Source of the DNA: Planctomycetota bacterium
GTDB taxonomy: Bacteria > Planctomycetota > JAJSAM01 > JAJVHW01
Reading direction: 5' to 3'
Assembly (NCBI GenBank): GCA_965248445.1
Contig: CBDFJG010000003.1
Coordinates: forward strand, 448,001 to 512,000
DNA: 64,000 nucleotides
Shown: in pieces, positions 1 through 64,000 of the stretch
Layout: each line of letters opens with the position of its first letter
How positions within the stretch are numbered: the stretch's first letter is position 1
Notes under the pieces: generated by a model
What the model was told of the DNA's origin: nothing
The model's input: only the letters and a program-made list of their open reading frames with translations
The model's database searches: none
Translations under genes and position numbers: made by a program

Positions 1-356
1 GCGCACGCCGCCAGGCCACCAGGTGCGAAGAGTAGAGCCCCTCGCGGCGCAGCAGCGCCCCCACCTCACCGGGCTTCGTGCAGCTGTCGGCCTCCACGAC
101 GATCCGCAGCTTGTAGGCCGCGCTGAAGCGCCGCCGCGTGGCGCGCGGCACGACCTCCGGGTCGGGGACGCCCCCTCCTCGCGGTCGCGCGCGCCGGGGG
201 AGCCCCCTGCGCCTCGTGGGGGCTCGCTCCGCTCGCCCTCCCTCGGCTCCGGGTTCTCCCCCGGCAATTTGGTCTCCTTCTTCGTCATCGCTGATTCCTC
301 CACCGCCCTGCACAGTAATCTTCCGGGGGGTCGGTGTCTCAGCGATGTTGGCACAG
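1..356 (-). mobile_element. IS3-family element, left end and OrfA N-terminus (runs off the window start)
   Basis: Minus strand from ATG ~289 reads MTKKETKLPG...VPDPEVVPRATRRRFSAAYKLRIVVEADSCTKPGEVGALLRREGLYSSHL. End TGCCAACATCGCTGAGACACC resembles the ends at 23164 and 24810. Confidence 0.85.
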
Positions 357-359
357 AGG

Positions 360-1709
360 GTGGCGCGGGCCGCGATGGCGCGCGGCAAGGCGCTCTACGA
401 CCTGGGTCGCTGGTGCGATCGCAAGGATCTGCCCGGGTGGGGCGCGCTCTTCCGTGCGCAGTCGTTGCGGGGGCGCCCCGACGACGCGCGCGCCCGCAAG
501 GAACTCGGCTACAAGCGCGGGGGCGACGGCTGGACGTGGCCGGCGGACGCCCGTGAGCAGTTCCGCTCCGCAGCGTATGTGCGCGCGGAGGAGCCGCAGG
601 AGTTGACCAAACTGCGCTCCAGGAAGCGCGCGATGGCGGTGAAGCGCCTCGTGACGATCGCGTCGGCGGCGAAGCGCCCCGTCGACGCGGACGACGACGC
701 GCGATCGGCGTACGCCGACGTGGAGCGATGCGCGTGGCAGCGCGTCATCGATCTCGATCCGACCCACGAGAAGGCGTGCAAGGCGCTCGGTTTCGTGGAG
801 TTCGATGGACGCCTGGTCGATCCCGCGGCGCAGCCATTCCTGGAGGAACGCATCGCGCGGGCGGAGCGAGTGCGCGCGTTGGGAGCGCGCCCGATGGACA
901 CCGTATCGGACGGAGACAACGGGCGCGTCCGACGCGTGACCTGCGGCGTCTTCGCGGTCGATGGCGATCTCGGGCAGAAGGGCCTCCAACACATTGCCAA
1001 GGCGCTGGCGCGCGCACACATCGGCTTCGTGGACGCGCTCGGGCTGGGGGATCCAGACGATTTCATTCCGAACCCATGGCTCTTCGTCGTCGCGAACACG
1101 CGCGCTGAGTTCGCGAGGTCGCTGATCCACTACGGTGAGTTGAGTGAGGCGCAGGCCAAGGCCATGGCCGCCGCGGGCGATGGAATCGTTGCCAACGACG
1201 CCGCAATCCTCTTCTCGACCGACCCGACTCCCGCGTTGGAACGCGCGATCGGGTTCCTCTGCTTGCACGGTGTCCGGGCGTTCCGGATCGACGAACAGGC
1301 GCACCAGCCCTCGCTCGAGGTTCGCGAAGAGCTGTGGATCAGCGATGCCCTCGCGATGGACATCACGATCGGACTCACCGGAGCGCGCTCACTCGCAGCG
1401 CGTGGCGCCGCCGCCTCGACTTCGGCGGATTGGCTGACGCAGGCGCGCCTGCAGCTGGAAGTCGGGGACGACCCGGCGATGGGGGAGTTGGTCGAATGCG
1501 CGCGCGACGCGATGGGCGTTCGCGAGGTCGCCAAGTCGTACGCCTTCATGCAGTATCTGCTCGATCGTGACCCCAGCGGCGCGGCGAGCTTCTACGCGGC
1601 GGCGCTCGCCGTTGGAGGCGAAGCGGCGGCGAAGCAGGTCTTCTCCGAAGAACTGAGCGCCCTCGACGATTCGTACGGCGCGTGGGCACGACTCACGATC
1701 GGTCGTTGA
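360..1709 (+). CDS. Hypothetical protein, 5' end removed by the IS3 insertion (C-terminal part resembles DUF1570/peptidase MA-like proteins)
   Basis: ORF 138-1709, whose first ~74 codons are IS sequence. Contains LYDLGRWC, IDLDPTHEKACKALG and KSYAFMQYLL motifs. Confidence 0.55.
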   Translation: MARAAMARGKALYDLGRWCDRKDLPGWGALFRAQSLRGRPDDARARKELGYKRGGDGWTWPADAREQFRSAAYVRAEEPQELTKLRSRKRAMAVKRLVTIASAAKRPVDADDDARSAYADVERCAWQRVIDLDPTHEKACKALGFVEFDGRLVDPAAQPFLEERIARAERVRALGARPMDTVSDGDNGRVRRVTCGVFAVDGDLGQKGLQHIAKALARAHIGFVDALGLGDPDDFIPNPWLFVVANTRAEFARSLIHYGELSEAQAKAMAAAGDGIVANDAAILFSTDPTPALERAIGFLCLHGVRAFRIDEQAHQPSLEVREELWISDALAMDITIGLTGARSLAARGAAASTSADWLTQARLQLEVGDDPAMGELVECARDAMGVREVAKSYAFMQYLLDRDPSGAASFYAAALAVGGEAAAKQVFSEELSALDDSYGAWARLTIGR

Positions 1710-1802
1710 TCGAATCTCCTCGCCAGATCGTCGCGGGCGTCGGCGTGACGATCGGTGATGGCGTGTTCGCACAGAGAACAAGAGAGACACCCGGATCGCG
1801 AG

Positions 1803-2186
1803 GGCGTTGGTGCACGGATCGAAACTCGCCCGAAGACAACTCCATCGTAGAGCCTCCTCTGAGGAGGCCGCCGCATGTCCAGCAAGCGCTCGAGAGTACA
1901 CCCGACGTTCAGGACCAAGTACCGCGTCGGCAACTGGCCCGAGTACGACCGCGGCCTCGTTGACCGCGGCGACCTGACGATCTGGATCTCATCGGCTGCC
2001 ATCGACGCCTGGCGTCCGAAGCCGTCGGGAGCGCGCGGCGGACAGCGGAGGTTCTCCGACACCGCCATCGAGGCCGCGCTCACGCTGCGCCTCGTCTTCC
2101 ACCTCCCGCTGCGGCAGACCGAGGGGTTCCTGCGATCGCTCCTCGGGCTTCTCGAACTCGAGCTTGACGTGCCGGACCACACGACC
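1803..2186 (+). mobile_element. IS5-family (IS903 group) left end and truncated transposase N-terminus
   Basis: End GGCGTTGGTGCACGGATC at 1803. ORF from 1875 has YRVGNWPEYDRGLVDRGDLTIW...LPLRQTEGFL...VPDHTT, then homology stops. Confidence 0.85.
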
Positions 2187-2197
2187 CGCCTCCAGGG

Positions 2198-3754
2198 TCA
2201 GCGATCGGACGCGGGCTTCGCGAGTCGGGCGAGCGCCGCGCGTGCCGCAGCGACCGCGGCTGCCTCGTCGATGCCTTCGGCCCGCTCGTACTCCTCGAAG
2301 ATCGCTCGATACTCCTGGCTCGCACGGTCTACGTCGCGGCCCGCCTCGTACTGCCACGCCGCGCGAACATGGCTCCACGCCCGCTGGCGCGTCGGCTTGC
2401 GGAGATCGCGAGTCAGGCGCAGAAACGCTTCGGCGGAGTTCTGCAGGTCGCCGTGGTTGCCGATCGAGTAGGCGAGCTGCGTCTCGGCCGCGTGCGCCTC
2501 ATCGGTTCCGGGACCGAAGACGACCGCAGCCTGGCGAAACGCAGCCAACTCGGCCTCTGTCTCACCGAGGGTGGCGTGCGCGATCGCTTTCATGAACAGG
2601 CCCTGGTAGCGGTCGAGTCGGTCCGGGGATCGGTCGAGGAGCAGCGCGCATGCTTCGAGGATTCGCCTGCCGTCCATTCTCTGCCCGCTGGGGAAGCCGA
2701 GCATCGGCATGCGAGCCATCTCGCGGATCGCCATGCGCAACTCGGTGTCCGTCAGGCCCCGGAGGCGTGTCAGTTCCTCCGCGCGCAAACGCGATGGCTG
2801 CGCGACATCGGGCTCGGGGACTGTCGTGGCGTCTCGCCTGGCCTCCGCAACGTCCTGTCCGGAGGACTGCAGTGCGCCTTCAAGCTCCCGGATGCGCGCC
2901 CGGAGTGTCTCGACTTGGCCGGCGGCTGCTTCGACCACCACCCGCGGCGCGCGAGGATGTCCGGGTTCGACGCGCTTGCCCGCCTCGCCCTCCAGCTCTT
3001 CGAGCCGTTCCCGAAGCGCCTGGCCGCGACCCGCGGAGGCCGCGAGTTGTGCCTCCGCCTCCGACCTGCCGACGATCGTTCCGCCGAAGAACGCGAACGC
3101 CAGGCCCACACAGGCCGCGCCCCCGAGCACTGTCTTCGTCCCCATCAGCGCGCCTCCTACCGTCGCGGCTTGCTTCGCGGCGGCCATCGTGATCCAGTCG
3201 CCAGGAGCCTCTAGGCGGTGTCCCATGAGCGGGGCCAGTGCCGCCATCCAGGTTCCGTCGCCACGGTCCATGCGCTGCAAGCGCTGGCGCAACGTCCCGT
3301 GCGCCCGCCGCAGCCGGGTGCGGACGGTCTCGACAGGAACACCCATGCGCTCGGCCACCGACCGCGGGGGAAGGCCTTCGAACCAGCGGAGCAACACGGT
3401 CGTGCGGCCTGGTTCCCCGAGACCGTGTACCGCCAGGACGAGGAGCCGATGGGCGTCGGCCTCGGCTACGACATCCGCAGTCGGGCTGAGCGCTTCCGCG
3501 CGCGCGGCTGCGCGCTCGTGGTGAGTGCGGCGCCCGTCGGCTCGAATCGCATCCCGAGCGAGGTTCCGGACCACTCGCCCGAGCCAGGCCCGCGACGTTG
3601 CCTCCTCTTGCGGAGGACGGCGAAGGGCAGCCGTCCACGCCCGCTGTTCGAGATCGCTGGCAGAGGCTTCGTCGCGTGCGAGCGATCGAGCCAGCCGACG
3701 CACCCAAGCGCGGTGCGTCAGCAGAGTCTCCATCGGGACGGGTACCTGTGACAT
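2198..3754 (-). CDS. ECF sigma-70 factor with long C-terminal extension (TM helix, coiled coil, TPR-like repeats)
   Basis: Sigma2 (HRAWVRRLARSL...WLGRVVRNLARD) and sigma4 (LLRWFEGLPPRSVAERMGVPVETVRTRLRRA), then hydrophobic VLGGAACVGLAFAFFGG and helical repeats. Confidence 0.85.
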   Translation of the reverse strand: MSQVPVPMETLLTHRAWVRRLARSLARDEASASDLEQRAWTAALRRPPQEEATSRAWLGRVVRNLARDAIRADGRRTHHERAAARAEALSPTADVVAEADAHRLLVLAVHGLGEPGRTTVLLRWFEGLPPRSVAERMGVPVETVRTRLRRAHGTLRQRLQRMDRGDGTWMAALAPLMGHRLEAPGDWITMAAAKQAATVGGALMGTKTVLGGAACVGLAFAFFGGTIVGRSEAEAQLAASAGRGQALRERLEELEGEAGKRVEPGHPRAPRVVVEAAAGQVETLRARIRELEGALQSSGQDVAEARRDATTVPEPDVAQPSRLRAEELTRLRGLTDTELRMAIREMARMPMLGFPSGQRMDGRRILEACALLLDRSPDRLDRYQGLFMKAIAHATLGETEAELAAFRQAAVVFGPGTDEAHAAETQLAYSIGNHGDLQNSAEAFLRLTRDLRKPTRQRAWSHVRAAWQYEAGRDVDRASQEYRAIFEEYERAEGIDEAAAVAAARAALARLAKPASDR

Positions 3755-3836
3755 GCCTATCGTCTACATTGTTCACTCCGGTCGTCGGCCCATCGGTTCA
3801 ATCATCCGGCGAACGACTGCGATCGCAGCGACGTAC

Positions 3837-3969
3837 GGCGTTGGTGCATGAATGCCTCCTGGCGTCCGTGTCGAGCCTGAGCGTGCTGCGAGTCGTGCCC
3901 GAGTCGAAGCCACGTCGCGATAGCTCAGGGCTTGGCAGACGCGCCGCCCGGCATTCATGCACCACCACC
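3837..3969. mobile_element. 133-bp MITE with IS903-type terminal inverted repeats
   Basis: GGCGTTGGTGCATGAATGCC versus reverse complement GGTGGTGGTGCATGAATGCC (18/20). No transposase inside and no target duplication seen. Confidence 0.75.
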
Positions 3970-5226
3970 TCGGGCCAGGGCCCGCTCGATCGCGTCGGAG
4001 GCCGTCTCCGCGCCATCCTCGGCGGAGACGATCCGCCCCGTTGCCTGCGCCGTCGCGCGGATGCGCTCGTCCGACAGGATCGCGTCCAGTTCGCTCGCGA
4101 GGCGCTTTGGGCCGACGCGGTTGCGGCGCAGGGAACGGCCGACGCCACGTTGCTCGACGCGAAGCGCGTTGTCGAAGTGGTCGGCGGCGAACGGAACGAC
4201 GAGCTGCGGGCAGCCCGCGCGCATCGCCTGCCCGGTCGTGCCGACTCCACCGGCGTGGATCACGACGGAGGCCGCGGCGAAGAGTGGGGCAACACTCGTC
4301 GAGCGGACCATCAGCACATCGTCGGACGCGAGGGCCGGTGCGTTCGCCGAGCCCGTGACGAGGACGGCGCGGCGGCCAAGTCGCTCGGCGGCGGCAGCGG
4401 CGGCGGCGTAGAAGTCGCCGGCCAGCTGGACAGCCGACGAGCCGAGCGAGAACACGAGCGGGGGCTCGCCCGCGTCCAGGAACGCCCGAAGCCGTCCGGA
4501 GTCGTCTTCTTCGCCCCCGAAGTCGCGGTCGTAGAAGGGGAAGCCGCACAGCGTCGTCCGCGCGGGCCAATCGGGTTGCGCCTCACCGAAGGACGACGAG
4601 AACAAGGCGAGTACGCCGTGAGGCGAGTGCTGGCCCTCCCACAGCGGATCGGCGTCGGCGGGAAGGCCGAGCTCGCGGCGGAACTCGCGGATCGGCGCGC
4701 TCCAGCTTCGCGAGATGCGCTTCATCATCGAGAAGAGGAATCCGACGACGCCCGGGCCGAGCGGACGTAGCCGCGCGAACCACGGGATGGGCGCGAGCGC
4801 CGCGGGCTCGTACGCCGAGCAGAAGCTCAGAGGCGCCAGCACGGTAGACATCCAGGGAGTGCCCTTAACGGCACCGAGGATCGGCGCCGCATACGTGAAG
4901 ATGTGGGACGTCAGGAAGTCCGCGCCCTCGCATGCAGCCTCGAGGTCCGCGTAGCTCTCGCGCAGTGGGGGCACGAACAGCTCCCGGACGCAGTACTCCG
5001 CGCCGCCCTTCGGGTCCATGGCGCGACGGAACATCTCCACGTCGTCGTAGTCGATCTCCGGCCGGATCGCCGCGAACTCCGCACCCGCTCGTTCGGCGAG
5101 GGCGCGGTACATCCCCGGCGCGGCGACGACGACCTGGTGTCCGCGTGCGAGCAGGCCCTCCGCCACGGCGAGGTAGGGGAGCACGTCCCCGTACGAACCG
5201 ATGGTGTTGAGCACGATGCGCGCCAC
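3955..5226 (-). CDS. GT1/GT28-like glycosyltransferase (sterol glucosyltransferase/RhlB-like)
   Basis: GSYGDVLPY, VFSLGSS, VIHAGGVGTTGQAMRAGCPQLVVPFAADHFDNA. Confidence 0.9.
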   Translation of the reverse strand: MARIVLNTIGSYGDVLPYLAVAEGLLARGHQVVVAAPGMYRALAERAGAEFAAIRPEIDYDDVEMFRRAMDPKGGAEYCVRELFVPPLRESYADLEAACEGADFLTSHIFTYAAPILGAVKGTPWMSTVLAPLSFCSAYEPAALAPIPWFARLRPLGPGVVGFLFSMMKRISRSWSAPIREFRRELGLPADADPLWEGQHSPHGVLALFSSSFGEAQPDWPARTTLCGFPFYDRDFGGEEDDSGRLRAFLDAGEPPLVFSLGSSAVQLAGDFYAAAAAAAERLGRRAVLVTGSANAPALASDDVLMVRSTSVAPLFAAASVVIHAGGVGTTGQAMRAGCPQLVVPFAADHFDNALRVEQRGVGRSLRRNRVGPKRLASELDAILSDERIRATAQATGRIVSAEDGAETASDAIERALARGGGA

Positions 5227-5242
5227 GCTGGCTCTCTCCCGG

Positions 5243-5765
5243 GGTGTTGGTGCACGAACCAGGTCGGGTAGGCACGCCCCAGCGCCTCGGCCAGTCTACG
5301 CCTGGATCTCCTCTCCGAATACCTGTCGCTGGATCTCTCGCAGGTGTTCGACCTAACCTCGAGATGTCCACAGTCCTGGCGCGCTGCTTGAGGACCATCC
5401 GCCCCGAGGTCGCGCTCGACGGACTGCGGATCGCCGCTGCCGTGCGCGAATCGGAGGAGCGCGGCGGCGCACCCGTTGACAACTGCTACCCGGCCCGCCA
5501 GCCGAGCAGAGCCGGGAGCTTGCGCATGCGGCTGAAGACGACGGTGCCCGCTGGCGGTCGCGAGCGACGCACCGTGGCTTGCTGCGCCGCGAGGCCGTCG
5601 CCGTCCTCGTCGTCGGCACGACCACCTCGGCACCGCGGTCACCCGCGACAGCGTAGATCGCCAGCTTGTCGTAGGACGCGTCGGCCGTGATCCGATCGAT
5701 GTCGTCCACGACCTCGGCGATCAGTCCAGGGGCCGTCGTCGGGTCGTCAGCGTTCCCCCGAACCT
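5243..5765 (-). mobile_element. Degenerate IS5 (IS903 group) 3' remnant with right end
   Basis: End GGTGTTGGTGCACGAACC at 5243. Minus-strand fragment DRITADASYDKLAIY...VVVPT is frameshifted. Confidence 0.75.
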
Positions 5766-5795
5766 CGTGTCGCGGAGCCGGTTATCCTCAGCACG

Positions 5796-6034
5796 TGCCC
5801 GACGCTGCCAACGACGCAACCAGCGACGACCTGCCGCGCCTATTGCGCTTCGCGGTGGGGGTCGTGGTCTACGGCCTCCTCTACTTCCTGCTGCTCGTCG
5901 GCTGGGACGCCGTCGTGGAGGGGACCGCGGACTTCGGCGCGTCGGCCATCCAGGGCGGTGTCTTCGGGCTACTCATGGCGCTCGCGGAACCGCACGTCGG
6001 CCGCCTGGCGGCGCGCTTGGGCAAGTCGGACTGA
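5796..6034 (+). CDS. Small membrane protein (two TM helices)
   Basis: LLRFAVGVVVYGLLYFLLLVGW and AIQGGVFGLLMALA. Start uncertain. Confidence 0.5.
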
Positions 6035-6135
6035 GACGCGACCGCAGGGTCCGCGTGGCGTCGGTGCATGAATGGCAAGGAGCTGGCAGCATCCGAGACG
6101 AGGACCGCATTCACGCCCGGGGCTTCGCCACGTAG

Positions 6136-6290
6136 ATGACAACCGAGACGGCCCGCATCGCTGACGAACTGCGACGCGCCTATGACGGCGACCCCTGGCA
6201 CGGCCTGCCGCTCACGCGAGTGCTTGACGGCGTCGATGCAAGCGATGCGGCCGCGCAACTGCTAGCTGGGGCACACTCCATCTGGTTGAG
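6136..6290 (+). pseudogene. DinB-like protein, N-terminal fragment
   Basis: RRAYDGDPWHGLPLTRVLDGVDA...AHSIW, then homology is lost. Confidence 0.6.
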
Positions 6291-6404
6291 GTTGTCCTCC
6301 ACATCACCGCTTGGGTTAGGGAGGTCGAGCGGCGGCTCGGCGGCGCACCGCCCGGCGAGCCACTCGGCGGCGAGTGGCCTGCTCTCGAAGATCGCGGCGC
6401 CCGC

Positions 6405-6731
6405 TTGCTCGCGCTGGCCCATCGGTACCAGGGACTCGTCGATGACCGCGTCGTGGCGGACTACGCGGCCTTGGCGCGGCTTGCTGGGGTCACGCGGGCG
6501 CGCATCACGCAGCTCATGAACCTCCTGCTGCTGGCGCCCGACATCCAGGAGGAGATCCTGTTCCTGCCGCGGACAGTGCGCGGTCGGGATGCGGTGACGG
6601 AACGGGATCTGCGACGGATCGTCGCGCACGCGGAGTGGGGGAGGCAGCGGGTGGAGTGGAGCGCGATCCGACCTGGCCGTGCGCGGTCGCCTGCGGCGCT
6701 GCAGCGCGTTCGTTCGGCACGCAGCGCGTAG
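6405..6731 (+). pseudogene. Fragment of the HTH-like protein usually found next to DUF2924/serine-recombinase modules
   Basis: LALAH...DYAALARLAGVTRARITQLMNLLLLAPDIQEEILFLP...ERDLR...W.RQ. 5' part missing. Confidence 0.7.
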
Positions 6732-6793
6732 CTACTCTCCGACGATCTGCCACACCTGTTCCGCGTCGGGCACCTCGAGACGCTGCAAGGTCC

Positions 6794-6913
6794 TCGCGCG
6801 CTGCAGCCGCCTCTTTCGCAGGGACATTCCGAAGAGGGTTACCTCTGGGGTCCAAAGCGTCGAAAGCTGTTAACGAACGACGCGCGTTCTCGTGAGCAAC
6901 CGAGAGTTAGAGA
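6794..6913 (+). repeat. 120-bp non-coding direct repeat, copy 1
   Basis: Ungapped match to 9346-9465 with 10 mismatches by manual alignment. Confidence 0.9.
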
Positions 6914-6961
6914 CGGAGCGGGCCGAACTCCGGTCTCGGTGGTCCGGATAGACTCAACGGC

Positions 6962-9308
6962 ATGCGTGTCTCGATGTGTGCTCTGGCCATTCTCGTGCTC
7001 GGCGCCGGCGCCGCGCTCGTACGGGCCGACGAACTCACCGACTGGGAGGCGCGGATCGACTCGGCGAGGACCGGCGGGTTCGATATATGGCACGTTGAGC
7101 AGAAGCGACTCGGCAAGAAGAAGAAGGCCGTCGCAATCTGCTCGGCACTCATCGAGAAGCACCTCGCGCCCAACACGAAGAGTGACTACGTGCTCTTCGC
7201 GCTGCGATCGCTGACACACGTCAGAGGCAACGACTCGGCCGTGGTGGACGCGGTGCGTCTGGTCCTGCGGACCTCTGCGGATCGCGCCACGACCATCGAA
7301 GCGTTGTCAGTGCTCGAGGAGCGACCGTCGGAACGGGCACGCCCGGAAGTACTCGACTGCTTCGAGCGCTTCGCTCGCATGCCTCCTGATTCGCGGCCCG
7401 GCGTGGATGGCCTCTTCTGGCGAGCACGATGCGTGCTCGACGCCTACTCGGCGTCGTACTCGCCGAAAGAGGCGAAGCCGCTGCTCTCTCGTCTCGAGCG
7501 AATTGTCGAGGTCGCGGATCCCGGGAATCAACCGGAGGTGCTGCGCGCGATCTTGTCCCTCGCGAGTTGGACGACCGATCACCAGGACTTCTATCTGAAG
7601 TACCTGGCGCGACCGGAGTTCCCGACTCGTGCGGCAGCGGCCAAGGTGTTGGACTACAGCGGCGCAGTGCCCGACGGCCTCCAGGAACACAGGGTCGCGT
7701 TGCTCGACGTACTGACGCGCGGAGACGTGTACGAGCGTGACTCCGCGATCGACCTGCTCGCGCACGTGACTCTTGACACCGCGGCCACCCGAGTCGTCAT
7801 CGATGCGTACCTCGAGGACCGCGACGAGAAGAGGCGAGCCGAGATGCGTGCGCTCATCTTCAAGGCGGAGGCCGAGCACGAGAAGCTGTGGGAGAACATC
7901 TCTGTCGGCCTCGAGTACGAGATTGTGGACCGGCGGGCGCGAGCGCTGCGGCTGCTGGCGAAGATCGACGTGCCGGAGGGACAGACCATCGCTTTCCTGA
8001 CGTCTGAACTGGGGCAGAAACGCTGGGAGCTGCGACTCGCCGCCGTCGATGCGCTCACCGCCCGCGCAGCTGCGGCGAAGCCCGCTCTCACGAAGCTGCG
8101 GTCGCTACGAGGCGACCCGAGCAAGTCCGTGCGCGCGGCCGTCGCGACGGCGATCACGACGATCGAGGTGGCGCTGGAACCTGAGAGACCGGCCGCGGCC
8201 GCGCAGGAGCACAGCGTGGCGGCCGAGGACGTTTCCGCGCTCCCGGCGCTCGAGCTGGGGGAGCCGGTCCAGGAGCTCGCGTTGTCCGCGGACGGAAAGC
8301 GGATTGCCGCGGCGGGCATGGCGACGCTCACGGTGTGGGACACGGCTACGCACCGGGAGGTCCGCACGATCTCGCTCGAGGCCACCAAGTCGTTCTACTG
8401 GGGCGACCTGGGATTCAGCCCCGACGGGTTGCGAATCATGCTGCGAACGTTCGACTCCGTGGACGTGTTCGAGGTCGCCTCTGGCGAACTCCGGACACGG
8501 ATCCCGAAGAGCACGGCCGAAGGGTCTTCCCACGGCCGGCTGCGGTGCTTTCCTGCGCACGATGCGGCGTACCGGCTCGACGAGGACACCGGTCTCCGTG
8601 TCTTCTCTGCGGAGACCGGAGAGCAGATCTGGAGCGGCGTCGCGCCGCAGGGTCTGAAGGGTGCCCCGACGCCGCCGGGGTCAAGGGGAGGTGACACGCT
8701 GCGGTGGTTCGACGCGGTCCCGGGCACCGCGCGCGCGCTCGTCGCCACCGAGTTCTCGATCCGTCGGTTCGACCTGAAGACGGGCAAGCGCGAGGTGGAC
8801 CTTGGCATTGCGTCCCTCCCGTGGGAGATCGAGGGAACAAACAGGAGCGTGAAGGGTGCGTGGGACGTTCTCGGGCGGAGCCGTGATCGTCGGTCTGCTG
8901 CACGCCTCGAGTGAGGGCAACAACCGGCGCTCGCTGGTCGCGGTGGACGCCGCCACCGGAGAGAAGCGCTGGGTGGTCAACCACGTGGTGCCGCTGGCCA
9001 TGCGGCGTGCGCCGGCCAAGGGGTCGGAGGAGATCCTGGTGCGCGAGCTGATCTACCTCGACCGCCCGAGCGAGCAGCGGATTCTCCGTGTCGAGGTGGC
9101 CACCGGACGCACCCGGGTCGTGGACGGGCTGACCGGCGACCGCGACGCGGCCCCCTATCACGGCGTGTTTGACTCTCGCCAGGTACAGTACGATCCGGCG
9201 GACGATGCCCTCTGGCTTCACCAGAACACGAGGGTGGGGATCCTATGGCGCACCGTCCTGCCGCCGTGGGACGACGCTCACGAGTCGCCGCCCAAGTCGC
9301 CGCGGTAG
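6962..9308 (+). CDS. Secreted HEAT-repeat plus WD40/PQQ beta-propeller protein, frameshifted near 8865
   Basis: Signal peptide, HEAT motifs (LRLAAVDAL...DPSKSVRAAVATAI) and WD40 motifs (LALSADGKRIA...LTVWD, FSPDG). The propeller continues in ORF 8856-9308 (LVAVDAATGEKRW). Confidence 0.75.
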
Positions 9309-9345
9309 ACCGTGCTCAGCGTGATGGCCTGATCGGTTACGGCCG

Positions 9346-9465
9346 TCGCGCGTTGCAGCCGCCTCTCTCGCAGGGACATTCCGAAGAGGGTTGGCTCTGG
9401 GGTCCAAAGCGTCGAAGGCTGTTAACCAACGACGCGCGTTCTGGCGAGCACCCGAGAGTTCGAGA
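9346..9465 (+). repeat. 120-bp non-coding direct repeat, copy 2
   Basis: See 6794-6913. Confidence 0.9.
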
Positions 9466-9728
9466 GCGATTCGGGCCGTGATCGGGCACGTCGGAGGGGG
9501 TTGCGTTTGGACCCCAGAGCGAACGGGTGCGAACCGAGACTCGGCCGTTGCGCGTAACTGGGCGTGGGCGCGGGACATGCGCGCGTTCTCTGCATGGCGC
9601 GCCGCGTTAACCACCCGGTCGGTTGGTTCGCGGGCATGGTGTTTGGCTCCCCAGCCCCAACCCTCTTACGAACCACTCGCACGGTCGCACGGGCCCTGGG
9701 GGCTGATTTTGAAGGACTTACGGAATTC

Positions 9729-10054
9729 GTACCCGTTCAGCCCTTGGTTCTGAGCTCGGATCCAGATCGCTTCCCGTTCGGTCGATGCATCGGATGTGGG
9801 CACCGATGAGCCGCGAGATCTGGTCGAGCGCCTGACCCGTCGTCTGGACGCTCAGGACGAGACGATCGCCGAGCAGGCCGAGGTGATCGATCGGCCAACT
9901 CTCGCTCGAGATGGTCTACGCGTCCAACGAGCCCTTGAACCAGCTCCCGCAGGTCATCTGCACCGCCCACATGGTCTTCATCGTCCTGCCGTCCATCGAT
10001 CTGGATCCTGCCTCAGCGGCAATAGCTGAAAAGGTACGCCCCGTGAACGGGTAC
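9729..10054. mobile_element. IS66 (ISBst12-like) remnant: two different left ends fused in opposite orientation, plus an extra terminal repeat
   Basis: GTACCCGTTCAG at 9729 plus MGTDE.RDLVERL matches the 18755-20286 element. Opposite-strand MGGADDLRELV ending at 10037 resembles the 32170-33707 element. GTGAACGGGTAC ends at 10054. Confidence 0.85.
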
Positions 10055-10167
10055 CCTTCACGGTGCAAGGCCACGCGGATGAGAGAGCCGCGGGCGCCGC
10101 GAAGTCTGAGAGGAGGAAGACGGTGCGCCGCCGTCGAGGAATAGCAGGTGTCCGCCCGCACCGCGGG

Positions 10168-10743
10168 GTGACCAACAAGCGGATCAGCCGCGCCAAGAAG
10201 GCTGCCGTGAGACTCGCGGTGGCCTTTGGTCTTCTGTGGATCGCCACGTCAGGGGCAACGGCACAGGACGCACGCGTCGAGAAGGCCGTGCAGCTGGCCA
10301 CGCACCAGGGCGGCTACCACGTCAAGCTGCGCGCGCTGGCTGAGCTTGCGGAGATCGACACGCGACAGTCACGCGAAGCGATGGTCGCGCTCGCCGACTC
10401 CTCTGATGAGCGCACGTCGATCGTGGCGCTCACCTCCCTCGCCCGCGCGGACTTCCCCGCAGCGCGGACCCACCTGCGCGAGGTCTTCGAGGACCGCCGC
10501 CGCAGCAAGGGCATTCGCTCGGCCGCCCTGGGCGGGCTCCTCAAGCAACTCCGCGAGAGCGGAGAGGACCACGAGACGGTGGCGGCCTATGTAGCGCTCA
10601 AGGCCGGCGACTCAGAAGCCCTCACAGGCATGGCCTCGGCCGTCAGCGCGCGGCTCTGGGAGGAGGTTGCCCAAGACCCCGAAGTAGCTGACCCCGCCGA
10701 GCCCACGACCGACGACGCCGGCGCCGCGAAGGAAGGGGAGTAG
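10168..10743 (+). CDS. Secreted HEAT-repeat protein, directly upstream of the RHS gene
   Basis: Signal-like LAVAFGLLWIATSGATA-QD, then KLRALAELAEI, SIVALTSLAR, IRSAALGGL. Start uncertain (ORF begins 10063). Confidence 0.7.
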   Translation: MTNKRISRAKKAAVRLAVAFGLLWIATSGATAQDARVEKAVQLATHQGGYHVKLRALAELAEIDTRQSREAMVALADSSDERTSIVALTSLARADFPAARTHLREVFEDRRRSKGIRSAALGGLLKQLRESGEDHETVAAYVALKAGDSEALTGMASAVSARLWEEVAQDPEVADPAEPTTDDAGAAKEGE

Positions 10744-10771
10744 CCTGACCAACGCGAGCAACACCGCCAAG

Positions 10772-13700
10772 TTGACCTCCCTGCTGGCCACTGCGCTGCT
10801 CCTCTTCCTCGCGCCGCTGGCCATGGCGACGGACACCGACGGCGACGGTCTGTCGGACATGTTCGAGGGCATGATCGGGACGAACCCCGACCAGGCCGAC
10901 ACCGACGGCGACAACCTCGACGACTACGAAGAGGTCTACGAGATCGGCACCGACCCGAACCTCACGGACTCCGACGGGGACGCGACGCAGGACGACACCG
11001 ACACGTATCCGTTGCTGCTCTCGTCCGGTGACCACGACGGCGTGAGCACCGTGATGTTCAACACGCCCGACACCGGCAACAACGAAGCCCCCTCAGGCGA
11101 GAGCCCGCAAGACGGCTTCGGGGTCATGATGCACAACGGCGAGCTGATTTTCTCGTCGGGTGCCGGCGGTGCCAAGGGCGTCGGCATGCCGTTCGGGATG
11201 TCCATGATCTACCGCTCGCAGTCCGACTACGACGGCGCGCTCGGCATGAACTGGTTCTGGATCGGCTTCCTGTCGTTCACCGACAACGGGACCACCGGCT
11301 CGATGAACTGGATCAACGGCACGACACTCACGTTCACCGAATCAGGAGGCACCTGGACGCACGACGACGACGGCTGGCTCGGCACTCTGGAGGAGACGTC
11401 TCCGGACTCGGGCGACTTCACGTACACGCTTCCGAACGGCCTCGAGTTCCTGTTCACGATCGCCGGCAAGATCGACACGATCACCGATCGCTTCGGCAAC
11501 GCCCTCGCGTTCACGCACAACGGATCGGGGCAGCTCACGTCGGCCACCGACACGCGTGGTGAGTCGCACACGATCGCCTACTACTCCACCGGCCGCATCA
11601 AGTCGATCACCTACTCGGACAAACGCAAGTGGACGTTCATCTACAACGTCAACGCACAGCTTGCCCGCATCGAGGGACCGACGACCGCGAGCTTCCCGAA
11701 CGGGATCACCCAGGAGTTCCGCTACATCAACGGCTCGGCGATCTCGTCGCTCAACGATAATCTGACGGTCGCCATCGACGGCCGCGGCAACCACTGGCTG
11801 CACAACGAGTACGACACGTCGGACCGGGTAACGAAGCAGACTACGAACGGCTTCGCGTTCGAGCTCGACTACACGAACATCGGGTCGCAGAAGACGTCCG
11901 TTACCGACCGTGCCGGCAACGACCGTGACTGGGAGTGGGATGCGAGCAAGCTCACTAGGACCAAGCTCACGCAGTTCAGCAACCGCGACGTCCGCACGGG
12001 CGACCCCACGAGCTGGATCACCGAATGGACACACGACGCTGACGGATACCTGATCGAGGTCGAACTCCCGCGCGGCAACGGCACCGAGTACACGCTCAAC
12101 TCGGTCAAACTCCCGACGGAGATCCGCCGCAAGACCGACGTGGATGCCGCCAACCACACCTCCGACCTGGTGACGACGATCGCATACGACTCGGCGAAGT
12201 ACTACGGCAAGACGTCCGTCACAGATCCGCGCGGCAACGAGACCGAGTACATCCTGAACTCAAATGGTCAGCCGACGACGATCGAATTCCCCGACTCGAC
12301 CCACATCTCCCCGTCCCAGTCGATCAGCCACACCTTGACCTACAACTCGGACGGCACGCTGGCCAGCCGGACCGACGGCGAGAGCAAGAAGACGAGCTAC
12401 GTCTACTACACGAAGCCGGCCGCCAAGAAGGGCCGTGTCAACACTGTCGAGGTCGACGACGCCGTCGGGGGCCTCAATCTGGTCACGACGTACGACTACA
12501 CCGATTGGGGCGACGTCAAGGAGGTCACCGACCCCGAGGGCCACAAGACGACGTACACCGTCGAGGCCTACGGCAACGTCACCAAGATCACCTACCCCGC
12601 GTCGCTCGGCTACATCACGGAGTTCCAGCACGACGGCAACCTCAACGTCACCAAGAAGAAGGTCAAGAACATCGACGAGACCGGGACGTGGCAGAGCACG
12701 CCGAAGTCGTGGTGGGAGACCGACAACACGTACACCGAGATGGACAAGATCTCGACGGTCAACGAGGACATCGACGCGATGAACACGCGCGAGACGGTCT
12801 TCCTCTACGACGAGAACGACAACCTCGAGAGCGTCGAGGTCGGCTCCATCATCGTGACGTCCTACTACGACGAGCGCGACCTGCTCTTCCAGCGGATCGG
12901 CAACGAGGGCACCGGCACGGCGATCAACGCGGTGCACGAGTACACCTACGACGCCAACGGCAACCTCACGGACTACGAGGACCCGCGCAGCAAGGTCACG
13001 AACCACGAGTACGACCTGTTCGACCGCCGGGAGAAGACGATCAACGCGCTCGATCACTACGTGACGACGAGCTTCGACGAGGGTGGGAACGCCGTCGAGC
13101 GCAAGTGGTACGAGGAGGCCGGCACGACGGACACGCTGATGGCGCACGAGAAGCGCACGTACGATGAGCTGAACCGCTTCTACAAGGAAGAGGCGGCGCT
13201 GATCGACACCACGACGACGTGGAAGACGCGCACGCTCGAGCTCGACAAGCGCGGGCTCGTGACGAAGCGGACCGACCGTCGGAACAACGCGACGACGTTC
13301 CTCTACGACGGCGCCGGGCGCCGAATCAAGTCCACCGACGCCGAGGGCAATGAAGTCGAATCGGAGATTGACGACAACGGCAACGTCACAAAGATCACGG
13401 AGAAGGAGACCATCCCCGGCTCCGGCACGGAGTCGTTTGTGACGGAGTTCACCTACGACAAGGTCAACCGCCGCACGAAGCAGACGGTCATCGACCGCAA
13501 CCTCTCCACCAACAAGAAGATCACGGAGTGGAAGTGGAACAGCCGCAACGTGGTCGCCGAGACCGTCGATCCGATGACGTGGAAGACGACCTTCGTGCAC
13601 GACGGCTTGGGCCGCGTGACCAAGGAGACCCGCGACATGGCGGGATCCGACGACATCGTCACGGAGTGGACGATCGACGAGAACAGCAACATCACCCAGC

Positions 13701-15940
13701 TGAAGGACGACAATCTCAACACGACGGACTACGCCTACGACGCGCTCGGTCGCCTGACCACCAAGACGTACGACGACGCGGAGACCGCGACGTACGCGTA
13801 CGACGACACGAACAATCTGATCGACTTCACGGACCAGAACGGCACGCAGGTCGACTACGCGTACGACGATCTCAATCGTCTCACCGATCGAGATGCCACG
13901 CTCGGCACCGGTGTTGGCGGGGACGATACGGAGGACTTCGCGTACGACGCGCTGAACCGCCTCACCGAGGCGAAGGACGACGATTCGATCGTCCAGTACA
14001 CGTACGACTCACTCGGTCGTGTGCTGACCGAGAAGCAGGGACCGAACCCGCTCGGAACCGCCGGGATGACGGTGACGTTCACGTACGATGACGGAGGCAA
14101 TGCGACGAAGATTGCCTACCCCTCCGGATTCGAGGCGCGGCGGACGTTCGACGAGATCGGCCGCGTCACCGCTATCGACGACAAGTCGGATGCGGACGTT
14201 GCGGACTTCGATCTCTACGGGGCCGGTTCGCGGCGCAAGCAGGTGAGCTTTGCCAACGGGACCACGTCGACCTACACCTACGACGGGTTCCGCCGCCCGA
14301 CCGACATCGCGCACGAGGACTCGGGGAGCACGGAGTTCGCCGGCTTCGAGTACGGGTGGGACAAGAACGACAACCCGACCTACGAGGAGCGCAGTCACCA
14401 GTCGGACAAGGGCGATGCCTACGACTACGACCAGGCCAACCGCCTGATCGAAGTGCTCCAGGACGCGGATGATCCGACCAACGTGACCACGTATGGCGAC
14501 AAGGTCGAGTACAATCTCGACGACGTGCTGAACTTCAGCTCGGTCGTGACGACGCCGTACGGCCAGAGCGGTTCGACGGTCAACTACACGTCGAACGGGA
14601 TGAACGAGTACACCGACATCGGCGGCACGACACGGACGTTCGACGACAACGGGAACCTCGCCGACGACGGGACGTACGAGTACACGTACGACTGGCACAA
14701 CCACCTGATCAAGGTGGAGGACTCGGGGACCACCGACGTGGTTGCGGAGTACGACTACGACTGCGTGGGGCGCGGCCGGCGGATCGAGAAGGTCGTCGGG
14801 TCGGACACGACGCGGTTCGTGTACGCGGACCAGCAGTGCCTCGAGGAACTCGACGGGTCGGATAACCTGTTGCGGCTGTTCGTGTTCGGTGAGGCGCTCG
14901 ACGAGATCGTGATGATGGAGGCCGAGGACGTTGCGGATGTCGACAGTGACTCGAACACCACGGAGCTGAAGCGGTTCTACTACCACCAGCAGTTGATCGG
15001 GTCCGTCACGCACATCACGGATCCAGACGAGGTGGTGGTCGAAAGCTACGACTACGGGCCGTACGGGGAGTTCGTGATCTTCGACATCGGGAGTTCGGTG
15101 GTGTCCAACTCGCAGACCGGGAATCCGTTCCTATTCACTGGGCGGAGGCTCGATGAGGAGACGGGGATGTACTACTACCGCGCACGGCACTACGACCCGG
15201 AGAACGGGCGGTTCCTGCAGCGGGATCCGTTGGAGTACGTGGACGGACCGAACGCCCGAGGATATGTGCGGGGCCGTCCGGCCGCCGGGCGAGATCCGAC
15301 CGGGTTGAAGGAGAACGATCACTCCGGACTCGTCGGCGAATCACTTGGGACGGTGAGTTCACCGACATTCAACTCGCCGCAGCGGCCGGTGCCGGGGTGC
15401 AGGCCTGGCGGAGTGGACCCGACCATTGAGCGGATCAAGAGCATCACGAAGCAGCCGGGTACGGACTACACGGTGGAGGAGAACGAGGAGAGCGAGTACA
15501 ACGAGGACGGTTCCATTACTCGGTGGTGGGATGAGGTCGTGTACGCCAAGTTCAAGGTGGTGACGGAGTATGTACGCGTCGAGCACTACATCCCTGTCGA
15601 CGATATCGACCGATGGGACATCGCCACGTGGGCTTCGGCCCTTGCCGCGGTAGCCGGCGATCCGGTCAGTGGGGTCGCCGCCGTTGGGTACTCCGTTACG
15701 GGTGCTGTGATGGAGGACGGCAATGTAACCCGGGAGGTCGTTTGGCCTGGGCGCACGTTCTACGTGACGCTCGAGGTCTCCCGAATCGGTAAATCAGAGA
15801 CAACCCGCATGGTTGCCAGCACTCCAGGCGGGGGCAGCAAGCCGGAGCCCAAGGATTACAGTTGGCCTCCGGCCATCACACCGGGCGGAGGGATCGACGT
15901 CCCAGATCCCACCGAAGGCGGCGGAGGCAGGCAGAAGTAG
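10772..15940 (+). CDS. RHS/YD-repeat protein with signal peptide, Ca-binding DxDxDG repeats and a ~210-aa unknown C-terminal domain
   Basis: LLATALLLFLAPLAMA, DTDGDGLSD/DTDGDNLDD, many YD repeats, core NPFLFTGRRLDEETGMYYYRARHYDPENGRFLQRDP...PAAGRDPTG. An in-frame CTG at 10745 behind GGGGAG is an alternative start. Confidence 0.95.
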   Translation: MTSLLATALLLFLAPLAMATDTDGDGLSDMFEGMIGTNPDQADTDGDNLDDYEEVYEIGTDPNLTDSDGDATQDDTDTYPLLLSSGDHDGVSTVMFNTPDTGNNEAPSGESPQDGFGVMMHNGELIFSSGAGGAKGVGMPFGMSMIYRSQSDYDGALGMNWFWIGFLSFTDNGTTGSMNWINGTTLTFTESGGTWTHDDDGWLGTLEETSPDSGDFTYTLPNGLEFLFTIAGKIDTITDRFGNALAFTHNGSGQLTSATDTRGESHTIAYYSTGRIKSITYSDKRKWTFIYNVNAQLARIEGPTTASFPNGITQEFRYINGSAISSLNDNLTVAIDGRGNHWLHNEYDTSDRVTKQTTNGFAFELDYTNIGSQKTSVTDRAGNDRDWEWDASKLTRTKLTQFSNRDVRTGDPTSWITEWTHDADGYLIEVELPRGNGTEYTLNSVKLPTEIRRKTDVDAANHTSDLVTTIAYDSAKYYGKTSVTDPRGNETEYILNSNGQPTTIEFPDSTHISPSQSISHTLTYNSDGTLASRTDGESKKTSYVYYTKPAAKKGRVNTVEVDDAVGGLNLVTTYDYTDWGDVKEVTDPEGHKTTYTVEAYGNVTKITYPASLGYITEFQHDGNLNVTKKKVKNIDETGTWQSTPKSWWETDNTYTEMDKISTVNEDIDAMNTRETVFLYDENDNLESVEVGSIIVTSYYDERDLLFQRIGNEGTGTAINAVHEYTYDANGNLTDYEDPRSKVTNHEYDLFDRREKTINALDHYVTTSFDEGGNAVERKWYEEAGTTDTLMAHEKRTYDELNRFYKEEAALIDTTTTWKTRTLELDKRGLVTKRTDRRNNATTFLYDGAGRRIKSTDAEGNEVESEIDDNGNVTKITEKETIPGSGTESFVTEFTYDKVNRRTKQTVIDRNLSTNKKITEWKWNSRNVVAETVDPMTWKTTFVHDGLGRVTKETRDMAGSDDIVTEWTIDENSNITQLKDDNLNTTDYAYDALGRLTTKTYDDAETATYAYDDTNNLIDFTDQNGTQVDYAYDDLNRLTDRDATLGTGVGGDDTEDFAYDALNRLTEAKDDDSIVQYTYDSLGRVLTEKQGPNPLGTAGMTVTFTYDDGGNATKIAYPSGFEARRTFDEIGRVTAIDDKSDADVADFDLYGAGSRRKQVSFANGTTSTYTYDGFRRPTDIAHEDSGSTEFAGFEYGWDKNDNPTYEERSHQSDKGDAYDYDQANRLIEVLQDADDPTNVTTYGDKVEYNLDDVLNFSSVVTTPYGQSGSTVNYTSNGMNEYTDIGGTTRTFDDNGNLADDGTYEYTYDWHNHLIKVEDSGTTDVVAEYDYDCVGRGRRIEKVVGSDTTRFVYADQQCLEELDGSDNLLRLFVFGEALDEIVMMEAEDVADVDSDSNTTELKRFYYHQQLIGSVTHITDPDEVVVESYDYGPYGEFVIFDIGSSVVSNSQTGNPFLFTGRRLDEETGMYYYRARHYDPENGRFLQRDPLEYVDGPNARGYVRGRPAAGRDPTGLKENDHSGLVGESLGTVSSPTFNSPQRPVPGCRPGGVDPTIERIKSITKQPGTDYTVEENEESEYNEDGSITRWWDEVVYAKFKVVTEYVRVEHYIPVDDIDRWDIATWASALAAVAGDPVSGVAAVGYSVTGAVMEDGNVTREVVWPGRTFYVTLEVSRIGKSETTRMVASTPGGGSKPEPKDYSWPPAITPGGGIDVPDPTEGGGGRQK

Positions 15941-15967
15941 GAGGCCCTTCAGCGGGAGGTGCGGGAC

Positions 15968-16807
15968 ATGCGCAAGAGAATGTGGTGGTGCGCAGCGGCG
16001 GTGGCGCTCGTGGGGTTCGCTGCCGCCGCGCTGTGGGTTCGCGGCGCAAGAGGCCCGACGGGGGACGTGTCAATTCCACTTGGCCACGGGCAGCAGCTGG
16101 TCGCCGTCAACATCGACGCAGGACGCCTGCAGGTTCAGGCACGAACCCTGTTTCAGGGATACTCGCTGGAGAACAGCGCTCCGTACTTGATCGGCGTGAA
16201 CGAAATCACCGTCGGTCAATGGAACGCCGTGATGCACGATGTCGATACACCTCGATCGGCCCGCGACCTCCCCAAGTCGGACTTGAGCTATCTGGATTGC
16301 ATGGAATTCGTCGACAAGCTCAACGGGCTGATTGGCCCGGAGTGGCTGGTCACGTTGCCAACGGAGATTCAGTGGGAATACGCTTGCCGCGCAGGCGAGT
16401 CCGTCGATTTGACGCACGAAGACGAGGGATTTGACGCGAGGGTCTGGCACCGAGACAACTGCGGATCCAGCACAACACCACCGTGGGGCACGAGGCCCTT
16501 GCCGGGTCGAGCAGTTCGATACGGCGTCGAAGTGCAGCCGGTCTGCTCGAAGGAGGCGAATGCCTGGGGCCTGCACGACATGCTCGGGAACGTCGCCGAG
16601 TGGTGCATGCTCGATGATACGTGGGAGTCGTCGTCCGTCCTCCCGCCGAGCCCGTATGCTGCGACGTCGACGGGCGAGGGGGGCGCGCTCAGGGGCGACA
16701 GCGTCGGGAGCGATCCCCGGGGGGTATCTCCGCGGAGTCGTGCCGTCGTGAACTCCTCCGTGCCCACGCCGAACGGTGGTTTCCGAGTGGTGCTGACGGC
16801 GCGCTAA
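15968..16807 (+). CDS. FGE-sulfatase/SUMF1-domain protein with N-terminal membrane anchor
   Basis: EITVGQW, LPTEIQWEYACRAG, NAWGLHDMLGNVAEWC, GFRVV. Confidence 0.9.
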   Translation: MRKRMWWCAAAVALVGFAAAALWVRGARGPTGDVSIPLGHGQQLVAVNIDAGRLQVQARTLFQGYSLENSAPYLIGVNEITVGQWNAVMHDVDTPRSARDLPKSDLSYLDCMEFVDKLNGLIGPEWLVTLPTEIQWEYACRAGESVDLTHEDEGFDARVWHRDNCGSSTTPPWGTRPLPGRAVRYGVEVQPVCSKEANAWGLHDMLGNVAEWCMLDDTWESSSVLPPSPYAATSTGEGGALRGDSVGSDPRGVSPRSRAVVNSSVPTPNGGFRVVLTAR

Positions 16808-16949
16808 GGCGTTGGTGCACGGATCGAAGCTCGCCAACGGTGCCCCAGCGGGCGACGACCTCTACACGCCGACCGCGTCGGACGCGGGCCGGGCGAATCC
16901 GATCATCCTGTTGAGGATGTTGCACGCGAGGAGCGCCTCCACTTCCTGC
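16808..16949 (-). mobile_element. IS5 (IS903 group) right-end remnant
   Basis: GGCGTTGGTGCACGGATCGAA matches the end at 1803. Minus strand encodes QEVEALLACNILNRM. Confidence 0.8.
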
Positions 16950-17997
16950 GTAACCGTTCACCCCTTGACAGCGTGTGAGCCTCAGCGTGCGAGGGGCAGC
17001 GGGACCATGACGGGCGGGTCGGCGCCGGTGAGGTGCGCGGCGACCGAGTCGGCGAGGAAGTCGAAGACTTGGTCGCCACGGCGTCGCAGCGTGGCCGCGG
17101 CGGTCAACACGCGCTCGGCGAAGCGGAGTCCGCGAGCGGACTGGCTTCCGAAGGAGCCCTTGCGCCAGAGCACCGCTTTGCGGACCGCGCGCTCGGCGGC
17201 GTTGTTGGTCGGACTCACGTCCTGGGTCCGCGCATAGGTGAAGAGGGCGACCACGCGGGGGCGCAGATGGTTGGCCAGAGCCGAGTCGTCGTTCGCGATC
17301 AGTCGCTCGAGCCGTCCGCGCAGCACAGCGGCTTCGCCTTGCAGCCGGTCACGGTCGCCGTGCTCACCGAAGAGCCGGTAGCTGCGCATGACCGACTGCG
17401 CGATCATGACGCCCTTGTTGCCGAAGCGGCGATGTCCTCGCGGGCCTTCGGCCAGCGCACGGAAGGCGCGCTCGATGTGCGCCCAGCAGAGCTGGCGGCG
17501 GGCAAGTGGGTGTGACTCGTAGGCACCCATCCGGTCGCTGATCACCGTGCCACCGAAGCGCCGCCCGATCAGCCGCCCTTTCGCCTTGGCACTGCGGCGG
17601 CGATCGATCCCGAAGGCTGTGGCGTGCTCGCTCTCCGCCGCCCACAGCCAGCACACCCGGCCCCGTTCCTTCCACGACGTCTCGTCCACGTTGGCTCGCA
17701 GCGACGTGCGGACTGCCCCGAGGGCTTCGAGGTACGACGAGTGCAGAGCGTCACTGAGCCGACGCTCACAGTCGCTGATCTTGCCCAGCGACATCTTCAC
17801 ACCGAAGATCTCACCGAGCAGCCGCTGCGTCTCCCGCACGCTCACGCGGTACACGCCGCGCAGCGCGCCGGCAAGTGTGGTCAGCCGCGGACCGAAGGCC
17901 CCGGTCGGCACGCCATCGGGCAGGACCGCCGTCGTGACCGCACGACAGCGCCGGCACCGCGCCTTGTGCAGCCGGTGCTCCCGCACCGTGACGAGCA

Positions 17998-20900
17998 GGT
18001 AGCGTCCCACGAAGTGTGTAAATGCCGCGGGCCGGCGTCACCGCCGGCCGGGGCTCCGACAGACGGTCTGTCGGAGTCATCGGCTGCGATCTGTGAGTCA
18101 AACCCAGACCACAGGAGGCAGACCGATGACGCAGGAGATCGTGCGCGACGAGGGGACACTTGCCAAGGTGCTGGGGGGCCCGGAGGGGGACTTCTTGCGG
18201 GAGGCGCTCACGCGCTTCGTCCACGAGCTGATGGAGGCCGAGGCGACAGCCCGAGCCGGAGCGGAGCCGTACGAGCGCAGCGAGCTCAGGCGCGCGTACC
18301 GCAACGGACACCGGGGACGGCAGTGGCTCACGCGGCTCGGTGAGATCGCGCTGCAGGTCCCCCGGCTGCGTGACGCCAGCTACTTCCCGAGCTTCCTCGA
18401 GGCGCGCAAGCGCGGCGAGCGGGCGCTGGTGTCGGTGGTCCAGGAGGCCTACGTGCTGGGGCTCAGCACGCGCAAGGTGGACGAGCTCGTCGAGGTGATG
18501 GGCGGCACCGGCGTGTCCAAGAGCACCGTGAGCCGGCTCTGCAAGGAGCTCGACCAGGAGGCGGCCGCCTTCCGCGAGCGCCCGCTTGAGGGCGCGGTGC
18601 CCTACCTGTGGCTCGACGCCGTGTACGAGAAGGTCAGGGAAGGCGGCCACGTGATCTCGATGGCGGTCGTGCTGGCGATCGGCGTCGCCCAGGACGGCAC
18701 GCGCAGCGTGATCGGCGTGGACGTGGGCCACACCGAGGACGAGGCCTTCTGGACGTACCCGTTCAGGGTATGACGATCCGCGGCCTCAGCGCGTGATCGG
18801 GAGCGCGACGAGAGCCGGCGGCGAGCGGTTGTGCGCGAGTGCCGCGCTGACGTCTGCGAGGTAATCGAAGACGCTCTCGCCACGCTGGCGGAGCGTGGCG
18901 GTGACGGTCAGGATGCGCTCGACGAAGCGGAGTCCGCGCTCGCTCTGACTTCCGTGCGTTGCGCGTCTCCACAGGACCGGCTTGCGCACCGCGCGCTCAG
19001 CGGCGTTGTTCGTCGGGGAGACGCCAGGGACGTCGGCGAAGGTCCACAGAGCCTCCGCTCGGTCGAGCAGATGCCGAGTCGTTCCGCGTACTCGGCGGTG
19101 CTTGCTGTCTGCGCCGCGCACGAGCAGCGTCAGGAGTCGGTCCCATGTGAGACGCAGCTCACGCCGCATGCGGTCGCGGTCCCCGTGCTCGCCGAAGTGA
19201 CGCTGAGCTCGCATGACAGCCTGGGCGAGACGCACGGCCTGCTTGCCGAAGCGCCGGCCGCCGCGCGAGCCCTCGGCCAGCGCTCGAAAGTCCCTCTCGA
19301 GATGCGCCCAGCAGATCTGGCGGCGCTCGGTGGGATGCTGGTCGTAAGCGCCCATACGGTCGGTCACGAGGACGCCCCTGAAGCGCTTGCCCACGAGTCG
19401 CCGCATGGCCTTGGCGCTCCTGCGCCGATCGATACGATGGACCGTGGCGTGCTCACAGACCGCGCTCCACAGCCAATGCAGCGTGCCACGACGCGACCAC
19501 GGTGTCTCGTCTACATAGGCGACGCTGCTCGTGCGTACGGCCCCGAGGGCCTCGATGTGCGCTGAGGAGATGGCTCCCGACACCCGCTCCTCGATCGCAC
19601 TGACCGTGCCCGGTGACATCGAGACGCCGATGACGTCACGCAACAGACGACTGGTCTCGCGCCGCGACAGGCGGAAGACGCCGACCAGAGCCGCGGTGAG
19701 CGCACAGAGTCGCGGGCCGAAGGGACTCGCCGTCACACCGCTTGGCAGCGAGGCAGTGGACGTGGCGCCACAGTCCGTGCACCGTGCCCGGTGCAACCGG
19801 TGCTCGGTCACCTGGATCAGCCGTGGCGGGACCTCGAAGACCTGCTGGCGTGTCGGGGCGCGATCGATCGGGACGAGCACGTCGCTCCCACACGCGCTGC
19901 ACTCGCGCGGGCGGTGGTCCTCTACGCCATCGACCTCGGACTCGTCCACGAGCTTGCGCGTCGCCCCTTTGTGGCCGGGCTGCGCACCCTGGCGCTTGTC
20001 CGACGGCGGCTTGCGCCGCCGCCGCTTCTTGGACCACGACGGATCCGAGGACGGTGGGCGCGAGGAGGTGCGGGAGTCCCGGCGAAGACGGCTCTCGAGA
20101 TCGTCGATCCGTGCCGCCTGCCGCTCGATCACCTCCGCCTGCTCGGCAATCGTCTCGTCCCGAGCGTCCAGACGACGGGTCAGGCGCTCGACCAGATCAC
20201 GCAGCTCATCGGTGCCCACATCCGATTCATCGACCGAACGGAAAGCGATCTGGATCCGAGCTCAGAACCAAGGGCTGAACGGGTACTTCTGGACGAGCTT
20301 CTTGCGCTCGCTGGTGCAGCGCGGCCTGGAAGGCGTGCAACTCGTCGTCAGTGACGCGCACGGAGGGCTGCGCAACGCGATCGGCAAGGTCCTCGTGGGC
20401 GCGACCTGGCAGCGCTGCCGCGTGCACACGATGCGCAACGTCCTGACCCACGTGCCCAAGCAGCAGCAGGCCATGGTGATGGCGGCCGTGAAGACGATCT
20501 TCGCCCAGCCGAGCCAGGAGCAGGCGCTCGCTCAGCTCGCGCAGATCGTCGAGACGCTCCGGAAGAAGTGCCCGAAGGCCGCCGACGTCCTCGAAGACGC
20601 GGCCGAGGACGTCTTGGCCTACATGGCCTTCCCGTCCGAGCACTGGCGCCAGATCCACTCGACCAACCCGCTCGAGCGCCAGAACAAGGAGATCCGGCGC
20701 CGGACCCGCGTCGTGGGCATCTTCCCCAACCGAGCGTCGCTGCTCCGACTCGTCACGATGCTGATGGCCGAGCAGCACGACGAGTGGCAGGCCGCCGAGC
20801 GGGCCTACATGAGCAAGACCTCGATGGCCAAGGTAGTGGAGTCGTTCACGCCGCCGCCGAGCTTGATGAAGGAGGTGGCCACCGGGTGACCGCGACCGCG

Positions 20901-21010
20901 TGGGGAGTCGGCTCCGGTCGGCCCTCCGGGCCTCCCTCCGCCGACTCCCCACGCACGATCACGAACCAACGACTCGCAGATCGAATCTCCACACTTGACG
21001 GGACACCAAC
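17998..21010 (+). mobile_element. IS256-family element (transposase 18126-20889) interrupted by an IS66
   Basis: Imperfect inverted ends, 8-bp duplication GACGAGCA (17990-17997, 21011-21018). Motifs YRNGHR, YLWLDA, VSDAHGGL, WQRCRVH, STNPLER. Confidence 0.93.
18755..20286 (-). mobile_element. Intact IS66 (ISBst12-like); transposase 18786-20219
   Basis: Ends GTACCCGTTCAG and CTGAACGGGTAC, 8-bp duplication TTCTGGAC, 477-aa TnpC-like ORF. Confidence 0.95.
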
Positions 21011-21470
21011 GACGAGCACGCGCGGGAGCACCGTCACCTGGTGCCGGTACGGATCGCCGATGCCCTGCTCGAGATCGTCGTGTCCGCACGCGTCGCAGCG
21101 GTCGGGACGGTGGTCCTTGGTCTCATCGACGTTGGACGGATCCACCAGCTCGCGCGCCGTGCCCTCATGGCCCGGCTGTCCGCCCTGCTTGCGACCGCTA
21201 CGCGGCCTTCGGCCGCGACGGCGCTTGGACCACGCCGGGTCCGACGACGGAGGCCTCGAGCTGTTGCGGGAGTCACGCTTCAGACGCGACTCGAGCTCGT
21301 CGATGCGGCGCAGATGCTTCGCTTCGCGACGCTCCAACTCCTCGATCCAGGCCAGAAGGCCCTCGACCATCGCCCGCAGATCCTCGTCCTGCCGCTCGCC
21401 CACAACATCTTGATCGACCGATGGCCGAACGATCTGGATCCTGGCTCGCGACGAAGGGGTGAACGGTTAC

Positions 21471-21597
21471 AGTCGCTCCGCAGCCACCCACAACGCCCCC
21501 TGTTGCTCCTCGCCACGCCTACCCAATGCCATGACCGTCCTCCCGGGCCGATCCCTACTCCTAGGAATCGGCCGGGACGCGGTTTTTCAACACGCTG
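21471..21597 (-). mobile_element. IS1182/IS5-like left-end remnant
   Basis: Minus strand CAGCGTGTTGAAAAA...GGAGG then MALGRRGEEQQGALWVAAERL, cut by the IS66 end. Confidence 0.65.
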
Positions 21598-21646
21598 TTA
21601 GACAGACGACGGCCCGCTCAGATTCCCGGCTGGTGAACGATCCGGG
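21598..21646 (-). mobile_element. IS1380 left-end remnant
   Basis: Reverse complement is nearly identical to 36226-36274 and is flanked by CTAG. Confidence 0.85.
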
Positions 21647-23175
21647 CTAGTGATCGCTCAGCGTCAGCGTCAGCGGAAGGTCTTCACGTCTGTCGTGCCA
21701 GGTAAGAAAGCTCGGCGTGAAGACGTTCGACGGGAGTTCCCTACCCACTAGCGTGTTGCGGCGGATGATACGGGCCAGCGTCGACACCTCGACCGCCGCG
21801 ACCATCCAGTCGGGCAGGTAGTTCTTGTAGAAGAACCGGTCGCCGTCGCGAAGGCGTTCGAACTGATCCTTGAGGACCTCGTGCACCAGCTCGCCGACCA
21901 GCGCGCCCCGCAGGTGGTCCTCGGCCAGGCCGCCGACCCACGGATCGATCTCGTTGACCGAGCTGTAGGCGTCGGCCAGGGCTTCCACGACGGCCGGATC
22001 GGAGGAGATGTCGCAGAAGCTGCTGACCGTGGTGAGGCCAAAGTCGGCGCGAACGGTGTTGTAGTCGGGCAGGCCGTGATCACGGCCGCGTTGGATGTTC
22101 AACGCAGCGAGGTCGAAGCCGCCGTCGCCCGGAAGACCGAACAGGAAGTTGCGCACGTCGTCCACCAGCAGGTTGTCGATCTCCTGCGGGCGCTGCCAGA
22201 CAAGCCCGCGCAGAAGCGGCGGCAGGCCGTCGTTGTCCGGGTCGAGCAACAGTTCCGGATTGAAGAACGCGTCGCGGAGGGCGACGTTCCCGGGGCGGAT
22301 CGGGTTCCAGTTCCGGTTCAGCCTGAGCAGCGTGGGCGAAAGCATGCTGTGGCCGAAACGATAGGTGGCGGTCGAGAAGACGTTCGCGATGCGGGGATCG
22401 ACGGAGGGGTCGTAGCCTTCGTATTGCGCGAGCGCGTCCGGTCCCAGCAACGCGGGCAAGAACTCGTTGTATGTGATGGCCTGCATCTCGGCACCCACCA
22501 TCGCCCGCGCCAGCTCGTAGATCGTGTCCCCATCCGCGCACGGGAAGCCTTGGCGGAACCTGGACGCCCAGAGGTTGTGCTCGCGGACGAACAACGTGTG
22601 CATCGCCGTGAGGGCGATCTGCTCGTTCGCCCGCACATCTCCGGCCAGGAAGAAGCCGTCCTCCAACGGCAAGAGACCGGTATCGCTGATCCGCAGCCCG
22701 CCGCTTCCGTCGTTCACGCGCAGGCACGCGGCGGTCGCGGAGTCGGAGCCGTAGACGTTCGAAGCGTCGATCCACGTCGTGATCTGGTTGAGCTGCTGAC
22801 GAATGCGGGACTCGACCGCGAAGACGGAGCGGTCGAGCGGAATCACCGCGGTGCCCGTCCCACAGGGATCGAAGAAGGGGTCACCCGTCGGCACCGGGAT
22901 GTCGAAAGCCTCGACCGGCGTGGCTGTGCCGGTGAGGTCGATGTCGTGGTCGACGAACTGGCCCCACTGCCAGACGAAGTCCGAAACGGGTGAAGAGACC
23001 AGCACCAAATCAATCTGTGCGGCCACGAGGTTGCTGATCAAGCGCGCACCGGGCCGGCCGTCTCCGGACGGCGTGCCCGCACCGTCGCCGTAGGCGACAG
23101 TGGTCAACCGCAGCAGCGGGGTATCGGTGCCGCCGAGGTTCGGGCGGCGGAGATTGTTGCCCGTGCCATCGATTC
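21647..23175 (-). CDS. Animal-type haem peroxidase (peroxidase-cyclooxygenase family), 5' truncated
   Basis: IDGTGNNL, WGQFVDHDIDLT (distal His), LAGDVRANE, YRFGHS (proximal His), NIQRGRDHG, LRDGDRFFY. Confidence 0.92.
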
Positions 23176-24810
23176 TGAGACACCTAAAGTTGCGGCAGTT
23201 CTAGCCCGAATCGTTCACCAGCCGGGAATCTGAGCGGGCCGTCGTCTGTCTAAGTGCTCGTGCCTGCTAGACTAGTACTTGCACCGACAGGAGCGCCGGC
23301 CCGATGACGCCAGACTGTAGCACGCAGGGCGGGGCGAGGCCGGAGGGAATTCCCCCGGCGCGCGCGAGGCGGCGCAGGGGACCGTGCCGGACCCCGAAGT
23401 CGTGCCCCGGCCGACGCGACGGCGCTTCAGCGCGGCGTACAAGCTGCGGATCGTGCAGGAGGCCGACGCCTGCACGAGGCCGGTGAGATCGGTGCGCTGC
23501 TGCGTCGCGAGGGGCTGTACTCCTCGCACCTGGTGACGTGGCGGCGGGCGCGGGACCAGGGCCAACTCGAAGCCTTGGCGCCCAAGCGGCGCGGTCCCAG
23601 GCCCGACCCGGCCCGGGCGCTCAGGAAGCGCAACGAGCAGCGCGAGCGCGAGAACGTCCGGCTGCGCCAGCGGCTTGAGACCGCTGAGACGATCCTCGCC
23701 GTGCAGAAAAAAGTCTCACGGCTGCTGGGCATCGAGATGCCCGAGACGAGCGGGAGCGACACGTGAGCGCGGCGGAGGACCTGGGAGGACGCGTCGGCGT
23801 CGCCCCGGCCTGCCGCGCGCTCGGCGTTGCGCGTGCCACGCTCTACCGGCGCCGGACGGCACGGGCGTGCCCCCGGCCCCAGCAGCCGCGCCCGCCGTCG
23901 CCGCGGGCGCTCTCGACCCAAGAACGCCTGGCGGTGCTCGCCGTCCTGAACGAGGAGCGCTTCGTGGACCACGCGCCGCGGACGATCTGGGCCACGCTGC
24001 TCGACGAGGGGCGCTACCTGTGCTCGGCGCGCACGATGTATCGCATCCTCGCGGCCGCCGGCGCCGTGCGTGAGCGCCGCAACCAACTGCGTCATCCGGC
24101 GTACAGCAAGCCCGAGCTGCTGGCGACGGCGCCCAACCAGGTGTGGAGCTGGGACATCACCAAGCTCAAGGGCCCGGTGAAGTGGACGTACGACTACCTC
24201 TACGTCGTGATCGACATCTACTCTCGCTGCGTCGTCGGCTGGACGCTGGCTGCGTGCGAGAGCGGCACGCTGGCCAAGGAACTCGTCGCGCACGCGTGCG
24301 ACAAGCAGGGGACCCGCGCCGGTGAGCTGACGCTGCACGCCGATCGCGGGCCGCCGATGATCTCCAAGACGCTGGCGCTCAAGCTCGCGGACCTCGGGGT
24401 CACCAAGTCCCACAGCCGGCCGCACACGTCCAACGACAACGCCTTCAGCGAGAGCCAGTTCCGCACCATGAAGTACCGGCCGGACTTCCCCGCGCGCTTC
24501 GGCTCGATCCAGGATGCGCGCGCCCACTGCCGCGCCTTCTTCGACTGGTACAACCGCGAGCATCGCCACTTGGGTCTCGGACTGCTCACGCCCGAGACCG
24601 TCCACTACGGCCGCGCCGAGGCTGCCCTCGCCGCCCGATCGGTCGTCCTCGACGCGGCCTACCGCCTCCACCCCGAACGCTTCGTCCGCAGAGCGCCGGC
24701 TCCGCCGGCGCTCTGCGGACGAGGTCTGGATCAACCCGCCGGCGCCGCGACCGGAGACGGAGGCGCTCGCTCACTAAATGCGAAGACACGGTGTCTCACA
24801 ATCGTTGACA
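23164..24810 (+). mobile_element. IS3-family element (OrfA ~23330-23766 frameshifted; OrfB rve transposase 23763-~24780)
   Basis: Ends TGCCATCGATTCTGAGACACC and reverse complement TGTCAACGATTGTGAGACACC (18/21). Motifs WSWDIT, LHADRG, NAFSESQFRTMK. Confidence 0.9.
23205..23329 (+). mobile_element. IS1380 left-end remnant inside the IS3 element
   Basis: Near copy of 36226-36344, preceded by CTAG. Confidence 0.85.
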
Positions 24811-24878
24811 CGTCCCGGGCCCGGGTGTGCGAGCCTGGTGTAGTGACTTCGTAGGACGGAAGCAACGGCGGGTGAAGC

Positions 24879-26357
24879 ATGTCGCGACAGGCTCGGAACC
24901 TCTCTCGTTGGACCGTCGTGGCGCGACTACGGATCGTCGCCATCGTCGTCGGCGCGTTCGTCGTGGTGGGGAGTTGGTCCTCGGTCAGGGCGTACGTGCA
25001 GCGCTTCACCTCGTCCGCCGAGCACGTGGGAGACGCCGGGGGCACGGAGTTCTACTGTCCGATGCACCCCGCGGTGGTGCGGACCGAGCAGACGCCGTGT
25101 CCGAGCTGCGGCATGGCGCTGAGTCGTCGTCGGAGCGGCTTCGCCACCGGCGATGGGCGCATGAACGTCTCGCGATCGATGCTCGCTGCGGCGGGTGTTC
25201 GAACGTCCCACGCTGCGTGGCGGCCATTGACCAGAACGATCCGCGCGGCTGCCACGATCGCGTACGACGCGGACGGTCTCGCGCGTGTCTCATCCCACTT
25301 TGACGGCTGGATACGAGAAGTGCCGGCGGGGACCGAGGGTGACTACGTCTCGCGCGGTTCGACGGTTGCCGTCGTCGTCAGTTCCGACATCGCGGAGACC
25401 CATCAGCAGTTGATCTCGAAGGCCGGCCAGCTCCGACAGCTGGAGGCGCGTGGAGCCACGGCGGGAGTCTCGCGGGTCAAGGGCGAAGTCGAGGCGCTGG
25501 AAACTCAGTTCCGGCTCTGGGGCTTTCAGGACGAGCACATCGCGGAGCTCGCCGGGAGCGACCGCGCCGAGGAGTCCGTCGAGATTCGCAGCCGGTACGA
25601 CGGCGTCGTGACGCGCAGGCACGTGGTGCCGGGCGACTTCGTGTACGAGGGCACACCTCTCTTCGACCTGGCGGGCACGGAGACGATGTGGACGCTGCTC
25701 GACGTCTTCGAGTCGGATCTCCCCCACCTGGCCGTCGGGCTCGAGGTGACCGTGCGGCTCACGTCGAGCCCCGGGACGGAGCTGACTGGAGTGGTCGCGT
25801 TCGTCCCGCCTGAGCTCGATCCGGATCGTCGCACGGCGGTCGTTCGGTGCGAGCTGCCGAATCCCGACGGTCGGCTGCGCGCCGGCATGGTCGCCGACGC
25901 CGAGATCAGGGTCCGTCTGCGGTCGAGAGAGCCGTACCGGTCCATGGAGTACCCAGCGGACGCCACGGTGCGCGTGGTCTACACCTGCCGGCATCACGAC
26001 GTTGTGCAGGACACGCCCGGCGTCTGCACGGCGTGCGGGACCATGCAACTCGTTCGGGAGGAACTCCCCGCCGGGCCGGGGCCGGACGACGTCCTGGCGA
26101 TCCCCGCACGCGCCGTGATCGACACGGGCCGACGGCAGTTCGTGTGGGTGGCCGTCGAGGACGGGACCCTCGCACGCCGAGAGGTGCGAGTGGGGCCGCG
26201 TGACGGGGCGTTCGTGCCCGTGATCTCGGGTCTTGTGCCTGGCGAGCGCGTCGTCTCCGAGGGCGCGTTCCTCGTCGATGCCGAGCACGCGCTCGATCCC
26301 GCGTCTGCGTCCACGTACTACGGAGCCGCCCACACCTCCGCGGACGACGCGAGGTGA
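24879..26357 (+). CDS. cusB: Cu/Ag RND efflux periplasmic adaptor with heavy-metal-binding domains
   Basis: YCPMHP...CPSCGMAL, a second YTC..H...CTACGTMQL, and a membrane-fusion-protein core. Confidence 0.9.
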   Translation: MSRQARNLSRWTVVARLRIVAIVVGAFVVVGSWSSVRAYVQRFTSSAEHVGDAGGTEFYCPMHPAVVRTEQTPCPSCGMALSRRRSGFATGDGRMNVSRSMLAAAGVRTSHAAWRPLTRTIRAAATIAYDADGLARVSSHFDGWIREVPAGTEGDYVSRGSTVAVVVSSDIAETHQQLISKAGQLRQLEARGATAGVSRVKGEVEALETQFRLWGFQDEHIAELAGSDRAEESVEIRSRYDGVVTRRHVVPGDFVYEGTPLFDLAGTETMWTLLDVFESDLPHLAVGLEVTVRLTSSPGTELTGVVAFVPPELDPDRRTAVVRCELPNPDGRLRAGMVADAEIRVRLRSREPYRSMEYPADATVRVVYTCRHHDVVQDTPGVCTACGTMQLVREELPAGPGPDDVLAIPARAVIDTGRRQFVWVAVEDGTLARREVRVGPRDGAFVPVISGLVPGERVVSEGAFLVDAEHALDPASASTYYGAAHTSADDAR

Positions 26358-29300
26358 TTCGCGGTCTGATCGAGCACTGCGTGCGGCGCCCGGTCGCGAC
26401 AGTGCTCCTCGCAGTGCTGGCTTGCGGGGCCGGGGCCGCTGCGATGTCGCGGGTGCCGATCGATGCGTTGCCGGATCTCTCCGAGCACCAGGTCATCGTC
26501 TTCGCCGACTGGCCGGGCCGGAGCCCGCAGGAGATCGAGGACCAGGTCACGCGACCGCTTTCCGTGGCCCTTCAGGGGCTCGCCGGAGTGCGCGACGTGC
26601 GTTCCTCGAGCGACTTCGGCTTCTCGATGGCCAGCGTCATCTTCGAGGACGGGACCGACTTCTACTTCGCGCGCGAGCGGGTGACCGAGCGGCTCTCGAC
26701 GGCGGCGCAACGCCTGCCCGCCGGCGTGCTGCCGTACATGGCGCCCGACGCGACCGCGCTGGGTCAGGTGCTCTGGTACACGATCGACGGCAGCGATCAC
26801 GACCTCGGTCAGCTGCGGGAGATCCAGGACTGGTACGTACGCGACCAGCTCGCGTCCGTCGCCGGTGTGGCCGAGGTCGCCGCCGTGGGCGGCGCGCCGG
26901 TGGAGTGGCAGGTCGATGTCGATCCACATCGGCTCCGGCAGTACTCGGTGTCCCTGGGCGACGTGATGCGCGGTGTCAGTGCGAGCAGCTCAGCGATGGG
27001 CGCAGGCGTCGTACATCGCGGCGGAACAGAGTACGTCGTGCGCGGCGTCGGCTGGGTCGAGACCGTCGACCAGCTCGAAGCGACGGTGGTGGCCTCCCGC
27101 GGCCCGGCTCCGATCCGGGTCCGCGACGTCGCGCGAGTGTCACTGGGGCCGGGCTTCCAGCACAGTGTGCTGGAGAAGGACGGTCGCGACGCAGTCGGGG
27201 GGGTCGTGGTGATGCGCCACGGCGCGAACCCCGCGGACGTCATCCGGGACGTCCGCCGCAAGATCGCGGAACTCGCGGACGGGCTGCCCGAGGGCGTCCG
27301 CGTCACGCCGTTCTACGATCGCACTGAGCTGATCGACGGCGCGATCCACACCGCGGGCTGGATGCTCGTCCACGAGATCCTGATCGCGTTCGTACTCGTC
27401 CTGCTCGTAATGCGTCACGTCCGTGCGTCGCTCGTCATCTGCGTCGCGGTCCCCGCAGCCGTGTTGCTGTGCTTCGGGCTGATGTGGCTCTTCGACGTGT
27501 CGGCCAACATCATGTCGCTCTCGGGGATCGCGGTCTCGATCGGTGTGCTCGTCGACCAAGCTGTCGTCATGACGGACAGCGCCATGCACAGCCTGCGCGC
27601 GCGTTTCGGAGACGAGCGCGTCACGGGTGACACGCGCGAGATCGTCGGCGCCGCCTGCCGTCGAGTGGGGCGTCCGATTGCCTTCGCGGTGCTGATCATG
27701 GTCATCTCGTTCCTGCCGGTGTTTGCCCTCGGCGGGATCGAGGGACGGCTGTTCCGGCCGCTTGCGCTGACGAAGACGTTCGCGCTGGTCGCCGTGGGGG
27801 TCGTCTCGGTCACGCTGCTCCCCGCACTGCTGCCCCTCGCCCTACGTGGGCGCATCCGGCACGAGGAGGACTCGTGGGCGGTGCGGACGCTGATGGGACT
27901 GTACAGGCCGGTTCTCGAGTGGCTGACCGACCGGCACCGGCTCGTCATCGGTACGTTTCTGTTGGTGCTGGGCGTGGGCGCCGCTGCGGCGAGCTGGCTG
28001 GGGTCGGAGTTCATGCCGGCGCTCGACGAGGGCACGGTCCTCGACATGCCCGTCTCGGTGCCACGAATCGCAATTCCACAGGCGGCCGCGACCCTGAAGG
28101 CCAGGAATGCGCAGCTTCGCGGGTTCCCGGAGGTCGGCGTGGTGGTCGGCAAGGCGGGGCGCGCCGAGACACCGACGGACCCGAGTCCACTGGAGATGAT
28201 CGAGACGGTCGTGAACCTGCGGCCCCGCGATGGCTGGCCGTATCGCCACCTCGCCGAGGACGCCGCGCTAGGCGAGTTCGAGGAGGTGATCGCCTGGGCT
28301 GTGCAGGACGGGCTGCTGCGCGCTGAGGACTCCGAAGGACTGGCCGCCGAGGCACTCATCGAGACGCGGTCACGCTTCGATCGACGCATGCGGGAACTCT
28401 GTATCGCCGCGCAGGCCGAGTGGACGAGCGCGATCGCGAGTGAACTCCTCCGCGGGTGTCTGACACGGCTTGCCGCGACGATGGGCGTCCCGGTCGAGGC
28501 GGCCGAGAAGTTGGCCGCCAGCGCTGATGACGAGCCTCTGGAAGCGATCTGCGAGCGCTTGGTGATCAGCGTCGAACTACCCGATCTCCGCGACGTGTCG
28601 CGCCGGCTGGGCCGAGTGGTCGCGGACGGTCGGCAGGCTGGACGCGCCGCACTCGTCTCGGAACTCGAGGACCTGCGCGAGGACCTCATCGATCTCCGCG
28701 ACGACGCGTGGGTGCGCCGCAACGACGAGCTCCGTTGGCGGCTGGACGCCCAGGCTGCCGGGATGTTCGCGTCCCTGGCGCTCGACGTCGTGGCCGAGGA
28801 GGCCGAGCGTCGCGGCGTCCTCGTGCGGTCTCCGACGGACGAGGACAGGCGCGGCGTGGCCCGCTCGCGGTCGGGCACGTCTCGGCCGGTGCTGCGTCGG
28901 AAGTCGAAGCAGGACCTGATCGAAGAGCTGGATCGCGACCTGCGGATGCTCGGATGGGCGAACATCTGGACGCAGCCGATCGTGAACCGCGTGGACATGC
29001 TCGCCACCGGCATCCGCACGGAAGTGGGCGTCAAGGTGTTCGGCCCCGACCGCGCGACGATCCATCGCACGGCTGTCGACGTGGCGGGCGTGCTCGCCCG
29101 CGTGCCCGGCGCTGCGGACGTGTTCCCCGAGCAGACGATGGGCAAGCTGTACATCGACGTGGACGTGGACCGCGAGCGAGCCGCGCGCTTCGGCATGAAC
29201 GTCGCCGACGTACTCGAGACTGTCGCTACCGCCGTGGGCGGGCGTGCGACGGCACAGGCGATCCAAGGCCGCGTCCGCCGATCGATCCGAGTGCGCTACA

Positions 29301-30330
29301 TTCGCGATGCGCGGACCAGCGTCGAGGAGATCGAACGCGTTCTGGTGGCCACGCGGACTACGCCGGTGGGAGGAACCCAGCATCCCGATCCGATGCAACC
29401 GCCGAGCGGCGACGATGACGACAAGTCACAGCGACGCACGGCGCACGCTCACCACGGGGGCGGCGCCGGCGGCGCTTCGTCGTCGAGCGGGGGTGCCATG
29501 GGCTCGATGGCGGATGACCATGCGAGCGGGCCGGCTGGTGTCCAGCACGTCGAACTCCGAGAGATCGCGGCTGTGCAGGTGGTCGAAGGCCCGCCGGTCA
29601 TTCGCACCGAGAACGGACAGCTTCGCAGCTACGTCCAGCTGAACGTCCGAGGACGGGATGTGGTCGGCTTCGTCGATGACGCTCGCCGCGCCGTGGACGA
29701 GCAAGTTGTGCTGCCCGAGAGCGTGCATCTGGAGTGGGGAGGTCAGTTCCAGCACAGGTGCGCGCCAGGAAGACGCTGACGCTGGTCGTACCGCTGGTCG
29801 TCTTGCTGATCTTCGGCGTGCTCTACCTCACGTACCGGGACGCTGCGCACGCAGCGCTCATCTTGCTCGCCGTCCCAGGCGCCCTCGCCGGGGGAGTGAT
29901 CTTTCAGTGGATCCTCGACACCAACTTCAGCGTCGCCGTCTGGGTGGGCTTCGTTGCGTGCTTCGGCATGGCGACGGAGACCGGCATCGTGATGGTGGTG
30001 TACCTGCGGGAGTCGTTGCATCGCGCGCGCGACGAGGGACGGCTCACGTCGATCGATGCCGTCCGGTTGGCCGTCATCGACGGCGCCGTGCGGCGCTTGC
30101 GCCCGAAGCTGCTCACCGAGCTGACCACTGTCCTCGCCCTGGCCCCGATGCTCTGGGCCGTCGGCCCTGGCGCCGACGTGATCCGTCCCATGGCCATCCC
30201 GGTGATCGGCGGCATCCTCGTGGCCGACGAGTTCATCGACCTGATGCTGCCTGTGTTCTTCTTCCGCGTGGAGCGGCGGCGCTGGATGCGCCGGCAGGCG
30301 GCCGCAGCCAGTCCCGAGGCCGCGCGGTAG
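26354..30330 (+). CDS. cusA: CusA/CzcA heavy-metal RND transporter, frameshifted near 29755, with large insertions
   Basis: IDALPDLSEHQVIV, PDATALGQV, NIMSLSGIAVSIG, WTQPIVNRVDMLATGIRT. C-terminus in ORF 29734-30330 (GMATETGIVMVVYL, RLRPKLLT). Confidence 0.92.
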
Positions 30331-30652
30331 TCTGCCGCAAGCGGCTGCGCCGCATCGACAGCGTCGGGCCGCGGCCCCGCTCGGCGTCCCGTTCGCAGTC
30401 GCGGTCGGGTGTCGGGCGCCTTGGACTCGGCGGCCTCTCGGAGAGTGGCGAGGCGTTGGTGATGAGATGAGATCCCGTCTTCTCGACCAAGGTTCTTAGA
30501 GCGTTGTTGGCGCTGCCCGCCTCGCCTGCGCGCGGGGACCGCGCTCGGCGGGCCGCGAGGACAGGTTGGGTGGTGCGACGCCTTCGCCTGTCGGCTCCGG
30601 CATGAATCCGGGGCGGCGGAGCGCGCGCGAGTTCGCTCGGAAGACTCGTGGC

Positions 30653-31852
30653 TCATGCGGGCACCTGCGTGGCCGACGTGGCCACGGGTGTGGGCCGGGG
30701 GACGAAGGGCTGTTTGTTTCGAGCCACCCAGTGGACGGCGACCAGGAGCTTTCGCATGGACGCGACGAGGGCGACCTTCGGGAGCTTGCCCTGGGACCGA
30801 AGCCGTTCGTAGAAGGCGCGCAGCCAGGGGTTCCTGCGCACCGCGGTCAGGACGGGCATCCACAGGGCCCTGCGCAGCCGGGCGTGCCCGATGCGGGTGA
30901 TGGCGGCGCGTTGGCCCTGGTTGCGTCCGGACTGCTTGAGTGCCGGGACGACCCCGATGTATGACGCCAGCGCCTTGGCGTCGCGGAAACGAGTGATGTC
31001 GCCCAGCTCCGCGACGAGCCGCGCGGCGGTCTGTGGCCCGATGCCGTCGATGGTCGTGAGGAGCTTGCCGACCTCGTGGTGCTCCAGGGTTCCCCCGATC
31101 AGCTTCTCCAAGTCGCGAAGGCGCCGGCGCAGCAAGTCCAGATCCTCGCAGGCGTACCGGACCTGAGTGCGATAGGCCTCGGCGTGGTGGCGGCCCACGG
31201 ACGACTTGGCTGCACGGACCAGGTCTTGGGCAAGCTGCCGCCCGACTCGGTGACGTCCGTCGTAACGGAGCGCGGCGAGTCGCTTGACCGAGACACCCAC
31301 AAAGGCCTGCGCGGTGGGATGGCGGTTGAGCAGCGCCGTGGCGAGTTCGCTGTCGAGGGTGCGGACGTGGCGTGTGAACTCCGGGAAACCCAGGTCCACC
31401 AAGCGGTGAAGCCGGCGGACCCGGTCTCCAAAGTCCTGGACCACGCGATCCCTGAGTCTGACGAGCTCGCGCAGTTCCTCGGTGCCGGAGTCGGGCAGCC
31501 GCGTGGGCTCCGGGCGTTTCTGGCGAGCGAACCGGGCGAGCCCGAGGGCGTCGATGGCATCGGTCTTGGTCCGCTGCAGGTCCTCGCCGGCGAAGCGGTG
31601 GGTCCGCAGCGGATTGATCAGCACCATGGCGAAACCGCGCGAGAGAAGCTCCGCCGCCAAGTTGCGCCAGTAGTGCCCGGTCGCCTCCAAGGCCACGAGC
31701 ACGTCTCGAGGGACGCCGAGCAACTCGAAGAGCTCCTCGTAGCCCTGTGCGTCCTCACCGAAGGCGGTGGGCCGCACCAGGATCTCTTCGTCCTCGTCCA
31801 TCACCGCCACGACGTGCTTCTTCGAAGCGATGTCTATCCCCGCGTAGCGCAT
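30653..31852 (-). CDS. IS110 DEDD recombinase (399 aa)
   Basis: GIDIA, ALEATG, KTDAIDA, and C-terminal KQSG. RBS AGGAGG before the ATG. Confidence 0.95.
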   Translation of the reverse strand: MRYAGIDIASKKHVVAVMDEDEEILVRPTAFGEDAQGYEELFELLGVPRDVLVALEATGHYWRNLAAELLSRGFAMVLINPLRTHRFAGEDLQRTKTDAIDALGLARFARQKRPEPTRLPDSGTEELRELVRLRDRVVQDFGDRVRRLHRLVDLGFPEFTRHVRTLDSELATALLNRHPTAQAFVGVSVKRLAALRYDGRHRVGRQLAQDLVRAAKSSVGRHHAEAYRTQVRYACEDLDLLRRRLRDLEKLIGGTLEHHEVGKLLTTIDGIGPQTAARLVAELGDITRFRDAKALASYIGVVPALKQSGRNQGQRAAITRIGHARLRRALWMPVLTAVRRNPWLRAFYERLRSQGKLPKVALVASMRKLLVAVHWVARNKQPFVPRPTPVATSATQVPA

Positions 31853-31874
31853 CGTGCACCTCCTGTCATGCGAC

Positions 31875-32085
31875 GAGGAGGACCGGGAGCCTCGGAGCCG
31901 GCGACCGTACTCATCCTTGTTCATGCGAGGACGCGCGTCTGCGCGCCTCAGGATCCCGTCCGAGCGTGGGTCGCCGGTCGAGGGCGCCAATCTCATCTCC
32001 GAGGACTGCGCCTCGTGAAGGCCGCGGCGACCCTCTCCCGGCTCTCGTCGATCTCTGTCCACCGTAGGTCGCGGGCATGAGTGGA
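31875..32085 (-). ncRNA. IS110 bridge RNA with target- and donor-binding loops
   Basis: Two stem-bounded internal loops whose guides match the target (CGGCCTTC, GAGATGAGA) and the donor (GACGGGATC, ACAAG). Ends approximate. Confidence 0.88.
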
Positions 32086-32169
32086 CGTCATACAAGAAGG
32101 CCGGTCCCTGCCTCGGTGTAACCCGTAGCGGTTTCCAGAGGCGCTGACGGGCTTGCGAGCCCGAGGAGG

Positions 32170-33707
32170 GTACCCGTTCAGGTACGGCACCCGAGCCTGA
32201 CGCTCAGCGCGCGACCGGCAGCGCGACCAGCGCGGGCGGCGGTTGCCCGCGCACCGCTGCGTTCGTCGCGGCGACGAGGTAGTCGAAGACGTCGTCGCCG
32301 CGCTGGCGCAGCGTCGCCGTGACGGTCAGGATGCGTTCGACGAAGCGTAGATCGCGCTCGCTCTGACTGCCGTAGCAGCCCTTGCGCCAGAGCACCGGTT
32401 TGCGGACTGCGCGCTCAGCGGTGTTGTTGGTCGGCGAGACGCCGGGGACATCGGCGAAGGTCAGCAGCGCCTCGGCTCGGTCGAGCAGATGACGGCTCGT
32501 CCCGCGCACCTTCTTGTGCCGGCTCTCGGCGCCGCGGACGAGCAGGCGCACGAGCCGCTCCCACGTCGGGCGGAGTTCGCGCTGCATGCGCTCGCGATCG
32601 CCGTGCTCGGTGAAGTGCCGATGACTCCGCATCACCGCCTGCGCGAGCAGCACGGCCTGCTTGCCGAAGCGACGACCGCCGCGCGACCCCTCGGCCAGCG
32701 CGCGAAAGTCCCGCTCGAGATGCGCCCAGCAGACCTGGCGGCTCTCGACCGGGTGCTGATCGTACGCGCCCATGCGATCGGTCACGAGCACACCGGCGAA
32801 GCGTCGCCCGATCAGGCGGCGCATCGCGCCGGCGCTCCGCCGACGATCGATCCGGTGCGCGACCGCTGACTCCGACACGCCGCTCCAGAGCCAGTGGCCC
32901 TTTCCTCCGAGCGACCACGGGGTCTCGTCCACGTACGCGACGTCGCTTCGGCGCACGGCGCCGAGCGCCTCGGCATGTGCGGTTCCGAGGGCGCCCGAGA
33001 CGCGCTCCTCGATCGCGCTCACCGTGCCCGGCGACATCGACACGCCGATGACGTCGCGGAGAAGGAGACTCACCTCTCGCCGCGAGAGACGGAAGACGCC
33101 GACCAGGCCGGCGGTGAGTGCGCAGAGCCGCGGACCGAAGGGACTGCGCGTCACGCCCGCCGGCAGCGGCGCAGTCGTCGTCTCCTCGCAGTCGCGACAG
33201 CGAGCACGATGGAGGCGGTGCTCGGTGACCTCGACCAGACGCGGCGGGATCTCGAAGACCTGATGGCGGTGTGGCGGCCGCGTGAGCAGCTCAAGTTCGC
33301 TGCTGCCGCAGACGCTGCACTCGCTCGGCCGGTGGTCCTCGACCGAGTCGACCTCGGACTCGTCGATGAGCTTGCGCGTCGTGCCGGTGTGTCCGGGCTG
33401 AGCACCCTGGCGCTTCTTCGACGGCGGCTTGCGCTCACGACGCTTCTTGCCCCACGGCGGGTCCGACGATGGTGGCCGCGAGGACGTGCGCGAGTCTCGG
33501 CGAAGTCGGCTCTCGAGATCGTCGATCCGCGACGCTTGGCGCTCGATCACCTCGTCGCGCTTCGCGACCTCATGCTCCAGGTCATCCACGCGACGGACCA
33601 GACCTTCTACGAGTTCCCGGAGATCGCCGCCGCCGCCCACATGGGCTTCATCGTCCTCGCACGTCGCGATCTGGATCCGGGATCAGACGCAATGCCTGAA
33701 CGGATAC
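32170..33707 (-). mobile_element. Intact IS66 (ISBst12-like); transposase 32204-33640
   Basis: Ends GTACCCGTTCAGG and CCTGAACGGATAC, 8-bp duplication CGAGGAGG. Confidence 0.95.
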
Positions 33708-33723
33708 CGAGGAGGAACCGGCT

Positions 33724-34767
33724 ATGGCAAAGGCTACACGTTTCGTGATCGGGATGGAGCTGGGCGACCGCGTGGTGCATGTGTGTGTGCTGGACCGCAA
33801 GACGGGCGAGATCGTGGGCGAAGGGCGCGTCGCGACGACGCGTGCTCGCCTGACGGAGTTCCTCGGCGAGATCGAGCGATCGAAGGTGGTGATGGAGAGC
33901 GGGACGCACTCGCCGTGGATCAGCCGCCTCGCCGAGGGTCTTGGTCACGACGTCATCGTGGCCGATGCGCGTCGGCTGCGCGCGGTGTGGGACTCGCCCA
34001 AGAAGAGTGACCGCCGCGACGCGCTGGTTCTGGCGCAACTGGGGGCCGGGCACCCAGGGCTCCTTCATCCGGTGTCTCACCGGAGCGAGCGCGCACAGAC
34101 CCACATGGTCGTGCTCCGAGCGCGCGAGCGTGTGGTCGACGCGCGTACGAAGTTGGTCAATGCCGCGCGGGGCTCGGTGAAGTCGCTCGGGTACCGATTG
34201 CCCGCTTGCTCCGCTCCGAGCTTCCATCGCAAGGCACGCGAGGCGGTGCCGGAAACCCTCGTGGACGCCCTGGCCCCGCTGTTCGACGCGATCGCAGCGT
34301 TGACGGAGAGCATCGCGCGCTACGACCGCGAAGTCGAGCGTCTCGGCCGCGACGCGTATCCGGTGACACGACGCCTTCGCGAGGTACCCGGCTGCGGTCC
34401 CGTCACCGCGCTCGCCTACGTGCTCGTCGTCCACGACCCAGAGCGCTTCTCGCGCAATCGCGACGTGGGCGCGTACGTCGGTCTCGTCCCGCGCCAGGAC
34501 CAGTCGGGCAAGATCGATCGCCAACTCAGGATCACGAAGTGCGGCGACCGGATGCTCCGCCGGCTGCTCGTGCAGTGCGCGCACTACGTGCTCGGACCAC
34601 ACGGGCCCGACAGCGACCTGAGACGCTGGGGTCTGGAGCTGGCGCAACGGGGCGGGAAGAACGCGAAGAAACGGGCGACCGTCGCGGTCGCCCGCAAGCT
34701 CGCCGTGCTCTTCCACGCTCTGTGGATGAAGGACCGCGCGTACGAGCCGCTCGCTCGAGCGGCGTGA
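33724..34767 (+). CDS. IS110 (IS1111-type) recombinase
   Basis: IGMELGD, VMESG, KSDRRDA, DQSG, VAVARKLAV. Confidence 0.93.
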   Translation: MAKATRFVIGMELGDRVVHVCVLDRKTGEIVGEGRVATTRARLTEFLGEIERSKVVMESGTHSPWISRLAEGLGHDVIVADARRLRAVWDSPKKSDRRDALVLAQLGAGHPGLLHPVSHRSERAQTHMVVLRARERVVDARTKLVNAARGSVKSLGYRLPACSAPSFHRKAREAVPETLVDALAPLFDAIAALTESIARYDREVERLGRDAYPVTRRLREVPGCGPVTALAYVLVVHDPERFSRNRDVGAYVGLVPRQDQSGKIDRQLRITKCGDRMLRRLLVQCAHYVLGPHGPDSDLRRWGLELAQRGGKNAKKRATVAVARKLAVLFHALWMKDRAYEPLARAA

Positions 34768-34769
34768 TG

Positions 34770-35045
34770 ACCGACTGAACACCACGAACAACACGGGAGT
34801 CTGATCGACCGAGCAACGCGCCCACCCGGGCGATGCCCATCTCCCAACTCGAAGGCGCGACGACTGCGGTGGCTGAACGGGCCCGGCCCCGGCCGAGGCC
34901 GCGTAACTGATGGCAGCGTCGCCCTCGAGCGGATGCCTTAACGTGCACCGGGTCCAAACGACCCCTTGACGAGTGCGGATGGATGCGTGCAGAGGGAGCC
35001 GGCAACGCACAACGTGGGCGGATCGCCAAGTCGATCCGACTGCTT
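34770..35045 (+). ncRNA. Candidate bridge/seek RNA of the IS1111-type element
   Basis: Non-coding region downstream of the recombinase, the known position in IS1111-type elements. Guides not resolved by eye. Confidence 0.6.
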
Positions 35046-35051
35046 GACATC

Positions 35052-35778
35052 ACTCCTCTATCACAAGGCGCTCTGGAGTGTGCTGTCGGCCCTGCTGTTC
35101 CTGTCGGTCTTCCTGCAACTCTTCGAGAGTGACAACCACAAGTTCCTCATGAGCTATTGGGTGTTCGCCGTCGCACTCGCGCTCCACACCGATGCGGGTA
35201 GTCTGTTGGCGTGGAACGGACGATGGTTGATCGGGCTGTGTTTCACGTTCGCGGTGGGTTGGAAGGCGTTGAGTCCGGACTTCCTGACGGGTGAGTTCAT
35301 GGAGTACACGCTGCTCGTCGACTCCCGCTTCGCCTCCTTCACGCAGTTGGTGGCGTCCGTGCCGGACGAGGTCATGGCCGCGAATCGACTTGCCCGTCAC
35401 CAGGTCGTGGACCTGACCGTGACCTCCGCGCCGATGACCGTGCCCGCGGGCGTGACGCGCCTCGCGGTCGTGCTCACCGCAACGACCATGGCGCTCGAGA
35501 CCGCGATCGCAGCGTCGTTCCTGCTGGCGAGGCGTGTGCGGTGGTTGCGCCGGCTCCGGAACTGGCTACTGATCGCGTTCTGCCTCTCCACGTATGCGAT
35601 TGCGACCGTCACCGGGTTCGCATGGACGGTGTGCATTCTCGGTCTGGCGCAGAGCCGTCGGTCGGAACGGGCGGCGCGTCTCGCCTACATCGGCACGATC
35701 TGCGCGATCTCCGTGTTCTCCATCGACTGGGGCGGACTGGTGCGCGGGATCGCCGTCGTCTTCAGAGGTGACCTGTGA
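35052..35778 (+). pseudogene. Multi-pass membrane protein (HTTM-like), 5' truncated
   Basis: Several TM helices, DNHKFLMSYW and FTFAVGWKALSPDFLTGEF. No native start after the IS junction. Confidence 0.6.
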
Positions 35779-38197
35779 GCGCGCCCCGTCGCCGCGCCGT
35801 GCTGGCGGCCGCTCTCGTCGGCCTCGGTCTGAGTCTGATGGCGCTCGTGGCGGAGCGGGCACCTCGGACGCATGCTTACTCACTTCCAGCGATACGACGA
35901 CTGCGCTCTGACGTCGACCAGCTCGCCTCACAGAGTGCGAGGCTTGCACGCGCGGAGCGGTCGCTCCGGCGCGGCTCTTCGGAGGCCCGCACCGCAGCGG
36001 CGCCCGTAGCGAAGATGGATCTCGATGACGTGTCCGCGCGAGTGGGCGCGCTCGAAGCGTGGTTGGAGGCCCAGGAGTCCGCAGAGGTTTCCGACGAATC
36101 CGGGGAACCCGGCGCGCGCGCGAAAGCGGCCGCACGGCTCCTCATGGCAGCGCGCCAGGTGCTCTGGGACGAGGAAAGCGATTCCGCGGCCCGTATCGAT
36201 GCGCTTGGTGTGCTCGATGTCCTAGCCCGAATCGTTCACCAGCCGGGAATCTGAGCGGGCCGTCGTCTGTCTAAGTGCTCGTACTCGCTAGTACTTGCAC
36301 CGACAGGAGCGCCGGCCCGATGACGACAGACTGTAGCCCGCAGGGGACCCTCTTCGCGGGCATCTGTGGACGCACCGCGGTGACGCGCTTCGACGCCGGT
36401 ACCGTGACGAGCGACGGGGGCGTGCTGCTGCTCGAGCGGGTCGATCGTCGCATCGATCTGCTCTCGCGGTTTGCGCGCTGCTTCGGGGACCACCGGGACC
36501 CGCGTCGGGTCGAGCACACGGTCGGCCAGATGCTGCGTCAGCGGGTCTTCGGGCTGTGCGCGGGCTACGAGGATCTGGTGGACCACGACCATGTCGGCAA
36601 GGACCCGCTGTTTGCCGCGGCGTGCGGCAAGCGCGAGGGTGCTCTGGCCACGCACCCGACGCTCTCGCGGCTCGAGACCACGCAGCTCGGCGCCACGGCA
36701 CAGACGCGCTACGCCAAGATCGAGATGGACCAGGAGCGCGTGGACAGCGTGCTCAGCGACGTCTTCTGCGAGGCCATGGGGCCGGAGGATCCGGGCCTGC
36801 TCGTGCTGGACCTGGACCACTCCGACGTGCGGCTGCACGGCCGGCAGGAGGGCCGCTTCTTCCACGGCTACTACGGGCACTACTGCTACCTGCCGCTGTA
36901 CGTCTTCTGCGGCGAGCACCTCTTGCTCGCTCGGCTCCAGACCGCTGACAGAGATCCCGCGCGCGGAGTCGTGGACGAGCTCCGTGCGCTGGTCTTACGT
37001 CTGCGGCGCCGCTGGCCCCGGGCCAAGGTGCTCGTGCGCGCAGACTCGGGCTTTTGCCGCGAGGAGCTGATGGCCTGGTGCGAGGCCGCCGGCCACTTCT
37101 ACCTGCTGGGCATGGCGCGCAATGAGCGCCTTGAGCGACACGTCGAAGACGCGCTCGATGAGGCCGCAGCCCGTGCCGTGCAGACCGGCCGAGCAGCCCG
37201 GGTCTTTCGCGACTTTGCCTGGACCACGCTGGGGAGCTGGAGCCAGAGGCGTCGCGTGGTCGCCAAGGCCGAGCACCTGCCGGGCGGCAAGCGCAATCCC
37301 CGCTTCGTGGTGACCAATCTGCCGCCTCGTAGCTGGAGCAGCAAGCGTCTCTACGAGCAGCTCTACTGCGCCCGGGGCGAGGCGGAGAATCGCATCAAGG
37401 AGCAGCAGCTCGAGCTCTTCGGCACCCGTCTGTCGGTGCACACGATGCAGGGCAACGCCGTGCGGATGGCCATGTCGGCCATGGCCTACGTCCTGACCTG
37501 TGCGCTGCGACGCATCGGTCTCGCCGGCACCGAGATGGCGCGTGCGCAAGCCGGCACGATCCGCCTGCGGCTGCTCAAGATCGGCGCGCTCGTGCGGATC
37601 ACGACGCGCCGGATCTGGGTCTCGATGTCCTCGTCGTGGCCCTGGCAGCACGTCTTCGAGCGCTGCGCGCAACGACTGCTGGCATCCCCGAAGCCGACCT
37701 GACGTCCCGCCGCGCCGTCCGCCACACCACCGCCCGGCCTACGGTCTGCCCACACCGCAGAATCCGCGCCGTTTCGGCCGCTCACTCGCGTTGCCCTTGT
37801 GGCAACGACGACAGCATCCGCCCTCGCCTGGCCAAGATCTGACCCTGTGGACTCCGAAAGCACCGTCATCGCGACGTCTCGTGAACAGATGCGGCTAGGA
37901 ATCTGGACTCCGGCCGACGTCGACCAACTCGTCGGGGCTTTCCACGACAGTCCGCAAGTGCGGGATCGGCGCTTGCTGCTCGCTGCCGTGCGGCACTGCG
38001 AAGCGCCTGCGTGGCAGAACCTGCTGGCCGATACGGTCACGCGGACGACGTACGACAGTGCTGTTCGGACCGAGTCGCTCCTGCACCTGGCGCGCATATC
38101 CGGTCGCTCGTCGGAGGCTCGGGCGCACCTCCGCGAGATCGCGAGTCGAACGGACATGCCGGCGTACTCCCTGCTCGCTCAACAGTATCTGCAATGA
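35775..38197 (+). pseudogene. TM, coiled-coil and helical-repeat protein split by IS1380
   Basis: Removing 36226-37898 restores the frame: ...LDV-L-GIWTPADVDQ... to TGA at 38197. Confidence 0.8.
36226..37894 (+). mobile_element. Intact IS1380-family element; transposase 36320-37702
   Basis: Ends CCCGAATCGTTCAC and GTGAACAGATGCGG, CTAG duplicated on both sides. Motifs FDAGTVTSDGG, FHGYYGHYCYLPL, VRADSGF, YCARGEAENRIKE. Confidence 0.95.
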
Positions 38198-39024
38198 AGC
38201 CACACGACATCAGGACCGTGGACATGAAGACGACACTTCTCGCCGTGGGATCTCTCGTTCTTGGCGTGGTTGCCGTAGCGGTCGCCTGGTTCGGGCCGAG
38301 CGGCCGCGGCTTTCGCGGCGACGTCAGTGCGGAGTTGCAGGCCATCCGGGAACGCCAGAGGCGTCAGGAGGACCGGATCGACGCGCAGTTGGGGGAGCTC
38401 GAGGATCTCCGTCGTTCAGCGGGCGCTGGGCGACCGGAGAATGGCGCCGGGAGCGCGATGTCGCCCGAACACGCGGCGCTCCTCGATCGGCTTGCCGCGT
38501 TGGAGTCGCACGTCGACGCCCGGCGCACCGCCGACAGGGAGGCGCTGGCGAGGTTCAGCGAGGTGCGTCGAGGAGCGGCTCCCGCGACGCGACGCGACCT
38601 CGTGGCACTCGACACCTCGCGGCTGGAACGGTGGTTCCAGGAGTCTTCGCGATCGCCGGAGTCTCGTCTCACGATCCTGGAGGAGTTGACGAGCCGGAAG
38701 GACCGGGAGCCCGCGCTCTCGACGACGATCGCGCCGGCCGCCGCGGAGTGGTTGCGCGTCGAGACGTCGCCCTCCGTCCGCCGCTCGCTGATCGCTCTCC
38801 TGAACGACGCCGACGACCTCGGATTGCGGCTGCGAATCGCCGAGATCGCGCAGGAGGACGAGAGCCGCATCGTGCGGGAGCAAGCGGTCGGATACCTGGC
38901 ACGCTACGTCGACCAGAGGGACGTCCTCCTGCTGTTGGAGCGCATCGCCGAGCACGACCCGTCGGACGAAGTACGGCGCGCGGCAGGACGCGCCCTCGCG
39001 GGGGACCACCCCAACCAGGACTGA
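38194..39024 (+). CDS. Membrane-anchored coiled-coil HEAT-repeat protein
   Basis: ATGA overlap with the previous stop, TM LLAVGSLVLGVVAVAVAWF, HEAT motifs DESRIVREQAVGYL and DPSDEVRRAAGRAL. Confidence 0.75.
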   Translation: MKPHDIRTVDMKTTLLAVGSLVLGVVAVAVAWFGPSGRGFRGDVSAELQAIRERQRRQEDRIDAQLGELEDLRRSAGAGRPENGAGSAMSPEHAALLDRLAALESHVDARRTADREALARFSEVRRGAAPATRRDLVALDTSRLERWFQESSRSPESRLTILEELTSRKDREPALSTTIAPAAAEWLRVETSPSVRRSLIALLNDADDLGLRLRIAEIAQEDESRIVREQAVGYLARYVDQRDVLLLLERIAEHDPSDEVRRAAGRALAGDHPNQD

Positions 39025-39032
39025 CGGCGAGT

Positions 39033-39230
39033 GTGGAGTCGAGGGCGGACGCGGTGGCCATAGATCGGGATGAGTAGCAGTTCGCCGGCGGCTTTCGCCA
39101 CGGTGCCGGTGCCTCAGGTCCCGTCGTAGCTCCGTCTTCCGCCCCCGCTCGTCAAACCGGACGTGCGGATCTCCCGCATCCGGCTTCCCGACTGGGTTCT
39201 CGTGTTGGCTGTCACAGTCCATCCAGTTGC
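39033..39230 (-). ncRNA. Group II intron 3' remnant (domains V and VI)
   Basis: Minus strand AAGCCGGATGCGGGAGATCCGCACGTCCGGTTT (39186-39154), then a long domain VI ending CTCGACTCCAC. No RT gene in the window. Confidence 0.88.
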
Positions 39231-39289
39231 ACGTCACGCAGACGCAGCACGCCGAGCGGCCCGAAGATCGTGGCCGCGCCGACCGGCTG

Positions 39290-39824
39290 GCGAGCTACGA
39301 CCGCGTGCCGGGAAAGTGTCGCCAGCTCTGCTGGGCGCACCTCGAGCGCGACTTGCGCGCGTTTGCCGTGGGGCCTCGCTCGGGCCGCGCCTTCGGTGAG
39401 GCGGGACTCGAGATCGCGCAGGCGCTGATGCGGGGTGTGCGCGAGCACAAGACGCACGGCGACCGCGAGCGACTCCAAGCCGAACTGCGCCCGCACCTCG
39501 GGCGCCTGATCGACCTGCTCGTAGAAGGCGCCTGCAGCGACACACCCGGAGTCAGCGGCTTCGCCGCGCACCTGCTGGCTCGCGCCGACTCGCTCTGGGT
39601 GTTGGCCGACCGCGAGGGCGTGCCGCCCACGAACAACGCCGCCGAGCGCGCCATCCGCAAGGCGGTGCTCTGGCGAAAGGGCTGCTTTGGCAGCCAGAGC
39701 GAGCGAGGGCTTCGCTTCGTCGAGCGGATGATGACCGTCGTCGCAACCAAGAGGCGACGAGCCGAGGGTGTCCTCGACTACCTGGTCGAGGTCGCCCGCA
39801 ACGCGATCACCGCCACTCCGGCTC
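39290..39824 (+). mobile_element. IS66 transposase C-terminal fragment
   Basis: RQLCWAHLERD, PPTNNAAERAIRKAVLWRK. Cut by IS256. Confidence 0.85.
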
Positions 39825-41223
39825 GAGGTATGACCAAAAGTTGTGGCTGTGCGTTCTGGACATGAAGGCGGCGTACCCTTGGTGACTCGACGAAGAGTTC
39901 ACCCGAGCCCCCGACACGGGGGAAGGAGTACGCCGTGGATGAGACTACGACGACGGAGGCGCTGAGCCCAGCGCAGAGCGGTACGAAGGACGCGTTGACG
40001 GAGATATGCAGGGAGGGGGCGCGCCGGATGCTGGCAGCGGCGCTCGAGGCGGAGGTCGAGGGCTTCGTCGGGCGGTTCGCTGCCGTGGTCGATGGCGAAG
40101 GCCGGCGCGTGGTGCGCCGCAACGGCTACGCGCAGGAGCGCCAGCTGCAGACGGGCCTCGGCGACGTGGAGGTCTGCGCCCCGCGGGTGCGCGATGACCG
40201 CAAGGGCAGCGCTGAGCGCATCCGCTTCACGAGCGCGATCCTGCCGCCCTACCTCAGGCGCACGAAGGCCCTCGAAGAACTCCTGCCGTGGCTGTACCTC
40301 AAGGGTGTCTCGACCGGCGACTTCAGCGAGGCTCTTGCAGCACTTCTCGGCCCCGACGCCCCAGGGCTCTCGGCCACCCAGATCGTGCGGCTCAAGGCGG
40401 CGTGGGAGGGCGAGTACGGGATCTGGACGAAGCGATCGCTCGCCCACAAGCGCTTCGTCTACCTGTGGGCCGACGGGATCTACTTCAACGCGCGGCTGAC
40501 CGGCGAGCGCAGCTGCATCCTGGTCGTCATCGGCGCGACGGCCGAGGGCGAGAAGGAACTGCTCGCCGTGCACGACGGTGTGCGCGAGAGCGAGATCTCG
40601 TGGAAGGAGGTGCTGCTGGATCTGCGCGAGCGCGGGATCAGCGTGCCGCCCGAGATTGCGGTGGGCGACGGCGCGCTCGGTTTCTGGAAGGCGCTGCGCC
40701 AGGTCTTCCCGACGACACGCGAGCAGCGCTGCTGCGTGCACAAGACGGCCAACGTGCTGAACAAGCTGCCGAAGTCGGTGCACAAGGACGCCAAGAGTCG
40801 CCTGCACGACATCTTCCTGGCCCCCACCCACAAGGACGCCGAACGCGCCTTTGGAGTTTTCGGCGAGCTCTTCGGCGCGAAGTACCCCAAGGCCGTGGGG
40901 TGTCTCGAGAAGGACCGCGAGGAACTCCTCGCCTTCTACGACTTCCCGTTGCCGAGCACTGGACGCACCTGCGGACCACGAACCCGATCGAGTCCACCTT
41001 CGCGACCGTCCGGCTGCGGACGAAACGGACGAAGGGCTCAGGGTCAGCGAAAGCGTGCCTCGCCATGGTCTTCAAGCTGGCCCTGGCGGCCCAGCGCAAG
41101 TGGAGGAAACTCAACGCAGCTCAGCTGCTGGCGGACGTCATCACCGGCGTCCGCTTCAAGGATGGCATCAAGGTCGCCGCCTGAAATGCAACGGGCCCCA
41201 GCCACAACTTTTGGTCATACCTC
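39825..41223 (+). mobile_element. IS256-family element; transposase 39935-41184, frameshift near 40948
   Basis: Perfect 25-bp inverted repeat GAGGTATGACCAAAAGTTGTGGCTG. Motifs YLWADGIY, GDGALGFW, TTNPIESTF. The flanks do not match. Confidence 0.93.
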
Positions 41224-41558
41224 ATAGGTCGATGGCGCGGGTCACTGCGCCGACCCCCTGTGTGCCTTCGTGTGCCTTACGGCTGTGGCGACGGACGGCG
41301 CACAGGCTCGGACCGCTGCGTCAGCCGTCGCCCAACGACGCCTGCGGTAGCCTCCCGGCGCTTCTGGGAGAACCCACCGCTGCACTACCGCTGCACAACG
41401 TCCGCCCGCTCCTGCGGCTTGTGCGGCTTGTGCAGCGCGGGACACGCGTAAGTCCTTATTTTGCAGGGGTCTTACGTTGCTTCGGGAGCAAGTGCTCTTG
41501 CGGGCTCGACGGGTCTGCCTCGGGGGAGCCGTTCTGGCCAAAGCCAGAGAGCCGCGCC

Positions 41559-42030
41559 TTACTGCGTCGACGGCGAGGTCGCAGCCGGTGCGCCAAGGCG
41601 ACCCAGGAGCGCGGCCTCGACTGCCAACCGCGCTCGCGGTGTAGGCTGCTGAGTAATGCCAGTCTCCAGTCGCCAGAGCGTCCCCTCGTCGAGGGAGAGG
41701 ACTTGGGCAGCCTTCGCTCGGGTGAGGCCCACGGCCCGCCGCCATCGGCCAAGCCGCTCTCCAAGGGTGGTGGCTGGCTCAAGCAGGCTGTAGCCAAGGT
41801 ACATATATATGGAAGGCCGATGCCGGGTCCGGGGGGTGGAATGCCCCCGTTCCCAGTTCAGGAGGGTGAAGGGGGAGACGCCAATCTGGCGGGCAGCCTC
41901 AATCTGACGCTCGCCGCGGTCCAGCCGGCACTTGAGTAGGTGCTTTCCCAGCGTCTGAGGCTCAGTTGGGTACCCCTGGGGCTTGAGCTTCTGTGTCGAG
42001 AGCGAGACATGACAAATAGGCCACGCAATC
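41559..42030 (-). pseudogene. Tandem XRE helix-turn-helix regulator at the island end, frameshifted
   Basis: WPICHVSLSTQKLKPQGYPTEPQTLGKH..., and TLGERLGRWRRAVGLTRAKAAQVLSLDEGTLWRLETG. Confidence 0.7.
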
Positions 42031-42031
42031 C

Positions 42032-42487
42032 TGCCCTTGTGGCTACGGGGTGCCGCCGCAGTGTAGTTGCACGCCGGTCATCCGGTCGCGTTACGAGCGC
42101 AGACTCTCGGGACCGGTGCGCGACAGAATCGACCTGCGCGTGTACGTGCGCGCGGTCGAGTACAAGAAGTTGCGCGGCGGCGAGCCGGCGCGCGACACGG
42201 CCTCTATGCGCGAATACGTCGAGCGCGCGCGCGCTGCGCAGTCCGTCCGTCAGGGCGTCCGCCTGAACGCGCACCTCCCGCCGCGCGGCCTCGAGGCGCA
42301 CTGCAGGATCGACGACCAGGCCTCAGCGCAGATCGAAACGGCCTGCAACGCGGGCAAGCTGACCGCGCGCGGCGTCGCCCGCATTCTCCGCGTCGCGCGC
42401 ACCGTCGCCGACATTGCCGGCGAGGCCGCGATCTCCGAGAACCACGTCACGCTGGCCCTCGGCTGGCGTCTGCCGCCGCGGGGCTGA
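42032..42487 (+). pseudogene. comM: 3' half of ComM/YifB Mg-chelatase-like ATPase
   Basis: CPCGY...CSCTP...RYERRLSGPVRDRIDL...LTARGVARILRVARTVAD. Homology starts abruptly at CPCG. Confidence 0.9.
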
Positions 42488-42500
42488 TCGAATCGTGTCG

Positions 42501-43682
42501 CTACGCCCGCGACGCCAGTGCCGCGCGATAGCTCGCGATGGTCTCGCGTGCGCAGCGTGCCCACGTGAACGTCTGCGCCCACGGCGGGCCGCGGCGGGCG
42601 AGATCTTGGCGGAGCGCATCGTCCTCGACGACGCGTGTCAGCGCGGCGGTCAGTTCGTCCGGGCCATCGACTCCGATCGTCAACGCCGCGTCACCCGCGA
42701 CTTCGGCCAATGACGAGAGCTCGGTCGTGATCGTCGGCGCGCCGCACGCCATTCCCTCGACTACCGGCAGGCCGAAGCCTTCGTAGCTCGACGGGAACAC
42801 GTGCGCGAGACACGTGCGGAAGGTCGCCGGGACGAGTTCCTCGGCGAGGTACCCCGTGAACCGCACGGAGCTCGTGACGCCGAGCTTCTCCGCCAGCTCG
42901 CGCAGCGTGCGACCCTTGTACCTGCCATGCATGCCTGCGAGCACCAGCGGGACGTCCGTCGCGAGACCCGAGTTGGCGTACGCCGTGAGGAGCATCTCCA
43001 CGTTCTTGCGCGGATCCGCGGCGCCGACGTACAGGAGGAACGGCCGGTCCACGCCGAGCGCGGCGTAGACGCGTTCACGCTCTCCGTCTTCGGCGCGAGT
43101 GTGGTACGCCTCGTGGTCGACTCCGAGCAGCGTCACGTCGATGTGCGACGGATCCAGACCCTGGTGCTCCACGAGGTCGCGCTTGGTCGCCGCACTGATC
43201 GCGACGATGCGGTCGGCGCCGCCGTAGCGCAGCCGGTCCATCCATCTCTGCCACGGACGTGCCCACGGGCTCCGGGACAGGTACTGCTCGTGCAGGACGT
43301 ACTTGATGAGGTCGTACGCGGTGACGACGACGGGGGTCCTCGGCCGCTGCGGCACGGTGACCGGGTCCGTGACGTGGAACAGGCGCGTGCCGGTCTTGGC
43401 GGCCGTGCGCCCGTGGAACATCCAGCGCTTCAGCTGGTAGGAGCGATAGCTCACGATGCTGAACGAGAGATCCGGCTCCCCGGGGTAACGCAACGTGTCG
43501 TCGAACGCGTCGTCGACCCACGGGAACAGTGTCGTGAGACCCGCGAACGACAGGCCCTGCCGGTCGGCCGCCGGCAGATCGGCGATGCCCCGCGCGAGTG
43601 CGGCCGTGTACCGTCCGATGCCGCGGAATCGCGATGGGGTGTCGAGCGGTGTCAGGTCGATCAGGACGTCGGGGGCGGGCAT
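42501..43682 (-). CDS. GT4 glycosyltransferase
   Basis: GIGRY, PRKNV, FPSSYEGFGLPVVEGMACG. Confidence 0.92.
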   Translation of the reverse strand: MPAPDVLIDLTPLDTPSRFRGIGRYTAALARGIADLPAADRQGLSFAGLTTLFPWVDDAFDDTLRYPGEPDLSFSIVSYRSYQLKRWMFHGRTAAKTGTRLFHVTDPVTVPQRPRTPVVVTAYDLIKYVLHEQYLSRSPWARPWQRWMDRLRYGGADRIVAISAATKRDLVEHQGLDPSHIDVTLLGVDHEAYHTRAEDGERERVYAALGVDRPFLLYVGAADPRKNVEMLLTAYANSGLATDVPLVLAGMHGRYKGRTLRELAEKLGVTSSVRFTGYLAEELVPATFRTCLAHVFPSSYEGFGLPVVEGMACGAPTITTELSSLAEVAGDAALTIGVDGPDELTAALTRVVEDDALRQDLARRGPPWAQTFTWARCARETIASYRAALASRA

Positions 43683-43903
43683 GGCACGCCTACTTCATCG
43701 ACCGGGCGGAGAAGCGGGCGCGAATCCGGGCGGCCGTCATCCGCGATCAGAATCAGCCGGGCCGAGACAGAGTCGGAACCGCGGGAGCGCTTGCGCGCCC
43801 CCGCCGAGTGTGATTTCGAGTGAGTAAGGCCTCGAGTGGCTACGGCTTCGAGTGGGTACAGCGCATGCGCGTCAGCGGATGGGCCAGTCAGCACTGCTGG
43901 TGG

Positions 43904-44221
43904 TTACCAGCGGCCACCACCACCACCGCCGCCGTAGCCGCCACCACGACCGCCACCGCCACCGCCGCCGTCGCGCTTCTCGTGCGCCTCGTTGACGCGC
44001 ACCTGGCGACCATCGATCTCCTGACCGTCAGTTTCCTGGACCGCCTGTTGCGCCGCATCGGCGCTCTCAAAGGTCACGAAGCCGAAACCGCGGGAGCGGC
44101 CGGTCTCGCGATCGTTGATCACCTTGGCTTCGGTGACCGGTCCGAACTTCTCGAATGCGGTACGCAGGGTGTCGTCGGTCGTATTCCAGCTGAGTCCACC
44201 GACGAAGAGCTTCTTGGACAT
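43904..44221 (-). CDS. RRM RNA-binding protein with Gly-rich tail
   Basis: KLFVGGL (RNP2) and [10 protein letters not shown] (RNP1). Confidence 0.95.
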
Positions 44222-44424
44222 CGCGCTACATCTCATTCTGCGCCGAAGCGCCTTGAACCTGCCCGCTCGCCCGACGGCCCTCATGGCCGCCACGCACGGG
44301 CTTCAGCCCAGGATCATAGCCGCGCCGGGAAGGAATCGCGGCGTCGGCAGCGCCGGCTGGAGCCTGGAAAGCGGCCCTGGCGAGCTTGTCCACCGGGCAG
44401 CCGGAGGGGGTAGAAAAGGGCACT

Positions 44425-45561
44425 GTGAGGATCGGGATCGACGCGCTGTCCGTGGTGCCCGGGGAGACCGGCGGGGGGGAGACCTACCTAGTCGAGCTTC
44501 TGCGGGCACTCTCCGTGCTGCCCGAGGCCGCCGGTCGCAAGATCGTCGTCTATGCCTCCGTCAACAACGCTGGGCTCTTCCCATCTTCCGGTCCCGTGCA
44601 CGTCGAGCCGCTGCCCCTCGACAACAGGAGCCGACCGCGTCGCCTCCTGTTCGAGCACCTGCGCCTCGGCCCGCGTCTCTCGAGGGACGGTATCGACGTG
44701 CTGTACGCGCCGGGCAACGCGCTGCCGTTGCGGTGTCCCGTGCGGACCGTGCTCGGCATCCAGAGCCTGCACTCGTTCCTCGTGCCGGAGGAGATGTCGC
44801 GGTTCCGGGTGGCGTACTTCACGCGGATGGTGCCGCGGTCGGCGCACCGCGCGACGCGCGTGCTCTGCGTCAGCGAGGACATCAAGAAGACTCTGCTCGA
44901 GGTGGTACCAGGGCTCGACGAGTCGAAGGCGCGCGTGGTGTACGAGGGCGCACCACAGGACCTGCACCGCGTGAGCGACGAGGAGGCGGCCGATGTGGCC
45001 GCGCGCTCGCTGACAGAGCCCGGCAAGTTCGTTCTGTTCGTCTCGAGCCTCAATCGGTTCAAGCGACCCGAGCGCGCAGCGCAAGCGGTGGACTGGATCC
45101 GACGCGAGAAGGGGGAGAGCTGGCGATTGGTGATGGCCGGACGCGCTTCGTACGAGGATGAGCAACGAGTGCACGCATCGATCCCGGACTTCGATCAACT
45201 CGCGGAGATGGTCGGTGTCGTGCCGCGGTCGGGCCTCGCGGCGCTGCTCACCGGAGCCCGGGCGATGGTCTATCCCTCGACGGTCGAGACGTTCGGCCTC
45301 CCGCCGCTCGAAGCGATGGCGCTGGGCTGCCCCGTGGTGGCTGCGAATTGCACGTCGATCCCCGAGATCACGGGCGACGCGGCCGTGCTCGTGGACCCGG
45401 ACGACGTCGCGGCGTTCGGCGCCGCGCTCTACGGCGTCCTGCACGACGAAGAACTGCGCGCGACTCTGATCGCGCGGGGGTACGAACGGGTCAAGCGCTT
45501 CACGTGGGAGGCCGCGGCGCGCGGGACGCTCTCGCTTCTGGAAGAGGCTGCGGGCACGTGA
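44425..45561 (+). CDS. GT4 glycosyltransferase
   Basis: GGGETY, YPSTVETFGLPPLEAMALG. Confidence 0.92.
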   Translation: MRIGIDALSVVPGETGGGETYLVELLRALSVLPEAAGRKIVVYASVNNAGLFPSSGPVHVEPLPLDNRSRPRRLLFEHLRLGPRLSRDGIDVLYAPGNALPLRCPVRTVLGIQSLHSFLVPEEMSRFRVAYFTRMVPRSAHRATRVLCVSEDIKKTLLEVVPGLDESKARVVYEGAPQDLHRVSDEEAADVAARSLTEPGKFVLFVSSLNRFKRPERAAQAVDWIRREKGESWRLVMAGRASYEDEQRVHASIPDFDQLAEMVGVVPRSGLAALLTGARAMVYPSTVETFGLPPLEAMALGCPVVAANCTSIPEITGDAAVLVDPDDVAAFGAALYGVLHDEELRATLIARGYERVKRFTWEAAARGTLSLLEEAAGT

Positions 45562-45606
45562 CGTAGGCTTCATGACCGAGAACTGGGGACTGCCGACACG
45601 GCACTC

Positions 45607-46101
45607 ATGGGTGAACACGACGGACTGACGCACCTCGACGAGCACGGCCACGCGCGGATGGTGGACGTGTCGGGGAAGGACCGCACCGTGCGCACCGCCG
45701 AGGCCGCGTGCCGCGTTCGCTGCTTGGCAGAGACGCTGTCCCGCGTTCGCGCGGGAGATGTCCCGAAGGGCGACATACTGGCCGTTGCCCGCATCGCGGG
45801 CATCGCCGCAGCCAAGCGCACGGCGGACCTGATCCCCCTCTGCCATCCGGTTGCGCTCACGTCCGTCGAGGTGGACGTGACCGTGGCCGCGGAGGCGATC
45901 GAGATCCGCGCCCGTGCGCGCGCCGCCGACCGGACCGGCGTCGAGATGGAGGCGCTGACCGCGGCGTCGGCTGCGGCGCTCGCCACCTACGACATGCTGA
46001 AGGCGATCGAGCGGGGCATCGTCATCGACGACTTGCGCCTGTTGCGCAAGGAAGGCGGCCGCTCGGGGACGTGGACGCGTGACGAGGGCGGTGACAGATG
46101 A
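45607..46101 (+). CDS. moaC: Cyclic pyranopterin monophosphate synthase
   Basis: LTHLD...MVDVS, LIPLCHP, TGVEMEAL, YDMLKA. Confidence 0.97.
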   Translation: MGEHDGLTHLDEHGHARMVDVSGKDRTVRTAEAACRVRCLAETLSRVRAGDVPKGDILAVARIAGIAAAKRTADLIPLCHPVALTSVEVDVTVAAEAIEIRARARAADRTGVEMEALTAASAAALATYDMLKAIERGIVIDDLRLLRKEGGRSGTWTRDEGGDR

Positions 46102-46628
46102 GCGGACCGACGTCGCTGCCCGAACCGATCCGGGCGTCGGTGCTGACCTGCTCCGACCGCTCCGCCCGGGGCGAGCGCGAAGACGCCGCCGGCCCCCGAC
46201 TCGTGGAGCTGCTCGCTTCGTGGGGAGTCTCGGCGCGGCTCGCCGACCCGGTCGTCGACGATCGGTCCGCCATCTCGAACGCATTGCGGCGGCTGGCGAC
46301 GGAGTGCGAGCTCATTGTCACCACGGGCGGCACCGGGCTCGGCCCGCGAGACGTGACGCCGGAGGCGACGCGCGACGTGATCGAGCGCGAGGCGCCCGGC
46401 TTCACCGAGGAGATCCGCCGGCGCGGTGCCGCGCAATTCCCGCGGGCGATCCTCTCGCGCGCCGTCTGCGGCACGATGCGGAGGGAAGACGGCGAGACGC
46501 TCGTCCTCAATCTCCCCGGCAGCCCGAACGGCGCGGTCGAGTCGCTCACCTGGGTGCGGGCGCCGTTGCTCCACGGGCTGAAGGTGCTGTCCGGTGGGCT
46601 GCGCGACTGCAGGGACGACCCGGCATGA
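46098..46628 (+). CDS. mog: MogA/MoaB molybdopterin adenylyltransferase
   Basis: TTGGTGLGPRDVTPEAT, NLPGSP. Confidence 0.9.
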   Translation: MSGPTSLPEPIRASVLTCSDRSARGEREDAAGPRLVELLASWGVSARLADPVVDDRSAISNALRRLATECELIVTTGGTGLGPRDVTPEATRDVIEREAPGFTEEIRRRGAAQFPRAILSRAVCGTMRREDGETLVLNLPGSPNGAVESLTWVRAPLLHGLKVLSGGLRDCRDDPA

Positions 46629-47704
46629 GCGAGGGGCTGTCGATTGCCGTTGCCGGCGCCACAGGAGCGGTCGGAGAGGAGTTGCTCACGCTGCTCGGAA
46701 GCGAACGCCTTCCGGTTCGGGAGGTGCGCGCACTCGCTTCCGCGCGCTCCGTCGGGCGCACCGTGCGCTGCGGGAGCGCGGAGCTCAGGGTCGAGGAACT
46801 GACCGATGAGGCGCTCGACGGTGTGGATCTCGCGTTCTTCTCCTGCGGCGGGGCGCGGTCGCTGCGATACGCGCCTCCTGCGCGCGAACGCGGCGTGACG
46901 ATCATCGACAACAGCAGTGTGTTCCGTCTCGAACCGGACGTTCCGCTCGTCATCCCGGAGATCAATGCGTCGGACGCGGAGGAACACAACGGTCTCCTCG
47001 CAGTCCCGAATTGCACCACGATCGTGTTCCTGATGGCGGCGACCCCGCTGCACCGGGCAGCCGGACTCAAGCGGGCGGTGGTGTCCTCCTATCAGGCCGC
47101 GTCGGGAGCGGGCCGCGCCGCTCTCGAGGAGCTGAATACCCAGATGGAGGATCACGTCGCGGGGCGACCGATCCGCGCGGAGGTGTTGCCCCGCCGGATC
47201 CTCGGGAACGTCATCCCGCACGTCGATGCCTTCCGCGACGACGGGTTCACCAAGGAGGAGCGCAAGCTGTTCGACGAGACGCGGCGCATCCTCCACGACG
47301 ACGAAGTCAGCGTCGTCGGGACCTGCGTCCGCGTCCCGGTCGAGCGAGCCCACGCGGTGTCGGCGGCGCTCGAACTGCGGAGGCCAGTCTCCCGCGAGGA
47401 AGCCATCTCGATCCTCTCGTCCGCCCCCGGCGTGCGCGTCGTGGACGGCGGCGACGGCCCGGACTACCCTACGCCGCTCGATGCCGCGGGAGGCACCGAG
47501 GTGCTCGTGGGCCGGGTCCGGGAAGACCCCTCACGGGAGGGTGGGTTGCTCCTCTGGGCGGTGGGCGACCAGTTGCTGAAGGGCGCGGCCTGGAACGCGC
47601 TGCAGATCGCGGAGCACCTTGTTGCTACCGGCCGGGTTGCTACTGGCCGCTTTGCTAGCGGCCGGGACGGGATGGGACGCGTGAAGCGAAAGGGGCGGGT
47701 GTGA
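46625..47704 (+). CDS. asd: Aspartate-semialdehyde dehydrogenase
   Basis: GATGAVG, IDNSS.FR, PNCTT, YQAASGAG, CVRVPV, KGAAWN. Confidence 0.97.
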   Translation: MSEGLSIAVAGATGAVGEELLTLLGSERLPVREVRALASARSVGRTVRCGSAELRVEELTDEALDGVDLAFFSCGGARSLRYAPPARERGVTIIDNSSVFRLEPDVPLVIPEINASDAEEHNGLLAVPNCTTIVFLMAATPLHRAAGLKRAVVSSYQAASGAGRAALEELNTQMEDHVAGRPIRAEVLPRRILGNVIPHVDAFRDDGFTKEERKLFDETRRILHDDEVSVVGTCVRVPVERAHAVSAALELRRPVSREEAISILSSAPGVRVVDGGDGPDYPTPLDAAGGTEVLVGRVREDPSREGGLLLWAVGDQLLKGAAWNALQIAEHLVATGRVATGRFASGRDGMGRVKRKGRV

Positions 47705-48216
47705 GTTCACCGAAGGGTCCGCGGGACCACACGAAGCTCGATCTGGCGGAGCTGCGCCGGCTCGTGAGCCTGATGGAGCAGCGAGAGCTGGCCGAGGTCG
47801 AGCTCGAACTGGAGGGGAAGCGGGTGCGCGTCGTGCGCAGCGTGCCCGGGATGCACGGCGCCGTCGCGGGCATGCCCGCCGGCACGCTCATCCCCGCCGC
47901 CGCCCCCGCGGCAGCCGCCCCGGAGCCGGACGAGGAGCCGGACGAGGAGCCGGAGCCCCTCGGCACGGAAATCCCGTGCCCGATGGTCGGCACGTTCTAT
48001 CGCGCCTCCAGTCCGGACTCCGCACCGTTCGTGGAGGTGGGCGACCGCATCACCGCGGACACTGTCATCTGCATCATCGAAGCCATGAAGGTCATGAACG
48101 AGATCAAGGCCGACGTCGAGGGCGAGATCCTCGAGATCCTCGTGCAGAACGGGGAACCGGTCGAGTTCGGGCAGCCGCTGTTCCTCGTGCGTCCCACGGG
48201 CAGCGGAGCCGCGTAG
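47701..48216 (+). CDS. accB: Biotin carboxyl carrier protein
   Basis: PMVGTFY, EAMKVMNEI. Confidence 0.97.
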   Translation: MSSPKGPRDHTKLDLAELRRLVSLMEQRELAEVELELEGKRVRVVRSVPGMHGAVAGMPAGTLIPAAAPAAAAPEPDEEPDEEPEPLGTEIPCPMVGTFYRASSPDSAPFVEVGDRITADTVICIIEAMKVMNEIKADVEGEILEILVQNGEPVEFGQPLFLVRPTGSGAA

Positions 48217-48229
48217 CCGGCGGGGACCC

Positions 48230-49582
48230 ATGATCTCCAGAGTGCTGGTGGCCAATCGCGGCGAGATCGCGCTGCGCGTGATCCGCGCCTGCCGCGAGCT
48301 CGGGCTGCAGACCGTCGCGGTCTACAGCCAGGCGGACAGCGAGGCCGGCTACCTGCGGCTGGCGGACGAGACCGTATGCATCGGCCCGGCGCAGTCCGCG
48401 CAGTCCTACTTGTCCATCCCGGCGATCCTCGCGGCCGCCGAGATCGCCGACGTCGACGCGATCCACCCCGGGTACGGGTTCCTGTCCGAGAACGCGCACT
48501 TCGCCGAGATCTGCACGGCGTCGAACATCAAGTTCGTCGGGCCGACCCCCGACGCGATTCGGGCGGTGGGGGACAAGGCCGCCGCGCGCTCCGCAGCGCA
48601 GAAAGCGGGTGTCGCCGTCGTTCCCGGCAGCAAGGGAACCGTCACCGAGGAGGCCGAGGCCCGGCGCCTCGCGCACGAGATCGGTTACCCGGTTCTGGTC
48701 AAGGCGTCCGCCGGCGGCGGCGGCCGCGGCATGCGGGTCGCGCACAACGACATGAGTCTGCACGCGGGGCTGCAGGGCGCGCAGAACGAGGCGCGCGCTG
48801 CGTTCGGCGACGGGGCCGTCTACATCGAGAAGTTCCTCGACCGGCCGCGCCACGTCGAGGTGCAGGTGCTCGCCGACGAGCACGGCCATGTCGTCCACCT
48901 CTACGAGCGGGACTGCTCGGTGCAGCGGCGCCACCAGAAGATGCTCGAGGAGAGCCCGTGCTCGTCGCTTCCGCGGGACGTGCGTAAGAAGATGCACCGT
49001 GCGGCGGTGAAGCTGCTCAAGAGCATCGGCTTCTCGAGCGCGGGCACGGTGGAGTTCCTCGTCGACAAGGACAACCACTTCTACTTCATCGAGGTCAACG
49101 CCAGGATCCAGGTGGAGCACCCCGTGTCGGAGATGGTCACGGGCATCGACCTCGTGAAGGAGCAGCTCCGCGTAGCCGCTGGGGAGAAGCTCGGTTACGA
49201 CCAGGACGACATCACCCTGACCGGGACGGCGATCGAGGCCCGGGTCAACGCGGAGGACCCGGACAAGGACTTCCGGCCTTCGGCGGGGCGCATCACGCTG
49301 TGGACACCGCCCGGCGGGCCGGGAGTCCGCGTCGACTCGCACGTCCACGCCGGCTACGCGGTTCCGCCACACTACGACTCCATGATCGCGAAGCTGATCG
49401 TGCACGCTCCGGACCGCAAGGCGGCCATCGCCAGGCTGGCTCGCGCGCTGGACGAGTTCGCCGTGGGGGGCATCCGGACGACGATTCCGTTCCATCGCAG
49501 GCTTCTGGGCCATGCGGGCTTCGCGGCCGGCCACTACGACACCGGCCTGGTCGAGGACTTCCTGGCCGGGTCGCGAGCCTGA
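48230..49582 (+). CDS. accC: Biotin carboxylase
   Basis: ANRGEIA, HPGYGFLSEN, GGGGRGM, RDCSVQRRHQK, RIQVEHP. Confidence 0.97.
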   Translation: MISRVLVANRGEIALRVIRACRELGLQTVAVYSQADSEAGYLRLADETVCIGPAQSAQSYLSIPAILAAAEIADVDAIHPGYGFLSENAHFAEICTASNIKFVGPTPDAIRAVGDKAAARSAAQKAGVAVVPGSKGTVTEEAEARRLAHEIGYPVLVKASAGGGGRGMRVAHNDMSLHAGLQGAQNEARAAFGDGAVYIEKFLDRPRHVEVQVLADEHGHVVHLYERDCSVQRRHQKMLEESPCSSLPRDVRKKMHRAAVKLLKSIGFSSAGTVEFLVDKDNHFYFIEVNARIQVEHPVSEMVTGIDLVKEQLRVAAGEKLGYDQDDITLTGTAIEARVNAEDPDKDFRPSAGRITLWTPPGGPGVRVDSHVHAGYAVPPHYDSMIAKLIVHAPDRKAAIARLARALDEFAVGGIRTTIPFHRRLLGHAGFAAGHYDTGLVEDFLAGSRA

Positions 49583-49908
49583 GAGGCCGGGCGCGGCGGT
49601 CTCGTTCCCACCCAGGCTCGAAACGAGCGTGGATACGAGGCGCGTTTCGGGAACCCGTCGACCGCTCCAGATACGGGAATCGCACGCAGACTCGGAATGT
49701 GGCTCACGCGAGGCGAAAAAAGGCCGAAAGAAGCCGGGTGGATAGTTGCACGCCCAGGCTGCCTCGATAGCATCGCGGCAGTCGAGTGGCGGGTCACTCG
49801 GGGGGGACGAAAGCGGCGCGTGCCTGATTGGCGCGTGCGAACGCACGGTTCCCCGACGGAGTGTCCCGGAGAGGAGATGAAGACGTGAGCTACGGCCAGG
49901 AGAGAGGC

Positions 49909-51318
49909 ATGCGGACCCTGTTCAGTCTCGTCGTCGGTGTTGCATTGCTTGCGGGATCCGCAAGCGCTGCAACGCCCGAGACGGCTCGCATCGGTGCAGT
50001 CCAAGGCAACGTGGTGCTCCAGTCGGGCGCTGCGGCGTCCGCGGTTGGCACCAAGACCCATCTGAAGACGGGTGACGTCCTGAAGGTCGGCACCGACGCA
50101 AGGGTGACGCTTGCCTTCGCAGACGGTGGTTCGGTCCTCGTGGCCGGTCCCGCCGTGCTGGACGTCGCGCAGCTGAACACAGACGGACGTCGCCTGCTGT
50201 TGCGCAACGGCGCCATCCCGCGGGCTCAGGCCGGCACGGTGGCTCTCGAGTTGCAGACTCCGGCCGGCGCATCGCTGGTTCTGCAGAACGCGATCGGTAG
50301 CGCGGCGTTCACGAATGGCGCGACGTCGTTCGCGAAGCTCGGCGGTGCTCACGCGCAAGTCTGGAACGACGGCAGCGCGCAGACGCTGTCAGGTTCTTGG
50401 AGCAGCGTAGCCGGCGTCGTCGCTCCCGCGGCCGCCGCGATGGACAACCACATGGCGAGCGCAGGTGGCAAGTCCTACGGTGCCGGCGACACGCTCCGCG
50501 TGGGTGCGGGAAGCAACCAGTCGGTCTCGTTCGGCGACGGCACGACGATGAACGTCGTCGGACCCGCCGAGCTCGGCTTCGTCCAGATGGACAGCTCGGG
50601 TCACCGCGTCATGCTTCGCTCGGGGACGGCAACGGCCTCCGTGAGCGCCGTCGCGCTCGAGATCCAGACGCCTGCAGACGCGTCGCTGGTCCTGCAGAAC
50701 GCGACCGGCATGGCGCGCGTCTCGGGCGGCAACGTGTCGTTCCAGAAGACCGGCGGCGACTACGCGCAGGTCTGGAACGGAAGCGCTTTCCGCCCGCTGA
50801 GCGGCTCCTGGAGCAACTCGGCCGGCGCAGCGCCAGTTCGTACAGCGCCGGTTCGCTCGGCTCCCTCGCGCGCTGCGGCCCCGGCCGTGACGCGCTCGAC
50901 CGGCGGCGGCGGCTCTCGCGAGGCGCGCATCCGTGAGCTCGAGGCCGAGGTCAGCCGCCTGCGCGGCGAGCTCGACAACGCCCGCGCCGCGGGATACTCG
51001 GGCAAGCCCGGCAAGTCGATGGTCATCGGCGACAAGGTCATCACCTATCGCCCGTCCGACGACTTCAAGGTGGAGAAGATGAGTGACGGCGGGGCGAAGC
51101 TGACCTACGACGGCGCCGACTTCGGTGTTGTGACGGTCGGGCAGGAAACGAACATGTTCCTGTGGCTCGACGAGTCGGTGACGTTCGACGGGAACGGCGA
51201 CGTGGTGGCGTTCACGGGGGTCTCGCACCTCTACGACCCGCTCTCGACGTTCTTCATGTGGGACAACCCGATCGAGAACGGATCCGACGCGAGTCCTTCG
51301 CGTCCGGGGATCCGCTAG
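49909..51318 (+). CDS. Secreted protein with two tandem FecR-like domains and a coiled coil
   Basis: Signal peptide, LKTGDVLKVG...LAFADG, and duplicated LE.QTPA.ASLVLQNA...AQVWN...LSGSWS. Confidence 0.65.
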   Translation: MRTLFSLVVGVALLAGSASAATPETARIGAVQGNVVLQSGAAASAVGTKTHLKTGDVLKVGTDARVTLAFADGGSVLVAGPAVLDVAQLNTDGRRLLLRNGAIPRAQAGTVALELQTPAGASLVLQNAIGSAAFTNGATSFAKLGGAHAQVWNDGSAQTLSGSWSSVAGVVAPAAAAMDNHMASAGGKSYGAGDTLRVGAGSNQSVSFGDGTTMNVVGPAELGFVQMDSSGHRVMLRSGTATASVSAVALEIQTPADASLVLQNATGMARVSGGNVSFQKTGGDYAQVWNGSAFRPLSGSWSNSAGAAPVRTAPVRSAPSRAAAPAVTRSTGGGGSREARIRELEAEVSRLRGELDNARAAGYSGKPGKSMVIGDKVITYRPSDDFKVEKMSDGGAKLTYDGADFGVVTVGQETNMFLWLDESVTFDGNGDVVAFTGVSHLYDPLSTFFMWDNPIENGSDASPSRPGIR

Positions 51319-51391
51319 GCCGCAACGGCAACGGGCACTTCAGGGAAAGAGCGGACCGAAAGCGTTCAGAACGCACACGGGGGTTTGTGAG

Positions 51392-52930
51392 ATGAGCATG
51401 GGTAAGAAGTGCATGACGGCGGCGGTGACGATGGGCGTGTTCACGCTCGTCACTCCCGCGATCGCGGCGGAGACCGCGCGAACCGCGAGAGCGGAGGCGC
51501 TCAAGGAGATCCCCAAGTGGGAGACCTATAGCGCCGAGGATTCGGGCAGCTTGGAGGAGACATTCTTCCGGCTCCAGAACTCGTTTGCTCTGCCTGCGGA
51601 GACTGGCTCCCGCGCGCTCGGCAGCGTCCCGTTCTGGCCCCGGGGCAGCCTCAAGTTCGGCACCGTACGCATCTTGCCGTATCTGCGGCAGGCGGTGTCG
51701 TACGAGTCGAACCACTTCCGCACGAACGAGACGCCCCGTCGCGGAACCCACCCGACGGCCAGCCCTCGCTCCCACGGTCGTGACGGCTCGGTCACGCACG
51801 TCAACCAGATTGGTGCGATGGCGGACACGCTGCTCGACGGCGGACGCCTGCGCCTGTCTGGAGCGATCGACTCGCAGTGGCTCCTGCGCTATGCGTCGGA
51901 GAGCCGGCACGCGGACGACTGGGACTTCGACGGCCAGCTCGGTGCGTCGTACGCCATCAACAAGGACATCCGCGCGGGCATCGGCTATCGCTGGGAGCGG
52001 CGGTCGGATCCGATGGAGACGAACGCCTCGAGCAGGTTCCGTCGCACCAACCAGCAGGCCGTGGCCAACCTGTCCTACGCGAACATCGGTGTTCGCGGAC
52101 TCAAGGCCCGGTTCGGCGTGACGACCCGCGACGTCGACGCGTCGAAGTCGAACGAGACGGCTTTGAACCGTCACGACCGCACGGAGATCGAGTACAAGCT
52201 CCGCGCGTCGTACCCGGTCTGGAGCGAGTCCACGGACCTCTTCGTCCAGGGTCGCTATCGCACCGAAGAGCGCGAGTCCGACGAGATCAACGACGGCGAC
52301 GTCTACGGCATGGACTTCGGCATGTCCGGCGCCATCCCGATCACCCGCAATGAGTACGGCGGTCTGCGCGGTGAGGTGTCGTTCGGCTTCGACAGCGGCT
52401 CGTACGAGAACGAGACGTACAACCGCGGTTCGCAGGTGCTGATCCGGGACGACTCGGACGACGAGACGAACCTCAGCGTGCGCGGTCGCTTGCAGTACAT
52501 CGCGACGCCCCGCACCTCGTGGGACATGACGGTGTTCCGCGGCCAGCAGTTCAGCCTCCACGGCAACTACCAGATCGTCAACCGCCTCGAGCTCAACGTG
52601 ACGCACAACGCGTCGTGCAAGCTCGTCTCGCGCATCGGCGTCTTCTGGGAGCACGTCGATCCCTCTGGCCTGGTCTCGCCGAAGAGCGCGCTGACCGGCA
52701 ACACGGGGCTCAAGAACCAGCAGGAGTACGAAGACTGGGACCGCTTCGGCGTCGGCGTCGGCGCCCGCTATCCCATCGAGGACTGGCTGGATGTCGATGG
52801 CTCGATCGGAGTCGAGCGCAAGAACTCGTACGAGTCGCGCAGCTTCTCGAACTACAGCGCGCAGGTGGGCCTCACGCTCTACCTGGCCGGACTGAACACC
52901 GCGTCGATGCGGCGTTCTCTCGGGTACTAG
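51392..52930 (+). CDS. Outer-membrane beta-barrel protein of polysaccharide-export loci
   Basis: Signal peptide, amphipathic beta strands, position upstream of wza. Confidence 0.7.
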   Translation: MSMGKKCMTAAVTMGVFTLVTPAIAAETARTARAEALKEIPKWETYSAEDSGSLEETFFRLQNSFALPAETGSRALGSVPFWPRGSLKFGTVRILPYLRQAVSYESNHFRTNETPRRGTHPTASPRSHGRDGSVTHVNQIGAMADTLLDGGRLRLSGAIDSQWLLRYASESRHADDWDFDGQLGASYAINKDIRAGIGYRWERRSDPMETNASSRFRRTNQQAVANLSYANIGVRGLKARFGVTTRDVDASKSNETALNRHDRTEIEYKLRASYPVWSESTDLFVQGRYRTEERESDEINDGDVYGMDFGMSGAIPITRNEYGGLRGEVSFGFDSGSYENETYNRGSQVLIRDDSDDETNLSVRGRLQYIATPRTSWDMTVFRGQQFSLHGNYQIVNRLELNVTHNASCKLVSRIGVFWEHVDPSGLVSPKSALTGNTGLKNQQEYEDWDRFGVGVGARYPIEDWLDVDGSIGVERKNSYESRSFSNYSAQVGLTLYLAGLNTASMRRSLGY

Positions 52931-52944
52931 ATCAACCCAGTTCC

Positions 52945-52980
52945 GAAACCCGCGCGCCACCTCGTGGCGCGCGGGTTTTC
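52945..52980 (+). terminator. Intrinsic terminator
   Basis: AAACCCGCGCGCCAC-CTC-GTGGCGCGCGGGTTTT perfect hairpin after the stop codon. Confidence 0.85.
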
Positions 52981-53105
52981 TCGTGTCTGAGCGGCATTTT
53001 GCGGTCCCGCGAGCGCCTCGTCACACGTCCGAGGTGGTGGGGAATCCCCTTCTGATCGGTGACGAGGGCAGTCACCCTCGGGGGTTCTGACCGGAGGTGG
53101 TGGTG

Positions 53106-54011
53106 ATGCGCAGTTCGATCGTCATGATTCTGCTGGCAGTGCTTCTCGTGGTGGGGGCGCCGCTGACTTCCACGGCCCAGGACGGGCGCGGACCCGGGGT
53201 GAATCCGCCCGCGCCTGATCTGACGGAGTACCGCATTCGCGTCGGCGACAGGGTCGACGTGGTCGTGGACAAGCACACCGAGTACTCGCGCTCGTTCCAG
53301 ATCCCGGCCGGTGGCGCCGTGGCGATGCCGCCGATCGGCCGGATCACGACGGTCGGCCGCACGGTCTTCGAGCTCGGCGATGACATCGCCCGGAGACTGG
53401 CGTCGGACAACGTCGTCGTGAACCCCATCGTCCACTGCATCGTGACGGAGTACTCGGAGCGAGTGGTCTACGTGATCGGTGCAGCGCGCGGAACGGTCTC
53501 GCTGCCCGTGCACGAGAACATCCGCGTTCTCGAGTTGCTGGCACTCACAGGCGCGCTGGACTCGACGGGGGCCGACTACTCGAAGGTCCGCGTGCTGCGA
53601 AAGGGCCAGAACGGCCGGCAGTACCCGATCCCCGTTTCGATCACGGACATCCTCGAGCGGAACGACGAGCGGCAGAACATCGTGATCCGCGAGGGCGACG
53701 TGATCGAGATCGCGACGCTCGAGAGCCAGTCGCCTGACTCGGCCGAGTGGGTCTACGTGTTGGGAAAGGTCAATTCTCAGGGCCGGTACCCGGTCATCCA
53801 GGGCCGGACCGGGTTCACTCTCACCAAGTTGATCGCGCTGGCCGGCGGTTTTACGCAGTTCGGTAAGCGTACGGAAGTCGTCATCATCCGACGTGGGGCG
53901 ACGGGCACGCGTCGCGACGTCGTGGACTTCGACGAGATCATCGAGGGCAACCGCCCGGACGTGCCGCTCCAGGCCGACGACCTGGTGTTCGTGCCGAAGT
54001 CGTTCTTCTGA
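53106..54011 (+). CDS. wza: Polysaccharide export protein with SLBB domains
   Basis: YRIRVGDRV, PPIGRI, VYVLGKV, LAGGFT, LQADDLVFVP. Confidence 0.88.
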   Translation: MRSSIVMILLAVLLVVGAPLTSTAQDGRGPGVNPPAPDLTEYRIRVGDRVDVVVDKHTEYSRSFQIPAGGAVAMPPIGRITTVGRTVFELGDDIARRLASDNVVVNPIVHCIVTEYSERVVYVIGAARGTVSLPVHENIRVLELLALTGALDSTGADYSKVRVLRKGQNGRQYPIPVSITDILERNDERQNIVIREGDVIEIATLESQSPDSAEWVYVLGKVNSQGRYPVIQGRTGFTLTKLIALAGGFTQFGKRTEVVIIRRGATGTRRDVVDFDEIIEGNRPDVPLQADDLVFVPKSFF

Positions 54012-54201
54012 TCCGAGCCGGGTCTCCGCGGACCGTGACGGTTCGAAAGACCGTCGCCCGCGGTCGCCCCTGCGTAACCTGGACCCCTGCATTTGGATTG
54101 CATCGTGTGGCCCTCGACAGGGCCGCGCCGCGGCTGTGCCGCCCGGTCTCGTTCGCCGTGGCGAGGTGCGAAACAGCCACGCCCGTCACGTGGAGCCCGT
54201 C

Positions 54202-56397
54202 ATGACCGATCAGACCCCATTCAACGAACGAGTCGGCGGCGCCGACTCGTCCGTGCCCGCGCGTCAGACGCACATCCGCGACTACGGTCTGATCCTCCTG
54301 AACCGGTGGCCGGTCATCGTCACGGCGCTGGTCATCGGCATCGCGCTGACCTGGTTCGTGACGCAGCGGCAGGTTCGCCTCTATCGCACGAGCGCGCTTC
54401 TCCGGCTGACCCCGCCGTCGCGCGGTGTCGTGCGCCAGTTCGGTCCGGCGCCCGGGAGCATCGTCACCGACCCGGTCGAACTGGTCACGCTGCTCGCACT
54501 CGTTCAGCTCCCCGACACGGTCGAGCGCGCGGTCAGGGACTTCGATCTCGAGAGCAAGCCGGACTTCGACGGGATGACGTTCGCTGAGATCGTACGTGCA
54601 GCCAACGGACGGATCACGGCAAAGCGTCGCCGTGGCCAGTACCTCGTGGACGTCTCCGCCACTGGTCCGAAGCCCGAGATCCTGGATGACCTCGCCAACG
54701 CGGTCGTGCACTACTTTGCGAACGAGCAGAGCGACAAGGCGGACATGGCGCGGAAGCAGCGGCGCGCGGACCTGAAGGAGCGGATTGCGAGCGTTCGGGG
54801 GAAGATCCAGATCGCCGAGATCGACATGCGCGGGCTCCTACGAGACTCCAGCCACACGGAGGCGAGCTTCGACGATCTCCGTACGCGGCTTCAGGGCGAA
54901 CGAACGACGCTGAGCCGGACGCTCAGCGACCTGGCGTTCAAGAGGCTGAACGACCAGGCGACCTACGTGACCCTGAAGGCCGCTGTCGACAGCGGCGCTT
55001 ACGATTCGGTCCGACTTCATCGGAGCGTCCGGCTGGACGGCGCGGTCGTCACTGTGAGTGCCCGCATCGAGAGGGCGACGGCGACGATGCACGACCTGAC
55101 AGTCGTCAAGCAGCTCGGGTCAGGACACCAGAGCGTGCAGAGGGTCACGGCCGAACTCAACCGCGCGCAGCAGGAACTGCGAGTCCTCGAGCGGGCGATC
55201 GTGCGCGACTTCGTTTCCGAGTACGACTCGAACCTCGCCAGACAGCGGCAGGTCGAGACACGCAAGACCGATGTCGAGACGGAGCTCACGGAGATGAGCA
55301 CCATCGGCAACGAGCTCGATGAGAACCGCTCCCTCATCGATCGCTATCGAGTCGAGGTGACCGAGCTGAGAGAGGACCTCGACGGACTCGGTCCGGAGAC
55401 CCTTCTCGTCGGCGGCACGGTGTTCGTCGTGCGCGAGGCGCGTGAGCCCGACCCCAACCGGCCGGTCAGTCCGAATGTGGCGCTGAACTACACGCTGGGC
55501 TCGATCCTCTCGCTACTCGTCGGGGTGACGATCGCGTTCCTCATCGAGTACCTCGACGACACGATCCGCACCAAGGACGAGCTCGCCAAGGTGACGGAGG
55601 TGCAGTTGCTCGGCGTGATCCCGTACATCAAGGGCTCCCGCTCGGACACCTCGAGCAAGGACCTCGTCGCGTACAAGTACCCGAAAGACACGGTCGCGGA
55701 GGCCTACCGCGGCGTCCGCACGTCGCTGACGCTCAGCGCGCGGGGCCGGGATCGCCGCGTGCTCCTGTTCACGAGTGCCGGTCCCCGTGAGGGCAAGACC
55801 ACGACGGTGATCAACGTCGCGACCGTGTTCTCGTACGCCGACGCGGACACACGGGTGCTCGTGATCGACGCTGACCTCCGCAAGCCGCGCGTGCACGCGT
55901 CGTTCGGCATCGAGGACGAGGACGGGCTCTCGAACGCGCTGATGCAGAAGGTGCCCGATCCGGTGCCGCTCTGCCAGGAGACCCAGGTCAAGAACGTCGA
56001 CGTCCTGACCAGCGGACCGATCCCGCCCAACCCATCGGAGCTACTCGGTTCGCAGAAAATGGCCGTCGTCCTCAAGCGTCTTCGCGACGTGTACGACTAC
56101 GTGCTCCTGGACACTCCGCCGATCGGTGCCGTCACGGACGCGGCCGTTCTCGGCACGCTGGTGGACGGCGTCATCTTGGTCGTCCACGCGGGCAAGACAC
56201 GGCGTGGCGTGGTGAGTCGCGGGTTGGAGCAGTTGCGCTACATCCACGCGCCGGTCGAGGGGGTCATCCTCAACAACCTGCGCACCGGCCGCCGCGGCTA
56301 CTACGCCGGCTACTACAACTACTACTACTACTATTCGTACTACGGGACCGGGAGCTCGCGCGAAGAGCGCACTGCGTCGAAGTCCGCGAAGGAGTAG
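54202..56397 (+). CDS. wzc: Polysaccharide co-polymerase/tyrosine autokinase
   Basis: Two TM helices, AEAYR..RT, Walker A GPREGKTT, IDADLR, DTPP, Tyr-rich tail. Confidence 0.95.
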   Translation: MTDQTPFNERVGGADSSVPARQTHIRDYGLILLNRWPVIVTALVIGIALTWFVTQRQVRLYRTSALLRLTPPSRGVVRQFGPAPGSIVTDPVELVTLLALVQLPDTVERAVRDFDLESKPDFDGMTFAEIVRAANGRITAKRRRGQYLVDVSATGPKPEILDDLANAVVHYFANEQSDKADMARKQRRADLKERIASVRGKIQIAEIDMRGLLRDSSHTEASFDDLRTRLQGERTTLSRTLSDLAFKRLNDQATYVTLKAAVDSGAYDSVRLHRSVRLDGAVVTVSARIERATATMHDLTVVKQLGSGHQSVQRVTAELNRAQQELRVLERAIVRDFVSEYDSNLARQRQVETRKTDVETELTEMSTIGNELDENRSLIDRYRVEVTELREDLDGLGPETLLVGGTVFVVREAREPDPNRPVSPNVALNYTLGSILSLLVGVTIAFLIEYLDDTIRTKDELAKVTEVQLLGVIPYIKGSRSDTSSKDLVAYKYPKDTVAEAYRGVRTSLTLSARGRDRRVLLFTSAGPREGKTTTVINVATVFSYADADTRVLVIDADLRKPRVHASFGIEDEDGLSNALMQKVPDPVPLCQETQVKNVDVLTSGPIPPNPSELLGSQKMAVVLKRLRDVYDYVLLDTPPIGAVTDAAVLGTLVDGVILVVHAGKTRRGVVSRGLEQLRYIHAPVEGVILNNLRTGRRGYYAGYYNYYYYYSYYGTGSSREERTASKSAKE

Positions 56398-56406
56398 TTC
56401 CGAATC

Positions 56407-57150
56407 ATGCGGCGTGCCTGGCTGCTCGTCGTCGCGGCGGCGGCCCTGGCGCTCGCGTTCGAGGGCGCACGGATCGCCTGGAGCGACGCCAAGTATCGGG
56501 GTGTGCTCGATGCCGGGGACACACCGGTGCGCGACGTGCCCGGCCGCCTCGAGGCGTTCGAGGAGGCGACGCGCAGACGTCCGGGTGAGTTCACGTACAG
56601 CCTGCGCTCGGGCCAGCTGCGGCTGGTGCGCCACGTCGCGGGAGACGGTGCCGCCCACGAGCTGGCCGACGCGACCGCGCACCTGCAGCATGCCGTCGAG
56701 GTGCACCCGCTCGACCCCAGGGGGCGGATCGCGCTGGCCCGGGCGCTCGGTCTCGCGGACGACTCCGCGGGGATGGTGCGCGAGGTGGCGCGCGCTGTGC
56801 TTCTCGGCCCACGGCACGGGAACGTGCTGCGTGAGGCCACGGCCCTCCTGACGACGGAGTGGCGTCGGACCGGCCTTCCCGACCTGCTTGCGTGGGCGCT
56901 CGAGATTGAGGCGGAGCGCGCCGCCTGGTCGGCTCAGGGGCCCTCGCGCACAGCAGGCGGCATCCTGGCCGCCCGCGGCGACCAGGCCCAGGGGGACGTC
57001 GTCTGGGCGGCCAACGGCCGGGCGCCGCTGCTTCGGGCGGGGGCCGCGCTACTCGCCCGGCACGACCGCGTTGCGAGTGACAGCCTCTCGAGGCTCGCGG
57101 ATGAGATCGATTCCGGTGCCGGTGGACCCGACGGCGAGGGCAACGAGTGA
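56407..57150 (+). CDS. TPR-like membrane-anchored protein
   Basis: N-terminal TM, AVEVHPLD and AVLLGP helical repeats, operon context. Confidence 0.6.
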   Translation: MRRAWLLVVAAAALALAFEGARIAWSDAKYRGVLDAGDTPVRDVPGRLEAFEEATRRRPGEFTYSLRSGQLRLVRHVAGDGAAHELADATAHLQHAVEVHPLDPRGRIALARALGLADDSAGMVREVARAVLLGPRHGNVLREATALLTTEWRRTGLPDLLAWALEIEAERAAWSAQGPSRTAGGILAARGDQAQGDVVWAANGRAPLLRAGAALLARHDRVASDSLSRLADEIDSGAGGPDGEGNE

Positions 57151-58544
57151 CACGGCACGTCCTCGCCGGCGTGGTTCTGACGGTCGCCCTGCTGGCGCCG
57201 TGGCCGTTCGGATCCGTCGAGCCCTACTTCTTCGGTGCGGCTTCGGCGCTGGTGCTCGGCGCGGGTGCCGTCTGGTCAGCGCTGACGGCCCGCAGCCCGG
57301 TGGATGCACCGGCCGGCATGCGCGGCTTCGCGGCGGCGGTTCTGGCAGTCCCCGCCGTGGCGTTGCTTTCCATGGTGCCGTTGCCACGCGCGCTCGTCGC
57401 CCTCCTCTCTCCGCAGACCGTCGCCACGATGGAGAGTGCGGCGCCGCCGGCGGCCGGCTCGTGGTTGCCGCTGTCTCTGCACGCGCACGCCACGTTGGAT
57501 GCCGCGGTCGTGGCCGCTGCGGTGGCCGTCACGGCTCTGCTCATCGCATGGATCGCCTCGTCCGGGGCCGCGCGGCGAATTGCGTGGGCGTTCGTGTGGG
57601 GCGGCGTCCTGCTCGCGTTGTTCGGCCTCGTGCAGCGCCTCACGCAGTCGGACGGACAGGTGATGTTCTGGAGCATTGAGCTGAACGAGCGCGGCACGCC
57701 GTTCGGTCCGTATGTGAATCGCAATCACTTCGGCGGCGCGATGCTGCTGTTCTCGGGCGTGGCGGCCGGACTCGCACGGGACTCGCATCTACGCGCCCAG
57801 CACCGGGAGAGGGGGGCGGCGTTCGCCGTACTTGCACTGTTCGTCGTCGCGCTGCTCGCCACGACGTCGCGCGGCGCGATCCTCGGACTCGGAGTGCTGA
57901 CCGTCTTCGTCCTGCTGTTCTTGATCCCCCGAGCCGCGCGCCGCCGGGCGATCCTCGCGCTCGCGGCGCTCGTCGTACTGGCGGCGGGCGCGCTACTGGC
58001 GCTCGGACTGCTCGGAGACATCGCGGCCCGTGCGGAGCTACAGCCGCGTTGGCTGAACCGCTTCCTCGTTCAGAAGGACGCGCTGGCGGTGTTCACGCAG
58101 TTCCCCTTGTTTGGTACCGGTGCGGGCACGTTCCCGACCGTGTTTCACGTCTTCCAGACGGTGCCCGACGACAGGCACTTCAACGACGCGCACTCGGACT
58201 GGGCGCAGTTCCTCATGGAGACCGGGGTGATCGGAGCGGCCGTGGGGCTGTGGCTCGCGATGCTGCTCATTCGCCGCCTCCGGCGGGCGGCGCCTGGCCC
58301 CGGGCGCGCACTGGCCCTCGGCGCCGGCGGGGGACTCGCGGCGCTCGCAGTCCACGGGTTCCTCGAGACCAACCTCCACATCCCCGCGAACGCCCTCCTG
58401 GCTGCGGTGGCCGCCGGGATAGCATGGGGATCATCTGTGCCGGCGGCCCTGGCCGCCGCGCCGGAGGGAGCCGCCGTCTCAAGTCTTCCAGGCTCCCGTG
58501 ACGACGATCAAAACGTCGCTCCAGTCCCGACTGGAGGGGACTGA
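57147..58544 (+). CDS. O-antigen ligase/Wzy-family membrane protein
   Basis: GPYVNRNHF, TTSRGA, PLFGTGAGTF, AHSDW. Confidence 0.9.
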   Translation: MTRHVLAGVVLTVALLAPWPFGSVEPYFFGAASALVLGAGAVWSALTARSPVDAPAGMRGFAAAVLAVPAVALLSMVPLPRALVALLSPQTVATMESAAPPAAGSWLPLSLHAHATLDAAVVAAAVAVTALLIAWIASSGAARRIAWAFVWGGVLLALFGLVQRLTQSDGQVMFWSIELNERGTPFGPYVNRNHFGGAMLLFSGVAAGLARDSHLRAQHRERGAAFAVLALFVVALLATTSRGAILGLGVLTVFVLLFLIPRAARRRAILALAALVVLAAGALLALGLLGDIAARAELQPRWLNRFLVQKDALAVFTQFPLFGTGAGTFPTVFHVFQTVPDDRHFNDAHSDWAQFLMETGVIGAAVGLWLAMLLIRRLRRAAPGPGRALALGAGGGLAALAVHGFLETNLHIPANALLAAVAAGIAWGSSVPAALAAAPEGAAVSSLPGSRDDDQNVAPVPTGGD

Positions 58545-58610
58545 CACCCGCGGCCCGTCAGGGCCCTTCCACAGGCTGCCCGGCCGGCTCCGGGCGGAGG
58601 CTACGCCCAG

Positions 58611-59948
58611 ATGAGCACAGGACTGAACGACACGACCGCGGGGCTGCGGGACAGGATCGAGAAGCGCGAGGCCCGACTGGGCATCCTCGGACTCGGGTAC
58701 GTCGGGCTGCCGCTCGCGCTGGAGTTCGCCAAGGCCGGCTTCACCGTGCTCGGGTTCGACATCTCCGAGGAGAAGGTGGATCTCGTCAACAAGGGATCCA
58801 GCTACATCGGCGACGTCACCACCGACGAACTCGCGGAGCAGGTGAACGCCGGTCGCATCGCGGCGACGACGGACTTCGACCGGCTCGCAGACATGGATTG
58901 CATCTCAATCTGCGTCCCGACGCCGCTGTCGAAGACGAAGGACCCGGACATGACGTACGTCGAGGCGGCAACGAACGCCATCGCCGAGCGCATGCACCCG
59001 GACATACTGGTGATCCTCGAGAGCACCACGTATCCGGGGACGACTGAGGAGTTGATCCTGCCGCTGCTCGCCGGCTCCGAACGCAAGGTCGGCGAGGACT
59101 TCTTCCTCGCGTTCTCGCCCGAGCGCGTCGATCCGGGCAACCCGGTCTATCAGGTGAAGAACACGCCGAAGGTGGTCGGCGGCACGACGCCCGCGTGCAC
59201 CGAACTGGCGTCCTTGCTCTACGCGCAGGCGATCGACCACGTGCACCCTGTCACGTCGACCGGCGCTGCCGAGATGGTCAAGCTCCTCGAGAACACGTAC
59301 CGCAGCGTCAACATCGGTCTTGTCAACGAGATTGCCATCATGGCCGAGAAGTTGAAGCTGGACGTCTGGGAGGTCATCGAGGCGGCCGCGACGAAGCCGT
59401 TCGGCTTCATGCCCTTCTATCCCGGTCCCGGACTCGGGGGACACTGCATCCCGATCGATCCTCTGTATCTCTCCTGGAAGCTCCGCACGCTGAACTACAA
59501 GGCGCGCTTCATCGAGCTCGCTTCCGAGATCAACACGGCGATGCCGGACGTCGTGGTCGACCGCGTGGCACACGCGCTGAACCAACGGAAGAAGGCTGTC
59601 AACGGCTCCCGCATCCTGATGGTGGGCATCGCCTACAAGAAGGACATCGACGACGTGCGAGAGTCGCCGGCCCTCGACGTGCTGCGCCTCCTGCAGAGCC
59701 TCGGCGCCAACGTGCGATACCACGACCCGTTCGTGCCGGAGCTCTCGCGCCACGGTGTCCCCGCGAACGGCAACAACCAGAGTGTCCCGCTCACGGACGA
59801 GGAGATCCGCGCCGCCGACTGCGTCGTGATCACCACGGCCCACAGCGACATCGACTTCGAGCGCGTCGTCGAGCACGCGTGCCTCGTGTTCGACACCCGC
59901 AATGCGACCGGCTCGCTCGGCAAGCGGGCGAACGTCGTGAAGCTCTGA
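58611..59948 (+). CDS. Nucleotide-sugar dehydrogenase (WbpA-like UDP-GlcNAc 6-dehydrogenase)
   Basis: GLGYVGLP, ESTTYPGTT, FSPERVDPGN, GGHCIPIDP. Confidence 0.93.
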   Translation: MSTGLNDTTAGLRDRIEKREARLGILGLGYVGLPLALEFAKAGFTVLGFDISEEKVDLVNKGSSYIGDVTTDELAEQVNAGRIAATTDFDRLADMDCISICVPTPLSKTKDPDMTYVEAATNAIAERMHPDILVILESTTYPGTTEELILPLLAGSERKVGEDFFLAFSPERVDPGNPVYQVKNTPKVVGGTTPACTELASLLYAQAIDHVHPVTSTGAAEMVKLLENTYRSVNIGLVNEIAIMAEKLKLDVWEVIEAAATKPFGFMPFYPGPGLGGHCIPIDPLYLSWKLRTLNYKARFIELASEINTAMPDVVVDRVAHALNQRKKAVNGSRILMVGIAYKKDIDDVRESPALDVLRLLQSLGANVRYHDPFVPELSRHGVPANGNNQSVPLTDEEIRAADCVVITTAHSDIDFERVVEHACLVFDTRNATGSLGKRANVVKL

Positions 59949-60000
59949 CCCCGCGCGAACCGGCGCTGTAGAAGAGGGGGCGGGCAGCGAGCCCCGCCCT

Positions 60001-61167
60001 ATGCAGGTCCTCCACATCGCCGGCGCCCGTCCGAACTTCATGAAAGTCGCGCCCCTGGTGCGCGCCTTCCGTGCCCGCGGTGTGGAAGCGGACGTCTGTC
60101 ACACCGGACAGCACTACGACGAGCGCATGAGCCGGCTGTTCTTCGATGAGCTCGGACTCCCCGAGCCGTTCGTGAACCTCGGTGTCGGCTCGGGCTCGCA
60201 CGCCCAGCAGACGGCGGACGTGATGAAGCGTTTCGAGCCGGTCGTCCTGGAGCGACGGCCGGACCTGATCGTCGTGGTAGGAGACGTGAACAGCACGCTG
60301 GCCTGCGCGATCGTGGGCACGAAGCTGCGGGTGCCGGTGGCGCACGTGGAAGCCGGCCTGCGCTCGCACGACCGCGACATGCCGGAGGAGCTGAACCGCC
60401 GCGTAGCCGATGCGGTCTCCGACCTGCTGTACTGCTCGGAACCGGCGGGCGTGGCGAACCTCGAGGCCGAGGGAGCGCACCCGGATCGGGTAAGGCTCGT
60501 CGGAAACGTCATGATCGACACGCTCGTCGCGCACCGGGAGCGGGCACGGGAGACCGGTGCCCGGGAGCAACTCGCACCGGCCGACGAGTACGCGGTCGTT
60601 ACGCTGCATCGCCCATCCAACGTCGACGACCCGGCCGTGGCGGACGGACTCGTCGGCGCGCTGGAACGCGTTGCAGCGATGGTCCCCGTGGTGTTTCCTC
60701 TCCACCCGCGGACCGCGGCTGCACTGCGCGCTCACGGACTGTTGACGCGACTTGAGGGTCGCGACGACATCGTGACGACACCGCCACTCGGCTACCTCCA
60801 GTTCCTCGACCTGCTGAGCGGCGCGCGTCTCGTGTTGACGGACTCGGGCGGCATCCAGGAAGAGACGACGGTGCTGGCAATCCCGTGCCTAACGCTTCGG
60901 CGGAACACGGAGCGGCCTGTTACGGTGACGCACGGCACGAACCGAGTGGTGGGTACAGACCCGGACACGATCGTGGAGGCCGCCCGGGCGGCGCTCGCCG
61001 CCGACACGTCTGGTACGAGTGCGGGCGGTAGAGCGAGTGCGGGCAGCGGTCCGGAGTTGTGGGACGGATGCGCAGCGGAGCGCATCGTGGATGACGTGGC
61101 GGGCGGTGGTTTGGAACGCGTTGCGGCGCTGCGGCGGCGTGGCAGCGAGCAGATTTCGGAAGGGTGA
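60001..61167 (+). CDS. wecB: UDP-N-acetylglucosamine 2-epimerase
   Basis: GARPNFMK, HTGQH, HVEAGLRS, TDSGGIQEE. Confidence 0.95.
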   Translation: MQVLHIAGARPNFMKVAPLVRAFRARGVEADVCHTGQHYDERMSRLFFDELGLPEPFVNLGVGSGSHAQQTADVMKRFEPVVLERRPDLIVVVGDVNSTLACAIVGTKLRVPVAHVEAGLRSHDRDMPEELNRRVADAVSDLLYCSEPAGVANLEAEGAHPDRVRLVGNVMIDTLVAHRERARETGAREQLAPADEYAVVTLHRPSNVDDPAVADGLVGALERVAAMVPVVFPLHPRTAAALRAHGLLTRLEGRDDIVTTPPLGYLQFLDLLSGARLVLTDSGGIQEETTVLAIPCLTLRRNTERPVTVTHGTNRVVGTDPDTIVEAARAALAADTSGTSAGGRASAGSGPELWDGCAAERIVDDVAGGGLERVAALRRRGSEQISEG

Positions 61168-61170
61168 TCG

Positions 61171-62118
61171 ATGGCCTCCAAGTATCTCGTGACCGGTGGG
61201 GCGGGGTTCGTGGGCTCGCACATCGTTGCGCGCCTCATCGCGGACGGACACACCGTGACGGTCCTGGACGACTTCAGCACAGGTGACGAGAAGAACCTGG
61301 CGTCCATCGACAGCACGAATCTGACCGTGGTCAAGGGAACCGTGACCGACACAAAAACGGTCTCGGACGTCGTGAAGGGGCAGCACTACGTCCTTCACCA
61401 GGCCGCGCTCCCGTCCGTCTCGCGCAGCGTCGAGGACCCGCTCGCCACGCACCACGTGAACGTCAACGGCACGCTCAACATCCTCGAGGCGGCGCGGGCG
61501 CACAAACGCACGGTCAAACGCGTCGTGTACGCCTCTTCGTCGTCGGTCTACGGCGACACGCCCACGCTGCCCAAGGCGGAGTCGATGGCGACGCAGCCGA
61601 TGTCGCCGTATGCCGTGTCCAAGCTGGCGGCCGAGCAGTATTGCCGGGCCTACTATCTCAACTACGGCCTCGAGGCAGTCGCTCTCCGCTACTTCAACGT
61701 GTTCGGCCCGCGGCAGGAGCCGGACTCGGCGTACGCGGCCGTCATCCCGAAGTTCGTCTCGGCCCTCCTCGGGCGCAGCAAGCCGGTGATCTTCGGCGAC
61801 GGCAAGCAGACTCGTGACTTCACGTACGTCGACAACGTCGTGGACGCGAACCTGTCCGCATGTCAGGCCGCAAAGGCCCCCGGACAGGTGTTCAACATCG
61901 CGTGCGGATCGCGGGTGGCAATCCACGGTCTGCTGAACATGATCGCGGAGATCCTCGAGAAAAAGCGTGAGCCGTCGATGAAGAAGGCGCGCTCCGGCGA
62001 TGTCCGTCACTCGCTGGCGGACATCTCGAAGGCGGAGGAGCACCTGAGCTACCGAGTGCGCGTCAATCTGCGCGAGGGTCTCGAGAGGACCGTGCGCTGG
62101 TACTCGGAGCGCGGCTGA
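61171..62118 (+). CDS. NAD-dependent epimerase/dehydratase (WbpP-like)
   Basis: TGGAGFVG, YAVSK, LRYFNVFGPRQ. Confidence 0.93.
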   Translation: MASKYLVTGGAGFVGSHIVARLIADGHTVTVLDDFSTGDEKNLASIDSTNLTVVKGTVTDTKTVSDVVKGQHYVLHQAALPSVSRSVEDPLATHHVNVNGTLNILEAARAHKRTVKRVVYASSSSVYGDTPTLPKAESMATQPMSPYAVSKLAAEQYCRAYYLNYGLEAVALRYFNVFGPRQEPDSAYAAVIPKFVSALLGRSKPVIFGDGKQTRDFTYVDNVVDANLSACQAAKAPGQVFNIACGSRVAIHGLLNMIAEILEKKREPSMKKARSGDVRHSLADISKAEEHLSYRVRVNLREGLERTVRWYSERG

Positions 62119-62275
62119 GCCCCGAGCCGGGATACTGGAATCCCGGGACACCCGCCGCCGGGGATCGCCCCGCGATTCGAGCCTGAGGCTGAGAGCGGCG
62201 CGGTAGCCTGCGCAGAATCGAGGCTTCCCCCTTCACTCTTGCGCGCTCGGGGGAGCCGCTGTCAGGGGGTGTCCG

Positions 62276-63040
62276 ATGGGTCTCAAGGGTGTCGTTCTGG
62301 CCGGCGGAACCGGATCCCGGCTCCGCCCGCTGACGCACGTCACGAACAAGCACCTGCTACCGGTGTTCGACCGGCCGATGGTGTATCACCCCATCCAGAT
62401 GCTCGTCGACGCCGGCATCCGCGACGTGATGGTCGTGACCGGCGGCGAGTCGGCGGGGGACTTCCTCAAGCTCCTCGGTAACGGTGAGGCATTCGGTCTG
62501 TCGCAGATGCAGTACGGCTACCAGAAGGGCGCTGGCGGCATCGCCGAAGCTCTCGGCCTGACGCGGCAGTTCGCCGGCGACGACGGCGTGGTGGTCGTCC
62601 TCGGCGACAACATCCTCGAGCACCCGATCACCGGAGCGGTCCAAAACTTCCGCGAGCAGGGAGGCGGCGCCCGCGTCCTTCTGAAGGCCGTGCCGGACCC
62701 CGAGCGGTTCGGCGTCGCGGAACTGAGCGGCGATCGCATCGCGCGCATCGTCGAGAAGCCGCCGGAGCCCGTCTCGGATCTCGCAGTCATCGGCGTGTAC
62801 ATGTACGACGCCAACGTGTTCGAAATCGTGGATGGTCTCGCGCCGTCAGCTCGCGGCGAGCTCGAAATCACCGACGTGAACAACGCCTACCTCGATCGCG
62901 GTGAGTTGCAACACGAGGTCATCGACGGTTGGTGGACCGACGCGGGCACGTTCGAGTCTCTATTCGCAGCGAACTGCCTCGTCCACGACCAGCGGAGGGG
63001 CGGGCATGGGCAGCGGAGCAGCGGGGACGCCGGCGCGTGA
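62276..63040 (+). CDS. rmlA: Glucose-1-phosphate thymidylyltransferase (RmlA/SpsI-like)
   Basis: LAGGTGSRL, LGDNI, EKP, SARGELEITD. Confidence 0.88.
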   Translation: MGLKGVVLAGGTGSRLRPLTHVTNKHLLPVFDRPMVYHPIQMLVDAGIRDVMVVTGGESAGDFLKLLGNGEAFGLSQMQYGYQKGAGGIAEALGLTRQFAGDDGVVVVLGDNILEHPITGAVQNFREQGGGARVLLKAVPDPERFGVAELSGDRIARIVEKPPEPVSDLAVIGVYMYDANVFEIVDGLAPSARGELEITDVNNAYLDRGELQHEVIDGWWTDAGTFESLFAANCLVHDQRRGGHGQRSSGDAGA

Positions 63041-63900
63041 GGACCCTCCTGACCGGGGGACGCGGCCTCGTCGGCAGGCCCCTGACGGCCCGCCTGAGCG
63101 AGTCGCACGACGTCGTCGCGACGGACCTGCCGGAACTTGACGTCACGGACGCGGCAGGGGTCCGCAGTGCCGTACGCGACGCCCGCCCGGACCACGTCGT
63201 CCACCTCGGAGCCTGGACCGACGTGGACGGCTGTGAGCGCGAGCCCGCCCGGGCCCACGCGGTGCACGCCGAGGGGACCGCGAACGTCGCTCGCGCTGCT
63301 GCCGGCGCAGGCGCTGCGCTGCTGTACGTCTCGACCGACTACGTCTACGACGGCCGCAAGGCCGGCGCGTACGTTGAGGACGATCCGGTCGCTCCGCTGT
63401 CGGCGTACGGAGCCAGCAAGCTGGAGGGCGAGACGGCCGTACACCGCCACGCCGGCGAGTGGCGAATTGCCCGCTGTCAGAGCATCTACGGGCGCGGCAA
63501 GAAGTCGTTCGTCGATGCGGTAATCGCACGCGCGAGTGCCGGGGAGCCATTGCGGGTCGTCACGGATCAACGGGTCTGCCCGAGCTATGCGGACGATGTT
63601 GCGGAAGCGCTCGCGGCGATTGTGGAACGGGCGGCGCCGGGTCTTTACCTGGTCGCCAACTCGGGATCGTGCACGTGGTGGGAGTTCGCGCGTGCGGTCC
63701 TCGACCTCGCCGGGTTCGAGAGCACCGCGATCGCCGAGACCACGGCAGCCGCGTTCGGACGGCCGGCCGCACGACCGGCCAACTCGGAGTTCGACTGCAA
63801 CCGGCTCGTTTCCGCGACGGGGCACACTCCGCGGCACTGGCACGATGCGCTGGCCGCGTACCTCGGCCGGGTGCCGGCAGCGGGCGAGGGATCGGCATGA
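63037..63900 (+). CDS. rmlD: dTDP-4-dehydrorhamnose reductase
   Basis: AWTDVDGCE, STDYVYDG, YGASKLEGE, AARP.NS. Confidence 0.93.
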   Translation: MRTLLTGGRGLVGRPLTARLSESHDVVATDLPELDVTDAAGVRSAVRDARPDHVVHLGAWTDVDGCEREPARAHAVHAEGTANVARAAAGAGAALLYVSTDYVYDGRKAGAYVEDDPVAPLSAYGASKLEGETAVHRHAGEWRIARCQSIYGRGKKSFVDAVIARASAGEPLRVVTDQRVCPSYADDVAEALAAIVERAAPGLYLVANSGSCTWWEFARAVLDLAGFESTAIAETTAAAFGRPAARPANSEFDCNRLVSATGHTPRHWHDALAAYLGRVPAAGEGSA

Positions 63901-64000
63901 GGTGGCTCATCACGGGCGGAGCCGGTTTCATCGGCTCCAACTTCGTCCGCAGACTGCTGCGCGATCACCCGGGCGACCAGGTTGTGAACGTCGATTCGCT
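63897..64000 (+). CDS. rmlB: Probable dTDP-glucose 4,6-dehydratase, partial
   Basis: MRWLITGGAGFIGSNFVR...VNVDSL at the window end, after rmlD. Confidence 0.75.
   Translation, partial: MRWLITGGAGFIGSNFVRRLLRDHPGDQVVNVDS

Follow-up and report, generated by a model that had tools for sequence, protein, structure and literature searches.

The locus carries an insertion sequence of the IS110 group, here called ISA, which measures 1,623 bp without its core copies and lies on the minus strand of the window (the whole 64,000-nt stretch of DNA analysed), within an IS1111-group element, here called ISX. The genome has a G+C content of 68–69%, in line with the high-GC host of the original prediction. 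Read on the minus strand, the left junction of ISA is ...ACCGGCCTT-CT-TGTATGA and the right junction ...GACGGGAT-CT-CATCTC, with CT at both. The non-coding left and right ends comprise 243 and 181 nt, respectively, and reading them by eye revealed no long inverted repeats, whether terminal or subterminal. The circle-junction and insertion-site sequences proposed earlier were reproduced item by item by the minus-strand reading and the motif coordinates. The proposed span of 30470–32105 is right for the junctions but not for its outer limit, which takes in 9 nt of flank.

Table 1 Features of ISA and of the surrounding ISX, in positions of the window.
Feature	Position	Strand	Basis
ISA, IS110-group element, 1,623 bp without core copies	30472..32094	-	junctions read (first element base 32094, last 30472); ends common to four 100%-identical genome copies
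Left CT core of ISA	32095..32096	-	minus-strand read and motif coordinates
Right CT core of ISA	30470..30471	-	minus-strand read and motif coordinates
Candidate -35 box TTGGTC in right end, active only with ends joined	30485..30490	-	register shared with homologues
Candidate -10 box TATGAC in left end	32087..32092	-	register shared with homologues
Gene of the 399-aa recombinase, with stop codon; catalytic D7, E56, D98, D101, S308	30653..31852	-	Pfam, phmmer, alignment
Bridge RNA core: outer stem, target-binding loop, donor-binding loop	31878..32044	-	covariance model R1
5′ stem-loop GTCCAC...GTGGAC, upstream of RNA core	32057..32086	-	folded; region kept in alignment A1
Left target guide CGGCCUUC	32017..32024	-	same sequence as positions 1-8 of the target's top strand; 7/7 non-core positions
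Target-binding loop hairpin (CGAGG/CCTCG)	32000..32015	-	helix 3: 98.3% of cells paired, 2 pairs changed on both sides
Right target guide GAGAUGAG	31992..31999	-	complementary to CT+CATCTC; 4/4 variable positions
Target-loop handshake guide AU	31990..31991	-	register as in PMC11208158; putative pairing with donor positions 7, 6 (T, A)
Left donor guide GACGGGAUC	31952..31960	-	identical to right end GACGGGAT-C
Donor-binding loop hairpin	31927..31949	-	helix 7: basal pairs well kept, distal part aligns poorly
Right donor guide CAUGAACAAG	31916..31925	-	ACAAG with CTTGT, CAU with ATG, two bases skipped
Donor-loop handshake guide GA	31914..31915	-	faces target positions 7, 6 (T, T)
ISX cut-off tip: 7-nt terminal extension and first 3 nt of left inverted repeat	30460..30469	+	shared 10 nt; extension rule PMC11187229
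Rest of ISX left end, up to IS66-family insertion	32097..32169	+	
IS66-family single-gene element in ISX, 8-9 bp duplication	32170..33706	-	Pfam PF03050, PF20042, PF13005
ISX body and most of right end; 345-aa recombinase gene 33724-34758	33707..35049	+	

The recombinase

The protein encoded by ISA matched Pfam PF01548 over the full profile (2.6e-37) and PF02371 (3.2e-29). Its nearest solved structures, found by phmmer, are those of ISCro4 (2.9e-40) and IS621 (4e-37). Residues D7, E56, D98 and D101, in the N-terminal RuvC-like DEDD domain, align with D11, E60, D102 and D105 of IS621, and S308-G309, in the C-terminal Tnp domain (PF02371), with S241-G242, the IS621 catalytic residues being those named in PMC11208158. 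The DEDD residues and the serine are therefore kept, as had been claimed, and the element is intact. ISA is very probably an intact member of the IS110 group with a bridge recombinase of the IS621 type.

A bridge RNA in the left end

Thousands of bridge RNAs of the IS110 family have been catalogued. Because an Rfam scan yielded seven weak, unrelated matches far under the gathering scores and no bridge RNA family, we built our own covariance model, R1, from 22 homologues, leaving ISA out. In the 64-kb window R1 found a single, full-length match, the RNA core of Table 1 (156.8 bits, E 7.5e-32). Across 23 sequences 92.1% of the cells were paired, compared with 39–54% when the partners were slid by 1–3 columns, and pairs changed on both sides numbered 17, compared with 5–8 in the slid controls; none of 500 shuffles reached the observed pairing values. 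The left end of ISA would encode a bridge RNA of about 170–190 nt with two internal loops.

Folding and covariance scoring had been proposed as a check, and the two parts gave different answers: the model scored strongly, whereas the single-sequence fold of the ISA RNA was not significant (z −1.83) and the canonical target loop was absent from it. The minimum free energy (MFE) was −86.3 kcal/mol, versus −71.0 for the canonical fold. In the predicted fold the left target guide is scarcely free (unpaired probability 0.06 in the free RNA), since the 5′ strand of the guide's own stem binds it. The homologue RNAs have the same gap between MFE and canonical energy (12–46 kcal/mol), with freer left target guides (0.18–0.60). 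As all 22 homologues missed the canonical fold like ISA, we dropped single-sequence folding as a test of structure. Regarding the concern that the guides might fold into stems rather than loops, the free-RNA prediction does put the left target guide in a stem, whereas the homologue-based fold puts the guides in loops. R1, the compensatory changes and the covariation of guides and flanks described below all support the IS621-type layout first recognised by eye.

Guides and their matches

As first read, the guide segments were CGGCCTTC (32024–32017), GAGATGAGA (31999–31991), GACGGGATC (31960–31952) and ACAAG (31920–31916), said to match the donor junction and the insertion site. All four were found at these positions and in the IS621 register, with in-register matches of 8, 9, 9 and 5 nt; as one sequence, the target of ISA is ACCGGCCTTCTCATCTC. 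Since the register is fixed by the structure, chance is negligible for these matches, and the same register holds across the homologues of ISA. Two segments had to be redefined. The 9-nt right target match stands as a match but not as the length of the guide, as it combines an 8-nt guide (CT+CATCTC) with the first handshake position. The right donor segment ACAAG is present but incomplete, belonging to a longer, discontiguous guide in which CAT..ACAAG pairs with CTTGT..ATG, a pattern as described for IS621 (PMC11208160, PMC11208158). The right target guide, previously described as apparently long, indeed has 8 bp including the core, a trait common to the whole clade.

In the left target guide, the loop ends in A (CA, not CU), leaving this guide unpaired opposite core T9. 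CT stands at that loop end in 17 of the 23 clade members, and in IS621 pairing with both core strands is strongly preferred (PMC11208160). The first target-loop handshake base of ISA (A) also pairs with T7 of its own target; for IS621, PMC11208158 reports that strand exchange was blocked when both handshake positions paired in this cognate way. The donor loop's first handshake base forms a Watson-Crick pair with target position 7 in 20 of 22 rows; in ISA and L028 the pair is a wobble.

With the loops taken by alignment columns (alignment A1), the left target guides of the homologues had a mean of 3.95 matches, versus 2.61 for mismatched pairs (n = 22), and the right target guides 2.9 versus 1.35 (n = 20); none of 20,000 shuffles reached these guide-flank means, with or without ISA. 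The donor guides behave likewise: one base of the left donor guide co-varies with the right end (G in ISA, C in L016, T in the others), and the right donor guide co-varies with the element ends, one subgroup combining GCTTG with left ends CTTGTAA.

The target within ISX

ISA targets ISX in its left subterminal inverted repeat, 10 bp from the tip, and therefore nests inside it. In the IS1111 group, subterminal inverted repeats of 11–13 bp are extended by 7 bp on the left and 3 bp on the right, and a long non-coding stretch follows the gene (PMC11187229). ISX matches this description: the repeats ATGAGAAGGCC and GGCCTTCTCAT are present in ISX and its homologues, the 10-nt shared tip fits a 7-nt extension, and the left and right ends measure 82 nt and ~300 nt, respectively. 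Another insertion sequence of the same genome is present in more than 70 copies.

Of 12 foreign ISX homologues, 10 have the target uninterrupted, as ATGAGAAG, in their left ends. The empty target rebuilt in the original prediction is thus backed by the guide match and by these homologues but not by an exact copy in its own genome, where we found no exact match and one version with a single mismatch (G000 C4:1674406). We also considered whether the 75-nt left flank shared by the copies is part of ISA, or whether ISX had inserted beside ISA. Both were rejected: foreign ISX homologues have this sequence without interruption, and its GGCCGG stretch co-varies with the homologues' own ribosome-binding region.

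The genome contains four 100%-identical ISA copies, two of them interrupted by other insertion sequences. All four lie at the same guide-matching target, one with a single right-side mismatch, and none at a site unrelated to the guides. They represent distinct loci, because their flanks diverge past the ISX tip; on the right side 10–18 nt are common between loci, for copy c3 only 10 nt. Every ISX copy of the genome (4/4) is occupied by ISA; a solo 25-nt ISX tip is unoccupied. The target sequence that is filled in copy c4 also exists once as an unoccupied site. The ISX copies fall into two types differing by ~17%, in contrast to the identical ISA copies, and the first 118 nt of ISX beside ISA are 100% identical in c1, c3 and c4, with the rest ~17% apart. 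Contigs of three other sequencing runs have ISA, or variants ~95% alike, beside the same ISX sequence. The assembled contigs of these public runs, a form of data from which rare forms are lost, showed no joined ISA ends. Among 40 other genomes searched ISA was absent, save for one 69% match and short matches at chance level.

It is possible, if not quite probable, that the bridge RNA of ISA is specialised on the inverted repeat of ISX, one guided transposon parasitising another. If so, ISA, which occupies each ISX copy, would either inactivate the element that hosts it or travel as its cargo. Alternatively, ISX may be just one lucky hit in a genome rich in insertion sequences. The nesting would be a natural case for the evolution of a guide RNA toward other mobile DNA, and it allows asking whether the host element is silenced or mobilised. 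In the open-access literature searched, no IS110-group element with an IS1111 inverted repeat as its target came up, which is not proof of absence.

The same arrangement could also have arisen, with the guides being real, from one insertion of ISA into ISX, after which the pair spread as ISX cargo or by homologous recombination or gene conversion between ISX copies; the copy count would then say little on the activity of ISA itself. The cargo route is possible because both ISX tips persist, and such a history fits the full occupancy of ISX, with no ISA outside it, as well as the conversion-like mosaic of an identical 118 nt beside ISA in otherwise diverged copies c1, c3 and c4. Recombination-promoting repeats also abound, with the other insertion sequence at its more than 70 copies. 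However, identical ISA in two ISX types ~17% apart does not fit joint transposition, unless conversion homogenised ISA, and ordinary homologous recombination would need more than the 10–18 nt of right-side identity to have carried ISA in. We consider such a secondary spread rather unlikely.

Proposed mechanism and activity

On the very probable reading of ISA as an IS621-type element, the target loop, with CGGCCUUC and GAGAUGAG, would read both strands of ACCGGCCTT-CT-CATCTC, and the donor loop, with GACGGGAUC and CAU..ACAAG, would read the joined ends GACGGGAT-CT-TGTATG. The DEDD/serine recombinase would cut out ISA as a circle and swap strands at the CT core, as for IS621. By analogy with the family, ISA would be transcribed, form the circle and recombine in a guide-dependent and reprogrammable manner. 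The candidate promoter formed by the joined ends agrees with TTGACA-17-TATAAT, a consensus that may not be that of the host, at 7 of 12 positions in ISA and at 9–10 of 12 in 14 of 20 homologues.

This low score is one of several traits expected of a recently silenced relic, complete in anatomy but with its RNA misfolded or unmade and no longer mobile. The predicted sequestration of the left target guide, its missing pair opposite T9, the interruption of two of the four copies and the one matching site left unoccupied point the same way. Against this, the reading frame is intact with its catalytic residues kept, and zero differences among the four copies point to recent spread. For none of the 22 homologues, moreover, does thermodynamic folding recover the canonical structure, and the promoter was scored against a consensus that may not apply to the host. 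Such a relic appears improbable. Practically no credence is left for the view that the guide matches arose by chance or as a by-product of similarity between ends and flanks, with no guide RNA: it can draw on the lack of an Rfam family and the non-significant single-sequence fold, but is already contradicted by the compensatory stem changes, the covariation of guides and flanks in homologues of other genomes, the strong match to the independently built R1 and the four matches in register.

Comparison with known systems

According to Durrant et al. 2024 (PMC11208160) and Hiraizumi et al. 2024 (PMC11208158), the IS110-group elements IS621 of E. coli and ISCro4/IS622 have the same domain pair and the D, E, D, D and S residues as ISA. 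They further share with ISA the CT core and the right donor CT-TGTAT; a guide RNA in the left end, with the target loop preceding the donor loop; the reading of the bottom strand by the 5′ sides of the loops and of the top strand by the 3′ sides; and the discontiguous right donor guide, the handshake positions and a promoter split over the joined ends, which in ISA is a weak candidate. In contrast, the proteins are distant (phmmer E about 1e-37; 399 versus 326 aa), the right target guide including the core has 8 bp in ISA and 4 in IS621, the left target guide of ISA, unlike that of IS621, lacks a pair opposite T9, and ISA is very G+C-rich and has another insertion sequence, not a REP element, as its natural target. 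ISA is one further orthologue of the known bridge recombinase family, in which longer natural right target guides have already been reported (PMC11208160), and it leaves the known mechanism unchanged. It adds to the natural bridge recombinases a well-documented one, whose host is an environmental bacterium of very high G+C content, and, since its target, donor, handshake and 8-bp right target guide can be read from the genome, possibly an extra scaffold for bridge editing.

IS1111-group elements aimed at Tn3-family transposons resemble ISA in their DEDD transposase and in having an inverted repeat of another transposable element as the target. ISA differs from them in belonging to the IS110 group and targeting an element of the IS1111 group, so that both partners are RNA-guided. 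The metagenome-assembled homologues L012–L036 (54–73% protein identity) have alignable left ends and the same three-way RNA as ISA, donor guides alike save for the one co-varying base, a conserved UGAGAUU in the right target loop and CT-CA at the target. They differ from ISA in their left target guides, variable right target bases and flanks, and no ISX-like end surrounds any of those examined. The 181-nt right end of ISA is also longer than in most homologues, in which 28–99 nt (19 of 20) or 192 nt (one) separate the end of the protein match from that of the element.

ISA and its recombinase

ISA, the IS110-group element on the minus strand of the window, belongs, as judged from its sequence, to the IS621-type bridge recombinase elements, since it has their sequence-level defining features, with a candidate for the joined-end promoter. 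What is not routine is the target: the guides of ISA are predicted to address the subterminal repeat of an IS1111-group element, every genomic copy of which is occupied. The closest precedent is reportedly that of IS4321/IS5075 in Tn21 inverted repeats, and no description of an IS110-group element aimed at an IS1111-group repeat was found in the literature searched.

The sole long ORF in ISA has its best start at an ATG at 31852 with GGAGG ahead and encodes a product of 399 aa. The protein matches the Pfam domains DEDD_Tnp_IS110 (2.6e-37, over the full profile) and Transposase_20 (3.2e-29), and its closest solved structures are the ISCro4 transposase (2.9e-40) followed by the IS621 transposase (4e-37). 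D7, E56, D98, D101 and S308-G309 align with D11, E60, D102, D105 and S241-G242 of IS621, named as catalytic residues in PMC11208158. The original prediction was therefore right in that the DEDD residues and the serine are retained, and also regarding the high-GC host (G+C content 68.0% in the window, 68.4–69.1% in the four genome contigs).

Coordinates of ISA, its copies and neighboring or related features (window positions unless contigs C1–C4 of the host genome are named)
Feature	Position	Strand	Details
ISA, window copy	32094 to 30472	minus	1,623 bp; CT core flanking each side; intact
Bridge RNA, covariance model hit	31878-32044	minus	full length
ISX, window copy	32097-32169 and 33707-35049	plus	~1.44 kb; split by the IS66-family element
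IS66-family single-gene element	32170-33706	minus	478-aa transposase: DUF6444, zf-IS66, DDE_Tnp_IS66; 8-9 bp flanking duplication CCGAGGAGG
RND efflux pump gene, AcrB/CusA type	26354-30330	plus	overlapping ORFs 26354-29779 and 29734-30330, different frames
ISA copy, intact	C4:1972621-1974299
ISA copy, split	C4:85626-88347		1,043-bp element
ISA copy, split	C1:580455-584713		1,043-bp element and 1.5-kb IS66-family element
1,043-bp element	C4:86925-87967; C1:582968-584008		ends CATGCATATCCGG.../...CCGGATATGCATG; 8-bp repeats
Solo ISX left tip	C4:1674396-1674430		25 nt
Solo ISX right-end pieces	C3:295656-295761; C2:855568-855673		106 nt
~1,573-bp repeat (example)	C4:1671419-1672991		>70 near-identical genome copies (99.4-99.9%)

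Read from the window on the minus strand, the left junction of ISA is ...GGGACCGGCCTT-CT-TGTATGACG... and the right junction ...GAGAAGACGGGAT-CT-CATCTCATCA.... The genome (5.4 Mb, 4 contigs, 92% complete) contains four copies of ISA, the aligned parts of which are identical save one base in a 70-nt piece. Each insertion in the broken copies has an 8-bp repeat of ISA sequence. Consistent with the expectation that copies occupy guide-matched sites, all four lie at one such target, with the left flank GGGACCGGCCTT-CT in every case and the right flank CT-CATCTCATCA in three; the C1 copy has CT-CATCCCATC instead. Farther out, the right flanks diverge.

The 1,043-bp element also occurs at the end of one ISX and in several further genome copies. 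The ~1.5-kb piece in the C1 copy of ISA sits at the same kind of break as the IS66-family element of the window. ISA itself lies ~140 nt downstream of the RND efflux pump gene, whose split reflects either a frameshift or a sequencing error.

Comparative fold of the bridge RNA

Folded as a single sequence, 31875-32095 gave no significant structure (z -1.83; 7/200 shuffles as stable) and no target loop, and Rfam 15 yielded no relevant match. We therefore compared homologues. Scanning species-representative genomes with the ISA protein yielded 25 loci (54-73% identity), of which 22 have a complete left end that aligns well with that of ISA (alignment A1, 23 rows). The three-way structure written on A1 comprises an outer stem, the target loop with its hairpin and the donor loop with its hairpin. 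Pairing was found in 92.1% of 961 cells, compared to 39-54% with the 3′ partners slid by 1-3 columns, and both sides changed in 17 of 42 pairs, compared to 5-8 in the slid versions; none of 500 column shuffles attained the observed value for even one of the five measures. Alignment is poor in the distal half of the donor hairpin (helix 7, 78% paired). A covariance model trained on the 22 homologues alone, leaving ISA out, matched ISA at 156.8 bits (E 7.5e-32) as the sole hit in 64 kb. It also recovered the corresponding stretch in the three other ISA copies and, outside the training set, scored 132.8 bits on an element from another genome that is 69% identical. Of the computational checks proposed originally, covariance scoring succeeded with the homologue-built model, and folding of the single sequence failed, as did Rfam.

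Guides and their DNA partners

The guides follow the layout in PMC11208160, which describes each loop's 3′ side as complementary to the top strand, core included. The left target guide, CGGCCUUC, reads the same as target positions 1-8, and the right target guide, GAGAUGAG, is the complement of CT+CATCTC. The left donor guide, GACGGGAUC, is identical to the right end together with C8. The right donor guide is discontiguous, as reported for IS621: ACAAG is complementary to CTTGT and, with two bases skipped, CAU to ATG. On re-check, the originally predicted coordinates of all four segments agreed exactly. The right target guide is indeed long, a property common to the clade; natural long right target guides and the specificity gain from a 7-bp guide are already published (PMC11208160). 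The two bases that directly follow the right target guide, AU, are able to pair with donor positions 7 and 6, and the two that follow the right donor guide, GA, stand opposite target positions 7 and 6, as a G·T wobble and an A-T pair. These bases correspond to the handshake guides described in PMC11208158. Target position 7 forms a Watson-Crick pair with the first handshake base of the donor loop in 20 of 22 rows; in ISA and locus L028 the pair is a wobble.

Flank ends of the homologues were fixed by the conserved CT-TGTA start and the match between right end and donor guide, independent of the target guides. At the seven non-core positions of the left target guide, matches to the own left flank averaged 3.95, versus 2.61 for the flanks of other loci (n=22); at the four variable positions of the right target guide, the means were 2.9 versus 1.35 (n=20). 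None of 20,000 label shuffles attained these means, also when ISA was omitted. This signal is statistical: imperfect matches (2-3 of 7) are common among individual homologues, and ISA is among the cleanest (7/7 and 4/4). In the alignment, the donor guides and the element ends also change together. At the variable base of the left donor guide, ISA has G, L016 has C and the other loci have T, and the right end shows the same base, with L033 as the one mismatched locus; a subgroup with a GCUUG right donor guide has left ends CTTGTAA, not CTTGTAT.

Five homologues from different metagenome genomes (L012, L014, L019, L020, L036) have very similar right flanks, CT-CATTGGAC..., and L014 and L015 have a left flank in common, which suggests that they, too, aim at a conserved repeat or mobile element.

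Each right end was joined to its left end and scored out of 12 to the promoter consensus (20 homologues and ISA). In 14 of the 20 homologues, this yielded TTGAC(A/G)-17 nt-TATG(T/A)(T/C), matching at 9-10 positions, with the -35 box within the right end and the -10 box beginning at base 3 of the left end. The candidate boxes of ISA at the corresponding positions, TTGGTC and TATGAC, score 7 of 12. A comparable split promoter is described for IS621 in PMC11208160.

Several features, read from the sequence or predicted by folding, lower our confidence in the efficiency of ISA, not in its identity. For the free RNA, the predicted MFE is lower than the energy of the canonical structure by 15.3 kcal/mol, or by 12.9 when the guides are kept open. 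The original concern that guides might fold into stems applies to the left target guide of the free RNA, which, in the prediction, pairs with its own stem's 5′ strand (AGGGUCG with CGGCCUU; unpaired probability 0.06). Homologue RNAs show comparable or larger gaps (12-46 kcal/mol), so energy folding generally misses the canonical structure; their left target guides are freer, with an unpaired probability of 0.18-0.60. The left target guide loop ends with CA in ISA and with CT in 17 of 23 clade members. The first target-loop handshake base of ISA can pair both with the donor and with its own target.

The target is the left end of ISX

On the left, every ISA copy is flanked by the same element, here called ISX, whose IS110-family gene (345 aa, 82-nt leader) runs in the opposite orientation. 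Compared across 12 loci in other genomes (37-54% protein identity), its homologues start with (A)GATGGGATGAGAAGGCCGG and end with GGCCTTCTCATGGAAG. The ISX ends form an 11-bp subterminal inverted repeat, and a long non-coding region lies 3′ of the gene. By its ends, ISX carries the features given for the IS1111 group in PMC11187229, namely a subterminal inverted repeat, a long downstream non-coding region and terminal extensions of 7 bp (left) and 3 bp (right).

The left tip of ISX, TGATGAG-ATGAG followed by AAGGCCGG, is on the other strand exactly the ISA target CCGGCCTT-CT-CATCTCATCA, and the 10 nt common to all ISA right flanks correspond to the tip of ISX that was cut off. The empty target with a single core, as rebuilt in the original prediction, is confirmed because 10 of the 12 foreign homologues carry the uninterrupted left end (ATGAGAAG). 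By reading, a GGCCGG stretch co-varies with the sequence just 5′ of each homologue's start codon; it is therefore part of ISX, not of a host target.

All four ISX copies in the genome carry ISA, and no unoccupied copy of the exact 16-nt target occurs there. Five genome sites lie within two mismatches, only C4:1674408 with a single one. This unoccupied site is a solo 25-nt ISX tip, identical in sequence to the occupied C1 target, within 1.38 kb that duplicate the C1 right flank at 99.6% identity. The right repeat of ISX (AGGCCTT-CT-CATGGA) matches the target partially and is unoccupied.

The window ISX lacks its final ~20 nt including the right inverted repeat, and E replaces the first catalytic D (IGMELGD versus IGMDLGD in the C1 copy). 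These two copies are 98.9% identical overall; their right ends (window ~34990-35040, C1:586040-586090) differ in a short downstream non-coding patch (GCAACGCACAACGTGGGCGG versus GCATCGGCTGCGGTGGACGG, ACTGC versus ACGCC), which may reflect altered guide segments in the RNA of ISX itself. GATGG and ATGGA stretches in the downstream non-coding region resemble the ISX tips. At the left end (32097-32169, 33707-33723), a GGCCGG(T/C)CCC stretch immediately internal to the left repeat complements the surroundings of the ribosome-binding site. Both sequences co-vary between genomes in ISX and its foreign homologues, e.g., GGTCAGCATCC with GGATGCTGACC, and may form a stem hiding the start of the transposase gene.

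Origin of the ISA copies

The ISX copies are of two types ~17% apart, with no difference between the ISA copies in them. It follows that ISA either inserted into ISX elements that had diverged beforehand or was homogenised later. The copies may stem from four independent insertions or, on the main rival reading, from fewer insertions plus conversion or from movement of ISX with ISA inside. The first 118 nt of ISX adjoining ISA are identical at three loci spanning both types and look like the product of gene conversion seeded in ISA. The variant in which ISX moved with ISA inside would need later homogenisation, given the divergence of the ISX hosts. Some further support comes from contigs of other public runs, possibly from related strains, in which no joined ends were seen. 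In one 2020 sediment run, identical ISA sequence is found next to the ISX tip and another, third flank, and two marine sediment runs have ISA variants ~95% alike that extend by 55 nt into the left end of ISX. Among 40 related genomes searched, ISA was not found save one 69% match, the guides of which are aimed at a different site. The host genome as a whole is heavily colonised by insertion sequences.

Follow-up and report, generated by a model that had tools for sequence, protein, structure and literature searches.

Background

IS4321 and IS5075 reportedly target the inverted repeats of Tn21; for IS4321/Tn21, as for IS1383/IS1384, the usual reading is a safe-site or hitch-hiking strategy. IS1383, an IS110-family element in Pseudomonas putida H, reportedly integrates into the inverted repeats of IS1384 (Muller, Lauf and Herrmann 2001).

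In the present study, we analyzed a nest of insertion sequences in the window, a stretch of 64,000 nucleotides from a planctomycete genome. An IS110-group element there very probably carries a bridge RNA cognate to the left ends of IS1111-type elements and lands inside them in one orientation. The arrangement resembles IS1383/IS1384 in that an IS110-family element specifically targets the inverted repeat of another insertion sequence. It differs in that the host, too, is RNA-guided and of the IS110 family (IS1111 group), and in that the site comprises the sub-terminal repeat together with the terminal extension; both the guide RNA and the way it matches the site are readable here. Like IS4321/IS5075, the element has a DEDD recombinase and occupies one position and orientation in the end of another mobile element; those are IS1111-group elements in the ends of Tn3-family transposons, whereas in the present case the guest is of the IS110 group and the occupied end of the IS1111 group.

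The closest mechanistic relatives are the IS621 and ISEc21-type bridge (seek) RNA systems (Durrant 2024, PMC11208160; Siddiquee 2024, PMC11187229). They share with our element an upstream non-coding RNA with target and donor loops, a CT core, a DEDD recombinase with PF02371, left guides in top-strand sense and right guides as reverse complements. The IS621 recombinase has about 315-330 aa, whereas ours has 399 aa; further differences from these systems are that the second core base is unmatched in our left guide (CA versus CT) and that our target is the end of a mobile element in place of a REP or linear chromosomal site. The mechanism is already known, and the choice of target alone is new; a literature search that covered few subscription journals found no paper in which an IS110-group element targets IS1111-type ends.

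Anatomy of the nested elements

The features are listed in Table 1. The outer element belongs to the IS1111 group, and its left end is interrupted by the IS110-group element and, further downstream, by an IS66-family element.

Table 1. Features of the nested insertion sequences (positions in the window)
Feature	Position	Strand	Remarks
IS1111-type left-end tip	30460-30471	plus	putative 7-nt extension TGATGAG (30460-30466) and ATGAG; stranded by the IS110 insertion
IS110-group insertion sequence	30472-32096	minus	1625 bp; ends ambiguous by the 2-nt core
IS110-group DEDD recombinase gene	30653-31852	minus	399 aa; PF01548 (2.6e-37), PF02371 (3.2e-29)
Bridge RNA scaffold	31883-32050	minus	upstream non-coding end; two stem-loops with an internal loop in each
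Right donor guide region CATGAACAAGG	31915-31925	minus	partial match
Left donor guide GACGGGATC	31952-31960	minus	donor-binding loop
Right target guide GAGATGAGA	31991-31999	minus	3' side of target-binding loop
Left target guide CGGCCTTC	32017-32024	minus	5' side of target-binding loop
Rest of IS1111-type left end	32097-32169	plus	starts with AAGGCC (last 6 nt of the split repeat); ends with first copy of the IS66 duplication
Single-ORF IS66-family element	32170-33707	minus	8 nt upstream of the IS1111-type start codon
IS66-type transposase gene	32204-33640	minus	478 aa; PF03050, PF13005, PF20042, NF033517
IS1111-group DEDD recombinase gene	33724-34767	plus	347 aa; PF01548, PF02371
IS1111-type downstream non-coding region	34768-35049	plus	guide-like segments; copy truncated
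Guide-like segments TGGCTGAAC, GTAACTGATGG and ATGGATG	34870-34878, 34903-34913 and 34979-34985	plus	from an alignment of 9 right ends

The inserted element has the hallmarks of the IS110 group. Its recombinase combines a DEDD RuvC-like N-terminal domain with a PF02371 C-terminal domain that contains the G--P----SG motif (GVVPALKQSG, from residue 300), and it scores 254.9 bits against NF033542, 'IS110 family RNA-guided transposase' (cutoff 140). The non-coding end upstream of the gene (244 nt, 31853-32096) is longer than the downstream one (181-184 nt, 30472-30655). AG is present at both junctions (CT on the element's own strand), which leaves the boundaries ambiguous by 2 nt; of the two, the one at 30470-30471 forms the crossover core.

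The host recombinase scores 223 bits against NF033542. Recombinases of the IS1111 group have 330-350 aa and the pattern GL-P----S(t)G, as given in PMC11187229; the host protein, with its motif GLVPRQDQSG, agrees with both. The element also has sub-terminal inverted repeats of the length seen in the group (11-13 bp) and a long downstream non-coding region with target-matching segments. Repeat and start codon are 39-100 nt apart, and 248-479 nt separate the stop codon from the right repeat.

The first-pass annotation had proposed that removing both insertions would restore a left end leading into the IS1111-type gene, and it does: the rejoined sequence reads ...TGATGAG ATGAG/AAGGCC GG... (the slash marks the insertion point) and runs on into the ATG at 33724. 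Three other copies in the genome show this uninterrupted left end directly. A candidate stem, CCTCGG...CCGAGG, joining both sides can also be read in the sequence. The IS66-family element is flanked by an 8-bp duplication, CGAGGAGG, at 32162-32169 and 33708-33715, and has the terminal repeats GTACCCGTTCAGG and CCTGAACGGATAC.

The sub-terminal inverted repeat is the 11-nt sequence ATGAGAAGGCC, of which ATGAG in the left-end tip is the first 5 nt. That the repeat stands at both ends, as had been suggested, was borne out at 8 intact loci in other genomes, with two corrections: the GG after the left repeat does not recur at the right end and is no part of it, and the copy in the window has no right-end repeat, its homology to the complete copy D (see below) stopping at 35049. 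In this genome, copy D has the repeat at its right end, and all four occupied left ends have it in split form. We placed the probable left terminus of the host from the rule in PMC11187229 that extensions beyond the repeats measure 7 nt on the left and 3 nt on the right, and from the divergence of the flanks. Among relatives, conservation starts 7 nt to the left of the repeat, and the variable flank covaries with a segment of the right end. Intact copies probably begin 7 nt upstream of the motif and not downstream of it.

When 9 right ends were aligned, the guide-like columns matched the left flank plus extension in all seven elements compared and the right end in 7/7; the reverse complement of the right flank was matched in 3/7, at the 7-mer level. 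Differences between copies A and D near 35000-35030 were considered as a reprogrammed guide for the GGCGTTGG flank and rejected; the guide-like columns end 5' of this stretch. A search for an unoccupied GTAAC..GTTCAGCCATTG site was negative; GTTCAGCCATTG is present only at the three right-end flanks.

The bridge RNA and its guides

An alignment of 25 upstream non-coding ends gave a consensus fold of 40 pairs, 13 of them with compensatory changes, so that a structured RNA with two internal loops is supported by covariation; conservation is confined to the scaffold, with variation in the loop segments. An Rfam scan of 29500-36500 (E ≤ 1) found no bridge-RNA family, the sole match being a chance-level ASdes. 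A scan of 30300-35200 gave 0 promoter-like sites and one terminator-like site against 1.9 expected.

Segments in the loops correspond to the flanks of the target and to the ends of the element itself, with a core in common. In the element's own orientation, the left target guide reproduces the 7 nt to the left of the IS110 element together with the first core base. The right target guide, read as its reverse complement TCTCATCTC, corresponds to one base, then the core CT and then 6 nt of the right flank. The target loop agrees with 7/7 positions on the left and 6/6 on the right of the CT core, and the earlier claim that the bridge RNA is programmed against the end of another IS110-family element holds. 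The left donor guide equals the element's own right end (...GACGGGAT plus C) at 9/9 positions. On the other side the match is partial and was read by eye, ACAAG in the right donor guide region being the reverse complement of CTTGT at the left end of the element.

In relatives, the left target guide agreed with its cognate flank at 3.87 of 7 positions on average (23 pairs), versus 2.61 of 7 for non-cognate flanks (552 pairs), the register of this guide being noisy, with many relatives at just 2-4 of 7. The right target guide gave 4.91 of 6 (22 pairs) versus 3.22 of 6 (528 pairs). The guides of the element in the window are present in none of 24 relatives (54-73% amino acid identity). A pattern scan of metagenomes for the scaffold with the left guide (AGAGGGTCGCCGNNGCCTTC) gave 91 stretches, and the downstream scaffold was found in 0 of the 80 that were fetched; these 80 look like chance matches in coding DNA.

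We propose that the bridge RNA is encoded in the upstream non-coding end, that its target-binding loop pairs with both strands of a 15-nt site and its donor-binding loop with the joined ends of the IS110 element, and that the DEDD recombinase then exchanges strands at the CT/AG core. In each case, the insertion would have been RNA-guided.

Specificity of the target site

The 15-nt target is GAGATG-AG-AAGGCCG on the plus strand of the window. It covers approximately positions 5-19 of the IS1111-type left end, within its first 20 bases and across the 11-bp repeat, which the IS110 element splits into five and six bases; the target thus lies at the extreme left and in the sub-terminal repeat zone, where the first-pass annotation had put it. 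Elsewhere in the genome, the site occurs 0 times perfectly, once with 1 mismatch and 12 times with 2 mismatches, and the 11-mer has no match in the window with up to 1 mismatch. These counts exclude a chance match between guide and site.

The motif might instead be an ordinary chromosomal repeat, or both recombinase genes might form one composite element, with nothing targeted in either case. The left flanks of copies A and B do start with GGCGTTGGTG, which occurs 42 times in the genome, and the two recombinase genes are always adjacent. Nevertheless, the intact 11-mer occurs just seven times in the genome, at three IS1111-type right ends, at one IS1111-type left-end remnant and at three places elsewhere; the motif is tied to IS1111-type ends. 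The explanation is also opposed by IS1111-type relatives in 9 other genomes, in which the repeat is uninterrupted and any IS110 element is absent, and by relatives of the IS110 element that occupy other sites. We regard this explanation as most improbable.

Among 14 IS1111-type loci in other genomes, 11 have an uninterrupted left end with the repeat (8 of these have it inverted at the right end too), and 7 of the 11 are within 1 mismatch of the 15-nt site. The intact relatives read AGATGGG-ATGAGAAGGCC at the left end. A perfect 15-mer is present at one locus (L016), in a genome in which the IS110 element was not found. By our reading, the right-end repeat agrees poorly with the guides (6/7 and 3/6), and it is unoccupied at all three right ends present. 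As the site is, in this genome, essentially confined to the left ends of IS1111-group elements, the IS110 element would therefore land in them, in one orientation.

Copies in the genome and in other samples

All four IS110 copies in the genome (99.7-100% identical, with identical junctions) occupy one and the same point of an IS1111-type left end and share one orientation. Occupation of a single position in a host inverted repeat is the pattern of IS1383/IS1384 and IS4321/Tn21, and the expectation that the element always sits in this motif was confirmed. The hosts, copies A to D, are 58-100% alike. Copies A, B and C have the left tip TGATGAG+ATGAG, and copy D has AGATGGG+ATGAG. Further IS110 copies may exist; the genome is 92% complete.

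Recurrence in other samples was read from contigs of four runs, among which no circle junction or empty site turned up. In run X1, a collapsed repeat contig covers 30460-32134. Two other sediment studies, represented by runs X6 and X7, yielded contigs 94-98% alike that extend across the right junction for 54-56 nt, and an X6 contig covers the left flank as well. A contig of run X5, from a third study, has the left tip with a different upstream sequence.

The pair could also descend from a single old insertion, after which the composite spread by transposition, segmental duplication or gene conversion while conversion kept the IS110 copies alike. Identity indeed extends outside the IS110 element, over the first 39 nt of the remaining left end in all four copies and over 120 nt in three. 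Copy C is a mosaic, equal to D for the first 120 nt and to B afterwards, and the 146-nt left flank of copy D is also the flank of an unoccupied fifth left end (C4:1674410); the diverged IS110 variants at the same junction in other samples are likewise expected if the pair is co-inherited. Against this, three left tips or flanks differ (A and B equal over 21 nt, C over 13 nt, D with 2 differences in 14), two different types of host gene are involved, and the near-identity of the IS110 copies contrasts with hosts as low as 58-83% (B versus D, after 88% over the first 120 nt). We find a single old insertion doubtful, and even so the guide-to-site match would make the site the cognate target. The left flank of copy D was also considered as an IS66 end, which it is not, being the stretch common to the fifth locus.

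Homologous recombination or gene conversion has therefore shifted flanks between loci, and not every copy need represent an insertion of its own. With such mosaic flanks, the four occupied sites are therefore not four clean independent events.

Relationship between the two recombinases

The first-pass annotation had inferred that one RNA-guided recombinase probably inactivates another, in a conflict between IS110 clades. In its adaptive form, this explanation holds that the guide evolved to disable IS1111-type competitors, which the insertion inactivates. The left repeat is indeed split, the host gene has been moved 1.6 kb from its end, and all four recombinase-bearing IS1111-type copies in the genome are occupied, none being both clean and complete: copy A has an extra IS66 element and no right repeat, copy B a truncated gene, copy C a right end cut by an IS1595-like element, and copy D is occupied. 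However, the terminal 7-nt extension of the host still adjoins the flank, and the host's guide-like segments appear to read this extension. Copies A and D, both occupied, are 100% identical over about 1 kb, which is consistent with their having moved or been duplicated once occupied, or at about that time. Moreover, the IS110 copies suffer damage from IS66 and IS1595-like elements equally often; decay is therefore general. An adaptive conflict seems unlikely to us.

A safe-site or hitch-hiking strategy explains the data as well as conflict does, and with the terminal 7 bases of the host in place, the claims of inactivation and conflict went beyond what the locus displays. The benefit to the IS110 element would be a landing site that is harmless, repeated and itself mobile; the damage to the host, with its split repeat and displaced gene, would then be a likely side effect.

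A wider arrangement can be proposed tentatively: a three-level, sequence-specific nesting in one genome, in which the IS110 element would target the repeat of the IS1111-type clade, the guide-like segments of the IS1111-type element (GTAAC... and the reverse complement of GTTCAGCCA) would target the terminal inverted repeat of IS66-family elements, and IS66-family elements would insert into both.

Conclusions

The locus reveals no new mechanism. It is a natural example in which guide, scaffold, reprogrammed relatives and target can all be read from the sequence, and in which a related RNA-guided element provides the target in the form of its end-recognition motif. It offers a natural setting for asking what the sub-terminal repeat of IS1111-type elements does, in terms of splitting versus excision. 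If the IS110 insertion truly blocks excision of the host, this would be hyperparasitism between RNA-guided recombinases, and a conserved end-recognition motif would become a liability. Our finding also shows that elements with a bridge RNA can become specialised for other mobile elements, which bears on their persistence in genomes crowded with insertion sequences.

Sequence analysis

Open reading frames were listed and the sequence was read over positions 28500-36500. The three elements were searched by BLAST against their own genome (5.4 Mb, 4 contigs, 92% complete). The 347-aa protein of the IS1111-type element was searched in 61 related genomes, which gave 14 loci in 10 other genomes (37-72% identity). 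For the RNA, we compared the 244 nt from the left end of the IS110 element to the start codon with those of its relatives, one from the 61 related genomes (63% aa identity) and 25 from a species-representative collection (54-73%). The RNA alignment comprised 23 of the 25, the relative L020 and the window element; left out were L042, whose match was cut at the N terminus, and L047, a fragment of 632 nt.

Results and discussion

The IS110 element is inserted in the left end of the IS1111-type element (the host), and the IS66 element lies 8 nt before the host start codon. Both DEDD proteins scored above the cutoff of the NCBIfam model 'IS110 family RNA-guided transposase'. The uninterrupted site as reconstructed in the first-pass annotation was right to within 1-2 bases, as judged from the sequence and from the comparison of copies.

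Features in and around the nest and at related loci (unprefixed positions, window, which is C3:448001-512000; C1 and C4, other contigs of the genome)
Feature	Position	Strand or junction	Remarks
IS110-type transposase	30653-31852	minus	399 aa; PF01548 + PF02371
IS66-family transposase	32204-33640	minus	478 aa
IS1111-type transposase	33724-34767	plus	347 aa; PF01548 + PF02371
IS110 element	30472-32096	AG at each junction	sequence and copy comparison
IS66 element	32170-33707	duplication CGAGGAGG at 32162-32169 and 33708-33715	sequence and copy comparison
RND (AcrB/CusA-like) pump gene	26354-30330		overlapping frames 26354-29779 and 29734-30330
Downstream transposase gene	36275-37702		475 aa; DDE_Tnp_1_4
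ORF without Pfam match	34966-35778		270 aa
Host guide-like segments	34870-34878; 34903-34913
GGCGTTGGTG repeat	30452-30461
GGCGTTGGTG repeat	C4:1674063-1674420 (region with the fifth left end)	minus
Left-end remnant	C4:1674410		unoccupied
Region of IS66-family sequence beside copy D	C1:586087-587680
Site of the IS66-family copy in IS110 copy D	C1:580517-580524
1.05-kb element	C1:582968-584008; C4:86925-87967; C4:83299-84349		332-aa protein

The nest adjoins the pump gene, whose two frames suggest a frameshift or a sequencing error. Just downstream is another transposase gene, presumably IS1380-like, and the 270-aa ORF, which is unannotated, begins within the truncated right end of the host.

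The target site is the left end of IS1111-type elements

The first-pass annotation asked whether uninterrupted IS1111-type copies carry the target motif as an inverted repeat at both ends, and the related genomes support this. Eleven of the 14 loci carry ATGAGAAGGCC unbroken (one with a single difference), some 40-100 nt before the start codon, and all eight loci with both ends carry it again, inverted, at the right end. The remaining three are two gene fragments at contig ends (L009 and L010) and L007, a relative of 45% identity that lacks the motif. The conserved stretch starts 7 nt before the repeat, usually as AGATGGG, and the flanks further out vary by locus. In PMC11187229, IS1111-type elements are defined by sub-terminal repeats of 11-13 bp with 7-nt left and 3-nt right extensions, a long downstream non-coding region, and a 330-350-aa recombinase bearing GL-P----S(t)G. 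By its sequence, the host element fits this definition, its terminal extensions being probable, and its protein reads GLVPRQDQSG. Numbered by the published extension rule, the IS110 site occupies left-end positions 5-19, with the crossover at 11-12, within the repeat.

The genome contains four IS110 copies (99.7-100% identical), two intact and two interrupted by other insertion sequences. The IS1111-type recombinase loci are also four, namely A (the window), D (98.8% nucleotide identity), C (82%) and B (77%, truncated after about residue 181), besides two right-end fragments, F1 and F2. As to whether the IS110 element always sits in the IS1111-type left end, all four copies do, joining it at one shared nucleotide and all opposite to it in orientation. 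To its left, A shares 21 nt with B, 13 nt with C and 14 nt with D, the last with two differences; to its right, the next 39 nt are common to all four.

The intact 11-mer occurs seven times in the genome: at three right ends (D, F1 and F2), at an unoccupied left-end remnant that is not followed by a recombinase gene, and three times elsewhere. The 15-nt site has no further perfect copy; the remnant differs by one mismatch and 12 other sites by two. At right ends, the repeat is a poor match to the guides (6/7 and 3/6, by reading) and was always unoccupied. Among the left ends from other genomes, one matches the 15-nt site perfectly (L016), six have one mismatch, three have two and one has four; a search of those genomes at E<=1e-60 did not return the IS110 element.

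The genome has 42 copies of GGCGTTGGTG, about 20 of them continuing as GGCGTTGGTGCATGAA... It immediately precedes the left tip in copies A and B, takes the place of a recombinase gene behind the remnant (the fifth left end), and matches the left guide of the host poorly. One possibility is the end of a small, unrecognised repeat element, another a REP-like target.

The putative bridge RNA matches the site

In the alignment, a strongly conserved scaffold is separated by short variable segments. In the consensus fold there are two stem-loops, both with an internal loop and terminal hairpin, and 13 of the 40 pairs show compensatory changes; this is the bridge/seek RNA layout published in PMC11208160 and PMC11187229. 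In the first loop, the 5' segment CGGCCTTC is identical to the 7 nt that flank the element on the left together with the first core base (7/7), and the reverse complement of the 3' segment GAGATGAGA spans the CT core and 6 nt of right flank (6/6). In the second loop, GACGGGATC equals the right end of the IS110 element itself, and ACAAG complements its left end, a partial match.

Across the aligned relatives, the guide columns follow the flanks of their own element better than those of other elements. The left guide matched cognate flanks at 3.87/7 (23 pairs) versus 2.61/7 for non-cognate flanks (552 pairs), with some mis-scored by the fixed register, and the right guide at 4.91/6 (22 pairs) versus 3.22/6 (528 pairs), the first two flank bases being near-constant. 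The guide segments of the window element are absent from all 24 aligned relatives. Two relatives, L027 and L028, from MAGs labelled Gammaproteobacteria and Burkholderiales, have a common left flank of about 40 nt that matches their left guide GGCGGGCT, which suggests a conserved target in their host bacteria.

Number of insertions and occurrence in other samples

In a sliding identity profile, C and D do not differ over the 120 nt that follow the IS110 element; beyond this, C is identical to B (100% over about 480 nt) and just 58-83% like D. Over those 120 nt, B is 88% identical to the others. A and D match at 100% for about 1 kb, and the left flank of D (146 nt) is that of the fifth left end (99.3%). 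Thus, recombination between copies has reshuffled the flanks, and the 1.6-kb IS110 element itself supplies homology for it. These comparisons point to at least two or three distinct host contexts, rather than four clean events; the match of guide to site is independent of the number of separate insertions.

The stretch 30300-32300 is near-complete in four runs of one sample, probably the source, and partial in sediment metagenomes of other studies. Contigs from two runs of these other studies, X6 and X7 (94-98% alike), cross the right IS110 boundary and extend 54-56 nt into the IS1111-type left end. In X6, 21 of 22 differences fall in 31658-31856, so the RNA region has at most one, and the left flank from 30452 is also covered by a contig. 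In a third run, X5, the left tip follows a different upstream sequence, again ending in GGCGTTGG, and GGCGTTGGTGG, a form related to GGCGTTGGTG, precedes the tip there. The nesting therefore extends beyond this one assembly.

Other insertions and the host's own probable target

Single-ORF IS66-family copies number dozens in the genome, in several subfamilies with 66-76% identity to the window copy, and another IS66 lies inside IS110 copy D. An element of 1.05 kb, probably IS1595/ISXO2-like, has inverted ends (CATGCATATCCGGTTGACG...), an 8-bp duplication and at least five full copies; it interrupts IS110 copies C and D at differing points and truncates IS1111-type copy C at its right end.

The guide-like segments of the host predict the target GTAAC/GTTCAGCCA. 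The right flank at D, F1 and F2 is GTTCAGCCATTG, and in D what follows is the inner part of an IS66-family terminal inverted repeat, the far end of that element reading GTACCCGTTCAGCC. IS66-family ends thus seem to be what the host is aimed at in its turn; a search of this genome found no empty site of the predicted sequence.

Effect on the host

The first-pass annotation took the insertion as specific parasitism with probable inactivation, which would be an RNA-guided conflict between IS110 clades. We consider inactivation roughly an even call. The insertion divides the left repeat 5|6 and moves the host gene 1.6 kb from its end (3.2 kb in the window, with IS66), and none of the four hosts is clean and complete. 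PMC11187229 states that the abutted ends of IS1111-type circles form a promoter, and a TTGAC(A)-like hexamer lies just inside the repeat at host right ends (by reading); junction transcription would need to cross the IS110 element. A consensus promoter scan found nothing. Against inactivation, three alignment columns of the host downstream region hold segments matching each element's own left flank plus AGATGG (7/7 elements), its right end AT[GA][GA]AAG (7/7 elements) and, at the 7-mer level, the reverse complement of its right flank (3/7 elements), so that RNA recognition seems directed at the 7-nt extension, which the insertion leaves undisturbed. Moreover, A and D are identical though both are occupied, and the IS110 copies are struck by IS66 and IS1595-like elements as often as the hosts.

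IS1383, of the IS110 family, is reportedly aimed at the inverted repeats of IS1384, and IS4321/IS5075 are said to be aimed at Tn21-family ends; here, likewise, an IS110-family element sits in an inverted repeat of another element. Searches of a literature collection with few subscription journals found no IS110-group element described as targeting IS1111-type ends. The mechanism is the known one and the target is new. Adaptive conflict between the two elements is unproven, and an equally good reading is that the IS1111-type end offers the IS110 element a safe, repeated and mobile landing site.
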